In this document: piece by piece, positions 1 through 64,000 of the stretch
Numbering within the stretch: position 1 is the stretch's first letter
Layout of the letters: each line of letters begins with the position of its first letter
Source of the DNA: a virus
Length of the DNA stretch: 64,000 bases
Virus record (IMG/VR): IMGVR_UViG_3300035703_000080
Location: 3,850-67,849 of that record
Reading direction: 5' to 3' (one strand)
Made by a program: the position numbers and the translations under genes
The notes under the pieces: generated by a model
Database searches by the model: none
Told to the model about the DNA's origin: nothing
What the model saw: only the letters and a program-made list of their open reading frames with translations

Positions 1-3000
1 GTCGCCGTCGGTGTCGCGGCGGAAGCTCCCACGGAGGTCGTGCAGTCCGTGTTGGAGCGGTGGCAAGCAGGTCTGCCGCTGCTGGACGAGGATGCCCTCA
101 AGGAGTACGGTGAGAGCGCCTATGCCGGTGCGCTGGTGGGCGGACCCGTTGGTGCCGCAGGCCGTGCCTACGGACGCTCGGGCGCCCGGGCCGAGATCCG
201 TGAGCAAGAAGAAGCCGCTGCTGCCGAGCAGCGTCGGGCCGCAGCGCAGGCCGAGCAGGAGCAGCGCGAAGCGCCTGACTACATCCTGACGCTGAACGAC
301 GAGTACCAGAAGCTGCTGGCGCAAGAGAACGCGCTCAAGGCGCAGCGCAAGAAAGAAACCAAAGAAGCGCCGCTGACGCAAGAAGACAAAGACAACAACG
401 AGCTGATCAACCGACAGCTTGCCGAAATTAAGGACCCCCTTGCGCAAGCACGCAAAGCATTCAACGACGCAGGCGGCCCCCCGGCGCTGAAGAAGGTTCA
501 AGATGCACGGCGCACTGCGGCGCTCAGTCCGCAAGAAGCCTTCCTCGAAAGCCTCGGTGTTTCCGCAGCAAAGCCGACGCCTTCGGCAGAAGCAGCAAGC
601 ATAGAGGAAGCAGCGCTTGAGTCTGCGGCGGCGACCGCGCCTTCGGCGCTTCAGCGCTACGCACAAAACCGCATAAGCCTTGCAAACGAGCAGACGTTCG
701 GCACCGCTACTGCCAAAGACTACGTCGACTACCTGCTGGAGCGCCCATCTCTGGCACAAAAACTGGTAGACGAAAACCAACAGCTCCCCGGCATAGACAG
801 CAAAAAGCTGAGCAACAGCGTTTTGTCTGGGTTGCGGCTGGCGCTGGCTGAGCGCAAGAAGCAAGCAGCCAAAGGCAGGCCGCTTGAAGGAACGCCGCTG
901 TCACAGCTTGAAGCTGAAGAAGCTGCTGCACTGGAAGATGTATCCAGAGAAGAAGCTGCGCGTCTTGCAGAGACAGAAGAGCGGCGCAAACTCGGACCGG
1001 AACTGACGGCACTCCAGCGCATGCGTGCGCGGCGTTTGCCCGAGAGCGTGCGCGAAGAACCTTACATCGAGGCTGTTGCGGAGCGCGCCGCGCGTGCTGC
1101 GCCCGCACCGGAACCGCAGCCTTCTGCTGCTGTCGGACAGATGCAGCAGCTCCTCACGGGGCAAGACGTAACGTACACCGCAGAAGAGCCGAAAGCACGG
1201 CAACTGCGGCGTGTGCCGACGGAAGGGCTGACTCTTTTTGGAGAAAGCCAACGCGAGGCTGAAGCCGCCCCTGCCAAGACGCCCGATCCCAAGCAGCTTC
1301 GCGAGCGCATCAATCGTGCGCTGCTGAACCCGAACCTTTCCGACGAGGCTTACGACCTGTTGCGGCGGGCAGAAGACCTCATGCCCGACGTCGAGACGCG
1401 CATCGCTACGCGCAGGGCAACCGCCGAAGGGCGCACCCGGGAAGACGTCGCACAAACGGCGGGGTTGCTGGAGCTGCTGGATCAGCAGCTCACCCGTATT
1501 GAGCGTGGGCAGGAGGGTGTGCCGACAGCGGGACGCACGCTTGTCCAAGATGCGGCGCGCCGACCTGCATTGGGCGCAAGCGTTGTTTCGCCGTCCGAGG
1601 CGACGAAGGATGATATTCGCCTGCGGCGGCAGCAGACGTATGCGGACCTTGTAGCGCAAGGTTTTTCTCCTGGGGCAGCGGCCAAGCGTGCTTTCCAAAT
1701 CGGCAAGCCTACGGCGCAAGCGCAAGAAGGCGCGCTGACGCGCTTCGACGTTCCGCAGCAACCTCAACGCCCCGAAGCGCAGGCCGAAGTCACACGCAAG
1801 GTGCCCGGGCGCATCACACCGATGGAGCCCCGCGCTGCCCGAGAAATGGCTCCGGGACCGGAGGCTGCGCGTCAGCCTGGGCGGCAGTTGGCGCAAGAAC
1901 CGCGTCGAGGCACTATCCGGGGACGCGGCGCGCCGCTGTCACTGGCCGCAGAGATTGAGCCCTTGTTGCAGATGCAGGAGCGTGCGCGGGCCGAAGACGC
2001 GGGGCAGCAGGTGCTGTTTCCTGAGCTGGAGCGCGAGCGCGGCACCATTGCATCTACGCCGGAAGCATTCCGTCGACGGCTCGACCGCTTGAAGGCGGTG
2101 AAGGACGGCTACGCACGAGAACTGTTGCGCAAAGAAGCGGCGGTGCAGCCGCTTGAACAAGAGATCCGAGAACTCGGAGCGACGTTGGACGAGTACCAAC
2201 GACAGCAAAAAGCGTTGCAAGACGCGCAGTTTGTTTTGCGAAATAACGAGGCGCTGCTCAAAGAGCTGCGCGTGACCGGTGCCGGTACTGAAAAACTCAG
2301 CGGCGGTATCGGTGCGCTTACGGTAAGCGAGAACACGTTTCAGCAAGCAGCAGACGCCTTGAACAGACAGCGGGTGTTGCTACTCAACTACGCAGAACAA
2401 CGGCGGCGTGAAAAGGAAGCTGCGCCAAAGCTCAAAACAAAAGACTTTGCAGAAATCAGCAAGTTGCTTGAAGTGCAAGCCAGCGACGACGCGCGGTTGG
2501 CCAATGCACTGGCTTCTATCGAAGCCGAAGTTGAGCGCATAAACGCGTTCGAGAAAGACGTCTACAAGCAGTTTCCGCTAATTGAGCGCGCAAAGGAAGC
2601 CGCGCGGGAGCGCATGCGTGACCTGCACCGCCGCTACGGTACCGCGTCCGAGTTTTTAGACGGTCTCAAAACACTGCGCGGAAAGATTGACCGGCAGTTG
2701 CAGACGGCAAAAGACAGCTATCGCAAAGACCCGTACAACGAAGAACTGCGAGAGCTTGTTTTTGAGCTTTTCCAGCAAACGCGCGAGATCGATTCACGGA
2801 TCGACCGCAACAAAAAGCTGATGAGCAAGATCTCTGCACAGGTAGATGTCGCTGTCGCAGAGGCCAACATCAATCGCCTGAAGGCTGAAGCTCCGGCAGG
2901 TGCGGTAAAAAAGGCGGCAGACGCGCTGGCGGACGCAAAGCGGCGCTTGCAAACGCTGCGCTCCGATCTTGCCAAAGCACAACCGAAACCCGCAGCAACA

Positions 3001-6000
3001 CCTGTCGAAGAAAAGGAAAGGCCTGCGTCTGCGGTTGCGGAAGGGCCGTTGCAAGAAGTCATTTCTTACTCGGCCAATCTGAACAGGCATCAGCGCATGT
3101 TGGAGGCCATGCAGTTGCGTACGAAGACCGGCACTATTGTTCCGGCACTTTCCTACGCGCAACGGCTTGCCCGAGAGTCAGGCGCAGAAGTCAAGTTCTC
3201 TGTAGACGACCTTGCGCTGCTGGACAAAGACCCCAAGCGTGTGCTTAACGGGCTTGTCAGTCGTGCAACGGATCTCGAGAACAAGATCAAAAAAGCGGTG
3301 GCTAACTCGCGCGGGGCGGTGCTGCGCGGCGAAGTAGAACTGATCAACCGTTACAAGCAACTGGTGCAGGACTACGAAAACGCAGAGTCCTCGTTGGAGC
3401 GTTCGCAGATCGAGCCGGAACTGGACCTAGTTGCCAAAGAGTACAGCACCGCGCTCAATGAGTCTTTGGCCAAGCGCGTTGTTTGGAAAGGCCAAAAGCG
3501 AGATACGGCAGAGCTGCTCAATCTCTACCAAAAAATTGCCTATCTCGAAGAGCGGTTCTTCTTGCCGCAGGCGGCGGAAAAACGCACGTACCGCCCCGAG
3601 ACAGAAGCGGAGATCGCGGAGCGCGAGCGCGAAGCTGCGGCCATTTTCGAGTCTCAGCGCGAAGCGCAAGCCGGTGCGGGCACGACTTCTGGCGAAGCCC
3701 TCACGCGTTCGCAAGTTGCAAAGCGCCGCAAAGCGCAAAAAACGCTGTACAGCAGCAAGGGTGTTACGGCCCAAGAAGAGCTGTCCAACGAGGCGCTCAT
3801 CGAAAACGCCAAGGCCTACGCAACGGCGCAGGAAGTTGCGTTGTTGCGCAGCGCGCTTGAAAAACGAGATCGCCTTGAGCCGCTGACGGATCTTGAGCAG
3901 TTTGCGTACAACAGCGCCGTAGAAGCAAACCGCCCCAGCTTTGCGGACTTCGAGCCTCTGGCGGACGTCGTGCAAAAAGAGCGCAAGGGTACGCGCAAGC
4001 GCGGCGCGGCGTTGTCAGAGGAAGGCGCACTTTCTGAAGAAGCGCTGGATGTTATTGCCGAAGGGCGCGACATCGAAGAGGAAGTAAAGGCAGAAGAAGC
4101 CGCAGAGAAAGAATTTGAGCAGCGTGTCATGTACAGCGAGAGCGCTGCTACAGAAGCACCGCCAGAAAAGAAGAGTGTTGGTCGAGGCTTCTCTAAGAAA
4201 GAGATGCAAAAAGCCAACGAAATTTCTAGACTTTTCCGCGAGATCAAAGATGCGGAAGCAGAGTTGCAGGCAGAGGCGCAGAAGAGCCTAGAAAACAAAA
4301 CGCTTCTTGCAGACCGCAAACCCCTGCTGGACCGCCGCAAAAAAGTCGAAGCGTTGCGCAGCGAGCTTCAGCGATTGCTGAAGAAGGAAAAAACGGTTGC
4401 CGACGACGACGAAGGGGGTGTTGAGCTGTCGCGCGGTGCAACCGCCACGCCGTCCACTACCGCCACGGTCCGCGCGGAGTTGGGCAAAATGTTCCCTGAC
4501 CTCGGTCGGGTGCAGATCTACGACTCGGTTGACGCGCTCGTCCAGGCCAACCCGCAGTACAAGGGGCGCATCCCGGCGGATGCGCGGGGCTTCGTGGACT
4601 CGGCAGGCAACAAGGCCTTCCTGATCGCGGAGAACATCGACCAGGGCCGTGCGTTGGGCGTGCTGCTGCACGAGGTTGGTTCGCACATCGGCCTGAAGAA
4701 CACGCTTGGTGAGGCCCAGTACAACGCGTTGGTCAAGGCAGTGCAGACGTGGGCCAAGAAGACCGACGGCAGCACCGAGGCCAAGGTCGCCCAGGCGGCG
4801 CTGGCGCGTGTGGAGGCGGCGCAGACACCGGCCAGCCAGCGGGCAGACGAGACGCTGGCCTACGCCATCGAGGAAGCGGTCAACGCAGGCGTCAAGCCGA
4901 TGGAGACCAAGAGCGTCCTGGGGCAGTGGCTCAGCCGCGTCGCCCAGCTCTTCCGCCGTGCACTGGAGAAGTTCGGCCTGCCGCCCAAGGCGCTCGATGC
5001 GCAAGGGCTCGTGGACATGGCGTTCGGTGCGGCCAAGATGGAGATGCGCGGCATGCGCCCGGAGGGCGCTGTGCCGAAACGCGGCGAGCTGCTTTTCTCC
5101 CGCAAGACCGACTACGCCCCCGGACTCGCCGCCGCAGGCAAAGTCTCGGAGCAGCTTGTCGGAGGCCAACGCTCGTTCGTCGACAAAGTCAAGGCCAACC
5201 TGCTGGGCTTCCGCGCGCAGGTGGTAGACAAGCTCGCGCCGCTGGAGAAGGTCGCCTACGCCAACATGGACGACATGAAGGCGGCGCAGTTGATGTTCTA
5301 CATGCGCATGTACGACCAGCGCAACCACTTCACGTCGGAGTCGCTGGCCACCGGGGTGCCGGAACGCAAGGAGATCGTTCGCGCAGACGGGCGTAAGGAG
5401 TTCGTCATCGAGTCCAAGCCCGGTGCGAACATCAAGCAGATCGTCGACAGGCTGAGCACCAAAGCCGTCGTCAAGGAAGCAGGCAGCGTCGACGCGGCCA
5501 ACAGGCTGTTCACGCTCTACACCGCCGCCAAGCGTGCGGATCGTGTGGGCTACCAGAAGCTCGGGTTTGGCCGCGCCGCCGCCGAGGCAGAGCTGCGCCA
5601 GATCGATGCCGATCTGCGCTCGCCTACGCTGGACCCCAACGACCGCAAGCGCCTGCTCCAGCGCAAGGACTACTTGGAGAAGAACGCCGCCCAGATGCCG
5701 AGCGAAGCCGACATCCGCGCCGCCGTCAAGGAGATCGAGGCCAACACGACTCTGCGCGATGCGTTCAAGGATGCGCGGGAGATGTACAACGAATACAACC
5801 GCAACCTGCTCAACTTCGCCGTGCAGGCGGGCACTATCTCTGACGCCGAGGCCAAGCGCCTGCTTGCGGCCAAGGACTACGTCCCGTACTACCGTGTGCG
5901 CGGCGGCAACGCCGAGCTGGTGATCGGCGGCGAGAACCCCATCCGCATCGGCAACCTGAAGGACAACCCGCAGCTCGAAGAGCTGGTCGGCGGCGAAGAA

Positions 6001-7821
6001 CCCATCTTCGACTTCCTCACCAGCAGCGTGCAGAACACCTCGATGCTGCTCGACATGTCCCTGCGCAACTTGGCGGTGAAGAACGCCATGCACGAGCTGC
6101 GCGACGTCGGGCTGGCCAAGGTGTACTCGGAGCGCAACGAGAAGGGCAAGCGCCGCTCGGTGCCTGACAACGCCGTGAAGTTCCGCGTCAAGGGCGAGGA
6201 CTGGTTCGCCATCGTCAACACCGACGCCGCTGGCGTGCCCTCTGATCTACTGGTCAAGGGTCTGGCGGGCATCCCGACGATGCTCCCGGCAGTGGTGCGG
6301 ATGATGGCGGTCCCGGCGCGCATCCTGCGCCGCGCCATCGTGGCGTCCCCTGTCTACGTCGCCCGACAAGTCGTGCGGGACTCGGTGTCCGCTGCGCTTG
6401 CCAGCGGGGCCAACATGACGCCGATACTGAGCAGCCTGCGCAAGATCCGCAAGAAGGGCGCGCTCGACGCGCGGGGCGTCACGGGCGGGCAGGTGTTCAC
6501 CGGCATGCCTGAGGACATGGCGCGGTTGCTGCGCGAGATGCAGACCGGCAGGCCTGGGTGGGCCAAGGCGTGGAGCATGATGGAGCGCGTCGCGATGGAG
6601 GCGGATGCCACCACTCGCCGCGCCCAGTACGACAGCTACCGGGAGCAGGGGCTGTCCGAGATGGAGGCAACGCTGGCGTCGCTGGAGTCGATGAACTTCA
6701 GCAGGCGCGGGCTGTCTCCGTCGGTGCACTTCGCCAACGCCGTCATCCCGTTCTTCAACGCGCAGATCCAAGGCCTGGACGTGCTGTACCGCTCGCTGCG
6801 CGGGCAGATGCCGTTCGACAAGCGCCTGGACATCCGCAACAAGCTGCTCACGCGCGGCGCGCTGCTGGCCGGTATGTCGCTGGCTTACGCCGCGTCCATG
6901 CAGGACGAGGAGGAGTACAAGAACGCCCGCCCCGACGAGAAGTACGGGAACTGGTTCGTGCGCATGCCGTTCTTGGACGAGTACGCCGACGAGCCGGTGG
7001 TCGTGCGCGTGCCGATCCCGTTCGAGCTGGGCTACATCTTCAAGTCGCTGCCTGAGGCGCTCGTCAACACGATGGCGTCCGAGGAAGGCGGCAAGGAGGC
7101 GCTGCAAGCGCTGAAGCAGATCGCGATCAACACGATCCCAGGCGGCTCGTCTTACGGCATCCCTGCTGCGGCCAAGCCGCTCATTGAGGTCGGCTTGGGC
7201 CGGTCGTTCTTCACCGGGCGCGACATCGAGTCGATGCAGGAGCAGCAGCGCGAGCCTGGGGAGCGGTTCCGCGACGGCACCTCTGAGGTGGCCAAGGCCA
7301 TTGGCCAGACCTTCAACGTCTCGCCCATCAAGCTGGAGTACCTGCTCCGGGGCTACACCGGTAGCCTGGGCGTGGCGCTGGTGCAGTCGCTGAACTTCCT
7401 CACGCCTGCCCCCGAGGGTTCGGAGAAAGCGCTCAAGCGCCTGTCTGAGCTGCCTGTGGTCGGCACCGTGTTCCAGCCGATGGACGCCGGAGGCATCATC
7501 GACGCCGCCTACGCCCGGGTCAACGAGATCCGCCAAGCGCAGGAGACCCACGAGAACATGATCACCACCGGACGCACGGCGGATGCCCAGGCGTATCTGG
7601 AGCGCAAGGCTGATGAACTGGCGCTGGCGTCGGTGGCCGGTGATTTTCGCAAGCGCATGGGGGACGTGACGAAGGCCGAGCGGGCCATCCGCGACGCGCC
7701 GTCACTGTCCGCGCAGGAGAAGCGCGAGCGGCTCAACGAGCTGCGTCAGGTGAAGCTCCAAATCGCCTCCGCAGCTCGGGCGATTTTCGATAGAAAAACA
7801 CCCCAAGCCGCCCCTGCTTGA
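1..7821 (+). CDS. Giant internal virion/ejection protein (>2600 aa, 5' truncated) with C-terminal LPD38-like region
   Basis: Frame is open from base 1. Long Ala/Glu-rich helical region, an HExxH-like motif (LLHEVGSHIGL), and a C-terminus (IPFELGYIFKSLPE, GRSFFTGRDIE) resembling large polyvalent protein domain 38 of podovirus ejection proteins. Confidence 0.75.
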   Translation, partial: VAVGVAAEAPTEVVQSVLERWQAGLPLLDEDALKEYGESAYAGALVGGPVGAAGRAYGRSGARAEIREQEEAAAAEQRRAAAQAEQEQREAPDYILTLNDEYQKLLAQENALKAQRKKETKEAPLTQEDKDNNELINRQLAEIKDPLAQARKAFNDAGGPPALKKVQDARRTAALSPQEAFLESLGVSAAKPTPSAEAASIEEAALESAAATAPSALQRYAQNRISLANEQTFGTATAKDYVDYLLERPSLAQKLVDENQQLPGIDSKKLSNSVLSGLRLALAERKKQAAKGRPLEGTPLSQLEAEEAAALEDVSREEAARLAETEERRKLGPELTALQRMRARRLPESVREEPYIEAVAERAARAAPAPEPQPSAAVGQMQQLLTGQDVTYTAEEPKARQLRRVPTEGLTLFGESQREAEAAPAKTPDPKQLRERINRALLNPNLSDEAYDLLRRAEDLMPDVETRIATRRATAEGRTREDVAQTAGLLELLDQQLTRIERGQEGVPTAGRTLVQDAARRPALGASVVSPSEATKDDIRLRRQQTYADLVAQGFSPGAAAKRAFQIGKPTAQAQEGALTRFDVPQQPQRPEAQAEVTRKVPGRITPMEPRAAREMAPGPEAARQPGRQLAQEPRRGTIRGRGAPLSLAAEIEPLLQMQERARAEDAGQQVLFPELERERGTIASTPEAFRRRLDRLKAVKDGYARELLRKEAAVQPLEQEIRELGATLDEYQRQQKALQDAQFVLRNNEALLKELRVTGAGTEKLSGGIGALTVSENTFQQAADALNRQRVLLLNYAEQRRREKEAAPKLKTKDFAEISKLLEVQASDDARLANALASIEAEVERINAFEKDVYKQFPLIERAKEAARERMRDLHRRYGTASEFLDGLKTLRGKIDRQLQTAKDSYRKDPYNEELRELVFELFQQTREIDSRIDRNKKLMSKISAQVDVAVAEANINRLKAEAPAGAVKKAADALADAKRRLQTLRSDLAKAQPKPAATPVEEKERPASAVAEGPLQEVISYSANLNRHQRMLEAMQLRTKTGTIVPALSYAQRLARESGAEVKFSVDDLALLDKDPKRVLNGLVSRATDLENKIKKAVANSRGAVLRGEVELINRYKQLVQDYENAESSLERSQIEPELDLVAKEYSTALNESLAKRVVWKGQKRDTAELLNLYQKIAYLEERFFLPQAAEKRTYRPETEAEIAEREREAAAIFESQREAQAGAGTTSGEALTRSQVAKRRKAQKTLYSSKGVTAQEELSNEALIENAKAYATAQEVALLRSALEKRDRLEPLTDLEQFAYNSAVEANRPSFADFEPLADVVQKERKGTRKRGAALSEEGALSEEALDVIAEGRDIEEEVKAEEAAEKEFEQRVMYSESAATEAPPEKKSVGRGFSKKEMQKANEISRLFREIKDAEAELQAEAQKSLENKTLLADRKPLLDRRKKVEALRSELQRLLKKEKTVADDDEGGVELSRGATATPSTTATVRAELGKMFPDLGRVQIYDSVDALVQANPQYKGRIPADARGFVDSAGNKAFLIAENIDQGRALGVLLHEVGSHIGLKNTLGEAQYNALVKAVQTWAKKTDGSTEAKVAQAALARVEAAQTPASQRADETLAYAIEEAVNAGVKPMETKSVLGQWLSRVAQLFRRALEKFGLPPKALDAQGLVDMAFGAAKMEMRGMRPEGAVPKRGELLFSRKTDYAPGLAAAGKVSEQLVGGQRSFVDKVKANLLGFRAQVVDKLAPLEKVAYANMDDMKAAQLMFYMRMYDQRNHFTSESLATGVPERKEIVRADGRKEFVIESKPGANIKQIVDRLSTKAVVKEAGSVDAANRLFTLYTAAKRADRVGYQKLGFGRAAAEAELRQIDADLRSPTLDPNDRKRLLQRKDYLEKNAAQMPSEADIRAAVKEIEANTTLRDAFKDAREMYNEYNRNLLNFAVQAGTISDAEAKRLLAAKDYVPYYRVRGGNAELVIGGENPIRIGNLKDNPQLEELVGGEEPIFDFLTSSVQNTSMLLDMSLRNLAVKNAMHELRDVGLAKVYSERNEKGKRRSVPDNAVKFRVKGEDWFAIVNTDAAGVPSDLLVKGLAGIPTMLPAVVRMMAVPARILRRAIVASPVYVARQVVRDSVSAALASGANMTPILSSLRKIRKKGALDARGVTGGQVFTGMPEDMARLLREMQTGRPGWAKAWSMMERVAMEADATTRRAQYDSYREQGLSEMEATLASLESMNFSRRGLSPSVHFANAVIPFFNAQIQGLDVLYRSLRGQMPFDKRLDIRNKLLTRGALLAGMSLAYAASMQDEEEYKNARPDEKYGNWFVRMPFLDEYADEPVVVRVPIPFELGYIFKSLPEALVNTMASEEGGKEALQALKQIAINTIPGGSSYGIPAAAKPLIEVGLGRSFFTGRDIESMQEQQREPGERFRDGTSEVAKAIGQTFNVSPIKLEYLLRGYTGSLGVALVQSLNFLTPAPEGSEKALKRLSELPVVGTVFQPMDAGGIIDAAYARVNEIRQAQETHENMITTGRTADAQAYLERKADELALASVAGDFRKRMGDVTKAERAIRDAPSLSAQEKRERLNELRQVKLQIASAARAIFDRKTPQAAPA

Positions 7822-7975
7822 CGCAGTAAACTGCCGCCGCGTCACGCAGTTTGTGACTAACGGCGGCAAGTAAACCTGCACTACGTGTCGCTTCGAGATC
7901 AAGGGCAGGGATGAAGAATCCCTCCCCTTTCTCTAGCTTATCCCACGGCAGCTTCGTTAGCTTGACTGTCGACAT
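7733..7975 (-). CDS. Small conserved phage protein (80 aa), possibly DNA-binding
   Basis: LPWDKLEKGEGFFIP motif is similar to LPLVQMNKGDSFLIP of 25401-25673. Overlaps the primase stop and ends the minus-strand operon. Confidence 0.6.
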   Translation of the reverse strand: MSTVKLTKLPWDKLEKGEGFFIPALDLEATRSAGLLAAVSHKLRDAAAVYCVKQGRLGVFFYRKSPELRRRFGASPDAAR

Positions 7976-10829
7976 CTTTTGGTCGGCTGATCATCATTGC
8001 GTGCACGCGCATCTGTGGACCGCGTGTTCTAGACGTCATGTCCTTGCGCAGGAACTTCACCGAGTAACCGTCGAGCCGCTGTATCTGGCGCTTGAAGTCC
8101 TCGTACCCGAACGACAGCGCGACGCAGTGTGACTTCATCACTTGCTCCTCGATGTAGTAGTCGACGTACCCCTTGCGGTCGATCTCGTGCTCCACACGCC
8201 CCATGATGCGGCTGCGCGTGATGGTCTGGTCGACAGTCTCCCCGTTACCCAGTGACGCCAGCAACGACCCGTCGCTCACGCGCACCACCACGAAGTGGCC
8301 GTAGTGCTCCCGGGTGAAGGCGTTGAGCACGTCCTCTGCGGAGCGCACCCCTGCGCGCACAACCTTGCGGGCCTTCTCGACCAGCTTGAACAGGCTGTTG
8401 ATCACGGCGTCCGTCGGGATGTCGACCACGTCCGCGTACTTGCTGGAGGCCAGGATCGCCCCGGCCACCACCGCCGCACAGCCCGCCGCCCAGAACCGCT
8501 CGTCGCCCGACATGCGCCACGTCTGCTTGAGCTGCTCCTCGGCCAGCCGCACCACGCTGCGCGCTGTGTCCTGATGCTGGACGAGCCAGCGCAGGTACTT
8601 CTCCCCCGCCACGCCGTAGTTGCTGTAGAGCAGCTTGAGCGTCTCGGTCTCCTCCGGCGACCAGTTCAGCGCTTCGTTGGGCGTCCACTCCAGCATGCGG
8701 AACAGCTCGCCGTTGGACGAGTGCTGGCGTGAGCCAGACATGTAGTCCTGCATGTGCATGTTGCTGGTCAGGAAGGCCAGCAGGGACCACGACACGTTGT
8801 TGATGCGTTCGCGGTTGGCGTAGACCTCGGACTTCTCCTTGCCTTTGCCCTCCGCCGTGTCGAAGATCAGCCCCGGGAACCACTCCATGTCCTGGCGGGA
8901 CTTGTGCGTGATCTCGTCGCTGACGAACGGCAGGCTGTTGAGGTTGCCCATGCGCTGCTGCATGGTCACGGGGCTGGTGGACTTGCCTGTGCGGTAGTTG
9001 ACCGGGTGCCCCATGATCGACGCGATGGCCGTCAGGGTCAGCGACTTGCCCGTGCCTGACTCCGTGGAGCCCGCATGGAACGTCAACGCGCTCATCTGCG
9101 TGAACCGCATGAGTGGCGAGCCGAACCCGATGCACAGCATCGCCAGCATGTCGTACAGCCGCCGCTTGACCAGCATCTGTGGGAACTTGCGCCAGTTCTC
9201 CAGCGTGCCCATCGGGCGCGTGGCGCGGTTGAGGTTGGCCAGATCCGGCATCGGCACGGTCCGCTCTGTGCCGTTCTGGAAGAACACACGCCCGTTGTAG
9301 ACGAACGTCCCGTCCTCTTGCCACCCGTACTGCTGCGGCACGCGCACCGCCTTCTTGGTCAGGCTCGCCTCCTCCACACAGGCGCGAATGTAGTCGAACA
9401 GGTTCTTGTCGTTGCCTGCACCGAACGAAGCCAGGATGTTCTGCTCGGCCAGCTTCTTGACGCAGTCGTCCTTGCTCACCGTGTACCGCTGCGGCATGAG
9501 GATGTCGACCGGTGCGTCCTTCTTGTTGGCCACCATGTGCACGGTGTGCTCGCCCTCCTTGACCAGCAGGTCGACCACGAACATGTCGTAGGGCAGCAGC
9601 ATGACGTTCTGCTTGCGCTTGGTACCGTCCGCCTCCTCGATGATGCGCTCCACGTAGATGCCGCCGTTGGCCCCGTAGCTGTACCCCTTGGGCGGCGCAG
9701 GGCGCATGACCTTGATGGTCTCGCGCTCTTCGGTGATCTCATCGACCTTGTGGATCTCGACCTCTTTCTCGGCGTTGTCCGCAAGCAGCTCGCGACCCAG
9801 GGCCAGCGGGTTGGTGATGTTGCTCCAGTGCTTGCAGCCGCTGCACACGCCGGGGTTCACCCCTTCGAGCTTCACGCACGAGTACGGCCCCTTGATCTCG
9901 TTCAGCTTCGTCCGCATCCGCGTGTCGTCGTACGGGTGCAGCTTGCTCAACCACACCGCCGCGCGCTCCCCGTCGGTGCAGAACTTGGCTTGCGACAGCA
10001 GCCCGCGCCACAGCGGCTCCATGCCCTCTTCTGCGGCGTGCTCGACGTAGTACGCGAGCTGCGCGCAGCCGTCGCCACGCTTCGTCCGATCGACGATGTT
10101 CTTGAACCTCGACGTCGTGTTCTCGACGAGCTTCACGCGGGTGGGGGAGGCGTTGGTCGGGCGTTGCCCGGGCAGCTCCAGTGCAGGCAGCGCAGGGCCC
10201 GCCAGCGGGTCGGCCTCGACCAGCGCAAAGACCGCGTCGCGCAGCGCCTCGAACGCCACCGGACGCCCCTCCAGCAGCACCTGAACCGGGCGGGGCTTGG
10301 GGTATGCGGGCTTGAAGTTGATCGTCCCCGGGATGCGCAGCACACGTGCGGCGTCGGCGGTGACGGTCATGTCGATGGACAGGTCCCGGGCCTTGCACAG
10401 GCGCTTGAACCGCTCTGCCAACGGGCGCCACTCGGGGATGCTGACCTCGCGGTCGAAGGACCAGTAGCAGTGCAGCCCGCCGCCGCTGGCAACAACCCAC
10501 GGGGCGCCAAAGCGGTGCAGGCCAGTGTCGTCGAGGAACCCGGACAGGGCGTTGGCGGCGTCCTTCTTGGAGGCGTAGCCGTCCATGTCGATAAACAACG
10601 CGCGAACGTAGCGCGCGTTGACTGCTTCTCTGCTTCCTTTGTTCTCGAATGTGGATAGTGCGAAGTAGACATCAAACCCTCTGCCTACCCACGCATCGAT
10701 TGTTTCTTCGTTACTGGCTAAGTCCTCTACGAACACGTGGTCGCGCTTGGGTGCTTTGTACCCTGCAAGACAGTAGTATCCGTGACCGGGTGACGGAAGG
10801 ACAGCCGCTAGAAAATCGAGCGGTTCCAT
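7938..10829 (-). CDS. Primase-helicase fusion (RepB/AEP-like primase + DUF927-type NTPase)
   Basis: Primase motifs FIDMD, SGGGLHCYW, DAARVLRIPGT; Cys cluster CSGCKHW; Walker A ESGTGKS; Walker B-like FVSDE. Confidence 0.85.
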   Translation of the reverse strand: MEPLDFLAAVLPSPGHGYYCLAGYKAPKRDHVFVEDLASNEETIDAWVGRGFDVYFALSTFENKGSREAVNARYVRALFIDMDGYASKKDAANALSGFLDDTGLHRFGAPWVVASGGGLHCYWSFDREVSIPEWRPLAERFKRLCKARDLSIDMTVTADAARVLRIPGTINFKPAYPKPRPVQVLLEGRPVAFEALRDAVFALVEADPLAGPALPALELPGQRPTNASPTRVKLVENTTSRFKNIVDRTKRGDGCAQLAYYVEHAAEEGMEPLWRGLLSQAKFCTDGERAAVWLSKLHPYDDTRMRTKLNEIKGPYSCVKLEGVNPGVCSGCKHWSNITNPLALGRELLADNAEKEVEIHKVDEITEERETIKVMRPAPPKGYSYGANGGIYVERIIEEADGTKRKQNVMLLPYDMFVVDLLVKEGEHTVHMVANKKDAPVDILMPQRYTVSKDDCVKKLAEQNILASFGAGNDKNLFDYIRACVEEASLTKKAVRVPQQYGWQEDGTFVYNGRVFFQNGTERTVPMPDLANLNRATRPMGTLENWRKFPQMLVKRRLYDMLAMLCIGFGSPLMRFTQMSALTFHAGSTESGTGKSLTLTAIASIMGHPVNYRTGKSTSPVTMQQRMGNLNSLPFVSDEITHKSRQDMEWFPGLIFDTAEGKGKEKSEVYANRERINNVSWSLLAFLTSNMHMQDYMSGSRQHSSNGELFRMLEWTPNEALNWSPEETETLKLLYSNYGVAGEKYLRWLVQHQDTARSVVRLAEEQLKQTWRMSGDERFWAAGCAAVVAGAILASSKYADVVDIPTDAVINSLFKLVEKARKVVRAGVRSAEDVLNAFTREHYGHFVVVRVSDGSLLASLGNGETVDQTITRSRIMGRVEHEIDRKGYVDYYIEEQVMKSHCVALSFGYEDFKRQIQRLDGYSVKFLRKDMTSRTRGPQMRVHAMMISRPKDVDSQANEAAVG

Positions 10830-10844
10830 GAAACTTCCCCGGAC

Positions 10845-10991
10845 TTAGCGCTGCGTGTTCGCGTCGATCTGTTTCTCTAGCGCATCGACAAGCGCATCGA
10901 CCCACTCCTTCGGTAACCCTTCTGTGTTGTACAAGCGCGCGTAGCGTGCCAGTTCTTCGGGCGTCAGACTTTGCGGTTGAATTCTTGGCAT
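10845..10991 (-). CDS. Hypothetical 48-aa protein (MPRIQPQSLTPEELARYA...)
   Basis: Translated by hand; fills the gap between the HTH gene and the primase in the operon direction. Confidence 0.6.
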   Translation of the reverse strand: MPRIQPQSLTPEELARYARLYNTEGLPKEWVDALVDALEKQIDANTQR

Positions 10992-11242
10992 GCTTGTATC
11001 CACGCTGTATCTGCGTTGGTGCTGGATTGAAGGATGTCGATCAGCTTCTCCACCAACGGACGATAGGGGGCGAGCACGTCACCCCCGACGATCCAGTTGT
11101 AAACGGTCTGGCGCGAGGCGCCAGTGAGCCGACCGATACGCATGACGGAGAAGTCTAGATCGACCGCCAGCCGCCCCAGCTTGTTGCCGAGCGACCGGTT
11201 GCCGTGCTTCACCGTGGTGATGGTTTTGACTGCGTAGGGCAT
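10964..11242 (-). CDS. HTH DNA-binding protein (Cro/CI-like)
   Basis: SVMRIGRLTGASRQTVYNWIVG is a helix-turn-helix pattern; ATG at 11242 chosen as start. Confidence 0.7.
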   Translation of the reverse strand: MPYAVKTITTVKHGNRSLGNKLGRLAVDLDFSVMRIGRLTGASRQTVYNWIVGGDVLAPYRPLVEKLIDILQSSTNADTAWIQACQEFNRKV

Positions 11243-11351
11243 GGTGTGGGGTGGGGTGGGGGCGGCCCCGGCGCAACCCGGGGCTATCGCGGTGCGGAGA
11301 CACTCAAGCGAGAACACCGCTCACGGCGCTGACCGCCGCCCCCGTAAGGGG

Positions 11352-12365
11352 TCAGTCGTCGTCCCAGTCCGCAGCCAGCTCAGCCAGCCGAGACTTGCCC
11401 GGTGCCGGGGCAGGGGCGGGAGGGTCTGCGCGGCGCACTTGCGGCTCCACGTCTTCCTCTTCAGGCGCAGGCTTCGTGGCTTCAGCGGCCTTGCGCGCCT
11501 CGACCACAGCCTTGGGCGGGCGCCCACGACGTGGGGCGGGAGCAGGCGGCTCGGCCTCCTCCGCCACCGGAGCGGGTGCAGGAGCAGGCACCGGGGCCGG
11601 CGCTGCGCCGCGCGGCGGCGCACCGTCCAGCTTGAGCCCTCCGACCTTGTCGGTCTGCGCCACCGTCATGGTGATCGCCGCCTTGGCGTCGTCCGTCTGG
11701 CCTTGCTCCTGCACGATGGCGTACTCGTCCTCGTTCAGCCAGCGCATCGGCTTGAAGCACAGCTTCGGCGCCTCCGCCTTGGTGTCGAACTTCAGGCGGG
11801 TGACCACCGTCTCGACGCCCACGTTCTGCGTGGCCAGCAGCCGCGCGTAGGCTTGCAGCGGCATGTTCTCGCCCTCGGCCTTGCCGAACAGCGACGCCGC
11901 CGGGACCTGCAACTGCATGACATCACCCTCGATGTCGTTGGCCAGCACCACCGCCAGACGCTGGCTGAACCGGCAGGCGCGAGACTCGCCTTGACCGGAG
12001 CCCCGCACGTTCTGCGGGCACGTGGCGCAGCGGTCCGCCTGGGGGTTCTGTGCCGAAGCATCAGGACGCTCGCCGTCCGCACTCCAGCAGTCCGGGCCTG
12101 CGGGAGAGTCCGGGTCGTACGACTTGAGGTAGAACGTGCGCCCGATCTTGGGCGCGGCGGAGACCACGACCACGTCGAGGTAGCGCTCATCGATGGCCGC
12201 GACTTGCTGGCCGTCCACCAACAGGCGGAACACGCCGCCCTTGATGGAGATGCGCTTGCCGCCCGCACCACCGCCTCCGGCGAGGGCCTTGGTCAGCGCG
12301 GATGCCGCCGCAGTGCGTGCGAAGGCGGGAACATTGGAACCAGAAAACAGAGCGATATTGCTCAC
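11352..12365 (-). CDS. Putative single-stranded DNA-binding/annealing protein
   Basis: Located in the replication module; KRISIKGGVF and CWSADG...CATCPQN motifs; Pro/Ala linker and acidic tail (WDDD). GTG start after GGAG. Confidence 0.65.
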   Translation of the reverse strand: MSNIALFSGSNVPAFARTAAASALTKALAGGGGAGGKRISIKGGVFRLLVDGQQVAAIDERYLDVVVVSAAPKIGRTFYLKSYDPDSPAGPDCWSADGERPDASAQNPQADRCATCPQNVRGSGQGESRACRFSQRLAVVLANDIEGDVMQLQVPAASLFGKAEGENMPLQAYARLLATQNVGVETVVTRLKFDTKAEAPKLCFKPMRWLNEDEYAIVQEQGQTDDAKAAITMTVAQTDKVGGLKLDGAPPRGAAPAPVPAPAPAPVAEEAEPPAPAPRRGRPPKAVVEARKAAEATKPAPEEEDVEPQVRRADPPAPAPAPGKSRLAELAADWDDD

Positions 12366-12375
12366 AGAGAACTCC

Positions 12376-12792
12376 TTACTTGGTGGAGGGTTTGCGGACA
12401 GAGACATCGAACTCCGTGTCGGAGTTCAGCCCCGGCGGCATCAGCGCGGGGTTCTCTTCCAAGAACTTCGCCATATTGCCTTGGTGAATACGTCGCTCAA
12501 GCAGGTCCACCGCTTCCTGCTCAACAACGAACGTCTTGAAAGATTCCCAGTCCTGCGTGTAGAACCGAGTCTTCTCAGACAAGACCACGGTGCCGTGGTC
12601 GGTGCGAACGGAACGCGAGCCCTGCGAGAGCATCATGTCCTTGATCGCGTTCTTGACTTCTTTCTGCTGCTCTTTCAGCGCGTCGATCTTGGCGTCGTAT
12701 TCAGCCTCGATCTCCGACAGCTTGGTGCGCATCTTCATGTAGATACGCACGAGCTTATCCAGAGGGATGACCTCCGGTGTGGGTGCTTCCAT
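12376..12792 (-). CDS. Conserved phage replication-module protein (138 aa)
   Basis: Coiled-coil N-terminus, SVRTDHGTV and DWESF motifs; SD AAGGAG upstream; preceded by a promoter. Confidence 0.7.
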   Translation of the reverse strand: MEAPTPEVIPLDKLVRIYMKMRTKLSEIEAEYDAKIDALKEQQKEVKNAIKDMMLSQGSRSVRTDHGTVVLSEKTRFYTQDWESFKTFVVEQEAVDLLERRIHQGNMAKFLEENPALMPPGLNSDTEFDVSVRKPSTK

Positions 12793-12837
12793 GCTTACTC
12801 CTTCAACGCAACCCGCTGAACTGCGGGTGTGTCTAAC

Positions 12838-12865
12838 ATTGTACAGGTCACTTCTTGGCCGTCAA
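12838..12865 (-). promoter_or_regulatory. Sigma70-like promoter overlapping a 16-bp operator-like site
   Basis: Minus strand TTGACG-N16-TACAAT; overlaps TGTCTAACATTGTACA (12830-12845). Confidence 0.55.
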
Positions 12866-15292
12866 CCCCCTTTCCGCGATCTCAGACTTGAACAGATCGA
12901 CCAGCAGCCGGTTGTCGTCAACCTTGCCCGCCAGGGCGGCGAACATCTTCTTCTCGACGGGCGAGCCTTGGATGTGGACGACGGTGACCTTGTCGCTGGT
13001 CTGCCCCTTGCGGTCGGCCCGGGCGCAGGCCTGGACGTACTGCTCGACGCTCATCAGCGGGCCGAAGAACACGACGGTGTCCGCCGCAGTCAGCGTGATC
13101 CCGTGCGCAGCCGCCTGGGGCTGCATGACCAGCACGCGCGGATCGGGCAGGGTCTGGAAGCGCTTGATGATGTCGCCTCGCTTGGTGGCCGTCACCCCGC
13201 CGTGGATCTCCTCGCACGCCACCCCGCGCTTGTTGAGGAACACCGAGATCGTCTCGATGGCCGCGCGGAACAGCGCGAACACGATGACCTTGCGGTCGGT
13301 CTCCTCCAGCACCTCCAGCAGCACGTTGAGCCGAGGCGTGGCGTCGAACTCCACCGTCTCCCCGTTGTCCGAGTAAGCCACGCCGCAACTGATCTGGAGC
13401 AGCTTGTTGAGCGCTGCCGCTGCGTTCACTGCCGTGATCGTCTCGCCTGCCGCCTGCGCCACCATCGCCGTCTTCAGCGCGTTGTAGTACTTGGCCTGCT
13501 GCGGGGTCAGCGGCACCTCTCGCGTCATCGTCACGACGGGCGGTAGGTCCAGGCACTGCTCCTTGGTGTAGCGGATGGCAGGCTGCAACGCCCGGTGCAC
13601 GCGGTCGGCGGCGTCGGCCTTGGGCGCCCACTTGAACATGGTGACCTTGTTCATCACCGTGTCGCGCCACGCGGTCTGGAAGGCGGGCACGCCCTTGGGG
13701 TTGACGAGCTTGGCCAGCCCGTAGGCGTCCACGGGCGACTGCGCCGCAGGCGTGCCGGTCATCATCCAGAGATAGGTGTTGGATGTCAGCAGCGAGTTGA
13801 GCACCTTCCACCGCTTGGTCTGCGGGTTCTTGTAGGCGTTGCAGTTGTGTACTACCCAGTGATCCCCAACAAGGTAGTTAGGTGCTCCTTCAACTTCGAG
13901 GTTGAAGACATCGACACCGCTTGGACATTCGATATACGAAACACTTTCCACCCAAGCGTCGCCAGTTTCTCTTCCTTCTTGCGATCCTGCTCTTGCCGTA
14001 TTTTCGCCGTATGGCTGTTGCCGTCCACTTCCAACCCCACCATCTGGTCGGGCCACGCGAAGTCGAGCTTGTAGTTCGTAGGAAAGCCGGGTTGCCTCCC
14101 ACCCAACGCTATTGGGTAGTTCCATACCCACCCCGCAGGCAAGACCTCGGAAATCAGTTGTTCGGCAGGCGTCATGCCCCTGCCGTTGCCGCCCTGTACT
14201 TTCGGTTTGTGCCATCGCGCCTTCAGTGCCGCCGACAGTTTCGCCCGATGCTCCGCTGTTTTCGGGCCTGTAGACTTGCCCCGTTGCTCTGGCGGCATTT
14301 TGTTGAAGTAGCTGGCCCCCGGATTCCGAGAGTGATACCTCTTCCGCGCGCAGGATTTCGAGCAGGTCAGGCCAAGCGGGTGGTTCTTTGCCATACCCCA
14401 AAGTACCCGGTGCCGCATATGGCGGAATTCCTGCCCGCAGGTATGACAGCTCAACACCAGATATGAGCCTTCTTCCCGTAAGATTTTTGGCGCACACCCA
14501 TCCGGCGTCTGTGAAGAAGGGGTGCTCGGGGGTGCATCGCAGTGTTTTTTCGTTTCCAAGACGGACCTCGACAAGTCGCGTAGCGGTATTGCGTACAAGA
14601 CGTTTTATACGTGCTACGCCGTTAGAAGTCAAGACCTTGTCCCCGGGCTGAAGCTGCTCGATTGAGTGTCGCCCCAGCGGCGTGCCCACGAGCGTGCCTG
14701 CCACAAAGCACTCATCGACGATCACGAGGTCGAAGCGCCCGTCGTTCTTCACCTCGGTCGAGATCAGGTCGAGCCCCTCGTAGTTGGTGATGACGATGTC
14801 ATGCCCTTCCTGCACGGCCTCTATGCGGCGCGATGCTTGCGCATGGTGGGCCACGATGGCGCTGCGGTGAATGACGGAGTTGCCGATGTCTTGCATCCAC
14901 GCGCTGTGCATGATCGACATGGGGCACAGGATGAGCACGCGCCGCACATCCCCGCGCGTCATCAGGTAGTCCGCCGCCCACAGCGCCGACAGCGTTTTGC
15001 CCGTCCCCGGCTCCGACAGCACGAACGCCCGCCGGTTGAGCGTGAGGAAGCTCGCTGTCTCCTGCTGGTGCGCCATCGGCTTGAAGCGCCCGGGCCAGTC
15101 GTAGCGCCCGTAGATGGGAGAGGGGACGTTGCGCACGCCCAGGTTGCGCAGGACCCGCGCTTCGTCCAAGCCCCAGTAGACCGCGATCTCGTAGCCCCCC
15201 GGGATCGGGAAGGCCTTGTGCTTGGGGATGATGCTGTACCGTTGCGGGTGCTGTGTCCTGAACAACAGGATCTTGTTTTCTACGATTTGCAC
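12848..15292 (-). CDS. SNF2/SF2 DNA helicase containing an intein
   Basis: Walker A EPGTGKT; Walker B VIVDE interrupted by an intein; MTGTP, HGITLT and QACARADRKGQ motifs. Confidence 0.9.
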   Translation of the reverse strand: MQIVENKILLFRTQHPQRYSIIPKHKAFPIPGGYEIAVYWGLDEARVLRNLGVRNVPSPIYGRYDWPGRFKPMAHQQETASFLTLNRRAFVLSEPGTGKTLSALWAADYLMTRGDVRRVLILCPMSIMHSAWMQDIGNSVIHRSAIVAHHAQASRRIEAVQEGHDIVITNYEGLDLISTEVKNDGRFDLVIVDECFVAGTLVGTPLGRHSIEQLQPGDKVLTSNGVARIKRLVRNTATRLVEVRLGNEKTLRCTPEHPFFTDAGWVCAKNLTGRRLISGVELSYLRAGIPPYAAPGTLGYGKEPPAWPDLLEILRAEEVSLSESGGQLLQQNAARATGQVYRPENSGASGETVGGTEGAMAQTESTGRQRQGHDACRTTDFRGLACGVGMELPNSVGWEATRLSYELQARLRVARPDGGVGSGRQQPYGENTARAGSQEGRETGDAWVESVSYIECPSGVDVFNLEVEGAPNYLVGDHWVVHNCNAYKNPQTKRWKVLNSLLTSNTYLWMMTGTPAAQSPVDAYGLAKLVNPKGVPAFQTAWRDTVMNKVTMFKWAPKADAADRVHRALQPAIRYTKEQCLDLPPVVTMTREVPLTPQQAKYYNALKTAMVAQAAGETITAVNAAAALNKLLQISCGVAYSDNGETVEFDATPRLNVLLEVLEETDRKVIVFALFRAAIETISVFLNKRGVACEEIHGGVTATKRGDIIKRFQTLPDPRVLVMQPQAAAHGITLTAADTVVFFGPLMSVEQYVQACARADRKGQTSDKVTVVHIQGSPVEKKMFAALAGKVDDNRLLVDLFKSEIAERGLTAKK
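13844..14710 (-). mobile_element. Intein (289 aa) in the helicase Walker B motif
   Basis: N-terminus CFVAGTLVGTPLG, block B CTPEHPFFT, block F/G VFNLEVEGAPNYLVGDHWVVHN, Cys +1. Removing it restores VDECNAYKN. Confidence 0.95.
13852..14598 (-). CDS. Vsr/DUF559-like PD-(D/E)xK endonuclease nested in the +1 frame of the helicase intein (start uncertain)
   Basis: CHTCGQEF...TCSKSC zinc finger, KTAEHRAKLS NUMOD3-like motif, YKLDFAWPDQMVGLEVDGNSH...DRKKEEKLATLGWKVFRISN nuclease core. Confidence 0.85.
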   Translation of the reverse strand: MYAIPLRDLSRSVLETKKHCDAPPSTPSSQTPDGCAPKILREEGSYLVLSCHTCGQEFRHMRHRVLWGMAKNHPLGLTCSKSCARKRYHSRNPGASYFNKMPPEQRGKSTGPKTAEHRAKLSAALKARWHKPKVQGGNGRGMTPAEQLISEVLPAGWVWNYPIALGGRQPGFPTNYKLDFAWPDQMVGLEVDGNSHTAKIRQEQDRKKEEKLATLGWKVFRISNVQAVSMSSTSKLKEHLTTLLGITG

Positions 15293-15305
15293 ATTTGCTC
15301 CTGCG

Positions 15306-15566
15306 TCACTTCATCGAGTGATCCTTGTTGCGCTTGAACGTCCGGTTCTTGCTTGCCGGTACAACCGACAAGTTCCCCGGGGATGTCTTGCCGCCCTTGC
15401 TCAGCGGCGTCTTGTGGTGCACGTCTTTCCCATCTCCTTTCTGGACTTTGCCTGCGGCCATCATCTGACGCCGCGCCTTGTTCCGTTCAGCGCGAGCCTT
15501 CTTGGCTTTCTCTGTCTGGTCGTAGGCGGGATAGGTATCTCGATCGTTCATGTCCTTGTACGGCAT
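15306..15566 (-). CDS. Small HNH-motif protein
   Basis: DVHHKTPLSKGG...NLSVVPASKNR; SD AGGAGG. Confidence 0.75.
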   Translation of the reverse strand: MPYKDMNDRDTYPAYDQTEKAKKARAERNKARRQMMAAGKVQKGDGKDVHHKTPLSKGGKTSPGNLSVVPASKNRTFKRNKDHSMK

Positions 15567-15574
15567 AAGCCCTC

Positions 15575-16243
15575 CTAATGTTCAGGATGAAACACGCAAG
15601 TCTTGACCGGGCACCACCCGCACAGCGGGCTCTGCGACGGGTTCCACACGTCGTTGGCGTGCGCTGCTTCGAGCTTCGCCACCCGCTCTCGGTACTTCCA
15701 CCACGCCGCCTCGGCCTCCTCACGCTCCATGCGGTGCTTGAACATGCTGCCCTTGACGATGAACATCAGGGCGGAGGACACGCGCCGGATGTGGGGGAAG
15801 TGCGTGAAGACCATCAGCGACATCAGCATGAGCTGGTCTTTGTCCGGGTACTTGTCGTTACCCGTTTTCCAGTCCACGACCCGCGCCGTCAGGTTGTCGT
15901 CGTTGATGATCAGCAGGTCTGCGATGCCCCGGACCCAGCGGTCCTTGGCGTCGAACGCGCAGGGCCTGAGGTCCGCCGTGACGCCCATCTCATGCTCGAA
16001 CAGCTTGCGCCCAGGGTGCGCCAGCACCGCGTCCACAACAGGCTGGAAGCCCGCCAGTGCCGGGGGCAATGGCGTGTTGTCCTTGCCGTACAGCTCGATG
16101 GCCTTGTGTACGTCCTTGCCGTAGATGGTGTGCTTGGTGTCCTTGAACGGGAACTTCTTGAGCACCTTGACTTCGTGGTAGCGCCGTGCGCAACCCTCGA
16201 AATCCTTGAGCCCGCTGTGCGACCATGTGATGGGAGTTGTCAT
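15575..16243 (-). CDS. PD-(D/E)xK (Cas4/RecB-like) exonuclease
   Basis: WSHSGLKDFEGC, RGIADL, VDWKTG and C-terminal CGWCPVKTC motifs. Confidence 0.85.
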   Translation of the reverse strand: MTTPITWSHSGLKDFEGCARRYHEVKVLKKFPFKDTKHTIYGKDVHKAIELYGKDNTPLPPALAGFQPVVDAVLAHPGRKLFEHEMGVTADLRPCAFDAKDRWVRGIADLLIINDDNLTARVVDWKTGNDKYPDKDQLMLMSLMVFTHFPHIRRVSSALMFIVKGSMFKHRMEREEAEAAWWKYRERVAKLEAAHANDVWNPSQSPLCGWCPVKTCVFHPEH

Positions 16244-16542
16244 CAGAACTTAGCCGAGAGGATGGCTTTGTTGAGCAGGCCGGAGAACTGGGTCACGAAC
16301 GCTTCGTCGTTGTGCAGCGGACTGCCCATCTCGTGAAGAATGGCATGCGTCAGCTCATGCCAGAACGTGTCGTAAAGCTCCTCGCGCTTGAACGCGCGGC
16401 CCGTGAAGTTGCTGTGCGTGACGACGTCGATGTACTTGGCGTCGTAGTTGACCTCACCAACCGTGAATCGCTTCCTCGGCTTGGCGCGCTGGTTGATGAT
16501 GTACAGCTTCTTGCCGACCTTGATTTGCTTTGGTATCTGCAT
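16243..16542 (-). CDS. Small zincin-like metallopeptidase-fold protein
   Basis: HExxH motif WHELTHAILH. Confidence 0.7.
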   Translation of the reverse strand: MQIPKQIKVGKKLYIINQRAKPRKRFTVGEVNYDAKYIDVVTHSNFTGRAFKREELYDTFWHELTHAILHEMGSPLHNDEAFVTQFSGLLNKAILSAKF

Positions 16543-16738
16543 ACAGTGCTTTCTCCTTTTCGTCCATCAACTTGAGCACATGCTGAAGCATGCGCGCTTC
16601 TGCCCCGAGTTCAATCGCCGCGTCTCGGGCTTCTGAGTACCTGTGCTCTAGGCACAGGTCGTGTGTGCGCTTGAGCATCTGCTCCATGCGAATCATGGGC
16701 GCGGCGTAATCAACGATGTCAGTCTTTTGCAAGTCCAT
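16454..16738 (-). CDS. Hypothetical protein (MDLQKTDIVDYA...)
   Basis: Overlaps the polymerase stop; its C-terminal part overlaps the next gene and may be a spurious extension. Confidence 0.55.
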   Translation of the reverse strand: MDLQKTDIVDYAAPMIRMEQMLKRTHDLCLEHRYSEARDAAIELGAEARMLQHVLKLMDEKEKALYADTKANQGRQEAVHHQPARQAEEAIHGW

Positions 16739-19598
16739 AGCGTTTGTGCACGCCCCCGCTTGCCGATAGCGGAATCCCCGGCAAGTATGGAGGCTCAATA
16801 GTCATCTGCGCCAAGACCCATGTCTTGGCGTCATCCGCTTCGCTCTCCGGCGCGACTGCGATGGCCTCGTCATGCACCGTGCCCGCCACAGGGTAGCGTT
16901 TGTCGATGCGTAGCATGCCGTCGGTCATCACGATCCGTGCGGTGCCTTGGACACAGTTGTGTACTATGAAAGGGCCTGTGGCTCCTTTGACAACGAATCT
17001 GTTTCTCGGGCCACAGTTGACAATATCGTACACCTGTTGCTGAACGAGGGCGGCAGCGTCAGCAGTTCCACGGGCCAGCCCGATTTGAGTCGGTTGTACA
17101 ACGTAGTTCTCCCTATGCCCGTAGCCGCGCTTAGCGCAGGTACGTCTACCGCCCGAACTGTTGTGCGTTTGTTCATAGAATTCGTCTGCCGAGACACCCA
17201 CCGACAGTTCTCCGGCGAGTACGGGCCGTTGTTGTCCATACGATCCAAGTCCAAGCCTCGCGCATACGTAGCGCCCATGTCTTCCCAAAAAGCCGCGAAG
17301 CTGTTGCGCCATCTCTCGCAAACGTACACCCCCCTTGCGCCATAGTTTTTGTACGCTGCTTCCGCCTTGCTGTAACACCGCGCATGCATGTTGCGCCAAA
17401 CGATATAGGCGGGGTGCCGGCTCATACCGTGCGTGGTGTTCTTCTCCCCTATCAGCCGCCGCGTCATACAACCGCAGTTCGGAATCCCCCCGCGTTTGGT
17501 TTCTTTCGTTACGTCTGCGCCGAGCTTCACTGTCTGCGCACCGCATTCGCAGCGGAAGCGCCATTTCCACGACTTCCCGGTGGACGCCTCCGGGTGCAAC
17601 GCCGTCAACATGCCGAAGGTCTGGCCGGAAAGGTTCTTGAACTTGTGATGCGGCTTCCCATCCATGATCTGTGAGAACGAGGTGTTCCGGGGTAATGAGG
17701 ACGCCGTCCACGGTAACACAACCCTGAACTCCGGTCAAGATCTTCCCCGCATGCCGCACGAACTCCACCCCGTCGTGCACCAAGTCTTGCGGTTCGACGC
17801 TCTCTATGGGCACCCAGCCTCGCGCAGTAAGCACGGGCGTTCCTGCGGCCAAGCAGTTGTTGGTGATCTTCCCGGCGTACAGCTTCGACCGCTTCTTGCC
17901 GTCTGCGTACGTCCACTGGATGCGCCGCCCGTCGCCTTCGGGCTTGAGGTCAGGATACCGCAAGCTCATGCCGTTTGGCAAGACGATCTCCTCCTTGCGG
18001 AAGGTCAGGCACTTGTGGCGGTACTCGTTGCCCTTGAACAGGCTGTGGGTGATGAGGTTCTGGAAGAGTTCCCACAGACGCACGACGGGCTGCGCCGTGG
18101 CGCGGTACCGGGTGATGATGGCCTGAGCGGCGAGGCAGTGGATGAGCAGCTCCTGCGCCGTGCAGGAGTGCGGGATGGCCTCCATCGCCTTGACGAGATG
18201 CTCGGAGCCGATGAAGACGTCGACGTCGCGTGACGTCACGCCGAGCTGCCGCGCTTCTGCTTTTGTGTACCTTTTAGGTGGTGCACCGAGGAAACCCGTC
18301 AATAATTGTGCCGCGAAACTTGCCCACCCCAATTGGTACCCGCACCCAAGCAAAGCAGACTTTGCACTTTGTCTCTCCACCGGATGAGAGTCTTTAGTCA
18401 TACCGGGTATATTGAACATGCCCGCGCCGAATGTGGCGTAGGGGTCGCCGCCACCCTTGAAGATGTCGAGCAGCGTGCCGTAGTCGGCCAGCCACGCCAG
18501 CACGCGCGGCTCGATCTGGGACAGGTCTCCCACCACCAGCACGTGGCCCTCGGGGGCGGTGATGGCCTTGCGCAGGAAGCTCCCGCGCTTGAGGTTCTGG
18601 AGGTTGATCTGACTGCCCTTGCTGGCCGTGTACCGGCCCGTGGCGGCGCCGTAGTAGTTGACCGGGAAGGGCAGCGGCCCGCGCCGCGAGATGTCGAGGA
18701 ACCGTTGCGCACGGGTGCGCTGGAGCGTGGACTTGACCATCAGCCGCGCCTCGCACAGCAGGGCGACGGCCTCGTTGTCGGAGTTCATCATCGCCTGGAA
18801 CAGCGCGTCGTTCTTGGCGAACGCGAACGTCTTCTCCCCGGTGGTCTTGCTGACCTTCGTCGGCGGCTCGACGCCCATGCCCTCCAGCACGGCGGCGAAC
18901 TTGTCGTTGGACGCCAGCGCCGCCTCCTCCACGCCCAGGCGTGTGAGCAGCTCCTCCCGTGCTTGGCGCTCTTCCTCGATGGCGGGCTCCAGCATCGCCC
19001 CGTCCAGCACCAGCAGCGGGCGCGTGTACATGCGCAGGGTCAGGTCGATCAGGCGCAGCTCCTTGGACGGGTACCCGGGCAGCATGCGTAGGAAGATCTG
19101 CTCGCACAGCCACGTGTCGTGCTTGCAGTAGTCGGCCAGCGTCTGCTCGACGTCGAAGGGCAGCTCGTCGAGGATGTTCTCGGACGGGCTGAGCCCGTCT
19201 CCCTTGGGCGGCAGACCGTAGCGCTCGGCCAGCACCTTCAGGCTGTTGCCCACCTCGACGCCGTGCAGGGCGCGGCCCATGCTGAGCGTGTCGAACATGA
19301 AGCACGGCTGCACGCCGTAGTGCCACGACAGGATGCTGCCGTCGAACTGGGTGTTCTGGCAGACGAGCGCGGTACGCGTCCAGTCGATGCTGTCCGCCCA
19401 GTCTTGGATGCCGTTGCGGCGGACCCAGACGGCCTTGTTGTCCGTCCCGACCTCCTTCCACGACAGGCCCCACGCCTTGAAGCGCGGGTCGCGCAGGTAC
19501 TCCTCGTTGGTCTGGCACGAGAACCCGAGCTTGACCTCGCGCCCCCAGGACGTCTCGAAGTCCACCGCCAGTATGCGGTCGAATGGCGGCTTGCTCAA
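16719..19598 (-). CDS. polA: Family A DNA polymerase with 3'-5' exonuclease, containing an intein
   Basis: Exonuclease motifs DFET, NTQFD, YCKHD; motif A DLSQIEPR, motif B RQSAKSALLGCGY, motif C TVHDEA. Confidence 0.95.
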   Translation of the reverse strand: MSKPPFDRILAVDFETSWGREVKLGFSCQTNEEYLRDPRFKAWGLSWKEVGTDNKAVWVRRNGIQDWADSIDWTRTALVCQNTQFDGSILSWHYGVQPCFMFDTLSMGRALHGVEVGNSLKVLAERYGLPPKGDGLSPSENILDELPFDVEQTLADYCKHDTWLCEQIFLRMLPGYPSKELRLIDLTLRMYTRPLLVLDGAMLEPAIEEERQAREELLTRLGVEEAALASNDKFAAVLEGMGVEPPTKVSKTTGEKTFAFAKNDALFQAMMNSDNEAVALLCEARLMVKSTLQRTRAQRFLDISRRGPLPFPVNYYGAATGRYTASKGSQINLQNLKRGSFLRKAITAPEGHVLVVGDLSQIEPRVLAWLADYGTLLDIFKGGGDPYATFGAGMFNIPGMTKDSHPVERQSAKSALLGCGYQLGWASFAAQLLTGFLGAPPKRYTKAEARQLGVTSRDVDVFIGSEHLVKAMEAIPHSCTAQELLIHCLAAQAIITRYRATAQPVVRLWELFQNLITHSLFKGNEYRHKCLTFRKEEIVLPNGMSLRYPDLKPEGDGRRIQWTYADGKKRSKLYAGKITNNCLAAGTPVLTARGWVPIESVEPQDLVHDGVEFVRHAGKILTGVQGCVTVDGVLITPEHLVLTDHGWEAASQVQEPFRPDLRHVDGVAPGGVHREVVEMALPLRMRCADSEARRRRNERNQTRGDSELRLYDAAADRGEEHHARYEPAPRLYRLAQHACAVLQQGGSSVQKLWRKGGVRLREMAQQLRGFLGRHGRYVCARLGLGSYGQQRPVLAGELSVGVSADEFYEQTHNSSGGRRTCAKRGYGHRENYVVQPTQIGLARGTADAAALVQQQVYDIVNCGPRNRFVVKGATGPFIVHNCVQGTARIVMTDGMLRIDKRYPVAGTVHDEAIAVAPESEADDAKTWVLAQMTIEPPYLPGIPLSASGGVHKRYGLAKD
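16956..17855 (-). mobile_element. Intein (300 aa) in DNA polymerase
   Basis: CLAAGTPVLTARGWVPIE, block B ITPEHLVLTDHGW, VYDIVNCGPRNRFVV...FIVHN, Cys +1. Removing it restores KITNNCVQGTAR. Confidence 0.95.
16964..17665 (-). CDS. HNH homing endonuclease nested in the +1 frame of the polymerase intein
   Basis: NLSGQTFGMLT, WRFRCECG, NCGC, THGMS, WRNMHARC, YGARGVYVCERW, LDRMDNNGPYSPENCRW and a C-terminal HTH (GIGRTTLYNRLKSGW). Collinear with the free-standing HNH at 46517-47116. Confidence 0.9.
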   Translation of the reverse strand: MDGKPHHKFKNLSGQTFGMLTALHPEASTGKSWKWRFRCECGAQTVKLGADVTKETKRGGIPNCGCMTRRLIGEKNTTHGMSRHPAYIVWRNMHARCYSKAEAAYKNYGARGVYVCERWRNSFAAFWEDMGATYARGLDLDRMDNNGPYSPENCRWVSRQTNSMNKRTTVRAVDVPALSAATGIGRTTLYNRLKSGWPVELLTLPPSFSNRCTILSTVARETDSLSKEPQALS

Positions 19599-19891
19599 TG
19601 CACTTCTCCGTTTTGCGCAGCGGTGGCGGCGTCTTGTTGGAACGAGTCCAGAAACGAGTCATGCGCTGTGCGCAACAGCACGAGCACGTCGAGGTGCGAG
19701 GCGTTGACGCCGTGAACGCGCAGCGTCTCCTCGTCCTCCGTCCAGACGAAAACCCCGTGGCTGCGCGGGGAAGTGAAGCACGTGAGCAGCGACGTCATCG
19801 TGTCCAGCAGTGCCGTGCGTACCTCCGGGTCAAGACTGTTGGCCTTCAAGAGGAGTTGCTTGGCGTTATTCAGTAGGGTTTCAGTGTCCAT
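19595..19891 (-). CDS. Hypothetical protein (98 aa)
   Basis: Overlaps both neighbours; SD AGGAG. Confidence 0.65.
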   Translation of the reverse strand: MDTETLLNNAKQLLLKANSLDPEVRTALLDTMTSLLTCFTSPRSHGVFVWTEDEETLRVHGVNASHLDVLVLLRTAHDSFLDSFQQDAATAAQNGEVH

Positions 19892-20183
19892 GTTTGATGC
19901 TCCTGAGCGTGTCGATGAGTAAGTTGATCGTGTCTTCGCGCACGACTAGCGTTGTGCCCCCTGCTGCGGATATGGCTGCAAGCTCTTTGTCTTGCAGCGC
20001 GGTTGTCTTGTTGAAGCCCGCTTTGCACTCGATGCCGATGAACTTGCCGTTGAGGCATGCGATGATGTCCGGGACGCCCGAGCGTCCGTAACCGCCCATG
20101 ACGGGGAAGAAATGATATGCGCCGTATGTCTTCAACACAGCAACGCACATGTCCTTGACGATTTTCTCTGGTGTCTTTGCCAT
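19881..20183 (-). CDS. VRR-NUC domain nuclease (possible resolvase)
   Basis: GVPDIIAC...FIGIECKA...TALQ...AAGG pattern. Confidence 0.85.
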   Translation of the reverse strand: MAKTPEKIVKDMCVAVLKTYGAYHFFPVMGGYGRSGVPDIIACLNGKFIGIECKAGFNKTTALQDKELAAISAAGGTTLVVREDTINLLIDTLRSIKHGH

Positions 20184-20200
20184 TTAGTTTCCTTGTTGGG

Positions 20201-20366
20201 CGGGGGAGGAGACGCACATTCCCAGCCTCCCCCGACTTCTGGGTATGAAAGCCACTTAGGCTCTCTCGCGCCAACGAGAGCGGTTCGCCATAAGTGCGGC
20301 GACAGGTTCGCATGTGCGATGCATACTACTGCCTCCGTGGAGCCCAACCCCTGACCGCTACGGGGC
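20201..20366 (-). ncRNA. Candidate structured ncRNA, copy 1
   Basis: Intergenic; five or six helices shared with copy 2, with compensatory changes. Strand inferred from operon direction only. Confidence 0.6.
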
Positions 20367-20379
20367 TGATGTGTTTGGT

Positions 20380-20545
20380 AGGGGAGGAAACGCACATTCC
20401 CAGCCTCCCCTGATCTCTGGGTGATCGGATCACCACGGCTTTCTCGCTGGCAGACGAGAACGGTTCGCCGTAAGTACTGTACGCAGCGCTACATGTGCGA
20501 GGTGTTGTCTGCATACAGGTATCTGTCCCTGACCGTTACGGGACG
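20380..20545 (-). ncRNA. Candidate structured ncRNA, copy 2
   Basis: Diverged tandem paralogue of 20201-20366 that keeps all pairings. Confidence 0.6.
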
Positions 20546-20742
20546 GAGTAGCTTGATTGTATCTGTTTACCACCGCGCTGCTTCGCTGTTGATCAGTTCT
20601 ATTTTGGCCTGCTTGGCGAACCACCGTGCGACCAGTACGCGCTCCGCGTCGGTCTTGAAGGGCCACGCCCAGCGGGCGAGCGTCAGTCCTGATGGGTGCA
20701 TCATTCACACCACAACAAGAGGACCAATGTACCAACGATGTT

Positions 20743-20778
20743 GGCGATGGCGATGGCGATGGCGATGGCGATGGCGAT
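20743..20778. repeat. (GGCGAT)6 tandem repeat
   Basis: Six perfect hexamers; on the minus strand they encode (IA)6 in a short hydrophobic ORF starting at 20790. Confidence 0.9.
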
Positions 20779-20786
20779 GAGTTCGA

Positions 20787-21068
20787 TCATGGTTTGTCCT
20801 TCGTTGGTGGGTTCCAGATCCATATGACAGCCTTGGCTTCTGTCTTCCCGCACTTGCATAGCAGGCCTTCATCTTCCAGAGCCTTGCGCCAGCGGTAGAC
20901 CGTGCCTCTGTCGAGCCCGGTCAGCGCGGTCAGTTCGTCAATGGTTCTCGGAGCCTTGACCCACAGGGCCAGCATGTCGGCGCATTTCTTGATGTTATCA
21001 GTTCTTGGCACCTTCTCTCCTTTGAATTTCTCTGTCGATATACCACCGGGCCTTCTTGAGATCCTCAA
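20787..21068 (-). CDS. Winged-HTH-like protein (true start probably downstream of 21068)
   Basis: TIDELTALTGLDRGTVYRWRKALEDEGLL. Confidence 0.65.
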   Translation of the reverse strand: MRISRRPGGISTEKFKGEKVPRTDNIKKCADMLALWVKAPRTIDELTALTGLDRGTVYRWRKALEDEGLLCKCGKTEAKAVIWIWNPPTKDKP

Positions 21069-21210
21069 TGGCGTCGTGTTTCAGGTCGGCACGCCAGATG
21101 TACTTCACCGCGTTACCAAGACAGAAGTTCATGTGCTCGGTGATTTGTATGCACTCGACACCTGACGGGTGCTCGGTGTAGTGCTGGGGGTGGTTGACTG
21201 GGTCGTGCAT
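20998..21210 (-). CDS. DUF3310 (SaV-like) protein
   Basis: DPVNHPQHY...IECI-like VECIQI...FCLGNAVKYIWRA...EDLKKARWY. Confidence 0.85.
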   Translation of the reverse strand: MHDPVNHPQHYTEHPSGVECIQITEHMNFCLGNAVKYIWRADLKHDAIEDLKKARWYIDREIQRREGAKN

Positions 21211-21528
21211 ATTGGTATCCTCATTTCACAAGGAACCCCTTCGAGTTCCCACGGGCCTGTCCATGTCTGCCGCTCATGCGGCGGGTCGGTGTGGCGGCGG
21301 CAGGTGCTGCACTCGGCAGCACCGTACCCCGCGCAGCGGGCGACGTCGGCTGGGAGGGTCATGTCTGCGCCTCCAGCGCTGCCCGCGCCTTGGCGTACGC
21401 TTCGCGCAGGGCAGCGCTTAGCTTGACTCCAGCGGCTCGCACCTGTGCCCACGCCTTCCGCCTGCGGTCTGTATAGATCCACCACGGGTAAAGGTGGTTC
21501 TTGAGTCTTCTGATTCTGGTGCGTTGTT

Positions 21529-21780
21529 TCACTTCTTCCCCCCTACCTTATGCGCCAGCTCAGCCTTGAGGTAGCCCGCGAAGAAAGCCTCTACAAGCTC
21601 CCACGATGGGAAGCGCTCCAGGCACACGTCCTTTGCGAACACCGTGTTGTCAGGCGCGGCGTACAGATAAATCTCCCCGGCCACGTGGCGGTTGCCAACC
21701 TCGCGCAACTCAAACCCGCACTCCTTGGCGAGCCGGAAGCAGTTGTCGATCTTGATCTTGATGGCGTATGGTCCGTTCAT
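21529..21780 (-). CDS. Hypothetical protein (83 aa)
   Basis: SD AGGAG; coupled to the upstream ORF. Confidence 0.6.
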   Translation of the reverse strand: MNGPYAIKIKIDNCFRLAKECGFELREVGNRHVAGEIYLYAAPDNTVFAKDVCLERFPSWELVEAFFAGYLKAELAHKVGGKK

Positions 21781-22010
21781 GTCTTGCTCCTATGCTCCTC
21801 AAGAGCGGTGTTGATGATGTAGAGCAGGTCGTCCACGTTGCCGCCGTGCAGCGTCTCGCGGATCATGTCCAGCGCCCCAGCGAGCTTGACGTTCGCTGAG
21901 CGAAGTCGGCGCAGTTCGGCTGCGGTGTCTTGCTCATTGCCCTGATCTCGGCGATGTAATATTTTGCGGCCCACTTCCCGATGTGTGCGTACAACGTCGT
22001 CTCGGGTCAC
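21777..22010 (-). CDS. Hypothetical modular protein (AAELRRL module)
   Basis: 4-nt start/stop overlaps on both sides. Confidence 0.55.
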   Translation of the reverse strand: MTRDDVVRTHREVGRKILHRRDQGNEQDTAAELRRLRSANVKLAGALDMIRETLHGGNVDDLLYIINTALEEHRSKT

Positions 22011-22168
22011 TTCTTTTCCTCGGCATCAGTTATGTGGTCTTGCAACAACTGGCACTTGACAATTTCAAGCACGCCTAATGCAGTTGCAAACGGCATGGCA
22101 TCGCTGTATTTGTAAATGACATCCAATATTTCTTGGGTCATTCCTTCGGCAAGTTTCAAGGGGTTCAT
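22007..22168 (-). CDS. Hypothetical protein (MNPLKLAEG...)
   Basis: SD AAGGAG; coupled to neighbours. Confidence 0.55.
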   Translation of the reverse strand: MNPLKLAEGMTQEILDVIYKYSDAMPFATALGVLEIVKCQLLQDHITDAEEKK

Positions 22169-22587
22169 GTCTTGCTCCTTGCGCGGATGGCGGCGGCGCA
22201 TCTATCCGCCTCTTTGCCGTCGTGATAAATGATGCCGTCGCAGATGTCGGCACACGCTTCGCGCTCTGCCTCAACCTCGATCTTGATCTCGCGCTCGTAG
22301 CTTGCCTTTTGCAGGGCGAGGGTGTGTTCGTACTGTTTGCGCTCCATCAGCACCTCAACCTCCAGTCCCTCGGCGATCTGCGTGCCGAGGTGGTCCAGCA
22401 GATCTTCTATCGTGTCGCCGTGGCCGGTGGCGTAGCCCATGCTGCGCATCCAGTGGGCGAGTTTCTCGCGTTGGGCTGCGGCGATGAGGGCGGCAAACTC
22501 TGTAAGCTCTGGCGTGAGCAACTCCAACGATCCGTCAGGGTCTGCAAAGCATTCCCGCGCCATGCGGATGATGTCGTCTTGAGTCAT
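22165..22587 (-). CDS. Hypothetical modular phage protein
   Basis: MTQDDIIRMARE, GYATGHGDT and EREACA...AAAIRAR modules typical of phage accessory ORFs. Confidence 0.7.
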   Translation of the reverse strand: MTQDDIIRMARECFADPDGSLELLTPELTEFAALIAAAQREKLAHWMRSMGYATGHGDTIEDLLDHLGTQIAEGLEVEVLMERKQYEHTLALQKASYEREIKIEVEAEREACADICDGIIYHDGKEADRCAAAIRARSKT

Positions 22588-22850
22588 TGCTGTCCCTCCG
22601 CTTTGGCTATGGCTGCGCGGGCGTTATGCAAAGCCATCCCGTATGTGTTGAAATTCTGCGCAGTGGTCAAGGCCTTCAACGCCTCCAGCAATTCTTTCAG
22701 AACACCGTTGTCGAAGTGATGGCGCTCATGAAGTAGCGCGTTCTCGGCGTACAACCGGCGCAGTTCGGCTGCAACAGCCTTGGTTCCTCCGCAGCGGTCG
22801 CATTTCTCAATGCGTTCAGCCAGCCGCAGGGCTTCGGGTTGGTCAGCCAT
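22584..22850 (-). CDS. Hypothetical modular phage protein
   Basis: QPEALRLA, AAELRRL and ARAAIAKAEG modules. Confidence 0.7.
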   Translation of the reverse strand: MADQPEALRLAERIEKCDRCGGTKAVAAELRRLYAENALLHERHHFDNGVLKELLEALKALTTAQNFNTYGMALHNARAAIAKAEGQQ

Positions 22851-23775
22851 TGTTCTTCTCCTTCAGCGCTCGCTCGACGGCGCGTGCGAAAGCCAGATTC
22901 CACCCACCCTGCTGCCCAGGCGTCTCAATGCCCATGCGTCGAATCTCCTTATCCGTCAGCGGATGCCACTCGCGGTGGGGTGGGGCGGTGTAGAGGGCAA
23001 ACGCCTTGTACGCGCCGACCAGATCGTGCGGGTTATCGGTGACATACGCCGACTTGCCATCCTCCGTGTAGACCATCCACGCCACCGGCTCCTGCTCCTG
23101 CTGCGGTGCATTTACCCACTGCTCGAAAGGTATGCCGCTTGGATGCTGGTCATCAACCACAGTACATTTGTAGCGTGCTGTTGGCTCCTGTTTTTCCTGC
23201 GCCAGCGCTGCCTTGACTGCGGTGATGGCATTCGCAATCTTCTGCACATCCGCATCCATCTCGGCGTGCCGCTCGGGCCGGTATCCCGCCATCGCAGCGT
23301 GGTACTGCGCCGCCTCGGCCTGCGCAGCGGCGTAGCCGATTTCGAGCGCCTCCAGTATCAGCGGCGACTTGCGACAGCAGTCGATCACCTCACACACGCC
23401 GTCCTCGGCGATGTCGCAGGGGGGTTGTGCGGGATCGGCCCGCTCCTGCTCTGGCACATACCGTTGCCGTCCGACGTAAACGGCAGCCGGTTGTCCGTTA
23501 GCACCAAAGGCTTGGCAGTCTTCCGGAGTGTGGCGCAACGCTCCGTTGTTGTCCTCGAAAAAAAGGTGCATTTTCGCCGCCGGCTCCTGCTCCTCCAATC
23601 CCCGCGCACACACCGCACAGAGCTTGGCACGCTCGCAGGTTTCGCCGCACTGGTTGCGTGGTTCGGGCTGCGCCAGCGCTTTGCGGAGGGCGACGGCTGC
23701 TCGCAGTTGGATGTCAGGGTGTTCAGAGTCCAACGCCTCCAGCGCCTGCTGGGCGGCTTCGCGTAGCGTAGTCAT
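22843..23775 (-). CDS. Modular accessory protein (310 aa; Eaa/DUF551-like modules)
   Basis: MTTLREAAQQALEAL, QEPVAW, LYTAPP and PLTDKEI modules. Confidence 0.7.
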   Translation of the reverse strand: MTTLREAAQQALEALDSEHPDIQLRAAVALRKALAQPEPRNQCGETCERAKLCAVCARGLEEQEPAAKMHLFFEDNNGALRHTPEDCQAFGANGQPAAVYVGRQRYVPEQERADPAQPPCDIAEDGVCEVIDCCRKSPLILEALEIGYAAAQAEAAQYHAAMAGYRPERHAEMDADVQKIANAITAVKAALAQEKQEPTARYKCTVVDDQHPSGIPFEQWVNAPQQEQEPVAWMVYTEDGKSAYVTDNPHDLVGAYKAFALYTAPPHREWHPLTDKEIRRMGIETPGQQGGWNLAFARAVERALKEKNNG

Positions 23776-24026
23776 TGCTTCTCTCCAATGTTGTGCGCAC
23801 GTTCGACAGTGCGGACAAATTTTGTGCGGAAGGTTGCATCTTTTGACGGGAATCCATACACCGCCGCTGCGATGGATGTAATTTCTTCATCCGTCAGGGG
23901 TTTCTTGTCTGGATCAGGCTGCGCCAGCAGCTTGCGGAAACGCTCGGCGTAGGCCGCGAAGTGGCCGCACCCACCGCAGTCGTAGTCGGCCACGAACTCT
24001 TGAACGGCTTCGCGTAGCGTGGTCAT
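23772..24026 (-). CDS. Hypothetical modular protein (MTTLREAV...PLTDEEI)
   Basis: Paralogous start and end modules to 22843-23775; SD GGAGG. Confidence 0.6.
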   Translation of the reverse strand: MTTLREAVQEFVADYDCGGCGHFAAYAERFRKLLAQPDPDKKPLTDEEITSIAAAVYGFPSKDATFRTKFVRTVERAHNIGEKQ

Positions 24027-24232
24027 GCCAACCCCTCCCATGCTGCCGCCACCACAACGGCGGTGAAGATCACGACGATCACGACCCAGAACCACATCGT
24101 GTCTTCCTTCGGGTCTTCGTCCTCCTGCCCGACGTCGGTGCAGGGCTCTGCGGCTTCGGGGTGACGCCCTTGGTAGTCGGCGCCCTTGGGGAGCCGACGC
24201 ACTGTCGGCGTAGTGTCGTCATCGTGTTTCAT
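24023..24232 (-). CDS. Small membrane protein
   Basis: C-terminal hydrophobic helix MWFWVVIVVIFTAVVVAAAW. Confidence 0.6.
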   Translation of the reverse strand: MKHDDDTTPTVRRLPKGADYQGRHPEAAEPCTDVGQEDEDPKEDTMWFWVVIVVIFTAVVVAAAWEGLA

Positions 24233-24486
24233 GGTGCATCCTTAATTGATAGTTTGTCCATGTCGTGGTGTAACCGCTCGTGGAACGACTCTTCGCTGTC
24301 GTCACTAGAGAGTAGGAAGTCGATACGCTCCAAGTACACCGCCGCCGCGCGAAGCGTGGCGAGTCCCTTACCGAATTCCGCCAACGTCTCCTTGCTGAAC
24401 TCGTCATTGGTCTCGATGACGGACGCAAGTCTGTCCGCCATGTTCTGCATCCGACACTGCTCGTAGTCGAAGTAGCCGCCGCTCAT
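24229..24486 (-). CDS. Conserved phage hypothetical protein (MSGGYFDY...)
   Basis: MSGGxFDY start and RIDFLLSSDD motif; SD AAGGAG. Confidence 0.7.
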   Translation of the reverse strand: MSGGYFDYEQCRMQNMADRLASVIETNDEFSKETLAEFGKGLATLRAAAVYLERIDFLLSSDDSEESFHERLHHDMDKLSIKDAP

Positions 24487-24634
24487 ACCAACTCCTTTCT
24501 GGGCACGTGCGTGGCGAGTAGCCAGCGGCTACCCAGCCGACGGATAGCGCGGGCCCATGCCCGCTGATTGTGGCGGTCGAGTTGTCGATCACCCGAGGCC
24601 CACAGGGCCCGGGCACGTCGTAGCATCTTGGTGT

Positions 24635-24943
24635 TCATGCGTCACCTCGCACTCGTGCGATCAGACTCTTCGCCGCGTTGACGGCCGCGATAGTGGCGTC
24701 GTCGCGTTCTCTGTCGTGGATAACGGCGAGCAGCTTCTCCACGCACTGGAGCAATTCCGGCGAAGCCGCGATCAGGCGTGCATTGGCAGCGTTCTCACCG
24801 ATCACATACCCATCAGGGCACGCCGCCACTTGTAGATGTAGCGTCGTGTCGGCGCCAACCCAAAACCAAGGTTCTTCTCCGCGCAAATGCCCGGTACCCA
24901 TAGGCCCGTACAGCGTCCACGGTCCCGGTGTGTGCTTGCTCAT
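24635..24943 (-). CDS. Phage hypothetical protein (HTPGPW...ANARLIAA family)
   Basis: Recognisable MSKHTPGPW and ANARLIAASPELL motifs. Confidence 0.75.
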   Translation of the reverse strand: MSKHTPGPWTLYGPMGTGHLRGEEPWFWVGADTTLHLQVAACPDGYVIGENAANARLIAASPELLQCVEKLLAVIHDRERDDATIAAVNAAKSLIARVRGDA

Positions 24944-25248
24944 ACCGCCTCCTTCACCTCATACCCTGCGTTGCGCAGTGCCTGCGGGATGTCCATCGCG
25001 CCCTTGAAGCTGCCCGGGAGTTCTGACCAGCTCACCACCTCACCATCGGCATTGGCACCGAAGATGTACGTCTCGGGATCGAGGAGTCCCGGGAAGGTGT
25101 CGATTTCAGGGATACCCGTGGGCTTGGGATTGATAGCGCTGACCACGACGTACTCGTGACCTTCGTGCGGGGGCTCCATGCGGAACAGCTCCGCTTCGCC
25201 CCGGAAGCTGTCCAGCTTCTTGATCTTGTGTGCAATCTTGTTTGTCAT
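24940..25248 (-). CDS. Hypothetical protein (MTNKIAHKIKK...)
   Basis: SD AGGAG before ATG at 25248; ETYIFGANADGEV motif. Confidence 0.65.
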   Translation of the reverse strand: MTNKIAHKIKKLDSFRGEAELFRMEPPHEGHEYVVVSAINPKPTGIPEIDTFPGLLDPETYIFGANADGEVVSWSELPGSFKGAMDIPQALRNAGYEVKEAV

Positions 25249-25310
25249 TTGTGCTCTCCTAGAGTTACCGCCCTTCGGGCGGATGCCCAATCGCAAAGCG
25301 ATCAGGCAAC

Positions 25311-25378
25311 AAAAACGCCCTGCCCTGGCGGGTGTTGAGCGTTCGGCCATGAAAAACGCCCTGCGTTTGCAGAGCGTT
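25311..25378 (-). terminator. Two tandem intrinsic-terminator-like hairpins
   Basis: Minus strand AACGCTCTGC-AAAC-GCAGGGCGTT-TTT, followed by a related imperfect hairpin also ending GCAGGGCGTTTTT. Confidence 0.5.
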
Positions 25379-25400
25379 GAGTGGGGAACGTTGTCGTCGT

Positions 25401-25673
25401 TCAGGCGGTGCGCCACACGCGCAGACCGGCGCCGTTCGCGTCGTTGACGACAGCCGTGCGGTATGCGGCATCGGGGTGCTCAAGGAGCACCTTCTTCTTG
25501 GACGCCAGCACCTTGCGGCGCCACGACTCCAGGGTCTTCTTTGCCCCTTCTCCCGTGACGTCGAAGGGGATGAGGAACGAGTCGCCCTTGTTCATCTGCA
25601 CGAGGGGCAGGTCGACGGCCTTGCGACCACGGGCAGCGGCGGGCAGCGGGATGCCCGAAACGATTTGGAACAT
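25401..25673 (-). CDS. Small conserved phage protein (90 aa)
   Basis: IVSGIPLP...MNKGDSFLIP...GLRVWRTA; has its own promoter upstream. Confidence 0.7.
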   Translation of the reverse strand: MFQIVSGIPLPAAARGRKAVDLPLVQMNKGDSFLIPFDVTGEGAKKTLESWRRKVLASKKKVLLEHPDAAYRTAVVNDANGAGLRVWRTA

Positions 25674-25746
25674 GTGTTCTCCACACGCAGCGTACCGAGC
25701 AGCGATACGCAGAGATCAGGACAGTGGCTGCTCCACAGGGAACCGC

Positions 25747-25776
25747 AGTGTATGCGAGTTCAACCACACGCGTCAA
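25747..25776 (-). promoter_or_regulatory. Sigma70-like promoter
   Basis: Minus strand TTGACG-N18-TACACT; the -35 lies inside the 16-bp operator-like site 25771-25786. Confidence 0.55.
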
Positions 25777-25806
25777 GACTTGGACGAGAGTGATGACTGT
25801 TCCCGA

Positions 25807-26433
25807 TCAGTACTTCTTGACCTTCTCGACGATGGTGGTCACGCCGTTGCCAGGGGTATAGCACAGCAGGCAGTCAGCGCACTTCTGCCCGGTGCAGTTC
25901 TGGCGGTCGACAAACTCGTGCTCCAGCACGTTGTTGAACGTGCGGTCGAAGTAGCGAGGGGGCCTGCGCATGATGTTGCTGATCTTGGGGTTGCTGTAGA
26001 TCAGGATCAGGTTGACGGGCTTCGGCGTGGTGCGGAAGAACTTCGACACGATGTCGTTGCGCTTGGTCCACAGAGCGAAGGACGTGCGCGGGTTGCGCTC
26101 ACTGATGGCGCACAGGTTGGCGAGGTGGGTGTCGTTGATCAGCTCGCCGTGCGCGTCGAAGCGGAAGACGGCATCGATGATGCGCGGGATCTCATGCTCA
26201 CCCAGCATGCGCGCGGACAGCGCGTCGCTGTTGCGCTGCAACGCGGGCTGCATGTTCTTGCGGTAGCTCGACAGCATCGTGTGGCTGTAGCACTTGGTGC
26301 AGATGTTGTCTGCACCGCCCGAGGCGTTCTGCTTGATGCAGTACGGGTTGGTGCGGGTGTTGGTGCTGATGGCGCGAAGGCCGTCGAGCTTGCCGGTCAT
26401 GACCGAGATGTGGATGGGTTGGGTGGTGGGCAT
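25807..26433 (-). CDS. Gp88-like Cys-rich protein
   Basis: C...CTKCY, FRFDAHGEL, FALWTKR and NCTGQKCADCLLCY motifs; SD GGAGGT. Confidence 0.65.
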   Translation of the reverse strand: MPTTQPIHISVMTGKLDGLRAISTNTRTNPYCIKQNASGGADNICTKCYSHTMLSSYRKNMQPALQRNSDALSARMLGEHEIPRIIDAVFRFDAHGELINDTHLANLCAISERNPRTSFALWTKRNDIVSKFFRTTPKPVNLILIYSNPKISNIMRRPPRYFDRTFNNVLEHEFVDRQNCTGQKCADCLLCYTPGNGVTTIVEKVKKY

Positions 26434-26492
26434 AGATACCTCCGGTGGTTGGGGGAAGGGATGGGGGACATGTGTCCCCCGGGAGAAAGGCT

Positions 26493-26825
26493 TCAGTCCG
26501 CGTTGACGTAGGCGCACTGCGCCTCCAGCCAGTGCTCGACGAGCGACATGTGCTCAGCGCTCACGGTCCAGCGAGGCGCGCCTGCGTGCAGGCACAGCGG
26601 CATGCCGGGGTGGTCGCGGGTCAGGATGGTCGGCGCGCCGTAGCGGCTGACGAACTGGCCCCACGGGCCGAACTTGGTGAGGCTCTGCTCGGCGTCGTAG
26701 AACTCCACGAGCGGCATGTCTTCGGCATGCTCGATGACGTTGTTCAGGCCGTAGCGCTCGCCCTTCCAGACGATGCGCACGGTCCACGGGCCGATGCGGG
26801 CGGTGGTGTGACGGGTGGTGTCCAT
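26493..26825 (-). CDS. Hypothetical early protein (110 aa)
   Basis: SD AGGAG; VRIVWKGERYG and VEFYD...GQFVSRY motifs; flanked by palindromes. Confidence 0.7.
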   Translation of the reverse strand: MDTTRHTTARIGPWTVRIVWKGERYGLNNVIEHAEDMPLVEFYDAEQSLTKFGPWGQFVSRYGAPTILTRDHPGMPLCLHAGAPRWTVSAEHMSLVEHWLEAQCAYVNAD

Positions 26826-26915
26826 GATGCTCCTGTGAAAAAGGGGGACACATGTCCCCCGGGGTTACGCTTCTGGGGATGGGTTAGCATTAGCGTTGCT
26901 TAATGGGGATCTCCT

Positions 26916-27479
26916 ATGATGAAGCTGAAGGTGGGCGCGGTGCGCGGGGACGGGAAGGTCTTTCGCGGCTACCGCAAAGGGGCCAACGGCCTGCTTGAGC
27001 ACTGGGTTTCCGCCGAAGCGTTTGAACGCAGGCGGCTGCGGATCAACGAACTCAACCGGGCGCGGGCGCAAAGGCTGCGTAGCAGCCCTGAAGGACGCGC
27101 AAACATGAACGCGCGGTGGGGCGAATACATGCGTTTGTCTCGTCAGAAGAATCCAATTGTGCATATGCTCGCAAGAGCAAAAGCACGCGCGAAAGCCAAA
27201 GGCATGGTGTTTGCGTTGACTAAAGAAGACGTTGTTGTTCCTTTGGTTTGCCCTGTTTTGGGCATCGCACTGTATGTAGGCAGCGGCACGGCCAGCGATC
27301 ACTCTCCTGAACTTGACCGCATCGACAATACGAAGGGTTACGTAAAGGAAAATGTGCTGGTTGTATCGCGCCGTGCCAACAGAATAAAGAATGATGCGAC
27401 ACTAGCGGAACTCGAACGAGTAGCCGCTTTTTACCGCACGTTTACGCAGCCAGGGCGATCTCAAGCGCACGGCTCTTAG
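26916..27479 (+). CDS. Free-standing HNH-type endonuclease, antisense to the early region
   Basis: AKARAKAKGMVFALT...CPVLG...SPELDRIDNTKGYVKENVLVVSRRANRIK; lower GC than neighbours. Confidence 0.85.
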   Translation: MMKLKVGAVRGDGKVFRGYRKGANGLLEHWVSAEAFERRRLRINELNRARAQRLRSSPEGRANMNARWGEYMRLSRQKNPIVHMLARAKARAKAKGMVFALTKEDVVVPLVCPVLGIALYVGSGTASDHSPELDRIDNTKGYVKENVLVVSRRANRIKNDATLAELERVAAFYRTFTQPGRSQAHGS

Positions 27480-28434
27480 CCGCATCTCCGGGACCCCACA
27501 AAGTTGACGCCAAACGGTGTTCAGAAGAGTGTGCACGTACTTCGTGATCAAAGTACTGTGTGCACGCGTTCAGCCAGCCCCAGGCCGTACCGCGCGCAGT
27601 CTCCAGCATGGCGCCCTTGCCTGCGCCTGCGAACAGGCTCATGACAGAGGCGAAGCCACGGGACTCGCGCACCTTGTCGGCATCGGACTCGGCGCCCTTC
27701 TTGAACAGCGCCACGGTCATCTCCTCGGCCCGCCTGGACTCGACACGGATGGCGGCGAGCTTGCGCGACGTCTCCATGAAGGTGCCGAACTCGGCGTGGG
27801 CGGTCTCGATGACAGCGCGGAACTTCTCGGGCTTCCACTCCGAGCGGTGGGTCACACGGAAGGCAGTAGCGCCCTCCTGCGCCATGCGCAGCGTGTTGTT
27901 GCACACCACGCGCACCGTCGTCCACCGACCCTCGGTGGCCAGCGAGCCGTCAGCGGAGGTGCTGAGCAGGGCGTAGGGCACGACCTTGTCCCGGGAGCCG
28001 TCCACGCACACGCCCTCGGCCAGCTTCGCCGTGGCGAAGTAGCGCTTGCCGCCGAACAGCACGCCTGCCGACTCGATGGTGAGTCCGCCTGCGTCCGCCC
28101 ACTCGCGGAAGAACTCCAGCACCTCCTGGGGCTGCACGACCTTGTAGCCGTCGCTGACCACGCCCAGGGGGGCGTGCGTGTCCGAGCGGAACAGCACGAC
28201 CTTGTCCTCGACTTGGCGCAGGGAGGTGGCGGGGATGTGCGAGGCGGCGGGGTCGATGCGCTCGATGGCGTACCGGGGGTACGCACGCTGGACCTTGTAG
28301 CCCATCCCGGCAGCAGCCGCCCAGGCGGCGAGGTCTGCGCCTGCGGGCATGAGCTGCCCCAGGCCGTGCCACTCGCGCTGAGTGGAGGCGTAGGAAGCGG
28401 CGGCGCGGGAGGTGGTGTCGATCATGTGAGCCAT
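27442..28434 (-). CDS. DUF932/DUF945 family protein
   Basis: WHGLG, LGVVSDGYKVVQ, IESAG, TTVRVVCNNTL and GTAWGWLNA motifs. Confidence 0.85.
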   Translation of the reverse strand: MAHMIDTTSRAAASYASTQREWHGLGQLMPAGADLAAWAAAAGMGYKVQRAYPRYAIERIDPAASHIPATSLRQVEDKVVLFRSDTHAPLGVVSDGYKVVQPQEVLEFFREWADAGGLTIESAGVLFGGKRYFATAKLAEGVCVDGSRDKVVPYALLSTSADGSLATEGRWTTVRVVCNNTLRMAQEGATAFRVTHRSEWKPEKFRAVIETAHAEFGTFMETSRKLAAIRVESRRAEEMTVALFKKGAESDADKVRESRGFASVMSLFAGAGKGAMLETARGTAWGWLNACTQYFDHEVRAHSSEHRLASTLWGPGDAAKSRALEIALAA

Positions 28435-28524
28435 TACTTTCTCCTTGCTGCGGTGCAGCATTGCTTGCCCCTGGGCCGCAGGGGCGACGGTTGGGGGACA
28501 GGTGTCCCCCGTGTCCAAGGCTTG

Positions 28525-28553
28525 ACTATATCAGGTTCCTGAACCTGTGGGAA
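28525..28553 (-). promoter_or_regulatory. Sigma70-like extended -10 promoter
   Basis: Minus strand TTCCCA-N17-TATAGT with TGn; the spacer is itself an inverted repeat (CAGGTTC-CT-GAACCTG); abuts operator-like site 28512-28527. Confidence 0.55.
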
Positions 28554-28584
28554 GGGGTTCCTGCGTCTGTGCCGCTGCGCGGCT

Positions 28585-28977
28585 TCAGACGCTGATGCTG
28601 AGGGTCGCGCCGTTCAGCAGCTTCTGGACCATCTCCTCGATGTCGTCGTTGTCGCCGTGCGTGCGGTTCTCCTCGTGGTTGTCGATGGCCGTTTCGATCA
28701 GGGAGTGGACGTCGTCCTCGTCGAGGTGGTCCGCGTTCTCCAGATGGGCGTCGATGGCGTCCGCCGTGCGCGTCTGCACGAAGCACTCGATGCGGTGCCA
28801 GAAGGACTCGGCGTTGTCGAGGTAGGCGGACACCGCCTCCTCCATCTGCGGAGCAGGCGCAGCCTGGACCTGCGCGAGCTGCACCTCCAGGGCGGCGATG
28901 CGCTCCACGAGGGGCTTGGTGGCCTCGGCCACGGCGGTGGTGAGGGCTTGGGTGAGGATGGTGTTGATGTCGATCAT
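28585..28977 (-). CDS. Acidic hypothetical early protein
   Basis: SD AAGGAG; Asp/Glu-rich C-terminal half. Confidence 0.65.
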   Translation of the reverse strand: MIDINTILTQALTTAVAEATKPLVERIAALEVQLAQVQAAPAPQMEEAVSAYLDNAESFWHRIECFVQTRTADAIDAHLENADHLDEDDVHSLIETAIDNHEENRTHGDNDDIEEMVQKLLNGATLSISV

Positions 28978-29026
28978 GGTGCTTTCTCCTTGGTGAATGG
29001 GGGACACATGTCCCCCGGGGTTGATA

Positions 29027-29314
29027 TCAGGCGTGAGCCTGGGTTGTGGCGGGCTCGTTCACGGGGACCCACACGAGGTCGACCACGGCGGGGAAGAACT
29101 CGATCTCTTCGGGCGAGGCGGAGCCGAACGGCCTGACGTACACGCGCCCGCTGCTGCTGGGCTTGTGCGGGGCGGCGCCCCCGGAGACGACGAACTTCTC
29201 GCCACGGAACGACGTGACCACGCGGCCCACGCCGATGGCTTTGTTGCTCGTGCCACTGCCCGGGCGCAGCACACACTGGCGCCCTTGATAGTCGGTCGAG
29301 ATGATGGTAGGCAT
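29027..29314 (-). CDS. Hypothetical early protein (MPTIISTDY...)
   Basis: SD AAGGAG; VTSFRGE...APHKPSSSGRVYV...FFPAV motif. Confidence 0.65.
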   Translation of the reverse strand: MPTIISTDYQGRQCVLRPGSGTSNKAIGVGRVVTSFRGEKFVVSGGAAPHKPSSSGRVYVRPFGSASPEEIEFFPAVVDLVWVPVNEPATTQAHA

Positions 29315-29328
29315 GATGGAGACTCCTT

Positions 29329-29634
29329 TCACTTGCTGGTCTTGTGCGCAGACAGGCGCACGGCTGCGTAGGGCTCGCCTACGGTGGTGTGGGCGGTGAT
29401 GAGCTGGCGTGAGGGCTGGAACCGCATGGCGATGGTCTGCCAGTCGGTGGTCGAGCGTCCCTCGCACAGCGACACCGTGGCGCGGTGCGTGGTGCCCATG
29501 ATGACGGGCTGCTCGGCGCTGGTGAGGAACTGCTTCAGCTCGGCCTCCTCCTTCTGGAGCGTGGCGATCTGCGCCTTGACGAGCGCGAGCCGGTCGACGG
29601 CGGTGACGAGGATGTGTGGCGTGTCGTTGTGCAT
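29329..29634 (-). CDS. Hypothetical early protein
   Basis: SD GGAGGT; VDRLALVKAQIATL coiled coil. Confidence 0.65.
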   Translation of the reverse strand: MHNDTPHILVTAVDRLALVKAQIATLQKEEAELKQFLTSAEQPVIMGTTHRATVSLCEGRSTTDWQTIAMRFQPSRQLITAHTTVGEPYAAVRLSAHKTSK

Positions 29635-29727
29635 GGATACCTCCAGTGGGTTGGGAAAGGAAGGGGATGGGGGACACATGTCCCCCGGGGTTAGCGCAGG
29701 CTCACGCCTGCGGGCTCAGGCGCAGGC

Positions 29728-29984
29728 TCAGTAGTCGCTCCAGTCTGCGCGGGCGGCGAGCAGCTCCTCACCGATGCGCACCTCGTCGGCGTCGGTCATC
29801 TTGCGCTCCAGCCAGGGGGCGGGGCGTCCGCGCCTGTCGAGGATGTCGTAGTCCAGCTCCTCCGGCTCCTCGGGATAGCAGTCCTCCGGCGGGCCGTAGA
29901 TACGCGCGGGGCGACCCCCGGCGTAGTAGGTGATGCGTGCGCGGCACGGGATGCCCTGCACGTGGGTGTCGATGGTGATGCTCA
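29728..29984 (-). CDS. Hypothetical early protein
   Basis: GIPC...[11 protein letters not shown]...[15 protein letters not shown] motif. Confidence 0.65.
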
Positions 29985-29986
29985 TC

Positions 29987-30490
29987 TCAAACTCCGATCT
30001 CATTGACGGGGTAGACACTGCGCGCGATCTGGCGCAGGCACTGCTCAGCCAGCTCCTCGATGATCTCCTTGTGGTACTCAGTGGCGTCGGACTCGATGCG
30101 CCACAGCGAGTCGCTCACCGCACCGTCCTCGGTGCGAACCACAATGCCGATGAAGAACCAGTCGCCCTGACACCACCTCCGCAGGTACTGGAAGTCGGCC
30201 TCCACCGCTGCTGCGGCCTGCTGCCGCTTGGTGGCGAAGGTCTGCCCGGCAACACCCCAGCCATCACGCAGTGCGATGGCCGTGGTCTGCTGGACGTCGT
30301 AGTAGAGCCGAGCGCCACGGTCCTCGTGCAGCACACGCTCACCGGGTCTCTTATCCCGGTAGGTCCACTCAGACACGACACCGAGTCCGTCGCTGTCCTT
30401 CCAGGGCTTCCCGGAGTCATCGTCGTAGTAGTACTCGACCACGAGGGTCGTGTTGTTGCGGGTGATGGTCTGGGTCTCGTATGGGCGCAT
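29987..30490 (-). CDS. Hypothetical early protein (167 aa)
   Basis: SD AAGGAG; [10 protein letters not shown]...DSLWRIE motif. Confidence 0.7.
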
Positions 30491-30968
30491 TACTTTCTCC
30501 TTTCAGTTCTTCCTTGACAGCCACGCGATGGCCTCTTCCTTGGTGTCGAAGCGCCCGGCGAGGGGCGTCTGGTGTGCTCCGCGCACGACGAACCAACCGC
30601 CGAGGATGCGGTTGTAGATGATGCGGACTCCGGTCTTTGCGCTCACTTCATCTCCTCCCATCCGTAGGCGAGCATGCCCTGCGGCTCGGAGTCGCGCGTC
30701 CACTTGTACATGTTGCGCGCTTGGGTGAGCGTCAGCCCAGGCCAGCGCAACTCCTTGTCGCCTTCGAGGCGTATGAAAAATACGTACTTCTTCACTTGCT
30801 TTCTCCTTCAGTTCAGACCAGTACCCATGTGATGCGCACGCCGTCGCGCTCGCGCAGGCGGCGCTGCTCCTGCCAGTACGGCAGGGCCCAGGCGATGTTG
30901 GTCTCCACGACGGTGCGGCGTCCGTTGACGGACACGTGCATGTGCATGTGCTTCATTACTTTCTCCTT

Positions 30969-31295
30969 TCAGCGGACGAACCGCGTGTTGACGTAGTTCT
31001 TGAGGATGATCTGCTTGGCCTCGTCTCGTGACCATGCGCGGACGTACAGGCGTGTGCCCATCGCCGCCGGGGCCGTCGCCGTGTCGGGGTTGAACGCACA
31101 CCAGAGGTGCGGCGCAGACGTGCCGCCGCCCCAGTACGTCCCGTCGGGTGCGTAGCCACCATCGACGAAGCGCACGCGCTGTAGGCGCAGCACGATGTGC
31201 CCGTCGTACTGGTCACTGGCACCGAGCGGTGCACCACCACGCCGTAACGGGCGTGGGTTCTGTCTGAGTATGCGGTTGATGTCGAGCTTGTTCAT
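30969..31295 (-). CDS. Hypothetical early protein (108 aa)
   Basis: SD AAGGAG; GAPLG...LQRVRFVDGGYAPDGTYWG motif. Confidence 0.7.
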   Translation of the reverse strand: MNKLDINRILRQNPRPLRRGGAPLGASDQYDGHIVLRLQRVRFVDGGYAPDGTYWGGGTSAPHLWCAFNPDTATAPAAMGTRLYVRAWSRDEAKQIILKNYVNTRFVR

Positions 31296-31355
31296 GCTTG
31301 CTTTCTCCTTCAGTTGAAACGGGGGACAAATGTCCCCCGGCAGGCTACGCGTGCG

Positions 31356-32087
31356 CTACGCGCACACGATCTCCTTCTTCTCCTCGCGGACCACGCGCTC
31401 GGTCACGCCCGTGACCACCACGCGGCACAGCGGGCTGTCGCTCTTCACGTAGGCGTACACGTTCACGATGATCTTCAACTCACTGGGCGTGGTCGGGTCC
31501 CAGTGGCTGAGCGCGGACAAGGCGTCGTGCGCCCGGGCGAGGGCCTTGCGCAGCCCCGGCGGGAGCCGGGTCGGGTCGGCCAGCGACAGCCTGCGTTCGA
31601 ACGCGTAGTCGCGGTTGGGCATGGTGAACGCGTAGTTCGCCGTCGAGGCCTCCCACTCGGTGCCGTCGGCGCCGGCGGTGCCAACGAACGCCTCCAGCAC
31701 CTTCAGCAAGCGCGGGTCTTTGAACGACTCCAAGTCACGCAGGGACACGCCGATGCGCACGGTCTCGGCATGCTGGTCCACGTCCAGCCAAGGCTGGATG
31801 GCCCCGGAGGAGACGTAGACGTCGCCGGAGGAGGCAGGCGTGTCGCCGGTGGGCGTGGGTGCAGGCACCGCGTAGGCACGGGCCAGGGCCCGGGTGAGCG
31901 TGGCGTAGGCCTTGCGCACCTCGGGATGGGTGAGCATGTGCGGAGCCAGTGCCGCCAGGGTCTGCGTCCTGCGCAGGTTGGAGTGCACTCCGTGCGCGGC
32001 GTTGGCGAACGTGCGCATGCTGGGGAAGATGAGGGAGGAGGCGCGGGGGGTGTTGGCGCGGGAGGCAGGGGCGTTGGTCTTCTTCAT
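31356..32087 (-). CDS. Hypothetical early protein
   Basis: SD AAGGA; between two palindromes; C-terminal AYVKSDSPLCRVVV. Confidence 0.65.
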   Translation of the reverse strand: MKKTNAPASRANTPRASSLIFPSMRTFANAAHGVHSNLRRTQTLAALAPHMLTHPEVRKAYATLTRALARAYAVPAPTPTGDTPASSGDVYVSSGAIQPWLDVDQHAETVRIGVSLRDLESFKDPRLLKVLEAFVGTAGADGTEWEASTANYAFTMPNRDYAFERRLSLADPTRLPPGLRKALARAHDALSALSHWDPTTPSELKIIVNVYAYVKSDSPLCRVVVTGVTERVVREEKKEIVCA

Positions 32088-32446
32088 GATGACTTCCTTT
32101 CGGGAGTTGATGGGGGACATGTGTCCCCCGAGGATGGCGCGGGTGCGCCGGGGATGGCGCGGTGTCAGATGACACCAAGGAGCAACAGGGCTGCGATGAG
32201 CGTGCAGAGCACGAGCAAGAGGGCGTCGTCGATGTTCACTTCACCCCTCCCTTACGGGAGGTGCGCCGCACGTAGCGCAGGGAGGCGAGGATCTGCTCGA
32301 TGCTCGTAGCCAGCGCCGGGGTCGGGCGCTGGTAGAACGCCCGCTGGGCGCGGGCGAGTTCGTCGAGCAAGGCGTCGTGCCGCGAGAGGGGGTTGGTGAG
32401 GGTGCGGGGGTTGGTGTCTTTCATGACGGGTTCCTTTCTTTTGGGG

Positions 32447-33136
32447 CTACTTCTTTTCCCAAGAGTGCAGCCAAGGGCTGCGGGATGTGCGTCGGCCTGG
32501 GATGGGCTGACACACGGCGTACAGGCGGCGTAGCCGCCCGATCTCGTGCGCAAGCACGTAGGTGCACGGGTCTGCCTGCTCTGGCGTGGGGCGTCGGCGC
32601 CGCATCCCCGTGTCTGGGTCGATGGTGAGTTCCGCGCGAGCGTACTCGGCGCGTGCGCCGTCCAACATGCGCTGGAGAACCTCGGCGTAGTAGGTGAAGA
32701 AGGCCAGCCAAGGCCTGCCGTAGTCGGGATGCAGCGGGAAGCGCTCGCGGATGCCCGGGCGTGGGTGCTCCCACAACGCCAACTGGTGCGTGTACCGGTC
32801 ACGCATGGACTCGGCCCAGGTCAGTTCCTTCTGAAGAGGCGTGAGGATGGCCTCGGCCCAGGCTTCGCGACCCAAGCGGCGCTGCGTGAGCAGGGCGGTG
32901 GTTGCCTGCTTCCCGCGAAATTCGTCGCGCTCCTGGCGCTCCATCGCCGCAACGATGAGCCAGTTCACCCGACCATGCGCCACCTCGTTGGCGCGCTGCT
33001 TTTTTGTCATCTGCTTGAGCGTGCGCGGGGGATCGCACACGTTGCAGACCGAGCGCTGGATTTTCTTGCGCCCCGAAAATCGGCGGAATAATTGGAGCGG
33101 ACGGGACTGTGCGCACTGTGCGCAGACTTTTTCCAT
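32447..33136 (-). CDS. Hypothetical protein with N-terminal zinc finger
   Basis: CAQC...CNVC; SD AAGGAG immediately after palindrome 33151; next to the AT-rich element. Confidence 0.6.
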   Translation of the reverse strand: MEKVCAQCAQSRPLQLFRRFSGRKKIQRSVCNVCDPPRTLKQMTKKQRANEVAHGRVNWLIVAAMERQERDEFRGKQATTALLTQRRLGREAWAEAILTPLQKELTWAESMRDRYTHQLALWEHPRPGIRERFPLHPDYGRPWLAFFTYYAEVLQRMLDGARAEYARAELTIDPDTGMRRRRPTPEQADPCTYVLAHEIGRLRRLYAVCQPIPGRRTSRSPWLHSWEKK

Positions 33137-33225
33137 GCATTTCTCCTTGCGGGGGACATTTGTCCCCGGATTTTCCGGGGATTTTTGAGGAATTTTTCTA
33201 AGGGTAAACCCTGACAAACGCTTGA

Positions 33226-33633
33226 CCACTGGCCCAAGAATCGACGGGACTGGCCCCGGAGTTGAACTTTTGTGGTGGGAATCGGGACGCGCTAAGTTGT
33301 TGATCTGTAAGGGGTGCGCAAGCGCACTGGTTGAGTAGTGTATCCAAAAAAAGTACCCCTCTCTCCCTCTCTCTCCCTAGAGAAAAAAGGAAAAAAGGAA
33401 AAAGCAAAAATATAGAAATAAAAAAATACTTTCTTATATATATATATATATAGAAGGTAGTAGTAGTAGTAAGTAAGAAAAAATGTTTAAGATCAAGGGG
33501 TTAGCGCGGCAGCACGCGTGGTTGGGCTGCGCAAGAGCGGGGCCAGTGGCCCTATTGCGAATGCGTTCGCATTAGCACCGGTATCCGGGGCCTTTGGCGC
33601 GGTATCCGGGGCCTTTGGCGCGGTATCCGGGGG
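33226..33633. other. AT-rich non-coding element (origin-like) with flanking inverted motifs and 21-bp tandem repeats
   Basis: Poly-A, (TA)n and (GTA)n tracts at ~33340-33490; TAAGTTGTTGATC (33293) and GATCAAGGGGTTA (33491); CGGTATCCGGGGCCTTTGGCG twice plus a partial copy at 33579-33633. Confidence 0.55.
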
Positions 33634-33658
33634 ACACTTGTCCCCCGGAGAGGGGCGT

Positions 33659-33790
33659 TCAGCCCTTCTTTGCCGCACGCGGCTTGCGCTCGGTCTTGAA
33701 GGCGCGGGCCTGGGCCCGGGCTTGCCGGTCAAGCAGGCGCTTGATTTCTTTCGCCACGAAGGCGGCGCGGATTTCCTTTTGGAGGTTCAT
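33659..33790 (-). CDS. 43-aa basic peptide (MNLQKEIRAAF...RAFKTERKPR)
   Basis: Translated by hand; SD AAGGA; lies between two palindromes and shares RAFKTE with the next ORF. Confidence 0.5.
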   Translation of the reverse strand: MNLQKEIRAAFVAKEIKRLLDRQARAQARAFKTERKPRAAKKG

Positions 33791-33865
33791 GACTGTTCCT
33801 TTCAGGGGCGTGCGCCCCGTTGACGGGGGACAAATGTCCCCCGGGTTGTGCCTGCGTCGCAGGCT

Positions 33866-34045
33866 TCAGCGCAGCGGGGTCACGCCGCGCAGCGCTTGCT
33901 CCCAGGTCTCCGCCCGGGCTTCCTTCACCTGCGCTGTGCGCAGGGCCTGGGCCTTGCGGCGGGCAGCAGCCCGCTCTTCCTGCGCACGCGTGCGCAGTTC
34001 GGTCTTGAACGCCCTGAGGGCGTCGCGTTGGGTTTCCTTCAGCAT
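33866..34045 (-). CDS. 59-aa basic peptide (MLKETQRDALRAFKTE...)
   Basis: SD AGGAG; between two palindromes. Confidence 0.55.
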   Translation of the reverse strand: MLKETQRDALRAFKTELRTRAQEERAAARRKAQALRTAQVKEARAETWEQALRGVTPLR

Positions 34046-34092
34046 TTGCTCTCTCCTGTGAATGGGGGACAAATGTCCCCCGCCGATTACGC

Positions 34093-34395
34093 CTAGGCTA
34101 TGAGCGTCCACTCGTTCTTGCCCGTCTTGCGGTATGTGGTCACCCACTCCGTTTCTTCCTCTTCCGGGCGGCACTTCCGCGTCACTTCGTACAACGACCC
34201 GACAGGGGCGAGCGCCAGCATGGCGAGGGCTTCTTCCCTCGATGCGTGGTCTTGCGGGCCTTTGGAGGTGATGACCTCCATCGGCAGTGCCGTTTCTTCG
34301 CCCTCAGGCGTGTGCAGCACGCCGTACTGGCGGTCGCTGTACAGGTAGCCGCCTGCGTACCGCTGTGGCAGCGGCAGGTTTTTGGTCATGAGCAT
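34093..34395 (-). CDS. Hypothetical early protein
   Basis: SD GGAG; between two palindromes. Confidence 0.55.
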   Translation of the reverse strand: MLMTKNLPLPQRYAGGYLYSDRQYGVLHTPEGEETALPMEVITSKGPQDHASREEALAMLALAPVGSLYEVTRKCRPEEEETEWVTTYRKTGKNEWTLIA

Positions 34396-34785
34396 GGCTT
34401 TCTCCAACAGCACGCCGCTCCCGACGGGAGCATCAAGCGCACTCGCAAGGGGGACACGTGTCCCCCTTAGCGGCTACGCTCAGAACTCGTAGTCTTCCAG
34501 CGCCGCAGGCGCATATCCGCCCACGGGTTCGCTCTCGTAGACAGGTAGATCGCACATTTGTGCAGCCTCTTGCGGCAGTTCTTGCACAGGCAGTTTTCCG
34601 CCGTTGTGCACGAAGCGCGTGGCGTAGTAGAGAACGTCCACTTCACTCTCCTTTGCAGGGCTGTGCCCTGACGTACGGACAGCGCCCGTCGGGCGCGTCA
34701 CATCCGCACTGGTCTGCGCCCCGTAGGACGCAGCACCGCTGCGGACGCAGCGATGATGGGGGGACATCGCGTCCCCCCTGAGGGA

Positions 34786-35181
34786 TCACTCGAACGTGAT
34801 CCCGTCCTTGACGGCCTTGAGCACGCCCGCTACTTCGGCCTTGCTCAGGCCTGCGGCCACGAGGGCCGCGATCACATCGGTGGCCACGCGGGCCACGACG
34901 CGACTCCGCACAGGCTCAGCCTTGTGCTGGCGAGAGCCACCGACGAACTCCGGGTGCGCACGGCGCAGACGCTTCAGGCGCTGGTACGCCGCAGCGTCTG
35001 CCTTGGGTAGCGTGCCGTCCTCGTTCAGGGCCGTGCCGTACTTGGCGGCGATCGCCTGGATACAGGCGGTTTCGTAGGCGGGATAGGAAACCCGCTTCGC
35101 TGCCTCTTGCAGAGCGAGCCAAGCCGTGGCGAGCGCGTCGCCGTGCGTCAGCACGGCAGCGATTGCAGTCTTCAGAGACAT
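34786..35181 (-). CDS. Hypothetical early protein (first gene of the leftward arm)
   Basis: SD-like GAAGGT; between two palindromes. Confidence 0.6.
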   Translation of the reverse strand: MSLKTAIAAVLTHGDALATAWLALQEAAKRVSYPAYETACIQAIAAKYGTALNEDGTLPKADAAAYQRLKRLRRAHPEFVGGSRQHKAEPVRSRVVARVATDVIAALVAAGLSKAEVAGVLKAVKDGITFE

Positions 35182-35603
35182 ATGAGATACCTTCCGATCA
35201 TGGGGGACATTGTGTCCCCCCAGCGTACACGACGCTGGCACGTCGAGAGCGAAGTGCTCTCATAAGTAGTGCTACCCCCCTGCCGAGGGGGTCAAAAGCC
35301 CCTGCTGCGGCGACCCCACCCCGCCCCACCACCCCCCTGTGTAGGGCTGATACGCGACATAATATAAACACTAATCCACAACCATAATCACAATTTTTAC
35401 AAAAACGGCAGTTTTCATAAAAACACAAAACAAAAATTCTAAAAAACACAAAATTACAAACCAAAAAATACACAAATAAAATTTCTACAAAAATTCTACA
35501 AAAATACCTTACACACTGTCTAGTGTTTGACACGTATGCAGAAAAAAATCCCGGGGAGCAAGCTCAACCCGGGCCAAGGCACAGAAGCCTTTGTAGTATA
35601 GGC

Positions 35604-35632
35604 TTGCGACGCGCGGGTTGCAACGCTACACT
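35604..35632 (+). promoter_or_regulatory. Sigma70-like promoter for packaging genes
   Basis: TTGCGA-N17-TACACT, about 40 nt before ATG 35670. Confidence 0.45.
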
Positions 35633-35669
35633 GCGCGCACTGGGGCGCTTTGACGCGGCCCTGCGCCAT

Positions 35670-36275
35670 ATGCTGGAACACCTCCTCGATTTCGAACCGC
35701 CCATTGAAAGCCCCGACCGTGTAGTGCCGGTGACACAGGTGTCTGCGCCAGAACTTGTAGCCGCTCAACAGGGCACCGTGGACTGGCTGGCTTCTCTGGG
35801 CGCGCCTACCGAAGCCTCTACCGACGCACAGCTTGCCGCTGCGCTGGCACAACAGGCCTTTACGGCGGTCACGACGTCGACTCCGACGCCCGATCAGCAC
35901 GCTGCGCTGTTGCAGTTGAAGACGCCTCCGGCGGTGCGCCACCTTGTGGGCATGTTGACCGCCTACGACTGGGCATTCGTTGAGCAGGCGCGAGAGTTGC
36001 GCGGCTACGCGGTGTCGCAGATCTTGGAGGAGACGAAAAACCCCGACCCGCGCATCCGCTTGCGGGCGCTGGAGATGCTGGGCCGCGTCACCGAGGTGGC
36101 ACTGTTCACCGACCGGGTGGAGGTCAAGAAGACCAGCGTCAACGACGCCGAGTTGGACGCCAAGATCAAGGAGAAGTTGTCGCGGTTCATGGCGGTCACG
36201 GACGTCTCTGACGTCTCTGACGCCTCCGTCGTCTTCGACGTCTCCGACGTCTCCGCCGAGGCAGATGCCTCGTGA
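35670..36275 (+). CDS. Putative terminase small subunit
   Basis: Directly upstream of and overlapping terL; RLRALEMLGRVTEVALFTDRVEV motif. Confidence 0.65.
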   Translation: MLEHLLDFEPPIESPDRVVPVTQVSAPELVAAQQGTVDWLASLGAPTEASTDAQLAAALAQQAFTAVTTSTPTPDQHAALLQLKTPPAVRHLVGMLTAYDWAFVEQARELRGYAVSQILEETKNPDPRIRLRALEMLGRVTEVALFTDRVEVKKTSVNDAELDAKIKEKLSRFMAVTDVSDVSDASVVFDVSDVSAEADAS

Positions 36276-37825
36276 AGTTCCCTGACTTCCTGACCCCCGC
36301 AGAGGCCGCAGCGCTTCAGCGCGCGTTGCCCACGATGACGGCCAAGGAGAAGGCCGAGCTGTTCGACCTGCTGGAGGAGCGCGAGAAGCGCGCCAAGCTC
36401 AGCGCCGCCCGCACAGGTCTGCTGGGCTACGCCCACGCCATCTACCCGGGGTTCAAGGAGGGGCCGCATCACCGCAAGCTGGCGCAGATCTTCGACGCCG
36501 TGGTCAGGGGCGAGAAGACACGCGTGATCATCAACATCGCGCCTCGCATGGGCAAGTCGGAGTTCTCCTCGTACCTGTTCCCGTCGTACTTCCTCGGACG
36601 CTTCCCCGAGAAGAAGATCATCATGGGCACGCACACGTCGTCGCTCTCGGAGGACTTCGGGCGCCGGATCAGAAACCTCATCGAGACCGAGGACTACCAG
36701 CAGATCTTCCCCAGCACCCAGGTGGCTGATGACCAGAAGGCCTCCGGCAAGTGGTCGACCGCATCGGGCGGGCAGTACTACGCCGTCGGTGTGGGCGGCA
36801 GCATCGCAGGCCGGGGCGCGGACCTGTTCGTCATTGACGACCCGCACTCGGAGCAGGACCTGAAGGCGGGCACACGCACGCCCTTCGACGCGGCATGGAA
36901 CTGGTTCCAGACCGGCCCTTTGCAGCGCCTGATGCCCAACGGGGCGATCATCGTGATCATGACGCGGTGGTCGCAGATCGACCTCACGGGCCAGTTGATC
37001 AGCCACCAGATCAAGAACCCCGACGCCACGCCTTGGGAGATCGTCGAGCTGCCCGCCATCCTCAACGAGAACACCGCCGAGGAGAAGAGCCTGTGGCCCG
37101 GACAGTGGCCGTTGGAGCAGTTGCAGGCAAAGCGCGCAGGCATGGACCCGCGCTTCTGGCAGGCGCAGTACCAGCAGAATCCCACGAGCGAGATTGCGGC
37201 GGTCATCCGGCGCGATGCATGGCGTATATGGGAGCGTGATCAGCCGCCCAGGTGCGACTACGTCATCCAGTCATGGGACACCGCGCACGAGACCAAGACC
37301 GCTGCGGACTTCAGCGCCTGCACCACGTGGGGCGTGTGGTTCAACGAGGACGACAACAACAACGCGCACATCATCCTGCTGGACGCCATCAAGCACCGTT
37401 GGACGTTCCCGGAGTTGAAAAAGCGCGCGTTGGACTACTACAGGGAGTGGGAGCCCGACACGTGTCTTGTTGAGAAGAAAGCCGCAGGGGCGCCTCTGAT
37501 ACAAGAGCTACGCGCAACCGGCGTGCCGGTGTCGGAGTTTTCGCCTTCAAGAGGTAAAGTTGGCACAAAGACAGACAAAATGGCGCGTTTGAACTCCGTG
37601 TCGGACATGTTCATGTCTGGGCGCGTGTGGGCACCGGACACTCGCTGGGCTAAAGAGGTCATTGAGGAGGTTGCCGCGTTCCCCGCAGGGGACCACGACG
37701 ACTACGTGGACACGTGCATACAGGCCCTGATGCGCCTGCGCATGGGCGGGTTCGTCAGCCTGCCGTCTGACGTGCCGGATGAACCGCCACAATTCCGTGG
37801 GTTCAGGAAGACGGCGTACTACTGA
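36272..37825 (+). CDS. terL: Terminase large subunit
   Basis: Walker A APRMGKS, Walker B FVIDDP, MTRW, nuclease QSWDTA, VEKKAAG and HDDYVD motifs. Confidence 0.95.
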   Translation: MKFPDFLTPAEAAALQRALPTMTAKEKAELFDLLEEREKRAKLSAARTGLLGYAHAIYPGFKEGPHHRKLAQIFDAVVRGEKTRVIINIAPRMGKSEFSSYLFPSYFLGRFPEKKIIMGTHTSSLSEDFGRRIRNLIETEDYQQIFPSTQVADDQKASGKWSTASGGQYYAVGVGGSIAGRGADLFVIDDPHSEQDLKAGTRTPFDAAWNWFQTGPLQRLMPNGAIIVIMTRWSQIDLTGQLISHQIKNPDATPWEIVELPAILNENTAEEKSLWPGQWPLEQLQAKRAGMDPRFWQAQYQQNPTSEIAAVIRRDAWRIWERDQPPRCDYVIQSWDTAHETKTAADFSACTTWGVWFNEDDNNNAHIILLDAIKHRWTFPELKKRALDYYREWEPDTCLVEKKAAGAPLIQELRATGVPVSEFSPSRGKVGTKTDKMARLNSVSDMFMSGRVWAPDTRWAKEVIEEVAAFPAGDHDDYVDTCIQALMRLRMGGFVSLPSDVPDEPPQFRGFRKTAYY

Positions 37826-37835
37826 GGAGCCAGAT

Positions 37836-40265
37836 ATGGCAACGAACTTCGACCGGGCGATGACGCCCTCTCCCCTGGCGCTGCTGCCGGAGCCCAGCCT
37901 GGACGACCCGGGCATGATCGAGATTGAGATCGAGAACCCGGACAGCGTCACGGTCGGCGTGGACGGCATGGAGATCACGCTGGCGCCCGGCGAAACGGGC
38001 CCGGAGGAGTTCGGTGCCAACCTTGCCGAAACGATGCCTGAGGACGCCCTACAGGCCCTGGCGAGCGACCTGCTGGAGCTGGTGGACGCCGACATCAACA
38101 GCCGCAAGGACTGGGTCAAGGCCTACATCGACGGGCTGGAGGTGCTGGGGCTGAAGTACGAGGAGCGCACCGAGCCCTGGTCGGGCGCGTGCGGGGTGTA
38201 CAGCCCGCTGCTGGCCGAGGCGGCGATCAGGTTCCAGTCCGAGATGATCACCGAGACGTTCCCCGCGCAAGGTCCGGTGAAGACGCAGATCGTCGGGGCG
38301 ATCAACCGCCTGAAGGAGGAGGCTGCGGAGCGCGTCCGTGAGGACATGAACTACCGCCTGACCGAGGAGATGGTGTCTTACCGCCCGGAGCACGAGCGGT
38401 TGCTGTTCTCCCTGGGCCTTGTCGGCGCGGCATTCAAGAAGCTCTACAAGGTGCCCGGGCAGAAGAACCCCGAAGCGCCGTACATCCCCGCAGAAGACCT
38501 CATCATCCCCTACGGCGCGGCCAACGTGTACGTCGCCGAACGCGTGACGCACATCATGCGCAAGACCAAGAACGAGGTCAAGAAGCTGCAAGTGGCGGGG
38601 TTCTACCGCGACGTGGAGCTGGGCGAGCCTGAACACATCGTCACCGACATCGAGAAGAAGAAAGCCGAGGAAGAGGGCTACGCGCTCAACGAGGACAACC
38701 GGTACCAGTTGCTGGAGATCCACGTCGACTACGACATGCCCGGGCATGAGGACGAGGACGGTGTGGCGCTGCCCTACGTGATCACGCTGGAGCGCGGCAC
38801 GCAGCAGATCCTGGCCATCCGGCGTAACTGGGACGAGGACGACGAGACCCACCAGAAGCAGCAGCACTTCGTGCAGTACACGTACATCCCGGGCTTCGGG
38901 GCGTACGGGCTGGGCTTCTTCCACATCATCGGCGGCTACGCGCGCGGCGGCACGTCCATCATCCGGCAACTGGTCGATGCGGGCACGCTGAGCAACCTGC
39001 CCGGGGGGTTGAAAGCCAGAGGACTGCGAATCAAAGGGGACGATACCCCCATCGCCCCGGGCGAGTTCAGGGACGTCGACGTGCCCTCCGGCGTGGTGCG
39101 CGACAACATCATGCCGCTGCCCTACAAGGAGCCGTCGCAGGTGCTGGCGGGCCTGCTGGAGCGCATCACGGACGAGGGGCGCAGGCTTGCAGCCATCGGG
39201 GACTTGAAGGTCTCCGACATGTCCTCCGAGGCGCCCGTGGGCACCACGCTGGCGCTGCTGGAGCGCCAGCTCAAGACGATGAGCGCCGTTCAGGCCCGGG
39301 TCCACGCCAGCTTGCGGATGGAGTTCAAGCTCCTGAAGAAGCTCATCCGTGACGACACCCCGCCCGATTACAGCTACGAGCCCGAAGGGGCCACGCGCAG
39401 GGCCAAGCAGAGCGACTACGACATCGTTGAGATCATCCCGGTCAGCGACCCCAACGCGGCCACGATGGCGCAGCGGATCGCGCAGTACCAAGCCGTGTTG
39501 CAGCTCGCGAGCAGCGCGCCGCAGATCTACAACATGCCGCAGCTCCACCGAGGGATGCTGGAGGTGATCGGGATCAAGAACGCCGACAAGCTCGTCGCCT
39601 TGCCGGAGGACCAGAAGCCGCAGGACCCGGTCACCGAGAACATGCACGTGCTCATGGGCACGCCCGTCAAGGCGTTCGTGTACCAAGACCACGAGGCGCA
39701 CATCATGGTGCACCAGTCGTTCATGCAGGACCCGAAGATCGCCGCCACGCTGGGTCAGAACCCGATGGCGCAGCAGATGATGGCCGCGCTCATGGCGCAC
39801 ATCGCGGAGCACACGGCGTTCGCGTATCGCGCGCAGGTCGAGCAGGCGCTGGGGGTGCCGTTGCCCGCGCTGGACGAGGACTCTCAGGCGCCCATCGCCC
39901 CGGCGGACGAGAAGGCCCTGGCCCCGCTCATCGCCGCTGCCGCGCAGCGCACGATGCTCCAGAACCAAGCTGCTGCCGCCCAGATGCAGGCCCAGCAGCA
40001 GGCGATGGACCCGACGGTCCAGATGCAGATGCAGGAGCTTCAGCTCAAGGCGCAGGAGTTGCAGCGCAAGGAGGCCGACAGCCAGCGGGACTTTGCGATT
40101 TCGCAGCAGAAGCTCCAGCTTGAGGGCCAGCGCCTCGCGCTGGACGCGCGCAAGGAGGGTGCACGGCTCCAGTCCCAAGAGCGACAGGGTGACAAGCGCA
40201 TCCAGGCGGACATGGTCAAGAGCATGATGAAGCCGCGCCCGCAGCCTAAAGGACCGGCCAAATGA
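37836..40265 (+). CDS. Portal protein
   Basis: Follows terL; ~810 aa; RQLVDAGTLSNLPGGLKARG motif and Gln-rich coiled-coil C-terminus typical of podovirus portals. Confidence 0.85.
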   Translation: MATNFDRAMTPSPLALLPEPSLDDPGMIEIEIENPDSVTVGVDGMEITLAPGETGPEEFGANLAETMPEDALQALASDLLELVDADINSRKDWVKAYIDGLEVLGLKYEERTEPWSGACGVYSPLLAEAAIRFQSEMITETFPAQGPVKTQIVGAINRLKEEAAERVREDMNYRLTEEMVSYRPEHERLLFSLGLVGAAFKKLYKVPGQKNPEAPYIPAEDLIIPYGAANVYVAERVTHIMRKTKNEVKKLQVAGFYRDVELGEPEHIVTDIEKKKAEEEGYALNEDNRYQLLEIHVDYDMPGHEDEDGVALPYVITLERGTQQILAIRRNWDEDDETHQKQQHFVQYTYIPGFGAYGLGFFHIIGGYARGGTSIIRQLVDAGTLSNLPGGLKARGLRIKGDDTPIAPGEFRDVDVPSGVVRDNIMPLPYKEPSQVLAGLLERITDEGRRLAAIGDLKVSDMSSEAPVGTTLALLERQLKTMSAVQARVHASLRMEFKLLKKLIRDDTPPDYSYEPEGATRRAKQSDYDIVEIIPVSDPNAATMAQRIAQYQAVLQLASSAPQIYNMPQLHRGMLEVIGIKNADKLVALPEDQKPQDPVTENMHVLMGTPVKAFVYQDHEAHIMVHQSFMQDPKIAATLGQNPMAQQMMAALMAHIAEHTAFAYRAQVEQALGVPLPALDEDSQAPIAPADEKALAPLIAAAAQRTMLQNQAAAAQMQAQQQAMDPTVQMQMQELQLKAQELQRKEADSQRDFAISQQKLQLEGQRLALDARKEGARLQSQERQGDKRIQADMVKSMMKPRPQPKGPAK

Positions 40266-40450
40266 ACGTGTTCGAGGCGGCGCTCAAAGAGATCGTATGG
40301 AAGCGTCAGTCGCTTGAGACGGCGCTGTGCGGGGGTCAAGCAGAAGACTTTCCCGCATACAAAGGACTCGCAGGGGAAATCCGAGGTCTTTCCTTTGCCG
40401 AGATGGTAATCAACGACCTTGTGCGTAAATTGGAGAATGGCGATGAGTGA
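40262..40450 (+). CDS. Small conserved head-module protein
   Basis: Overlaps the portal stop; YKGLAGEIRGL motif. Confidence 0.7.
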   Translation: MNVFEAALKEIVWKRQSLETALCGGQAEDFPAYKGLAGEIRGLSFAEMVINDLVRKLENGDE

Positions 40451-40844
40451 ACTGCTCCTAGCGGATGCAGAGGGGAGTACGTCTGTTTTGCCTCAAACTG
40501 ACGCCGAAAAGGCACGTCAAGTGCCCGATCCGGCGACCTACCACATTTTGTGCATGGTGCCAAAGGCAGAACAGGAGTACGAGAGCGGTCTGGCCAAGGC
40601 CGGACAGACGATGCACTACGAAGAAGTGCTGTCACCCGTGCTGTTCGTGGCCAAAATGGGCCCGGACTGCTACAAAGACCCCCTGCGCTTCCCTTCCGGG
40701 CCGTCGTGCAAGGTCGGAGACTTTGTGCTCGTGCGTCCGAACTCGGGCACTCGACTGAAGATCCACGGAACCGAGTGGCGGATCATCAATGATGACTCCG
40801 TCGAAGCGGTGGTTCAAGACCCGCGCGGCATCAAGCGCGCATAA
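40443..40844 (+). CDS. GroES-like co-chaperonin
   Basis: VAKMGPDCY...CKVGDFVLV...G..L.I.G.EWRIINDDSVEAVV matches the Cpn10 pattern. Confidence 0.75.
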   Translation: MSELLLADAEGSTSVLPQTDAEKARQVPDPATYHILCMVPKAEQEYESGLAKAGQTMHYEEVLSPVLFVAKMGPDCYKDPLRFPSGPSCKVGDFVLVRPNSGTRLKIHGTEWRIINDDSVEAVVQDPRGIKRA

Positions 40845-40854
40845 GGAGTAGGAC

Positions 40855-41790
40855 ATGGCTGATTTCAAGTTCCCTGACGAGCAGGAAAACGACAAGGCTG
40901 AAGCCAAAGTCGACTACGAGGTCGAAGGCGACACCGAGATCGAGGTCATTGACGATACGCCGCCGGAGGACCGGGGCCGCACGCCGATGAAGGACCCCCC
41001 GCCGGAGGTGACGGACGAAGAGCTGGAGCAGTACGGCGACAGTGTGCGCAAGCGCATCCAGCACCTCTCCAAGGGCTACCACGAGGAGCGCAGGGCCAAG
41101 GAAGCGGCGCAGCGCGAGCGCGATGAGGCGGCGCGACTGGTCAACTCGCTGCTCAACGAGAACAAGAAGCTCCAGGGCACGGTGGGTCAGGGGCAGCAAG
41201 TGCTCGTCGAGCAGGCCAAAAAGGTCGCCCAGACCGAGTTGGACGAAGCCAAGCGCAAACTCAAGGAGGCGCACGAGGCGTTCGACACCGACGCCATCAT
41301 CGAGGCGCAAGAGGCCCTGACGGCGGCAAAGATGCGTGTAGAGCGCATCAACAGTTTCAAGCCCGCCCCTTTACAGCAAGGTCAAAATGCGGTACAACCC
41401 GCACAGCAGCCCCCGGCGCAAGCGCCACAACAGCAGCTCGACCCCAAAACCAATGCGTGGATGCAAGCCAATCCTTGGTTCGGGAAAAACAAGCGGCTGA
41501 CGGCCTTTGCGATGGCGCTGCATGAAGAGCTTGTGGAAGAAGGCGTCGACCCTCGGGATGATGCATACTTCCAACGGATCGACTCAGAGCTGCGCGACAA
41601 CTTCCCGAGCGCGTTTTCCTCGGTGAAGAAGCCAGCGAAGGCGTCCGTGGTGGCACCGGCCACGCGCAGCACAGCGCCCAAGAAGATCGTGCTGACGCAG
41701 TCGGCGCTTGCCCTTGCAAAGCGGCTCGGCTTGACGCCGGAGCAGTATGCCCGCGCGGCAGCAGAGGAAATGAGGAAGCAAAATGGCTGA
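40855..41790 (+). CDS. Scaffolding protein
   Basis: Acidic coiled coil upstream of the capsid gene; ends AKRLGLTPEQYA. Confidence 0.75.
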   Translation: MADFKFPDEQENDKAEAKVDYEVEGDTEIEVIDDTPPEDRGRTPMKDPPPEVTDEELEQYGDSVRKRIQHLSKGYHEERRAKEAAQRERDEAARLVNSLLNENKKLQGTVGQGQQVLVEQAKKVAQTELDEAKRKLKEAHEAFDTDAIIEAQEALTAAKMRVERINSFKPAPLQQGQNAVQPAQQPPAQAPQQQLDPKTNAWMQANPWFGKNKRLTAFAMALHEELVEEGVDPRDDAYFQRIDSELRDNFPSAFSSVKKPAKASVVAPATRSTAPKKIVLTQSALALAKRLGLTPEQYARAAAEEMRKQNG

Positions 41791-42238
41791 TCGTACCCCC
41801 CGTGATCTGGACACTCGTGCGCGAACCGAGCGTCCTCGCCAATGGGTTCAACCCGATCTTCTGCCGAGCCCGACCCCTCAAGAGGGGTACGAGTACCGGT
41901 GGATTCGCCTGAGCACTTTGGGCACGCATGACCCGAAGAACATTTCTTCCAAGATGCGCGAAGGCTGGGAACCTGTCAAAGCAGCCGACCACCCCGAACT
42001 CATGATGGCTGGGAACAACGACAATCCTCGTTTTCCTGACTGCGTCGAGATCGGCGGGTTGATGCTCTGCAAAACCCCCAAAGAGTTCGTTCAACAGCGC
42101 AATGCCCACTTTCAACGCATGACTGACGGGCAGATGCACTCTGTTGACAATTCGTTGATGCGCGAGAACGACGCCCGCATGCCGCTGTTCAATGAACGGC
42201 GCTCGGAGGTGAAGTTCGGACGTGGTGCAGCAAACTAG
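41783..42238 (+). CDS. Conserved head-module protein
   Basis: YRWIR...MREGWEPV...IGGLMLCK motif; operon position. Confidence 0.7.
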   Translation: MADRTPRDLDTRARTERPRQWVQPDLLPSPTPQEGYEYRWIRLSTLGTHDPKNISSKMREGWEPVKAADHPELMMAGNNDNPRFPDCVEIGGLMLCKTPKEFVQQRNAHFQRMTDGQMHSVDNSLMRENDARMPLFNERRSEVKFGRGAAN

Positions 42239-42247
42239 GAGTTCTAG

Positions 42248-43111
42248 ATGTCTTACCCCTCTGTTGATCGGCCTTACGGCCTGATTCCGCAGAACCTGAT
42301 CGGCGGACAAGTCTTCGCAGGTTCGACGCGGATGATCCCGATTGCCTCCGGCTACACCACGGGTGTGTCGGGCGGCGGTCTTTTCTTCGGTGACCCGGTG
42401 AAGTTCACCAACACCGGCACGCTGATCACCTCTGGTCTGGCGTACAACTCGGCTGCGGCGGAGACGGGCGGCACGCTCGGCATCTTCCTGGGCTGTGAGT
42501 ACACCCAGGCGGGCGGTCCGATCTACGGCAAGCTGCGGTCCCAGTACTGGGCCAACGGCACGGTCGCCCCCGACGCCGTGGCTTACGTCTGCGATGACCC
42601 CGACGTCGTCATGAAGGCGGCGGTGATCAGCTACACCAGCGGCTCGACCATCACTGCCGGTGCGGTCAGCGCCCTGTCCCTGGGCACGAACGTGTCCACG
42701 ATGGCCACCAACACCGCCAACACGGGTGTGAACGCCAACACGGCGGGCAACTCCAACGTCGGCGTGATGGGCGGCTCGACCAACGCCCGCCTGCTGACCA
42801 CGACCCCGTTCCGCATCGTCCAGTTGGTGGAAGACACCAAGATGGTCACGCAGTCCATCGGGACCACGACCAGCGGCAGCGCCTCGGTCACGCTGGCAGC
42901 GGCCAACGCCGACATCCGCACGGGCATGCTCGTGACGGGCACTGGTGTTCCCGCAGGCACCACCGTCAACGCGGTCTCCGGCACGTCGGTCACTCTGTCG
43001 GCCAACGCCTCCGCTTCCGGCACCGTCACGCTGACCTTCGTCGGCTACCCCGAAGTGCTGCTGAAGTGGAACTTCGGCTACCACGCCTACCAAGTCGCCG
43101 TGGCGATCTGA
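42248..43111 (+). CDS. Putative capsid decoration/minor head protein
   Basis: Immediately precedes the capsid gene; Thr/Gly/Ser-rich beta protein. Confidence 0.65.
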   Translation: MSYPSVDRPYGLIPQNLIGGQVFAGSTRMIPIASGYTTGVSGGGLFFGDPVKFTNTGTLITSGLAYNSAAAETGGTLGIFLGCEYTQAGGPIYGKLRSQYWANGTVAPDAVAYVCDDPDVVMKAAVISYTSGSTITAGAVSALSLGTNVSTMATNTANTGVNANTAGNSNVGVMGGSTNARLLTTTPFRIVQLVEDTKMVTQSIGTTTSGSASVTLAAANADIRTGMLVTGTGVPAGTTVNAVSGTSVTLSANASASGTVTLTFVGYPEVLLKWNFGYHAYQVAVAI

Positions 43112-43123
43112 GGAGTCTGAATC

Positions 43124-44035
43124 ATGGCAATTTCTCGCGCACAACTTCTCAAGGAGCTGCTCCCCGGCCTGAACGCCCTGTTCGGCATGGAGTACAAGCG
43201 CTACGGCGAAGAGCACAAGGAGATCTACGAAACGGAGACCTCCGACCGCTCGTTCGAGGAAGAGACCAAGCTCGCTGGTTTCTCCGCCGCTCCGGTGAAA
43301 AACGAAGGACAGGCCATCGCGTACGACAACGCGCAGGAAGCCTGGACCGCTCGTTACAACCACGAGACCATCGCTATGGGCTTCTCCATCACCGAAGAGG
43401 CGATGGAAGACAACCTGTACGACAGTCTGTCGGCGCGGTACACCAAGGCTCTGGCTCGGGCGATGTCCTACACCAAGCAGGTCAAGGCCGCTGCGATCCT
43501 GAACAACGGCTTCAACAGCTCGGTCACCTACGGTGATGGGCAGTCGCTGTTCTCGACCGCGCACCCGCTGGTCTCTGGGGGCACCAACAGCAACCGTCCT
43601 GCGACGGCGGCTGACCTCAACGAGACCTCGCTGGAGAACGCGGTGATCCAGATCGCTGCGTGGACGGACGAGAAGGGCCTCCTGATCGCCGCCAAGCCGC
43701 GCAAGCTCATCGTGCCCCCGGCCCTGATGTTCGTCGCAACCCGTCTGCTGGAGACCAACCTCCGCGTGGGCACCAACGACAACGACCTCAACGCGCTGAA
43801 GAACAACGGTGCCATCCCGGAAGGGTACACCGTCAACCACTTCCTGACCGACAACAACGCTTGGTTCCTCAAGACCGACGTTCCCAACGGTCTGAAGCAC
43901 TTCGTGCGCGTGGCCATGTCGACGTCGATGGACGCCGACTTCGATACCGGCAACAGCCGGTACAAGGCGCGTGAGAGGTATTCGTTTGGCGTGTCGGATG
44001 CTTTGGGAGTGTACGGCTCCCCCGGCGCAAGCTGA
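43124..44035 (+). CDS. Major capsid protein
   Basis: MAISRAQLLKELLPGLNALFG...KLIVPPAL...RYKARERYSFG; strong codon bias; followed by a terminator. Confidence 0.9.
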   Translation: MAISRAQLLKELLPGLNALFGMEYKRYGEEHKEIYETETSDRSFEEETKLAGFSAAPVKNEGQAIAYDNAQEAWTARYNHETIAMGFSITEEAMEDNLYDSLSARYTKALARAMSYTKQVKAAAILNNGFNSSVTYGDGQSLFSTAHPLVSGGTNSNRPATAADLNETSLENAVIQIAAWTDEKGLLIAAKPRKLIVPPALMFVATRLLETNLRVGTNDNDLNALKNNGAIPEGYTVNHFLTDNNAWFLKTDVPNGLKHFVRVAMSTSMDADFDTGNSRYKARERYSFGVSDALGVYGSPGAS

Positions 44036-44087
44036 GCCAGAACAAACCCCGCACGCCTCTCAACGATGCGCACCAGCGGGGTTCCTC

Positions 44088-44115
44088 AAGGCCCCCTCGG
44101 GGGCCTTTTCTTTTT
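44088..44115 (+). terminator. Intrinsic terminator after the capsid gene
   Basis: AAGGCCCCC-TC-GGGGGCCTT hairpin followed by TTCTTTTT. Confidence 0.85.
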
Positions 44116-44230
44116 GGGTCAGGTATGCTAGGCTCGGGCTTGCCCGAGACCCCACTCACCCCTAAACCACTGCACCGACCGGCTCGGCGGACTGTCTCCT
44201 CAAGACGGTGCGGTATGACGAGGAACCATC

Positions 44231-44725
44231 ATGGGATTCAGTACCTTCTCCGGCCCAATCCGCTCGGGCACGCAACGCTACGGCGCAGGACGCAACACGG
44301 GTCTAACGCTGCTGACGCAGTCCAAGACCATCGACATGGCGGGTGTGGCGCTGACCTCCGCGCCTCCGGCGCAGGACCTGTTTACGCTGCCTGCGGGCTC
44401 GAAGATCGTCTCGATCATCGCGGACAAGACTGTGGCGCTGACGGGCAACTCTGTCTCGCAGGTCGCGCTGATCGTGGGCAACGCATCGGACGACAACCAA
44501 TATCTGGAGTCGGTGAATCTGGCCACGACCAAGGGCCGTGCTGCACAGGCTACGGTCGACGCGGGCCTTCAGGTGGACGACTGCGACAACATCGGCACCT
44601 CCGACGTCATGCTTCAGGCCAAGTTCACGGCGACCACGGGTAACCCCACGGCGGGGCAGATCATCGTGACGGTGGTGTACGTCCAGCGCGCCGACGACGG
44701 TTCTGCGAACCCGTCGCAGGTCTAA
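44231..44725 (+). CDS. Virion structural protein (164 aa)
   Basis: STFSGPIRSG start; beta-rich; late-operon position. Confidence 0.7.
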   Translation: MGFSTFSGPIRSGTQRYGAGRNTGLTLLTQSKTIDMAGVALTSAPPAQDLFTLPAGSKIVSIIADKTVALTGNSVSQVALIVGNASDDNQYLESVNLATTKGRAAQATVDAGLQVDDCDNIGTSDVMLQAKFTATTGNPTAGQIIVTVVYVQRADDGSANPSQV

Positions 44726-44769
44726 CCCCATAAGCCCCGCCTCTTGACGGGGCGGGGCAGGAGCCCCGT

Positions 44770-45021
44770 ATGGCAAAGACCAACTACAGCCCGACGTTCC
44801 CGATGTTTCCTGGGGACGCGGCGTCTGTCACGCCCAGTGATACCGTTACTTTTGAACCCTCCATCATTTTTGTTGGCGGGTTGGGTAACGTCACTGTCAA
44901 AACAGCGCAGGGGAGTACTGTGCTGTTCTTCTCTGTCCCCGGCGGTACAGTGATACCTGTGCAGGTAATACAAGTCTTGGCCACGGGTACCAATGCGTCA
45001 AATCTAGTGCGGATCTTCTGA
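44770..45021 (+). CDS. Small virion protein (spike-base-like)
   Basis: AASVTPSD...IFVGGLGNVTV...GTVIPVQV.QV.ATGT motif. Confidence 0.7.
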   Translation: MAKTNYSPTFPMFPGDAASVTPSDTVTFEPSIIFVGGLGNVTVKTAQGSTVLFFSVPGGTVIPVQVIQVLATGTNASNLVRIF

Positions 45022-45299
45022 TGTCGCTCAATTTTGGGTTTTCGCTTCCGGCGTTTGTACAACCCAAAGCGGGTAGCTCAAATTTGCTTGGTCCGTCGCT
45101 TGACTTACAGTTCATTGCGATGGACACCAGCTACGCAACAGGCGAAACGCTGGACCTGTCGTTCACAGATCAACAGTACGAAGAGTGGGCACTGCCTGCG
45201 GAGCCGCAGGGTCTCTATTTTGTCTGGGACGGTTACGCTCCGTGGGAGCCTTACCTTGACCTTGACTTCATTGCGCAACGTTACCTTGAGGAGACTTGA
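45021..45299 (+). CDS. 92-aa protein with three LDLxF repeats
   Basis: PSLDLQF, TLDLSF and YLDLDF; coupled to the previous gene. Confidence 0.65.
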   Translation: MSLNFGFSLPAFVQPKAGSSNLLGPSLDLQFIAMDTSYATGETLDLSFTDQQYEEWALPAEPQGLYFVWDGYAPWEPYLDLDFIAQRYLEET

Positions 45300-46514
45300 A
45301 TGCCCCTCGTCAGCAAAACCTTCTCGCAGATCATCACCTTCACCCGCGCAAGCACGGCGACGTACTTCGACGCCACGGGTACGCTCCAGAGCGCAGCGAT
45401 TGATGTGCCACGCTTCGACTACAACCCCGCCACGCTGGCTGCGCAGGGGTTTTTGATTGAGGAGTCGAGGACGAATAGCATCCGCAACAACACGATGCAA
45501 GGTGCGGTGGCGGGTACGCCGGGGACTGCGCCGACGAATTGGCAAGCTACAGTTTCTTTAAACGGAATTACACGCGAGATAATTGGTGTTGGAACGGAAA
45601 GCGGCATCACATATATAGATGTCAAATATAGCGGCACGCCAACTGCAAATACTACTTTTCAAATAATTTTTGAAGCAAACAATCAAATTGCAGCGACATC
45701 TGGGCAAACATGGACGCAATCTCAGTTTATGCGTCTTGCCGCTGGCGCGTTGACAAACGTAACTTCATTTTTGATGGTTTTAAGTGGGCGCGACAGTGGC
45801 GGTGCGAGTACAGGCGAACAATTTTCCGACACGATTACCCCAACATCAGCCGGCTTAAGCTCTCAAAGAGAAACCTTAACGGGAACTTTTTTTAACGCTG
45901 CAACTGCGTTTGTGCGGCCAAGTTTGCAATTCAACGTCACCAACGGCGCAGCCATTGACATCACCCTCCGCATCGGCCTTCCCCAGCTAGAGCAAGGCGC
46001 ATTCGCCACCTCCGTCATCCCCACCACCACCACAGCCCTGACCCGTGCGGCAGATGTGGCGAGTGTGAATACGCTGAGTCCTTGGTATAACGCGAGTGCT
46101 GGAACTTTGTATGCGGAATACAGCCGTTTAGCAAACGTATCTGGGCGTATCGTCACTTTCCATGACACTACATCCGGAGAGCAGATTCGAATTAACGGAA
46201 GCGTCAGCGTAAACATTCGGCCTGATTGGCAAATTATTGATGGCGGAGTTACTCAAGCAAACGTGATCGGTACTGTTGAAATTGCGCCTAATGCTATCGG
46301 AAAAACGGCAGGTGCCTACTCAGTAAACGATTTTCAGCAAGCTACAAACACAAGCCTTGGTGTTGCGGATACTAGCGGTACGGTACCAACAGTGTCAAAA
46401 GTAAATTTAGGCACTAATGAAGTAGGCGCTTCAAATATAAACGGCTACCTCCGCCGTATAGTATACTATCCTCGTAGGCTCTCGGACGCAGAGCTTCAAA
46501 GCATAACGAGCTAG
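45300..46514 (+). CDS. Head spike/fibre protein
   Basis: ITFTRASTATYFD...PRFDY...GFLIEESRTN...QLEQGAFATSVIPT...TRAAD and a LamG-like C-terminus; SD GAGGAG. Confidence 0.75.
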   Translation: MPLVSKTFSQIITFTRASTATYFDATGTLQSAAIDVPRFDYNPATLAAQGFLIEESRTNSIRNNTMQGAVAGTPGTAPTNWQATVSLNGITREIIGVGTESGITYIDVKYSGTPTANTTFQIIFEANNQIAATSGQTWTQSQFMRLAAGALTNVTSFLMVLSGRDSGGASTGEQFSDTITPTSAGLSSQRETLTGTFFNAATAFVRPSLQFNVTNGAAIDITLRIGLPQLEQGAFATSVIPTTTTALTRAADVASVNTLSPWYNASAGTLYAEYSRLANVSGRIVTFHDTTSGEQIRINGSVSVNIRPDWQIIDGGVTQANVIGTVEIAPNAIGKTAGAYSVNDFQQATNTSLGVADTSGTVPTVSKVNLGTNEVGASNINGYLRRIVYYPRRLSDAELQSITS

Positions 46515-46516
46515 TA

Positions 46517-47116
46517 ATGGGAAAACCTCTAATCGACCTTACGGGCCAGCGTTTTGGCAGGCTTACCGTGGTGGAGCGTGCAGGCTTCAACGGTAAGACG
46601 CTGTGGCGCTGCGCATGTGACTGCGGCAAAGAAATAACTGCGCTCAGTCCAAACCTGCGTAAGGGTGTGACCCGTTCGTGTGGCTGTCTGAAAACTGACT
46701 TGCAGCGCCAGCGCATGACCAAGCACGGCAGCGGCGTTAAAGGCGCGGAAACTCTGCTGTACCGCATTTGGAAAAACATGCGTCAGCGTTGCTTGAACGA
46801 CAAGCATCCTCGCTATGCGGACTACGGAGGCAGAGGCATCGCTATCTGTGACCGTTGGAATGACTTTGCTGCGTTTGCTCAAGATATGGGCGAAGCACAG
46901 GAAGGTTTGACGCTTGATCGCATTGACGTCAACGGCCCTTACGCCCCCGAAAACTGCCGGTGGGTGGACTACAAAGCGCAGATGCGAAACAAGCGCAACA
47001 ACGTCTGGGTTGATGTGCAAGGCCAGCGCATGGTGCGTGAAGACGCTCGGAAAATGCTTGGCATCAACAACAAACGCATGAATCAGATTGTTGCGGCTCA
47101 GGCCATCACAGCATGA
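46517..47116 (+). CDS. Free-standing HNH homing endonuclease
   Basis: DLTGQRFGRLTV, WRCACDCG, SCGC, YGGRGIAICDRW, TLDRIDVNGPYAPENCRW. Confidence 0.9.
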   Translation: MGKPLIDLTGQRFGRLTVVERAGFNGKTLWRCACDCGKEITALSPNLRKGVTRSCGCLKTDLQRQRMTKHGSGVKGAETLLYRIWKNMRQRCLNDKHPRYADYGGRGIAICDRWNDFAAFAQDMGEAQEGLTLDRIDVNGPYAPENCRWVDYKAQMRNKRNNVWVDVQGQRMVREDARKMLGINNKRMNQIVAAQAITA

Positions 47117-47328
47117 CCTACGACCCCTGCGATCCATTCAACCAACTCCTGAAGGAGACACCGGCTCATCTGCTGGCATCGGGTGGGTTCTGGGTTCAGC
47201 AACATTTTTACGACGAGTTGGCTGCTGAAGTGGCGGACCTGAAGCAGACCAGCGGAGAGCTTTGCGAATCTTGCGGCTGGCGGTTTGTTGTGCCGGGCCG
47301 GGGATGCCTGAACTGTGAGAAAGGATGA
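47113..47328 (+). CDS. Small zinc-finger protein
   Basis: CESCGW...CLNC; 4-nt overlaps on both sides. Confidence 0.55.
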   Translation: MTYDPCDPFNQLLKETPAHLLASGGFWVQQHFYDELAAEVADLKQTSGELCESCGWRFVVPGRGCLNCEKG

Positions 47329-47744
47329 CCATGTATCGCGACTACTACATCCGCGCACTGCCGAAAGACTGGCCCACGCTGATTGCGCTGGGGGAGAAGC
47401 TCGGGGCGCTGTCGGTCTACGAGTCTGAGGACGGCGAGTCTGTCGTCTCGGCCAAGACGCCGGGGTCCTGGGACTTCATCGGGGTGCTGTACAAGCCCAC
47501 AGGGAACATCATCGAGACCGAAGATGGGGACATCCCTGAGATGACCGAAGTCACCGACGAAAAGGGCACGGCCTACTGGCACGCCAACCTGCGCACCACG
47601 GTGCATCTGGGTGAGGTCGCGCGGGAGATGGCCAAGACGGACCCCGAGATTGCCGATGCCATGCAGGCGCTGGATCGGTTCTTCCTGCTGGATGAGCAGG
47701 GCAATCCTCGGGCTCCAGCGCAGCCTGCAAGGGGTTACGCATGA
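47325..47744 (+). CDS. Hypothetical protein, possibly a fibre assembly factor
   Basis: DFIGVLYKPTG...YWHANLR motif. Confidence 0.65.
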   Translation: MTMYRDYYIRALPKDWPTLIALGEKLGALSVYESEDGESVVSAKTPGSWDFIGVLYKPTGNIIETEDGDIPEMTEVTDEKGTAYWHANLRTTVHLGEVAREMAKTDPEIADAMQALDRFFLLDEQGNPRAPAQPARGYA

Positions 47745-47929
47745 TCGCCGCCGCTCTGAAATCCCGCACCGTCTGGTTCGCCATAGCGCTGGCGGTGCTG
47801 TCCGTCCTGCAAGGCTTCGTGCTGCAACTGCCGATCCCGGCCTGGGGCCACGCCATCGTGGGCAGCGTGATCGCTGCGGCCATCGTCGTGCTGCGCATCA
47901 TCACCACCCAGCCGCTGTCGGAGAAGTGA
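47741..47929 (+). CDS. Two-TM membrane protein (holin-like)
   Basis: KSRTVWF...LRIITTQPL with two hydrophobic helices. Confidence 0.65.
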   Translation: MIAAALKSRTVWFAIALAVLSVLQGFVLQLPIPAWGHAIVGSVIAAAIVVLRIITTQPLSEK

Positions 47930-47930
47930 A

Positions 47931-48209
47931 ATGCCCACGCCCCCGCTCAGCAAATCCAAGATGGCTTGTAACTCGCCCCGTGCCACGCCCGGGCATCCGA
48001 AGAAGTCTCACGTGGTCAAGGCCTGTGCTGGCGGCAAAGAGAAGGTCATCCGTTTTGGTGAGCAAGGTGCTTCAACGGCAGGCAAGCCGAAGGCGGGCGA
48101 GTCTGAGCGGATGACCAAGAAGCGTGCTTCGTTCAAAGCGCGGCACAGTGCGAATATCGCAAAGGGCAAGATGTCCGCAGCCTACTGGGCGGACAAGGTC
48201 AAGTGGTAA
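47931..48209 (+). CDS. Basic conserved phage protein (DUF6321-like)
   Basis: KVIRFGEQG...RASFKARH...SAAYWADKVKW. Confidence 0.7.
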   Translation: MPTPPLSKSKMACNSPRATPGHPKKSHVVKACAGGKEKVIRFGEQGASTAGKPKAGESERMTKKRASFKARHSANIAKGKMSAAYWADKVKW

Positions 48210-48215
48210 GGCATC

Positions 48216-48461
48216 ATGGAAGCAACTCTCTTGTGGAACACCCTTCTGACTGTCCTTCTGGGCGTGGTGGCATTCTTCATGGCTGCAAAGTTCCGTGAAC
48301 TCGACCGGCTCAGCATTCTGCTCAACCGGACCCGGGAAGAGGTGGCGCGTGACCACATCACTCGTTCAGAGTTCCGTCAGGACATGAAAGAGTTGCTCGA
48401 ACGCTTTGACAGGCTAGAGGCCAAGATCGACAATCTCAAGAACCGCCCCAACCCGGGCTGA
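48216..48461 (+). CDS. TM + coiled-coil protein
   Basis: N-terminal hydrophobic helix, LLNRTREEVA, RFDRLEAKID. Confidence 0.7.
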   Translation: MEATLLWNTLLTVLLGVVAFFMAAKFRELDRLSILLNRTREEVARDHITRSEFRQDMKELLERFDRLEAKIDNLKNRPNPG

Positions 48462-48478
48462 CCCAACTGGAGTTCAAG

Positions 48479-48682
48479 ATGGCGCTGAAAAACGACCCCA
48501 CGCCGCAGATGGTGACGGACCCGGACTACAAGGACGGCAGGCCGACCAAGTCGCAATATCCGCTTCCGCCTGCGCCCCCGCCCAGCAAGCGCAGACCTGC
48601 TCCCAAGAAGTACGCCAAGGGTGGCGTGACCCGCGCTGATGGCTGCGCTGTCAAAGGCCATACCAAGGGAAGGATGGTGTGA
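48479..48682 (+). CDS. Small basic protein with YAKGG motif
   Basis: KKYAKGGVTRADGCAVKGHTKGRMV; SD GGAG. Confidence 0.65.
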   Translation: MALKNDPTPQMVTDPDYKDGRPTKSQYPLPPAPPPSKRRPAPKKYAKGGVTRADGCAVKGHTKGRMV

Positions 48683-48683
48683 G

Positions 48684-48824
48684 ATGATGAAGAAGCCCCC
48701 GATGTCCGCCAAGACGCCCGCCAAGGCGAAAGGCAAGAAGGAACTGCCGTTCTTCATGAAGAAGGACGCCCCCAAGGCCAAAGCCAAACCCAAGAAGATG
48801 ATGGGCGGCGGTAGCTGCAAGTGA
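48684..48824 (+). CDS. Small Lys-rich protein
   Basis: MMKKPPMSAK...KKMMGGGSCK. Confidence 0.55.
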   Translation: MMKKPPMSAKTPAKAKGKKELPFFMKKDAPKAKAKPKKMMGGGSCK

Positions 48825-48831
48825 GGTAGAG

Positions 48832-49563
48832 ATGGTACGCCCCAACTACGCCAAAGATGCGGCGTCGACTCCTGGCGCGAAAAGGCTCAGGCAGGAGCTG
48901 GCGGGCGTTCTTGAGCCCAAGAAACCGCGTTGGAAGACGTCGTACAAGGGGCCTGACCCCGACCGTCAGAAGATCGACGGGAAGATGGTCGTCAGCCGTG
49001 AGGAACTTGCGGACTTCCGCAAGCGCTTCGGCGCGGACAAAACGCTGCGGGATTTGCTGAACGCAGACCGCACGGGCAAGCTGCCGACACCTGTCGGCGC
49101 AGGCGCGGGTCGCGGCGCAGCCGAAGGCCGTAAGGCAGAAGACAGAGACGTCTACCGTCCTACGCCCAAAATGGAGCGTGAGTTGGCCGAGATGAAGCGT
49201 CCGGGGCGTGACGCCATCGAGCCTACGCTTGGTCCTGAAATGGGTCTTGCCGCGCTTGGAAGAGCGGGAGCCGGTGCGCTGGTTCGCGGACTGGCGGGCA
49301 TGGCGGGGCGCCGCACGGCAACCAAAGCAGCTCCTGAACGCAAGGAACCCTCTTCGCTGTACCCCGACCCACCCAAGACTGGCGGGGTCTTCAGCAGCGC
49401 AAGGCGCGGCACTCGCGGTGAGCAGCAAGCCGCAGGTCGCAAAGCGTCGGAGGACTACGCTCGCGACGTCATGGAGCGGGGCGCCGAGATGGGCTTCAAG
49501 AAGGGCGGCATGACCAAGGGTGGCGGGTGCGAGACTCGCGGCAAGAAGGCAAGGTACGTCTGA
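48832..49563 (+). CDS. Basic, likely disordered virion-associated protein (243 aa)
   Basis: SD GAGGT; ends GFKKGG...RGKKARYV. Confidence 0.65.
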   Translation: MVRPNYAKDAASTPGAKRLRQELAGVLEPKKPRWKTSYKGPDPDRQKIDGKMVVSREELADFRKRFGADKTLRDLLNADRTGKLPTPVGAGAGRGAAEGRKAEDRDVYRPTPKMERELAEMKRPGRDAIEPTLGPEMGLAALGRAGAGALVRGLAGMAGRRTATKAAPERKEPSSLYPDPPKTGGVFSSARRGTRGEQQAAGRKASEDYARDVMERGAEMGFKKGGMTKGGGCETRGKKARYV

Positions 49564-49817
49564 TGCGTGCGTCCCGTGGCATGGGGTGCATCCGCCCCGA
49601 ATTGATCAAGTCCCGGGCTCGGGCCCCGGGATATGTTAAGGGCGGCGAAGCAAAGTCGACCCCCAAGAACGCCTCCTTGTGGTCCCAGGTCAAGTCTGAA
49701 GCCAAGAGCAAGTTTGACGTGTACCCGAGCGCCTACGCCAACGCGTGGGCCGCGAAGGAATACAAGAAGCGTGGGGGGTCTTGGGGCGGTGCTGACAACC
49801 GGGTGAAGCGTGGCTAA
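49563..49817 (+). CDS. Small basic protein
   Basis: MRASRGMG...YPSAYANAWAAKEYKKRGG. Confidence 0.65.
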   Translation: MRASRGMGCIRPELIKSRARAPGYVKGGEAKSTPKNASLWSQVKSEAKSKFDVYPSAYANAWAAKEYKKRGGSWGGADNRVKRG

Positions 49818-50046
49818 GGGCGGGCTCGGCAAGTGGTTCGGCGAGAAGTGGGTCGACGTGAAGACAGGCAAGGCCTGCGGTCGCTCAGGGGAGGAGAAGT
49901 CCTCCCGCGCCTACCCCGCATGCCGCCCCGCCAAAGCGGCGAGTAAGCTCTCCACTGCCCAGCGCAAGACGATGGCGCAGCGCAAAACGGGCCCTGCTAG
50001 GCAATCCTGGCCGGTGAGTCCTTCGGGGAAGAAACGGAGTGCATGA
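49810..50046 (+). CDS. Small basic protein (DUF5872-like)
   Basis: LGKWFGEKWVDVKTGKACGR...YPACRP. Confidence 0.65.
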   Translation: MAKGGLGKWFGEKWVDVKTGKACGRSGEEKSSRAYPACRPAKAASKLSTAQRKTMAQRKTGPARQSWPVSPSGKKRSA

Positions 50047-50222
50047 TGGCCAAGAATTGGATCAAAGGAGCCATAAAGGCCCCTGGTTCCCTGCGCAAAT
50101 CTCTTGGCGTCAAGGAAGGCGAGAAGATCCCCGCCAAGAAACTCGCCGCAGCAGCCAAGGCTCCCGGTAAGATGGGTCAGCGTGCGCGTCTGGCGCAGAC
50201 GCTGAAAGGGTTCAAGAAGTGA
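50043..50222 (+). CDS. 59-aa Lys-rich protein (MMAKNWIKGAIKAPGSLR...)
   Basis: Translated by hand; 4-nt overlaps with both neighbours. Confidence 0.65.
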   Translation: MMAKNWIKGAIKAPGSLRKSLGVKEGEKIPAKKLAAAAKAPGKMGQRARLAQTLKGFKK

Positions 50223-50914
50223 CTACCTCCGGCACCACATCATTCAACCTTGACCTCAACGAAGCGGTCGAGGAAGCCTTCGAGCGCTGTGGTGCTGAGC
50301 TACGCACGGGCTACGACCTGCGCACGGCGCGTCGGTCTCTGAACCTGCTGTTCGCAGACTGGGCCAACCGAGGGGTGAACCTCTGGACGGTGAACCAAGA
50401 CACGATCAACCTGACGCAGGGCACCAACACCTACAACCTCCCGCTGGACACCGTCGATCTGCTCGAACACGTCATCAGGACCGGTGCGGGCAACGTCAGC
50501 ACGCAGGTCGACCTGACCATCACGCGCATCAGCGTCAGCACCTACTCGTCCATCCCGAACAAGCTCCAGCAGGCGCGGCCCATTCAGGTCTGGATTAACC
50601 GCCAAGCACCAACACCGCAGATCGTCGTGTGGCCTACGCCGGATCAGACGGGCGTCTATCAGTTCGTCTACTGGTATTTGCGGCGCATTCAAGATGCGGG
50701 TGCAGGCGGTGGCTATACGCAGGACATCCCCTTCCGCTTCCTCCCGTGCTTGGTCTCTGGTCTGGCGTACTACTTGGCACTGAAGATCCCCGGCGCGATG
50801 GAGCGCCTGCCGGTGCTGAAAGCACAATATGACGAGGATTGGCGAAACGCTGCGGAAGAAGATAGAGAAAAGGCATCCGTAAGATTTGTGCCCAGACAGA
50901 TGTTCATTGCTTAA
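50219..50914 (+). CDS. Head-tail adaptor / tail tubular protein A-like
   Basis: EEAFERCG, ARRSLNLL, WPTPD and LVSGLAYYLA motifs. Confidence 0.7.
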   Translation: MTTSGTTSFNLDLNEAVEEAFERCGAELRTGYDLRTARRSLNLLFADWANRGVNLWTVNQDTINLTQGTNTYNLPLDTVDLLEHVIRTGAGNVSTQVDLTITRISVSTYSSIPNKLQQARPIQVWINRQAPTPQIVVWPTPDQTGVYQFVYWYLRRIQDAGAGGGYTQDIPFRFLPCLVSGLAYYLALKIPGAMERLPVLKAQYDEDWRNAAEEDREKASVRFVPRQMFIA

Positions 50915-51702
50915 TGCCTAAAATGCTTACGTGTTCTAAATGCGGGATTGAAAAATCTTTGGAGTTATTTCCAAAGAAAGGTCGCTGCTGTAAGGCATGT
51001 AAAGCCATTCTGGACGCGGCATATACAGCAAAAAACAAAGACAAAATACAAGCACGTAAAAATGAATGGCAGCGTAATGCCAGAGCAGAAGCACGTCTAC
51101 TCAATCCCCGCGCAGTGTCTACTCTTCAAAAGGCTAAAGACGCTGGGCATACACTTTACAACACAGGCAAACCCTGTCCACAAGGGCATATTGCGGATCG
51201 TCTGGTAAGCAACCGCGCATGCGTTGAGTGTCAAAGACTTCGTGCGCTAGCGTATAAGGAGCAGCACCGCGAAGAGCTTCTTCCAAAGAAAAGGGCTTAC
51301 GCAAAAATGCGTAATGAGGAGTCCCACGAAACGGTGCGCGCTATAGCAAAACGCGCCTACGACTCCCGTACAGAAGAACAGCGTAGAAAAGATAGCGAGA
51401 ATGCAAAAAAGTGGCGGATAAAAAACAAAGGGCGCGTACTTGCATGGACGAGGAACCGGCAGCTTGCAAAAAAGCAGCGCACTCCTGCGTGGCTAACAGC
51501 GTCTGACAAACTTAAAATTGAGCATTTGTATTCGATTGCAGCTACATTGACGCGTACTAGTAGTGAGTCTTGGCATGTCGATCACATAATACCTTTACAA
51601 GGTGAGAACGTTTCTGGCCTTCACGTCCCCTCAAATCTACGTGTGTTACGCGGCAAAGAAAATGCCCGTAAACGTAACAAGTTTGAGGTGACAGATGGCT
51701 AA
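50914..51702 (+). CDS. Free-standing HNH endonuclease
   Basis: CSKC...CKAC, YNTGKPCPQGH, RTPAWL, WHVDHIIPLQGENVSGLHVPSNLRVL...N; AT-rich. Confidence 0.9.
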   Translation: MPKMLTCSKCGIEKSLELFPKKGRCCKACKAILDAAYTAKNKDKIQARKNEWQRNARAEARLLNPRAVSTLQKAKDAGHTLYNTGKPCPQGHIADRLVSNRACVECQRLRALAYKEQHREELLPKKRAYAKMRNEESHETVRAIAKRAYDSRTEEQRRKDSENAKKWRIKNKGRVLAWTRNRQLAKKQRTPAWLTASDKLKIEHLYSIAATLTRTSSESWHVDHIIPLQGENVSGLHVPSNLRVLRGKENARKRNKFEVTDG

Positions 51703-52807
51703 CCGTTTTGCTAACGGTAAGAACGCTTTTGGGTTCTGTGATGTGTGTTCTTTTAGGTTTCCTCTAAGGAGACTGAAGAACCTCGTCGTCAAGACGAAAG
51801 AGACACAGATCAAGGCTTGTCCGCAGTGCTGGACACCGGATCAGCCGCAGTTGCAACTCGGGATGTACCCGATCAGCGACCCGCAGGCTATCAGAGACCC
51901 ACGCCCGGACACAAACACGTGGTATCAGTCTGGCGTCAATGCTATCGGCAACGTCAGCGAAGGCATGTTGGTCACCCAGTGGGGCTGGGGCCCTATCGGT
52001 GGTGCGCGAGACTTCACTGATCCGTTGACCCCCAACGCGCTTGTCGGCGTGGGGCAGGTTGGTCAGGTGACCTCTTTTGCCCCTTGGACCTCCCTTTTGT
52101 TCACCACGCCCGGTACATATTCTTGGACTGCACCTGTTGGCGTCACGCAGGTGTATGTTCTTTGCGTTGGCGGCGGAGGAAGTGGTAGGTCTATTGGTGG
52201 TCCAGGGGCCCCAGGAGGTGATTCTAGTTTTGACACCTTCTTTGCCGGTGGGGGCGCAGGCAGTATAAGTTCGCTAGGCGGTGCTGGCGGCACGGGCACT
52301 ACATTGAGTGCCACCGTTTTTGGTGGTAACGGTGGTGCAGGGGGTAACTACACTGTCTTTCCGCCCGGTGGCGGCGGGGGCGCAGGTGGTTATGCAGGCG
52401 CGGGCGGTGCCGGTAGTGCGTTCCCTTCGGCGGGCGGTACAGGTGTAGGCGGAGCTGCTGGAGGCGGTTCTAGTGGGATTTCTTTGGGCGCTGGCGGTGG
52501 CGGTGTCGGTTTGAACGGTCAGGGGGCAAGCGGCGCAGGCGGCACAACCGTGACTGGAGGCTATGGTTTTGGTGGCTCCGGTGGCCAAAACGGTGACGCA
52601 AACGGTAACGGAGGCCTTTACGGTGGCGGCGGAGGCGGAAATAGTTCTTTTTGTGGCGGCGGAGGCGGCGGCGGACTTCGTTGGACATTCTTGCCCGTCG
52701 TTCCCGGAACCACATATCCCGTTGTTGTTGGCGCAGGTGGTGTTGCTCCAGTAGGACCTAGCGGTGGTAACGGAGCAGTTCGCATCGACTATCTGCTGGT
52801 TCCCTAA
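51695..52807 (+). CDS. Virion protein: Cys-containing N-terminal domain fused to a glycine-rich domain
   Basis: FCDVC...CPQC...PQAIRDPRPD, then FTTPGTYSWTAPVGVTQV...GGGGG...GNGAVRI. Confidence 0.7.
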   Translation: MANRFANGKNAFGFCDVCSFRFPLRRLKNLVVKTKETQIKACPQCWTPDQPQLQLGMYPISDPQAIRDPRPDTNTWYQSGVNAIGNVSEGMLVTQWGWGPIGGARDFTDPLTPNALVGVGQVGQVTSFAPWTSLLFTTPGTYSWTAPVGVTQVYVLCVGGGGSGRSIGGPGAPGGDSSFDTFFAGGGAGSISSLGGAGGTGTTLSATVFGGNGGAGGNYTVFPPGGGGGAGGYAGAGGAGSAFPSAGGTGVGGAAGGGSSGISLGAGGGGVGLNGQGASGAGGTTVTGGYGFGGSGGQNGDANGNGGLYGGGGGGNSSFCGGGGGGGLRWTFLPVVPGTTYPVVVGAGGVAPVGPSGGNGAVRIDYLLVP

Positions 52808-52858
52808 ACCGCCGGTCAGCGGTATCATTCACACGGGCGCAGCCCGAAGGAGTTCAAG

Positions 52859-53035
52859 ATGAAAAAGTCCATGTCCCCCAAGCAAGCCGTGCACAAGCAC
52901 GAGACGGCGATGCACCCGGGCAAGCCCAAGACGAAGCTCGCCAAGGGTGGTGTCACCACGCAGGCCGCTCAGCAGATGGGCCGCAACATGGCCCGTGCGG
53001 CCAACCAAGGCGCTGTCGGGCGCAAGAAGGGGTGA
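52859..53035 (+). CDS. 58-aa basic protein (MKKSMSPKQAVHKHE...LAKGG...GRNMARA)
   Basis: Translated by hand; SD AAGGAG. Confidence 0.65.
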   Translation: MKKSMSPKQAVHKHETAMHPGKPKTKLAKGGVTTQAAQQMGRNMARAANQGAVGRKKG

Positions 53036-53039
53036 CCCC

Positions 53040-53219
53040 ATGATGAAGGCCAAACGTGTCCCTACGCCGTCGCTGAGCGACCCTGAGCGCACTCCCCCAC
53101 GCCTTGTGGTCGGCACTGCCGCCACGGCTCCCTGCCCGCCTGTGAAGACCTCCGGGATCAAGGTGCGCGGCACGGGTGCGGCCACCAAAGGTACGATGGC
53201 CCGAGGGCCGATGGCGTAA
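53040..53219 (+). CDS. Small basic protein
   Basis: KTSGIKVRGTGAATKGTMARGPMA. Confidence 0.65.
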   Translation: MMKAKRVPTPSLSDPERTPPRLVVGTAATAPCPPVKTSGIKVRGTGAATKGTMARGPMA

Positions 53220-53222
53220 GCC

Positions 53223-53876
53223 ATGAACTACACCGCGCTCAAGGCCGCTGTCGAGGACGCTGTTGAGAATACATTCTCAGCAGCGGACTTTGAAACGCTC
53301 ACCAAACTGGCTGAGCAGAAGATCTACCAGTCGGTTCAGCTTCCGATTCTGCGGAAGGACGCGACGCTGGCCCTGACCAGCGGCGTGCAAACGCTTGACC
53401 TACCGACAGACTTCTTGGCGATGTACAGCCTCGCGGTGTACTCGACGTTGCTGGGTGGCGGAGACCGGGAGTTCCTCCTGAACAAGGACGTGAACTTCAT
53501 GCGCGAGAGCTACCCCAACCCGGCCACCACAGGCACGCCACGGTACTACGCGCTCGACGGGACCAGCACACCGCTGGTGCAGAAGATCATCCTCGGCCCC
53601 ACGCCCGGTGCGAATTTCAGTGCTGAGCTGAACTACTTCTACCAGCCGGAGAGCATCGTCACCGCAGGCAATACGTGGCTGGGTGACAACTTCGAGTCGG
53701 TGCTGTTCAACGCGGTCATGGTCGAGGCTGCTCGGTTCATGAAGGAAGAGGCGGACATCGTCACGATGTACCAGAACCAGTTCAACGAGTCGTTCCTGCT
53801 GCTCAAGAACCTTGGGGATGGCAAGAACCGCATGGACGCCTACCGCAGCGGGCAGGTACGGACTCCTGTCAAGTAA
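53223..53876 (+). CDS. Head-tail connector/adaptor protein
   Basis: MNYTAL...AEQKI...LPTDFL...GTPRYYA...LGPTP...TWL pattern. Confidence 0.7.
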   Translation: MNYTALKAAVEDAVENTFSAADFETLTKLAEQKIYQSVQLPILRKDATLALTSGVQTLDLPTDFLAMYSLAVYSTLLGGGDREFLLNKDVNFMRESYPNPATTGTPRYYALDGTSTPLVQKIILGPTPGANFSAELNYFYQPESIVTAGNTWLGDNFESVLFNAVMVEAARFMKEEADIVTMYQNQFNESFLLLKNLGDGKNRMDAYRSGQVRTPVK

Positions 53877-53885
53877 GGCGACGCT

Positions 53886-54302
53886 ATGGCAATCCTTCAA
53901 GGCATGTGTTCGTCGTTCAAACAGGAGTCCTGGCTGGGCATCCATGACCTCGCCACTGACACCCTGAAGCTGGCGCTCTACACCGCTGCGGCTGATCTGA
54001 GCCAAGCGACGACGGTTTACACGCCGACCGGCGAGGTGGCCGGTACGGGCTACATTGCGGGCGGCATTCCGCTTGTCAACGTCCAAGTTCTCCTGTCCGG
54101 GACCACTGCCTACGTCACCTTCGACAACCCGGTGTTCGCCAACGCCTCGTTCGTCTGCCGGGGCGGGCTGATCTACAACGCCAGCAAGGCCGACCGCGCC
54201 ATCGCGGTGCTGGACTTCGGCGCGGACAAGACGGCATCGGGCACGTTCACCATTCAACTCCCTGCGGCCACAGCCGCGTCGGCGCTGCTGCGCTTCGCTT
54301 GA
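53886..54302 (+). CDS. Tail/virion structural protein (138 aa)
   Basis: SFKQE...KLALYT...GYIAGG...VLDFGADKT...FTIQ. Confidence 0.7.
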   Translation: MAILQGMCSSFKQESWLGIHDLATDTLKLALYTAAADLSQATTVYTPTGEVAGTGYIAGGIPLVNVQVLLSGTTAYVTFDNPVFANASFVCRGGLIYNASKADRAIAVLDFGADKTASGTFTIQLPAATAASALLRFA

Positions 54303-54309
54303 GGTCACC

Positions 54310-56034
54310 ATGCCGTCCACCTTTACCCCTCTTCTTCGCCTGACCAAGCCTGGACTCAATGACACGGGCTGGGGCACCACGGTCAACAACGGTACGTTCG
54401 AGCTGATCGACAACTCCATCGCCGGTCTGGTGAGTGTGGATGTCACGTCGGGCAACGCGACCCTGACGACGGCCAACGGGGCGACGGATCAGGCGCGCTA
54501 CATGTTCATCCGCGCCTTCGGCGCATCGGTGGCCCGGGACGTGGTGGTCCCTGCGACCAGCAAGCTGTACTTCGTCATCAACGACTGCACGGCGGCGGTG
54601 ACGTTCAAGGTCTCTGGTCAGACAGGTGTGACTGTTCCTGGGGGTAAGACGGCAGTTCTCCGCTGCGATGGCACCGATGTGGTGGCGGCGGTGACGCACC
54701 TTACGGCGCTGTCAGTGGACGGTGATTTGGGCGTGGGGACGAGTTCGCCGGGCTACAAACTAGATATACAGGGCGCGTCAGGTGTCGGTATTCAAATCTA
54801 TGAAACATCGACAGGTTTTAACAACAGGCTCAGGATTACCCAAGACGCAGGTTTGGCGACATACGACACGACATACACCAGCAGTTCTACAAACGCGCAT
54901 GTCTGGAAGATTGCGGCTTTCGAGTACATGCGCCTCGACGCATCCGGAAACCTCGGGATTGGGACGAGTTCGCCGGCTTATAAGTTGGTCGTATCAAGCA
55001 ACGGCGCAAGTGGTATCGAGTTTGGTCCAGCCTTTTCTGGCACGGCAAACCTAATTCAAAGCTACAACCGCAGCGGTAGCGCGTACGTGAACACCGTGTA
55101 CGACGCAGCGTCCCACATTTACCAAGTAAGTGGCACCGAGCACATGCGCCTCGACGCATCCGGCAACCTCGGCCTGGGGGTGACGCCGAGTGCTTGGGCG
55201 AGCGGGTACGCCGCGCTGCAAATGAAATCGGGCGGCGCATCTTTGTGGTCAGACGGAACACAACGATTCTTCTTGTCTGCAAACGTCTACTACAACGGAA
55301 CAAACCGCATCTATCAGACCACAGGCGTGGCAAGTGAGTACATCCAAAACGGCGGCGCTCATTCTTGGTACACCGCCCCCTCCGGCACCGCAGGCAATCC
55401 CATCTCCTTCACGCAGGCGATGACGCTGGATGCGAATGGGAATTTGTTGGTGGGGACGACAAGCACCACTCTAGTTGGCGGTCGCGCTTCGAAAGTTAAT
55501 GTTGTACAAGACGCTATCGGGACTTGGGCTGGCGGCTTTATACACACTACGTCTAATAGCGCCGAACCGTTTGGTATAGCGGTTTTTTACTCTAACGCGG
55601 CACCAAACAACGTACAAAATCCATTTTTATATCTTGTAGACAACGCTGCATTGCGGGCAGAGATTCGTTCTAACGGAGGTCTTGCCAACTACAGCGGCAA
55701 CGACGTCAACCTTTCAGACCGCCGCGAGAAGACCAACTTCGCGCCTGCCAAGGCCTATCTCGACACCATCTGCGCCATCCCGGTTCAGACGTTCAACTAC
55801 ATCGACCAGAGCGAAGACGATCCGGGGCTAACTCTCGGCGTAGTCGCGCAAGACGTTCAAGCAGTCGCGCCTGAACTGGTGATGGAGTCCAACTGGGGCA
55901 CGAAAGACAACCCCAAGATGCGCCTGAGCATTTACCAGACTGACCTGCAATACGCCCTAATGAAGTGCATTCAGGAGCTGAAGGCAGAACTTGATCAGAC
56001 CAAGGCGCGGCTTGTTGCACTGGAGTCCAAATGA
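54310..56034 (+). CDS. Tail fibre with C-terminal intramolecular chaperone (peptidase S74)
   Basis: Repeated MRLDASGNLGIGTSSP units; SDRREK cleavage motif, GVVAQDV, terminal coiled coil. Confidence 0.85.
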   Translation: MPSTFTPLLRLTKPGLNDTGWGTTVNNGTFELIDNSIAGLVSVDVTSGNATLTTANGATDQARYMFIRAFGASVARDVVVPATSKLYFVINDCTAAVTFKVSGQTGVTVPGGKTAVLRCDGTDVVAAVTHLTALSVDGDLGVGTSSPGYKLDIQGASGVGIQIYETSTGFNNRLRITQDAGLATYDTTYTSSSTNAHVWKIAAFEYMRLDASGNLGIGTSSPAYKLVVSSNGASGIEFGPAFSGTANLIQSYNRSGSAYVNTVYDAASHIYQVSGTEHMRLDASGNLGLGVTPSAWASGYAALQMKSGGASLWSDGTQRFFLSANVYYNGTNRIYQTTGVASEYIQNGGAHSWYTAPSGTAGNPISFTQAMTLDANGNLLVGTTSTTLVGGRASKVNVVQDAIGTWAGGFIHTTSNSAEPFGIAVFYSNAAPNNVQNPFLYLVDNAALRAEIRSNGGLANYSGNDVNLSDRREKTNFAPAKAYLDTICAIPVQTFNYIDQSEDDPGLTLGVVAQDVQAVAPELVMESNWGTKDNPKMRLSIYQTDLQYALMKCIQELKAELDQTKARLVALESK

Positions 56035-56507
56035 ACTTCGACGCAGCATTCGACGTTCTCCTCAAGCATGAGGGCGGCTTCTCTGACCACGCCGCTGACC
56101 CGGGCGGCAAGACCCGCTACGGCATCACCGAGGCCGTCGCACGCAGGGTGGGCTACCGGGGCGACATGCGCGAGCTGCCGCTCGATCTGGCCAAGCGAAT
56201 CTACCGTGAGGACTACTGGCAAGCTGTCCGTGCCGAGCAACTGCCCCCTGCGGTCCGCTACGCCGTCTTCGACGCTGCGGTGAACTCAGGCCCTGCGCAG
56301 TCTGTGCGCTGGCTACAGCGGGCCCTTGGCGTAACGGACGACGGTGTCATCGGACCCCAGACCCTGTCTGCGGCCAACCAAGCCAACCCCGACGCGCTCC
56401 GCGCCCGCCTCGTGGCCCAGCGCCTGCGCTTCATGACCAACCTCGACACCTTCGGCACTTTCGGTCGTGGGTGGACCCGTCGCTGCTGTGACATCCTGAC
56501 CATGTGA
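56031..56507 (+). CDS. Endolysin, glycoside hydrolase family 108
   Basis: HEGGFSDHAADPGGKTRYGIT, FDAAVNSG, DGVIGPQT, FGRGWTRR. Confidence 0.9.
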   Translation: MNFDAAFDVLLKHEGGFSDHAADPGGKTRYGITEAVARRVGYRGDMRELPLDLAKRIYREDYWQAVRAEQLPPAVRYAVFDAAVNSGPAQSVRWLQRALGVTDDGVIGPQTLSAANQANPDALRARLVAQRLRFMTNLDTFGTFGRGWTRRCCDILTM

Positions 56508-56514
56508 GGCCACT

Positions 56515-56775
56515 ATGACCGCTCTTGCCGTCGCGCTGCTGCTTGCCGCAGCTCCGGTCCCTGTGGCCGAGTATCGTGAGGGCGATGCGCGGGTCGAGCT
56601 GTACGCCGAAGCAGGCCCCTGTGTGGGTAGCGCCCGGTGGGCGGTGTTCCTCCAAGGCCCGGTGCGCGTGCCGGGGTGCTGGCTTCTGACAGGAGACTCT
56701 GTTCAAATCGCGTGGCTGGACGGTGATTTCACCAGAGTGCCCACGCATGTGTTTCGCAAACCGGAGGTTCTATGA
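56515..56775 (+). CDS. Hypothetical secreted protein
   Basis: Signal-peptide-like N-terminus; GCW motif. Confidence 0.55.
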   Translation: MTALAVALLLAAAPVPVAEYREGDARVELYAEAGPCVGSARWAVFLQGPVRVPGCWLLTGDSVQIAWLDGDFTRVPTHVFRKPEVL

Positions 56776-57176
56776 ACCCGCTCTTTCTCGGCCCCATCCT
56801 TGAGGTGGGAAAGACGCTCCTTGATCGGTTCGTCCCCGACCCCGAAAAGCGCCGTGAGGCAGAGGCTGAGTTCCTCAAGCAGGCGATGGACGGCGAACTC
56901 AAGCAGGTCATCGCCCAATTGGAGATCAACGCCAAAGAGGCGCTGCACCCCTCTGTGTGGGTTGCGGGATGGCGACCTTTCGTGGGTTGGGTCGGTGGCC
57001 TGGGGCTCATGTACGCCACGCTTGGTCAACCGGTGCTGACTTGGGTAGGTTCTATCCACGGCTGGCCTGCACCCCCTACGGTTGAGACCGACCTTTTGTG
57101 GGTTGTTCTGTCTGGCATGCTAGGTATTGGTGGCCTCAGAAGTGTGGAAAAGATCAAGGGCGTAGCTACGAAGTAA
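56772..57176 (+). CDS. Holin (3TM/GTA-holin-like)
   Basis: GWRPFVGW...MLGIGGLRSVEKIKG. Confidence 0.8.
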   Translation: MNPLFLGPILEVGKTLLDRFVPDPEKRREAEAEFLKQAMDGELKQVIAQLEINAKEALHPSVWVAGWRPFVGWVGGLGLMYATLGQPVLTWVGSIHGWPAPPTVETDLLWVVLSGMLGIGGLRSVEKIKGVATK

Positions 57177-57180
57177 CACC

Positions 57181-59115
57181 ATGCCGCTGAAAGCACTACG
57201 TCTCAAACCCGGTATCTTCCGGGAGAACACACGCTACTCCGCAGAAGGCGGATGGTACGAGTGTGACAAAGTGCGTTTCCGCTCGGGGCAACCTGAAAAG
57301 ATCGGCGGCTGGCAGCAGCTCAGCAACGACCAATTCCTGGGGGTATGTCGTTCTCTCTGGCCCTGGACAAGCTACATCGGTGTAGGAACAAACCTCAAGT
57401 ACTACATCTATTTCGGCACCTACGACGACATAACCCCCATACGCCGTGTAACAACTCCTGGGACTATAAGCCTTTCTGTCACAGCAGGGTCAAACATCAT
57501 GACCGTGACAGATAATAATCATGGATGTATTACAGGAGACTTTGTAACATTCAGCGGTGCAACAGGCTTTGGCGGGAATGTCACACCCGCTGTGATTGAC
57601 CAAGAGTACCAAGTAACTGTAATAGATGCAAACACATACACTGTTGTTCTGCCTGTTGTTGCCAACGTAGCAGACGAAATCTACCTTGACCTTGACTTTG
57701 TTACCGACACCTATGACGAGTGGGATACCACAGAAACGGTTGTCGGTACATACCAAATCAACGTAGGTAATGCCATCCAAATCGCCACGGTGGGCTGGGG
57801 TTCAGGCGGCTGGGATTCAGGCGGTTGGGGAGGATCAGGCACAGGTGTTTCACAAATCGGCATCTGGACGGCATATAACTTCGGCGAAGATCTATTGATC
57901 AATCCTATCGGCGGAGGTGTCTACTACTGGGACGCTTCTGCGGGGACATCAGTACGAGCAGTTGATATCTCAACCCTCTCCGGTGCCAGTGACACGCCCA
58001 GCAAGGCGAACTATATTGTCGTCTCCGATGCCTCGCGCTTCGTCTTGGCTTTCGGCACGACGGACTACGGCTCGCCTTCGTTGGACCCCATGCTGATCCG
58101 CTGGTCGGATCAGGAGACCGCTGCCAACTGGACACCCGCAGCCACTACGCAGGCCGGTAGCCTACGTCTGTCGCATGGTTCAAAGATCGAAGCTGTAGCG
58201 CAGGTGCGTCAAGAGATTCTTGTTTGGACGGACACCTCGCTCTACTCCCTCCAATACCTCGGCCCGCCCATCGTCTGGGGCTCGCAGATCCTCGCGGACA
58301 ATATCACCATCGTCAGTGACCGCGCCTGGGCCACGGCTGCGGGTGTCACCTACTGGATGGGCTACGAGAAGTTCTACATGTTCGACGGGCGCGTGCAAAC
58401 GCTCAACTGCGACATCCGCCAGTTCATCTTCAACGATTTCAACTACAGTCAGAACCTACAGGTCTTTTGCTCAACGGTCGAACAATTCAGCGAGGTCTGG
58501 TGGTTCTATTGTTCCGCTAACTCTACTACGGTAGACCGCTACGCGGTGTTCAATTACGCTGAAAATATCTGGTACTACGGGTCGTTGGCGCGTACCGCGT
58601 GGGTCGATGCGAGTGTGATAGCGGATGTCCCCATCTCTGCGGACTACAACAACCGGTTGAATTTTCAAGAAACAGGTTGTGATGATGCGTCCACAGTGTC
58701 CCCCCAGCCTATTGACGCCTACATCACGTCGTCTGAGTTTGATATTGACGACGGACACAACTTTGGTTTTGTCTGGCGCGTAATCCCGGACGTCACGTTC
58801 AACGGGTCTACGACGGTCCTGCCTGCACAGCCCAGCGTCGAACTATCGCTCCTCACGCTGCAAAACTCCGGTTCAGGATACACGCGGGGCGTGGACCCGG
58901 TGACTACCGAAACCTCTAACATGTCGGTTGCGGGGAGCAACGCATTCCCCGTGGCGCGAGTAGCGACAACGACGGTGGAGCGCTTCACTCAACAGGTCAA
59001 CATCCGAATCAGGGCACGCCAGATGGCGCTCAAGGTAGGGTCTACAGGCCTGGGGGTGCAGTGGCAGCTTGGTGTGCCGCGTATTGATCTGCGGCCAGAT
59101 GGTCGTAAGTCATGA
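57181..59115 (+). CDS. Tail nozzle/stabilisation protein (tubular protein B-like)
   Basis: Beta-propeller-like 644 aa: KVRFRSGQPEKIGGW, IRWSDQE, WWFYCS, WQLGVPRIDLRPDG. Confidence 0.75.
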   Translation: MPLKALRLKPGIFRENTRYSAEGGWYECDKVRFRSGQPEKIGGWQQLSNDQFLGVCRSLWPWTSYIGVGTNLKYYIYFGTYDDITPIRRVTTPGTISLSVTAGSNIMTVTDNNHGCITGDFVTFSGATGFGGNVTPAVIDQEYQVTVIDANTYTVVLPVVANVADEIYLDLDFVTDTYDEWDTTETVVGTYQINVGNAIQIATVGWGSGGWDSGGWGGSGTGVSQIGIWTAYNFGEDLLINPIGGGVYYWDASAGTSVRAVDISTLSGASDTPSKANYIVVSDASRFVLAFGTTDYGSPSLDPMLIRWSDQETAANWTPAATTQAGSLRLSHGSKIEAVAQVRQEILVWTDTSLYSLQYLGPPIVWGSQILADNITIVSDRAWATAAGVTYWMGYEKFYMFDGRVQTLNCDIRQFIFNDFNYSQNLQVFCSTVEQFSEVWWFYCSANSTTVDRYAVFNYAENIWYYGSLARTAWVDASVIADVPISADYNNRLNFQETGCDDASTVSPQPIDAYITSSEFDIDDGHNFGFVWRVIPDVTFNGSTTVLPAQPSVELSLLTLQNSGSGYTRGVDPVTTETSNMSVAGSNAFPVARVATTTVERFTQQVNIRIRARQMALKVGSTGLGVQWQLGVPRIDLRPDGRKS

Positions 59116-60461
59116 GTATCTGGGCCAATATCGTCAAACGCTTCAAAGCACCGGCACTGCCGTTGCCCACGCGTGAGTACGACCTGAACTACTTCAACCA
59201 GCTTCTCAGTGTTCTCCGCCTTTACTTCAACCAACTGGATAACCTGCTTGGAGAAATCGTGGCCGCACAACCTGTAAACGTCCAGTTCTACGGCTCTGCC
59301 TTGGACGCGTTTGGCCGCGCACGGTTCAGCCAGCCTTTCACCCTGTTTGACAGCCAGAACAGGTACGCCAAGAATGACGATTTTGATGAGGCACTGACCG
59401 GGTCTGGCACGGTGACCTACGTCACCAATGAGTCCACGGTAGAGTTGAACACCACCACAGCTTCCGGCGACAAGGTCATTCGGCAAACCAAGCGCTCGTT
59501 CTCGTACCAACCCGGGAAGAGTCTGCTGACGTTCAACACTTTTGTGATGAGCGCAGCGCAGCCGGATCTTCGGATGCGGGTTGGGTATTTCAACGATCAG
59601 AACGGCGTGTTCTTTGACCGCAGCGGGTCAACGCTGTACTTCGTGCGCAGGACGTATGTTTCGGGTGCGGCGGTAGACACTCCCGTAGCCCAGATTGACT
59701 GGAACGGCGACAAGTTGGACGGCACTGGAGATTCAGGGCTTACCCTCGACGTTACTAAGGCGCAAATTCTTTGGCAGGACTTCGAGTGGCTTGGAGTTGG
59801 CTCCGTCCGGTGCGGCTTCGTGATCGACGGGCAGGTCATCATCTGCCATACGTTTCAAAATGCCAACAACCTGACCAGCGTTTACATGACGACGGCAATT
59901 CTGCCGCTGCGGTACGAGGTCGAAAACGTCGGGTCGATTGCTTCCAACGCCAAGCTCAAGCAGATCTGCTCGACGGTGATCTCGGAAGGCGGGTATGAGA
60001 AAAAGGTGAACCTGAACGTCGCCCGAATGACCACGGCGAACACCGGCGTCACCACGAGTTTCATCCCCCTGGTCTCCATCCGTCTTGCCTCGGGCCGCAC
60101 GGGTGCGGTGGTGCTGCCTGACGGATACTCTGCTCTGTGCAGCGGGACGAACGGCGAGTTCGAGATCGCGCTGTTCAAGAATGCGACGCTGACCGGCGCA
60201 TCCTTTGTAACATCCGACTCGGCCAACGTCGAGCAGGACATCTCTGCCACAGCGATGACGGGCGGTACCATGATCAGGAATACCTACACCTCGTCAGGTG
60301 CGCAGGTCGACGGGTCGGTGGATTCCCCCGAGAACTACAACTGGGATTTGCAGATCGGCGCAACCATTGGTGGCACGAGTGACATCTACACGCTGGCTGT
60401 CCGCACGTTAAGTAGTACGCACAGTGCCATCGGTTCCTTGTCGTTCTGGGACTTGACGTGA
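59112..60461 (+). CDS. Tail-associated structural protein
   Basis: APALP...LRLYFNQLD N-terminus followed by a DAFGR...YQPGK...WLGVGSVR domain. Confidence 0.65.
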   Translation: MSIWANIVKRFKAPALPLPTREYDLNYFNQLLSVLRLYFNQLDNLLGEIVAAQPVNVQFYGSALDAFGRARFSQPFTLFDSQNRYAKNDDFDEALTGSGTVTYVTNESTVELNTTTASGDKVIRQTKRSFSYQPGKSLLTFNTFVMSAAQPDLRMRVGYFNDQNGVFFDRSGSTLYFVRRTYVSGAAVDTPVAQIDWNGDKLDGTGDSGLTLDVTKAQILWQDFEWLGVGSVRCGFVIDGQVIICHTFQNANNLTSVYMTTAILPLRYEVENVGSIASNAKLKQICSTVISEGGYEKKVNLNVARMTTANTGVTTSFIPLVSIRLASGRTGAVVLPDGYSALCSGTNGEFEIALFKNATLTGASFVTSDSANVEQDISATAMTGGTMIRNTYTSSGAQVDGSVDSPENYNWDLQIGATIGGTSDIYTLAVRTLSSTHSAIGSLSFWDLT

Positions 60462-60865
60462 TTGAAGTGCACCACGTCCCAACCTCGTTCGTCCATCAGC
60501 AATGGGCGTCGGTGGCGGAGCACTTGGATGCCGCGCTGGAATATGCGCAGGGGGACCTCACGCTGGACCAGTTGCGGGCTGACCTGGGAACGAACCGGCT
60601 GGCGCTCTACAAGTGGGTTGATGGTGGGCGGACGGTGGGCGCTGCGGCGGTGGTGTTCCAGAACAAGCCCAACGCCCGAGTGGCGTTCGTGGTGGCGATT
60701 GGCGGGCGCGGAGTGTTTGATCTCTATGCCTGGGGACGGTTTTGTGATCTCTTACGTCGAGCCGGCGCTACGAAAGTAGCCGGTGCGATGCGCGATTCGA
60801 TGCTGCGTCTGACGCGCCGTGTCGGTGTCCGAAAGAAGTACAGCATTGGTGAGGTGGATCTATGA
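60458..60865 (+). CDS. GNAT-fold-like virion assembly protein
   Basis: Sits between tail and ejection genes; VAFVVAIGG motif. Confidence 0.55.
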   Translation: MIEVHHVPTSFVHQQWASVAEHLDAALEYAQGDLTLDQLRADLGTNRLALYKWVDGGRTVGAAAVVFQNKPNARVAFVVAIGGRGVFDLYAWGRFCDLLRRAGATKVAGAMRDSMLRLTRRVGVRKKYSIGEVDL

Positions 60866-62283
60866 GCGGGATGGACAGCGACTTCAGCGGGTTTAGCTAC
60901 AGTGATAGTAATGCTAGCACGGGGTCTGATCAAACCCCCTCATACAACCCCGCTAACGATCCGACGACAGTCAACGATCCGTTCTCTTACTACGACCCTA
61001 ACACGGGTAGCTACTTTACTGACGCGCCGACCCCAACTGAAAGTGATACTGCGCCTGCGCCTGCGCCTGCGCCTGCGCCTACATCGCGGGGTCTTGCCCC
61101 GGTGCCCGACGCGCCTGTCACAAACTTCTCCTTCCCCACTGGGCAGAATCTTAACGACATTCTGTACGGCTCTTTTTTTAATGTTGCTCCGGTTTACACC
61201 CCTGGATATTTAGAAGAGCTGGCTGCGATTGATGGTTTTACTGTCCCCCCTATAGCTCCGCCGCCTACACCTGAACCCGCTCCCGCTCCCGCTCCCGCTC
61301 CCGCTCCCGCTCCCGTAGCTCCTGCTCCCGTAGCTCCTGCTCCCGTAGCTCCCGCTTCTGCTTCCACGACGTCCCCTGCCGTCCCTGGTGATTACGGGCA
61401 GAAAGTGTTCGAGGCGCTTGATTATGGTATTTCAGGTGTACAGACTGGCACCTCTGGGAAACCGCAACTAGAAGCACTTGTTGAAGCAGGTCTTGGAAAT
61501 GTCACGGGACTCAACCCCAACAACCCCGATCAGACTGCACAACAACTACTAAATACTTACAGCACGAGCGACTTCCTCGACAAGTACGGTCAGACGATCT
61601 TCTCTGCGCTGGGTCCTCCGGGGACAGGACTGTTGTTCGCTGCGAACCGAGGGCTGGGTGCCATCGCATCGGGGAAACTGACTCCCGGGCAGGCCATCAC
61701 AGATTTCGGTCTTGGGCTGGTCTCCGCCATGCTGGGAGTGCCCGCAGGCACGCTGCGCGGAGCGCTCAATGGTGACTTTGGTGCGGCAGCTTCCGCCACG
61801 GTGCAAGGGCTGCTGAATCGGCAGTTGTCGCAGGCCACGGGCATTCCCGGTCTGTTGACGGGTATCCTACTCAAAGAGTCCGGTGTCGGTCCTGCTGCGG
61901 GGAACTTGGCCGATAAGGCTGTCAGCGGTATCATCCCTGACCAGAACTGGGGTACGACAGACCTGCTGTCCTCCGGTATCGACAAGGGGCTGACAACGGT
62001 AGGCGACCTGTTCGACTTTGACTTCGACTTCGGCTCCGACAGCTCCACGCCTGTGACGACACCCTCCGCAGACCGGTCCATGTACGACTCTGGTGATGCC
62101 CCATCTATACCGGACGCAACGACACCGCCTGATGAGGAAGAAACAAAGCCCCCGATGGTGGGCGGCGGCACTCCAGAGGCATTCGCGGGGTACACCTCAC
62201 GCATACCGATCAGACGTTACATCGTGGAGACACCTGACGGGCCCCAGATCAAGTACGACTACGCCGAGATCCCCATCGGTTGA
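60862..62283 (+). CDS. Putative ejection protein with (PA)n low-complexity linkers
   Basis: 473-aa ORF, Gly-rich hydrophobic centre, tandem repeats at ~61050 and 61275-61350. Confidence 0.6.
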   Translation: MSGMDSDFSGFSYSDSNASTGSDQTPSYNPANDPTTVNDPFSYYDPNTGSYFTDAPTPTESDTAPAPAPAPAPTSRGLAPVPDAPVTNFSFPTGQNLNDILYGSFFNVAPVYTPGYLEELAAIDGFTVPPIAPPPTPEPAPAPAPAPAPAPVAPAPVAPAPVAPASASTTSPAVPGDYGQKVFEALDYGISGVQTGTSGKPQLEALVEAGLGNVTGLNPNNPDQTAQQLLNTYSTSDFLDKYGQTIFSALGPPGTGLLFAANRGLGAIASGKLTPGQAITDFGLGLVSAMLGVPAGTLRGALNGDFGAAASATVQGLLNRQLSQATGIPGLLTGILLKESGVGPAAGNLADKAVSGIIPDQNWGTTDLLSSGIDKGLTTVGDLFDFDFDFGSDSSTPVTTPSADRSMYDSGDAPSIPDATTPPDEEETKPPMVGGGTPEAFAGYTSRIPIRRYIVETPDGPQIKYDYAEIPIG

Positions 62284-62293
62284 GGAGAGATAG

Positions 62294-62968
62294 ATGATTG
62301 AGAACCCCGAAGATGAACTCCGCAGGCTCTTTCCCGTATCTACGCCGTATGTGGATGATTCCGGCACAGATCTGTTGGGGCTTGATTATTCCCAGTACAA
62401 AATCAACGAAGACCGAGATTACGGCACCAACTGGGGGGACTTTTTCTCTTCCCTCGGCAGGTCCGTTGCCGGTGCAGGTAAGGGCGTTGTCGACACCATC
62501 TTGAACCCATCCGGTTCGGGTCTGCTGGCGCTGATCGCGGCTTTGGCTTCGTCCAAAGAGCGGCTCCCAGCACGAGGTGGCGGCACGCGGATGGCCATGC
62601 CTGTTGTTCCCCGACGTGCAGCGATGGGCGGCATGATGCAGGCTTACGCCCAAGGGGGACAAGCCCGTGGCTACGCCCACGGGGGTCCTGTCCGCATGGA
62701 AGACGGTGGCTTCGTCCTGACCGAACGCGCAGTCCAAGGCGCTGGCGGTCCTCGTGGTCTGGCAGCGGTACTGCCCCAAGCACGCATGATCCGGGGCCCA
62801 GGTAACGGCACAAGCGACAGCATTCCCGCGACAATCAGTGGACCCAAGGGGCAGACTCCGGCCCGGGTGTCGAACGGTGAAGCCTACGTCCCTCGTAGTG
62901 CAGTGCAGCAAGCCGGGGGCCCCAAGCGAATGTACGGGCTGATGAGCGCCCTTGAGAGGAGAGCGTGA
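62294..62968 (+). CDS. Putative internal virion protein
   Basis: YAQGG/YAHGG, IRGPGNGTSDSIPA, ARVSNGEAY motifs; SD GAGGAG. Confidence 0.7.
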   Translation: MIENPEDELRRLFPVSTPYVDDSGTDLLGLDYSQYKINEDRDYGTNWGDFFSSLGRSVAGAGKGVVDTILNPSGSGLLALIAALASSKERLPARGGGTRMAMPVVPRRAAMGGMMQAYAQGGQARGYAHGGPVRMEDGGFVLTERAVQGAGGPRGLAAVLPQARMIRGPGNGTSDSIPATISGPKGQTPARVSNGEAYVPRSAVQQAGGPKRMYGLMSALERRA

Positions 62969-64000
62969 TGGCAACTGACGTCACCACTACCGGAACCGCA
63001 GCACCACTAGACCCCTCGCAGTCGACGCTCAGCGTCAACTTTGCGCCGTATGTCTACGACATGCTGGCCAAAGGGCAGGCTGCGGCCAACCTTGACTATC
63101 TACCGTACACCGGACAGCGGTATGCGGGCCCCTCTGCACTGGAATCTCAGGCGTTTACCGGCCTTGGTGCGCTCGGTCAGTTCAGTCCAACGCAGTTCAG
63201 CTCCGGCTACACGGCTCCCGGATTGTCTGGAGCTACGCAGTTTGGCAATCAGTTCGCCGCGCCGGGGGCGTACAGTCCAACGCAGTTCAGCTCCGGCTAC
63301 ACCGCACCTTCTCTGTCTCAAGCCACACAGTTCAGCAATCAGTTCATCTCCCCCGGTGCGTACAACGCTGCGCAGTTCAGTTCCGGCCTTGGAGCGGTAG
63401 GTTCGGTGCAGGACTACATGTCGCCGTATCTGTCCAATGTCACGGACATCGAGGCGCGGGAGGCGCGGAGGCAGGCGGACATCAGTCGCCAAGCGGAGCA
63501 GGCCCGCCTTGCACAAGCAGGGGCATTCGGCGGCAGCAGACAGGCCATCATGGAGGCCGAGCGCCAGCGCAATCTCGGGACGCAGATCGGGGATATTCGG
63601 ACCAAGGGCTTGCAGAGCGCCTACGACCGGGCACTGACCCAGCGTTTGCAGGAGTCCCAACTGGGACTTGAGGCTCAACGCGGGACGGAAGCATCTCGTC
63701 AGTTCGGTGCTCAACAGGGTATGACCGCTGCGCAACTTGCCGCCCAGTACGGGATGTCGGCACAGCAGGCACAAGAAACCGCCCGCCAGTTCCAAGAGCA
63801 ACAACGTGCCAGGGGGGCAGAGTTTGGCGCAACACAAGGACTTGAAGCCCAACGCCTTGGCGAATCTTCTCGCCAGTTCGGTGCCCAACAAGGCATGACC
63901 GCTGCGCAAGAAGCGGCGCGGTACGGGTTGGCAGGTCTGCAACAGACTGAAGCAGCGCGGCAGTTCCAAGAGCAACAACGTGCCAGGGGCGCGGAGTTTG
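62968..64000 (+). CDS. Putative DNA ejection protein, 3' truncated, with internal repeats
   Basis: ATG at 62968 overlaps the previous TGA; frame appears open to the window end; YMSPY and GAFGGSR motifs; 90-nt and 174-nt repeat units. Confidence 0.7.
   Translation, partial: MATDVTTTGTAAPLDPSQSTLSVNFAPYVYDMLAKGQAAANLDYLPYTGQRYAGPSALESQAFTGLGALGQFSPTQFSSGYTAPGLSGATQFGNQFAAPGAYSPTQFSSGYTAPSLSQATQFSNQFISPGAYNAAQFSSGLGAVGSVQDYMSPYLSNVTDIEAREARRQADISRQAEQARLAQAGAFGGSRQAIMEAERQRNLGTQIGDIRTKGLQSAYDRALTQRLQESQLGLEAQRGTEASRQFGAQQGMTAAQLAAQYGMSAQQAQETARQFQEQQRARGAEFGATQGLEAQRLGESSRQFGAQQGMTAAQEAARYGLAGLQQTEAARQFQEQQRARGAEF

Follow-up and report, generated by a model that had tools for sequence, protein, structure and literature searches.

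A tandem repeat ahead of a replication gene block

The DNA analysed here (the window) is a 64-kb stretch from an uncultured phage of ~68 kb. Between a small conserved ORF and a gene block encoding a VRR-NUC-like protein and DNA polymerase A, it carries a direct repeat in which blocks of 51, 34 and 21 nt, 79-86% identical, recur 178-180 nt apart. Primase, helicase and polymerase genes adjoin the repeat. The immediate features, in plus-strand numbering, are the following:

20194..20365, minus strand: copy 1, the 3'-proximal RNA copy (from the match to covariance model R1 and helix coordinates)
20372..20544, minus strand: copy 2, the 5'-distal RNA copy (from the match to R1 and helix coordinates)
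19881..20183, minus strand: downstream gene, a 100-aa VRR-NUC/Hjc-like endonuclease (phrog_93 endonuclease, E 1.6e-14)
20567..20704, minus strand: upstream gene, a conserved small protein of 45 aa with a W-P-F motif (from homologous ORFs)

The downstream protein additionally gives a weak Pfam Hjc match (E 0.004, below the cut-off), and copy 1 ends 10 nt ahead of the ATG of its gene. When the two copies are aligned, mean column identity is 81%, with variable linkers between the conserved parts. Such a two-copy repeat, together with the helices described below, is more than chance. A covariance model (CM R1) constructed from 22 sequences of other phages, from which those of the window's lineage had been excluded, finds copy 1 at 20194-20362 with 52.8 bits (E 1.9e-12, model positions 1-165) and copy 2 at 20372-20541 with 47.9 bits (E 3.7e-11). 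Over the entire 64 kb, these two full-length matches, both on the minus strand, are the only ones.

The region 20194-20544 almost certainly comprises two tandem copies of an RNA of ~165-170 nt, which belongs to an uncatalogued family and is read from the minus strand, as are all the genes around it. The strand is indicated by the non-canonical cells in helices B, D, E and F, where G.U outnumbers A.C by 44 to 3, and by a U.G pair in hairpin P2 that is conserved in 18 of 22 sequences. In terms of minimum free energy the region does not stand out (z-scores of -0.47 and -1.39 on the minus strand, -0.44 and -1.00 on the plus strand). This is to be expected, because minimum-free-energy folding cannot model pseudoknots.

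Fold and covariation among homologues

The RNA folds into four successive hairpins (C, P2, D and E) combined with three long-range helices that all cross one another. In helix a:a' the 5' tail pairs with the D loop; in b:b' the P2 loop pairs with the strand that immediately follows hairpin E on its 3' side; and in f:f' the E loop is bound by the 3' tail, so that pseudoknots tie down both ends of the element. In the window, these parts lie as follows:

20202..20233, minus strand: copy 1, core of the 3' H-type pseudoknot (f 20226-33, e' 20221-25, b' 20213-19, f' 20202-09)
20239-43, minus strand: copy 1, strand e, the partner of e'
20253..20296, minus strand: copy 1, hairpin D (outer stem 20287-96 with 20253-61)
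20263-78, minus strand: copy 1, inner hairpin of D, lineage-specific
20279-84, minus strand: copy 1, strand a' in the internal loop of D
20301..20333, minus strand: copy 1, hairpin P2 (20329-33 with 20301-05, from RNAalifold on the MAFFT alignment)
20312-18, minus strand: copy 1, strand b in the P2 loop, pairing with b' 20213-19
20348..20365, minus strand: copy 1, 5' hairpin A (20362-65 with 20348-51), which presents strand a
20354-59, minus strand: copy 1, strand a, pairing with a'
20380..20421, minus strand: copy 2, core of the 3' pseudoknot (f' 20380-87, b' 20391-97, e' 20399-403, f 20404-11, e 20417-21)
20434..20544, minus strand: copy 2, upstream part (helix coordinates, partly converted by hand)
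20467-72 with 20434-39, minus strand: copy 2, hairpin D, with a' at 20459-64
20509-14 with 20481-86, minus strand: copy 2, hairpin P2, with b at 20493-99
20515-26, minus strand: copy 2, hairpin C
20540-44 with 20525-29, minus strand: copy 2, hairpin A, with strand a at 20532-37
20184..20201, minus strand: A/C-rich linker between the end of f' and the start codon at 20181-83
20190-94, minus strand: AAGGA, a Shine-Dalgarno-like word inside the linker

Covariation of these helices was followed through 62 distinct homologues. Among the 47 proposed pairs, 91.8% of cells are paired, against 75.9-79.9% after shuffling (none of 500 shuffles reaches the observed value) and 36-49% when partners are slid. 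Both sides change at 27 of the 47 pairs in the MAFFT alignment (A3) and at 33 in the alignment made with the CM (A5). Helices B, E and F are paired at 100%, 100% and 99.8% in the 62 sequences and contain four, two and four covarying pairs, respectively. Helix D shows double changes at nine of its ten pairs in the MAFFT alignment, and P2 is 93.8% paired in A3; in copy 2 of the window P2 has a U.G pair where lineage L009 has U-A. Hairpin C is poorly supported (65-75% paired). About a dozen nucleotides are near-invariant and unpaired. Strand f is a purine run and f' a pyrimidine run throughout, and the five inner pairs between them are never flipped in polarity.

The least well aligned helix is a:a', with 77.5-84.2% of cells paired. 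Its strands nevertheless change in step (AGCGGU:ACCGCU in copy 1, AACGGU:ACCGUU in copy 2 and GACGAU:AUCGUC in lineage L007), and each of the 39 distinct a strands found family-wide comes with a matching a'. An alignment-free comparison gave a mean of 20.8 for matched and 14.9 for mismatched strands, with 27 of 63 above the 95th percentile, a number kept low by the G/C-rich cores that lineages share. Because this statistic is weak, support for a:a' rests on the 39 matched strands and the pairing percentage.

The 3' pseudoknot has stems of 5 bp and 7-8 bp without a base between them, which can stack to 12-13 bp, and its third loop is itself engaged in a 7-bp helix with the P2 loop. A short tail follows, with A in 57 of 62 sequences, C in 51 of 62, then C (42 of 62) or U (20 of 62) and a variable fourth base; CCA itself is not conserved.

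Some further candidates were tried and rejected. For a fourth long-range helix, linking the conserved stretch upstream of b with loop 1 of the 3' pseudoknot, the paired fraction of loop 1 was 0.76 in matched and 0.72 in mismatched lineages over 27 combinations. The conserved GGUUCUA was considered as a T-loop; RNAalifold instead assigns it to hairpin P2, as the 5' strand. Nor is a leader peptide conserved that would begin at the AUG within b' of the window copies, since other lineages have AUC or AUA at this site.

The tandem ~165-nt multi-pseudoknot elements proposed in a preliminary description of this locus are confirmed by the CM from other phages and by the covariation. The segments it named do lie at the plus-strand positions given: CGGGGGAGG at 20201 and CCTCCCCCG at 20226, AGGGGAGG at 20380 and CCTCCCCT at 20404, CCCAG and CTGGG at 20221/20239 and 20399/20417, CGCACAT and ATGTGCG at 20213/20312 and 20391/20493, AGCGGT and ACCGCT at 20279/20354, AACGGT and ACCGTT at 20459/20532, as well as the inner and terminal hairpins. 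The RNA itself corresponds to the minus strand, so its words are the reverse complements of these. One further helix, P2, is missing from its list for both copies. The reading as a complex non-coding phage RNA agrees both with the pairing of 92% of cells and with the reading frames, the best of which stays open in 14 of 61 homologues on the sense strand and in 10 of 61 on the antisense strand. A switch had also been suggested at 20280/20460. The overlap of two helices at this base is real in the window copies, but in the nearest single-copy lineage (L007/L011) the helices merely abut, and a conserved switch is therefore not supported. Kept in about a hundred related sequences of uncultured phages, the element is a real functional RNA, for which the roles named in that description (ribozyme, riboswitch, sponge or oligomer) are candidates.

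Distribution and genomic context of the family

Besides this record, the family is present on 77 IMG/VR contigs and on 41 metagenome contigs, two tallies that are not independent, as many of the metagenome contigs probably duplicate IMG/VR ones. Pattern matches without a CM match (nine of 50 from metagenomes and six of 35 new viral ones) were counted as chance, and one partial match (L155) was excluded from per-sequence counts. None of about 185,000 prokaryote genomes contains the element. With the region as query, blastn found nothing in 50,697 GenBank phage records; tblastn with the VRR-NUC protein returned only relatives below 40% identity. No relative in culture came to light. The tandem pair, though real in the window, proved peculiar to its lineage, occurring in this record and in five of the 77 IMG/VR contigs; all five complete relatives have a single copy each.

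In most lineages, homologues of the W-P-F ORF end at or in the element, and the protein is also encoded in 15 of 26 element-less relatives. At 42 of 61 distinct loci (those with <130 nt upstream being excluded), an ORF of at least 40 codons terminates within strand a, a pattern that involves no fewer than four unrelated upstream genes and each of the three stop codons. The window lineage differs, its upstream ORF ending 33 nt ahead of strand a. On the other side, the next start codon follows f' at a median distance of 21 nt (range 12-66 nt). Family-wide, the intervening linkers are composed of 42% A, 34% C, 12% U and 13% G, and a 4-nt Shine-Dalgarno core occurs in 29 of 55 distinct linkers, the other 26 having none. 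The downstream gene may encode VRR-NUC, DUF3310, DUF6378, an NrdR-like Zn-ribbon or one of several unknown proteins, which speaks against the earlier idea of a leader specific to the VRR-NUC/polymerase operon. The element is also optional, since three syntenic relatives (L027, L046 and L069) have tight or overlapping junctions in its place. These junctions were read directly; a gap scan for a replacement element, which had no positive control, yielded spurious ORFs everywhere in the GC-rich DNA.

No terminator-like or sigma-70-like site was found at the element on the minus strand, and there is no room for a promoter or terminator on either side; together with the upstream stop codons inside strand a and the close downstream start codons, this makes the element part of a polycistronic mRNA. 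The tail was also considered as a promoter for a T7-like phage RNA polymerase; a search of the phage's own genome with Pfam PF00940 gave no match, but the control matched nowhere either. We do not call the phage N4-like, because its giant ORF (1-7821) matches only PHROGs of unknown function. In RNA libraries from two studies, the only sizeable contigs from a 2.5-kb stretch are of 153 nt (20204-20355, copy 1) and 158 nt (20364-20507, copy 2), although these are assembled contigs of depth about 4 with ends and strand not readable, from runs chosen for words of the element's kilobase. Runs X17 and X18, labelled RNA-Seq but probably DNA, were excluded as expression evidence, and for X19 and X20 the uncovered parts of the stretch are not evidence of absence.

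Rfam 15 (4227 models) has no match in window positions 19900-20900 at E<=10 and, at E<=1, none on the element when seven diverse homologous loci are searched, consistent with the earlier failure to assign a known family. Models of known self-cleaving ribozymes (hammerhead, twister, twister-sister, pistol, hatchet, HDV-like, glmS, hairpin and VS) do not match, nor do the Rfam xrRNA models match on the element, and ARAGORN reports 0 tRNA or tmRNA genes over the window. ToxI-like type III antitoxins are arrays of tandem repeats of about 35-45 nt beside an endoRNase toxin gene; here, in contrast, the unit measures 178-180 nt, is mostly single-copy and has nuclease, DUF3310 and Zn-ribbon genes as neighbours instead of a ToxN-like one. 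Elsewhere in the window, at 44047-44082, an abiF RNA is the sole Rfam match at gathering score.

Possible functions and relation to known systems

We tentatively favour, at a probability of about 0.4, the view that the element is an intercistronic RNA-processing or insulating module. Its compact knotted fold would direct a site-specific cut, either by self-cleavage or by a structure-specific host RNase such as RNase P; alternatively, the fold would stop exonucleases and 5'-end-dependent decay. The upstream early-gene mRNA and the downstream replication-gene mRNA would then have separate fates, while the element itself would survive as a stable RNA of ~165 nt. Being optional, variably flanked and occasionally duplicated is typical of phage processing elements and small ribozymes. 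The element, optional between syntenic genes, with varying flanks, single in the complete relatives, tandem in this lineage and absent from about 185,000 prokaryote genomes, follows this pattern, and the element-sized RNA contigs hint, if faintly, at a stable RNA. According to PMC12710915, bacterial RNase P cleaves a small H-type pseudoknot with a 3' RCCA. By analogy, a coaxial pseudoknot of 5 bp and 7-8 bp followed by A-C-C/U makes the RNase P route plausible. On the other hand, the invariant unpaired nucleotides and three pseudoknots exceed the needs of a simple nuclease roadblock and would suit a ligand- or protein-binding RNA equally well. The tail without a conserved CCA, the unremarkable free-energy z-scores and the lack of similarity to ribozyme or xrRNA models also count against a processing module.

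Those invariant nucleotides are what would be expected if the element were a riboswitch, that is, an aptamer for a small molecule, such as a nucleotide-related signal, controlling downstream replication genes. Like a riboswitch, the element has a conserved, complex pseudoknotted fold and occupies a 5' leader position, with replication- or nucleotide-related neighbours (DUF3310, VRR-NUC, DNA polymerase A). Some known riboswitches also occur in tandem, as do the window's copies. In some members f' could even pair with a downstream AGGA or GGAG word once the pseudoknot opens. We nevertheless regard a riboswitch as unlikely: no expression platform is recognisable, with no terminator after the element and an unstructured, A/C-rich linker of 12-66 nt. 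Just over half of the distinct linkers have a Shine-Dalgarno core, the distance to the start codon varies, the class of downstream gene is not constant, and syntenic relatives manage without the element.

The accessory-like presence and absence in syntenic relatives, together with the tandem in one lineage, would also suit a stable trans-acting RNA freed from the mRNA and serving as a decoy or sponge for a host protein, with duplication raising its dose. Possibly such a decoy would be a tRNA-like mimic directed against RNase P, the CCA-adding enzyme, an anticodon- or acceptor-end nuclease or another defence factor. The element sits among early/middle genes and is restricted to contigs of lytic-type phages, pseudoknots lock both its ends, and the element-only contigs in two RNA libraries point, if weakly, in the same direction. 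The stacked 3' pseudoknot with its A-C-C/U tail has the topology of the acceptor arms of plant-virus tRNA-like structures, although ARAGORN recognises no tRNA or tmRNA and CCA is not conserved. Moreover, the element lies flush between ORFs without a promoter or terminator of its own, so that its release would need processing, and it has no strictly co-occurring partner protein, the W-P-F protein being found also at element-less loci. A decoy is thus improbable in our judgement.

Still less probable is a role in translation, in which the element would keep or boost expression of the downstream cistron across the 165-nt spacer, through termination-reinitiation coupling or IRES-like recruitment, relying on purine run f, which resembles a Shine-Dalgarno sequence, and on the linker, A/C-rich and unstructured. 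The stop codon within strand a, from which it follows that a terminating ribosome must melt a:a', would fit such coupling, as would the overlap of stop and start in element-less relatives. Yet stop-codon overlap is equally expected from simple genome compaction, and in the window lineage, with its stop ahead of strand a and its tandem copies, coupling or an IRES would make no sense. The unflipped purine/pyrimidine polarity of f and f', the G-poor linkers, nearly half of them without a Shine-Dalgarno core, and the intergenic three-pseudoknot layout of ~165 nt, reminiscent of the dicistrovirus IGR IRES, are in its favour; the start codon, however, is at no fixed distance from the fold.

Covariation by itself cannot separate RNA from a same-sense strand of ssDNA folding during replication or transcription, for instance as a priming or origin signal. 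The adjacent primase, helicase and polymerase genes and the small number of G.U cells (44 of 1754 in B, D, E and F) are compatible with such a signal. We consider it very unlikely, since three interleaved pseudoknots and a conserved U.G pair are typical of RNA and unlike ssDNA signals, an origin would not be optional in syntenic relatives, and element-only contigs occur, as weak evidence, in RNA libraries. A chance repeat is refuted by the detection of both copies at E of about 1e-11 to 1e-12, and an unrecognised small protein-coding gene can be dismissed as well, since, for all the mechanical minus-strand ORFs of 62-147 aa that span the region, 14 of 61 homologues at most keep any one anchored frame open, and the helix substitutions are compensatory rather than of period three.

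There is a real, if minority, chance that the element represents a new class of functional RNA with a tertiary fold of its own, three of its hairpin loops each being held by a strand from far away: a novel self-cleaving ribozyme, a novel riboswitch, or the first nuclease-resistant or tRNA-like decoy RNA from a DNA phage. In the last case, the RNA would partition or protect the replication-gene mRNA or disarm a host factor. RNAs that combine, in about 165 nt, four hairpins and three interleaved pseudoknots with a dozen unpaired bases that do not vary are rare, and bacterial and phage RNAs of comparable complexity are usually ribozymes, riboswitches or parts of RNA-protein machines. The covariation is unusually clean over about a hundred environmental phage sequences of a family absent from Rfam. 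The element stands at the boundary between early and replication genes in a widespread group of freshwater and subsurface phages without a cultured member. Being small and clearly delimited, it lends itself to structural work and to assays of cleavage, ligand binding and nuclease action, and could reveal the ways in which lytic phages handle lengthy polycistronic mRNAs or disturb RNA enzymes of the host. Even as a stabiliser only, it would, going by the literature searched, have no described pseudoknot-based predecessor in a DNA phage.

Among described RNAs, the 8,495 unnamed candidate structured RNAs, averaging 67 nt, that PMC10690425 derived from IMG/VR share with the element their intergenic source and the evidence from covariation; its main text, as covered by term search, mentions no motif near VRR-NUC or DNA polymerase, while its supplementary list may number part of the element. 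The dicistrovirus IGR IRES is likewise intergenic, about 150-190 nt long and built of three pseudoknots (PMC8002689, PMC12221177 and PMC10516663). It differs in belonging to eukaryotic RNA viruses, in helix order and in giving no sequence or model match, and the tandem copies and variable start-codon distance of the element do not fit an IRES.

The xrRNAs of flaviviruses and plant viruses are a class described in PMC11702639. They are compact, form pseudoknots between a tail and a hairpin loop, often come in tandem pairs and leave a stable RNA; the element shows both the tail-to-loop pseudoknots and the tandem pair. Yet xrRNAs measure about 45-75 nt, belong to the 3' UTRs of RNA viruses that infect eukaryotes and stop Xrn1 from degrading RNA in the 5'-3' direction, whereas the element is intercistronic and comes from a DNA phage. 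In tRNA-like structures and RNase P substrates a coaxial helix of about 12 bp precedes a single-stranded N-CCA; the element may approach this layout with its H-type pseudoknot of 5 bp and 7-8 bp and its single-stranded A-C-C/U tail, although this tail is internal rather than a 3' end and CCA is not conserved.

Twister, pistol, hatchet and hammerhead ribozymes in phage DNA have pseudoknot-rich cores and are intergenic, on the gene-sense strand, patchy in distribution and occasionally tandem. The element is about twice the size of these small classes and gives no Rfam match at E<=10; the glmS ribozyme resembles it in size and number of pseudoknots. The RNase III signals of T7-like phages, irregular hairpins of ~60 nt without pseudoknots that are cut by the host enzyme, are comparable in context: they too are structured, optional, variably flanked parts of polycistronic early/middle mRNAs of lytic phages, where they set the stability of mRNA segments. 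The element differs from them in its length of ~165 nt, its four hairpins with three long-range helices that cross, and its many unpaired bases that do not vary.

Locus and tandem copies

The region 20184-20566 is the sole sizeable non-coding gap within a run of minus-strand genes. The gap and its neighbours comprise:

20567-20704, minus strand: W-P-F small-protein ORF, 45 aa, directly upstream of the gap
20372-20544, minus strand: element copy 2 (5'-distal)
20194-20365, minus strand: element copy 1 (3'-proximal)
19881-20183, minus strand: VRR-NUC/Hjc-like endonuclease, 100 aa (phrog_93, E 1.6e-14), directly downstream of the gap
between the VRR-NUC-like and DNA polymerase genes, minus strand: 98-aa ORF
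16719-19598, minus strand: family-A DNA polymerase, 959 aa, after the 98-aa ORF

Within the gap lies a direct repeat (period 178-180 nt) whose copies share conserved blocks of 51, 34 and 21 nt (79-86% identity) joined by variable linkers. Every complementary word on which the preliminary description had based a tandem pair of pseudoknotted elements was found in its place.

Elsewhere in the window, a perfect array of the hexanucleotide TGGCGA (x 6.3, 20742-20779) falls within a short minus-strand ORF (20705-20872) and would be translated there as an Ile-Ala repeat. The sole Rfam match at gathering score is an abiF RNA motif (RF03085; 44047-44082, plus strand; 44.6 bits, cut-off 37), just 3' of ORF 43124-44035. 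A giant plus-strand ORF (1-7821), which runs in from beyond the start of the window and encodes at least 2,606 aa, matches solely PHROGs of unknown function (phrog_18222, phrog_9854); in size it is reminiscent of N4-like virion RNA polymerases.

Fold and covariation

Read in the gene sense, the element runs from strand a through hairpin C to the 5' strand of hairpin P2, strand b in the P2 loop and the P2 3' strand; then come the 5' strand of hairpin D, a' in the D loop, the D 3' strand and a short C/U-rich joiner, and finally e, loop 1, f, e', one invariant A, b', three bases, f' and an A/C-rich tail. The fold thus consists of four successive hairpins (C, P2, D and E) and three long-range helices (a:a', b:b' and f:f'), and because the latter cross one another, both ends of the element are pseudoknotted. 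At the 3' end, stems of 5 and 7-8 bp stack and are followed by A-C-C/U. P2 was missing from the initial structure model and was predicted by RNAalifold on a plain MAFFT alignment; this hairpin accounts for two blocks that had been taken for conserved single strands.

Pairing was assessed in two alignments: A3 (22 sequences, MAFFT, fitted to no structure) and A5 (62 distinct sequences, aligned with a covariance model, CM).

Pairing support in the two alignments
Measure; A3; A5
Cells pairing; 91.8%; 91.8%
Cells pairing, shuffled control; 79.9% (0/500 reach observed); 75.9%
Cells pairing, partners slid 1-3 columns; 37-48%; 38-48%
Pairs with both sides changed; 27/47; 33/47

Pairing stands at 99.8-100% in helices B, E and F, where 4, 2 and 4 positions covary, respectively. 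Helix D covaries in 9-10 of its 10 pairs, and P2 reaches 93.8% pairing in A3. Helix a:a', the most poorly aligned of all, is 77.5-84.2% paired, and each of the 39 distinct a strands seen has a matching a'. Support for hairpin C is weak. In helices B, D, E and F, 44 cells are G.U against 3 A.C, P2 retains a U.G pair in 18/22 sequences, and CM matches are confined to the gene-sense strand. The structured RNA family is real and well supported, and its fold is unusually intricate.

Some lineages depart from this plan. In the window's lineage, an extra 5' hairpin A displays strand a in its loop, and hairpin D contains an additional inner hairpin. A 6-bp hairpin in copy 2 (20434-20421 region, RNA GGUGAUCCGAUCACC), specific to this lineage, overlaps the D 3' strand and the start of e and gives an alternative local fold. 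In the L014/L015 lineage alone, a near-exact repeat of strand a lies on the 3' side of hairpin C (~2331-2365), and a' thus has two alternative partners.

Distribution and gene context

An exact 21-mer common to both window copies is present in six IMG/VR contigs, twice in five and once in the sixth. A scan with the VRR-NUC protein yielded 77 related loci, 40 of them with the element; of the 37 negative loci, at least 6 have less than 210 nt of upstream sequence and are therefore not assessable. A degenerate core pattern matched 48 IMG/VR contigs. When the 36 distinct sequences from pattern matches across all loci then gathered were parsed for helices a, b, D, e and f, the outcome for b, e and f was identical in 36/36, and the greedy search miscalled a or D in about 10, chiefly window-lineage copies. 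A looser pattern added 35 loci (29 CM-confirmed) and, in metagenomes, 50 contigs (41 CM-confirmed, 9 chance), with no match across ~185,000 prokaryote species at one genome per species. The covariance model R1, built from 22 sequences excluding the window lineage, recovered both window copies at full length (52.8 and 47.9 bits), solely on the minus strand, with no further match in the 64 kb. In five relatives that are complete or nearly so (61.6-67.2 kb) there is exactly one copy apiece; the tandem pair is restricted to the window's lineage.

In 42 of 61 distinct loci, an upstream ORF of at least 40 codons has its stop codon within strand a; the upstream genes concerned include four or more that are unrelated, and all three stop codons are represented. 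From f' to the next start codon the median distance is 21 nt. This linker is A/C-rich and G-poor, with a Shine-Dalgarno core in just 29 of 55 distinct linkers; at L064:2183-2216 it is doubled, as two copies of a ~20-nt A/C-rich unit. Since the upstream stop lies inside a and the next start comes so soon, there is no space for the element to have its own promoter or terminator, and a minus-strand search detected neither at the element, which is part of a polycistronic transcript. Its neighbours vary (NrdR-like Zn ribbon, W-P-F small protein, DUF3310, DUF6378, VRR-NUC and others). The W-P-F protein, with an invariant motif and no Pfam or PHROG family, lies directly 5' in most lineages (window 20567-20704, minus strand; L024:1841-2110; L031, L046 and others). 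Because gene junctions at this site are tight or overlapping in syntenic relatives that lack the element, and 15 of 26 element-less loci also have the W-P-F protein, the element is an optional module.

Two loci, L053 (~2409-2480) and L068 (~769-810), have a ~35-nt unit that includes a G/C hairpin inserted just 3' of the element, twice and once, respectively; each insertion repeats the last f' bases and an ACUAA tail, and the unit resembles a small insert, either mobile or prone to slippage.

Two metatranscriptomes, each from a separate study, gave sizeable contig matches on 2.5 kb at the element copies only: copy 1 is covered over 20204-20355 by a 153-nt contig, and most of copy 2 (20364-20507) by one of 158 nt. 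These assembled contigs (depth ~4, carrying neither strand nor end information, from runs selected by words of the same kilobase) faintly hint at a stable RNA.

Possible function and known RNAs

Family, fold, strand, co-transcription, optional presence and copy number are established, and the mechanism is inferred. We tentatively favour an intercistronic module for processing or insulation, at a probability of about 0.4, because both ends are locked, the element sits at the boundary of two gene blocks, its distribution is patchy and its flanking genes variable, a tandem pair exists, element-sized RNA is hinted at, and the 3' pseudoknot is followed by A-C-C/U, RCCA-bearing pseudoknots of that form being reported RNase P substrates (PMC12710915). 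However, the invariant unpaired bases would equally suit a ligand- or protein-binding RNA. A riboswitch, which would use such bases for its ligand and would here serve differing neighbours, seems unlikely. Similarly doubtful is a trans-acting decoy or tRNA-like RNA; the element is not a tRNA or tmRNA. A translation-coupling or IRES-like element has a low probability, and a same-sense signal in single-stranded DNA is very improbable. Chance or coding sequence can be dismissed. No reading frame is kept open across homologues (best frame, 14 of 61 sequences).

The preliminary observation is confirmed, and the core of its interpretation, a complex phage non-coding RNA outside known families, is borne out; none of the specific functions it offered is supported. 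No Rfam family matched the element in the window or at seven diverse homologous loci, the region resembles no GenBank phage, and literature searches returned no description. As far as checked, the element was uncatalogued before, although it may be a numbered entry in a catalogue of 8,495 unnamed candidate RNAs from IMG/VR (PMC10690425).
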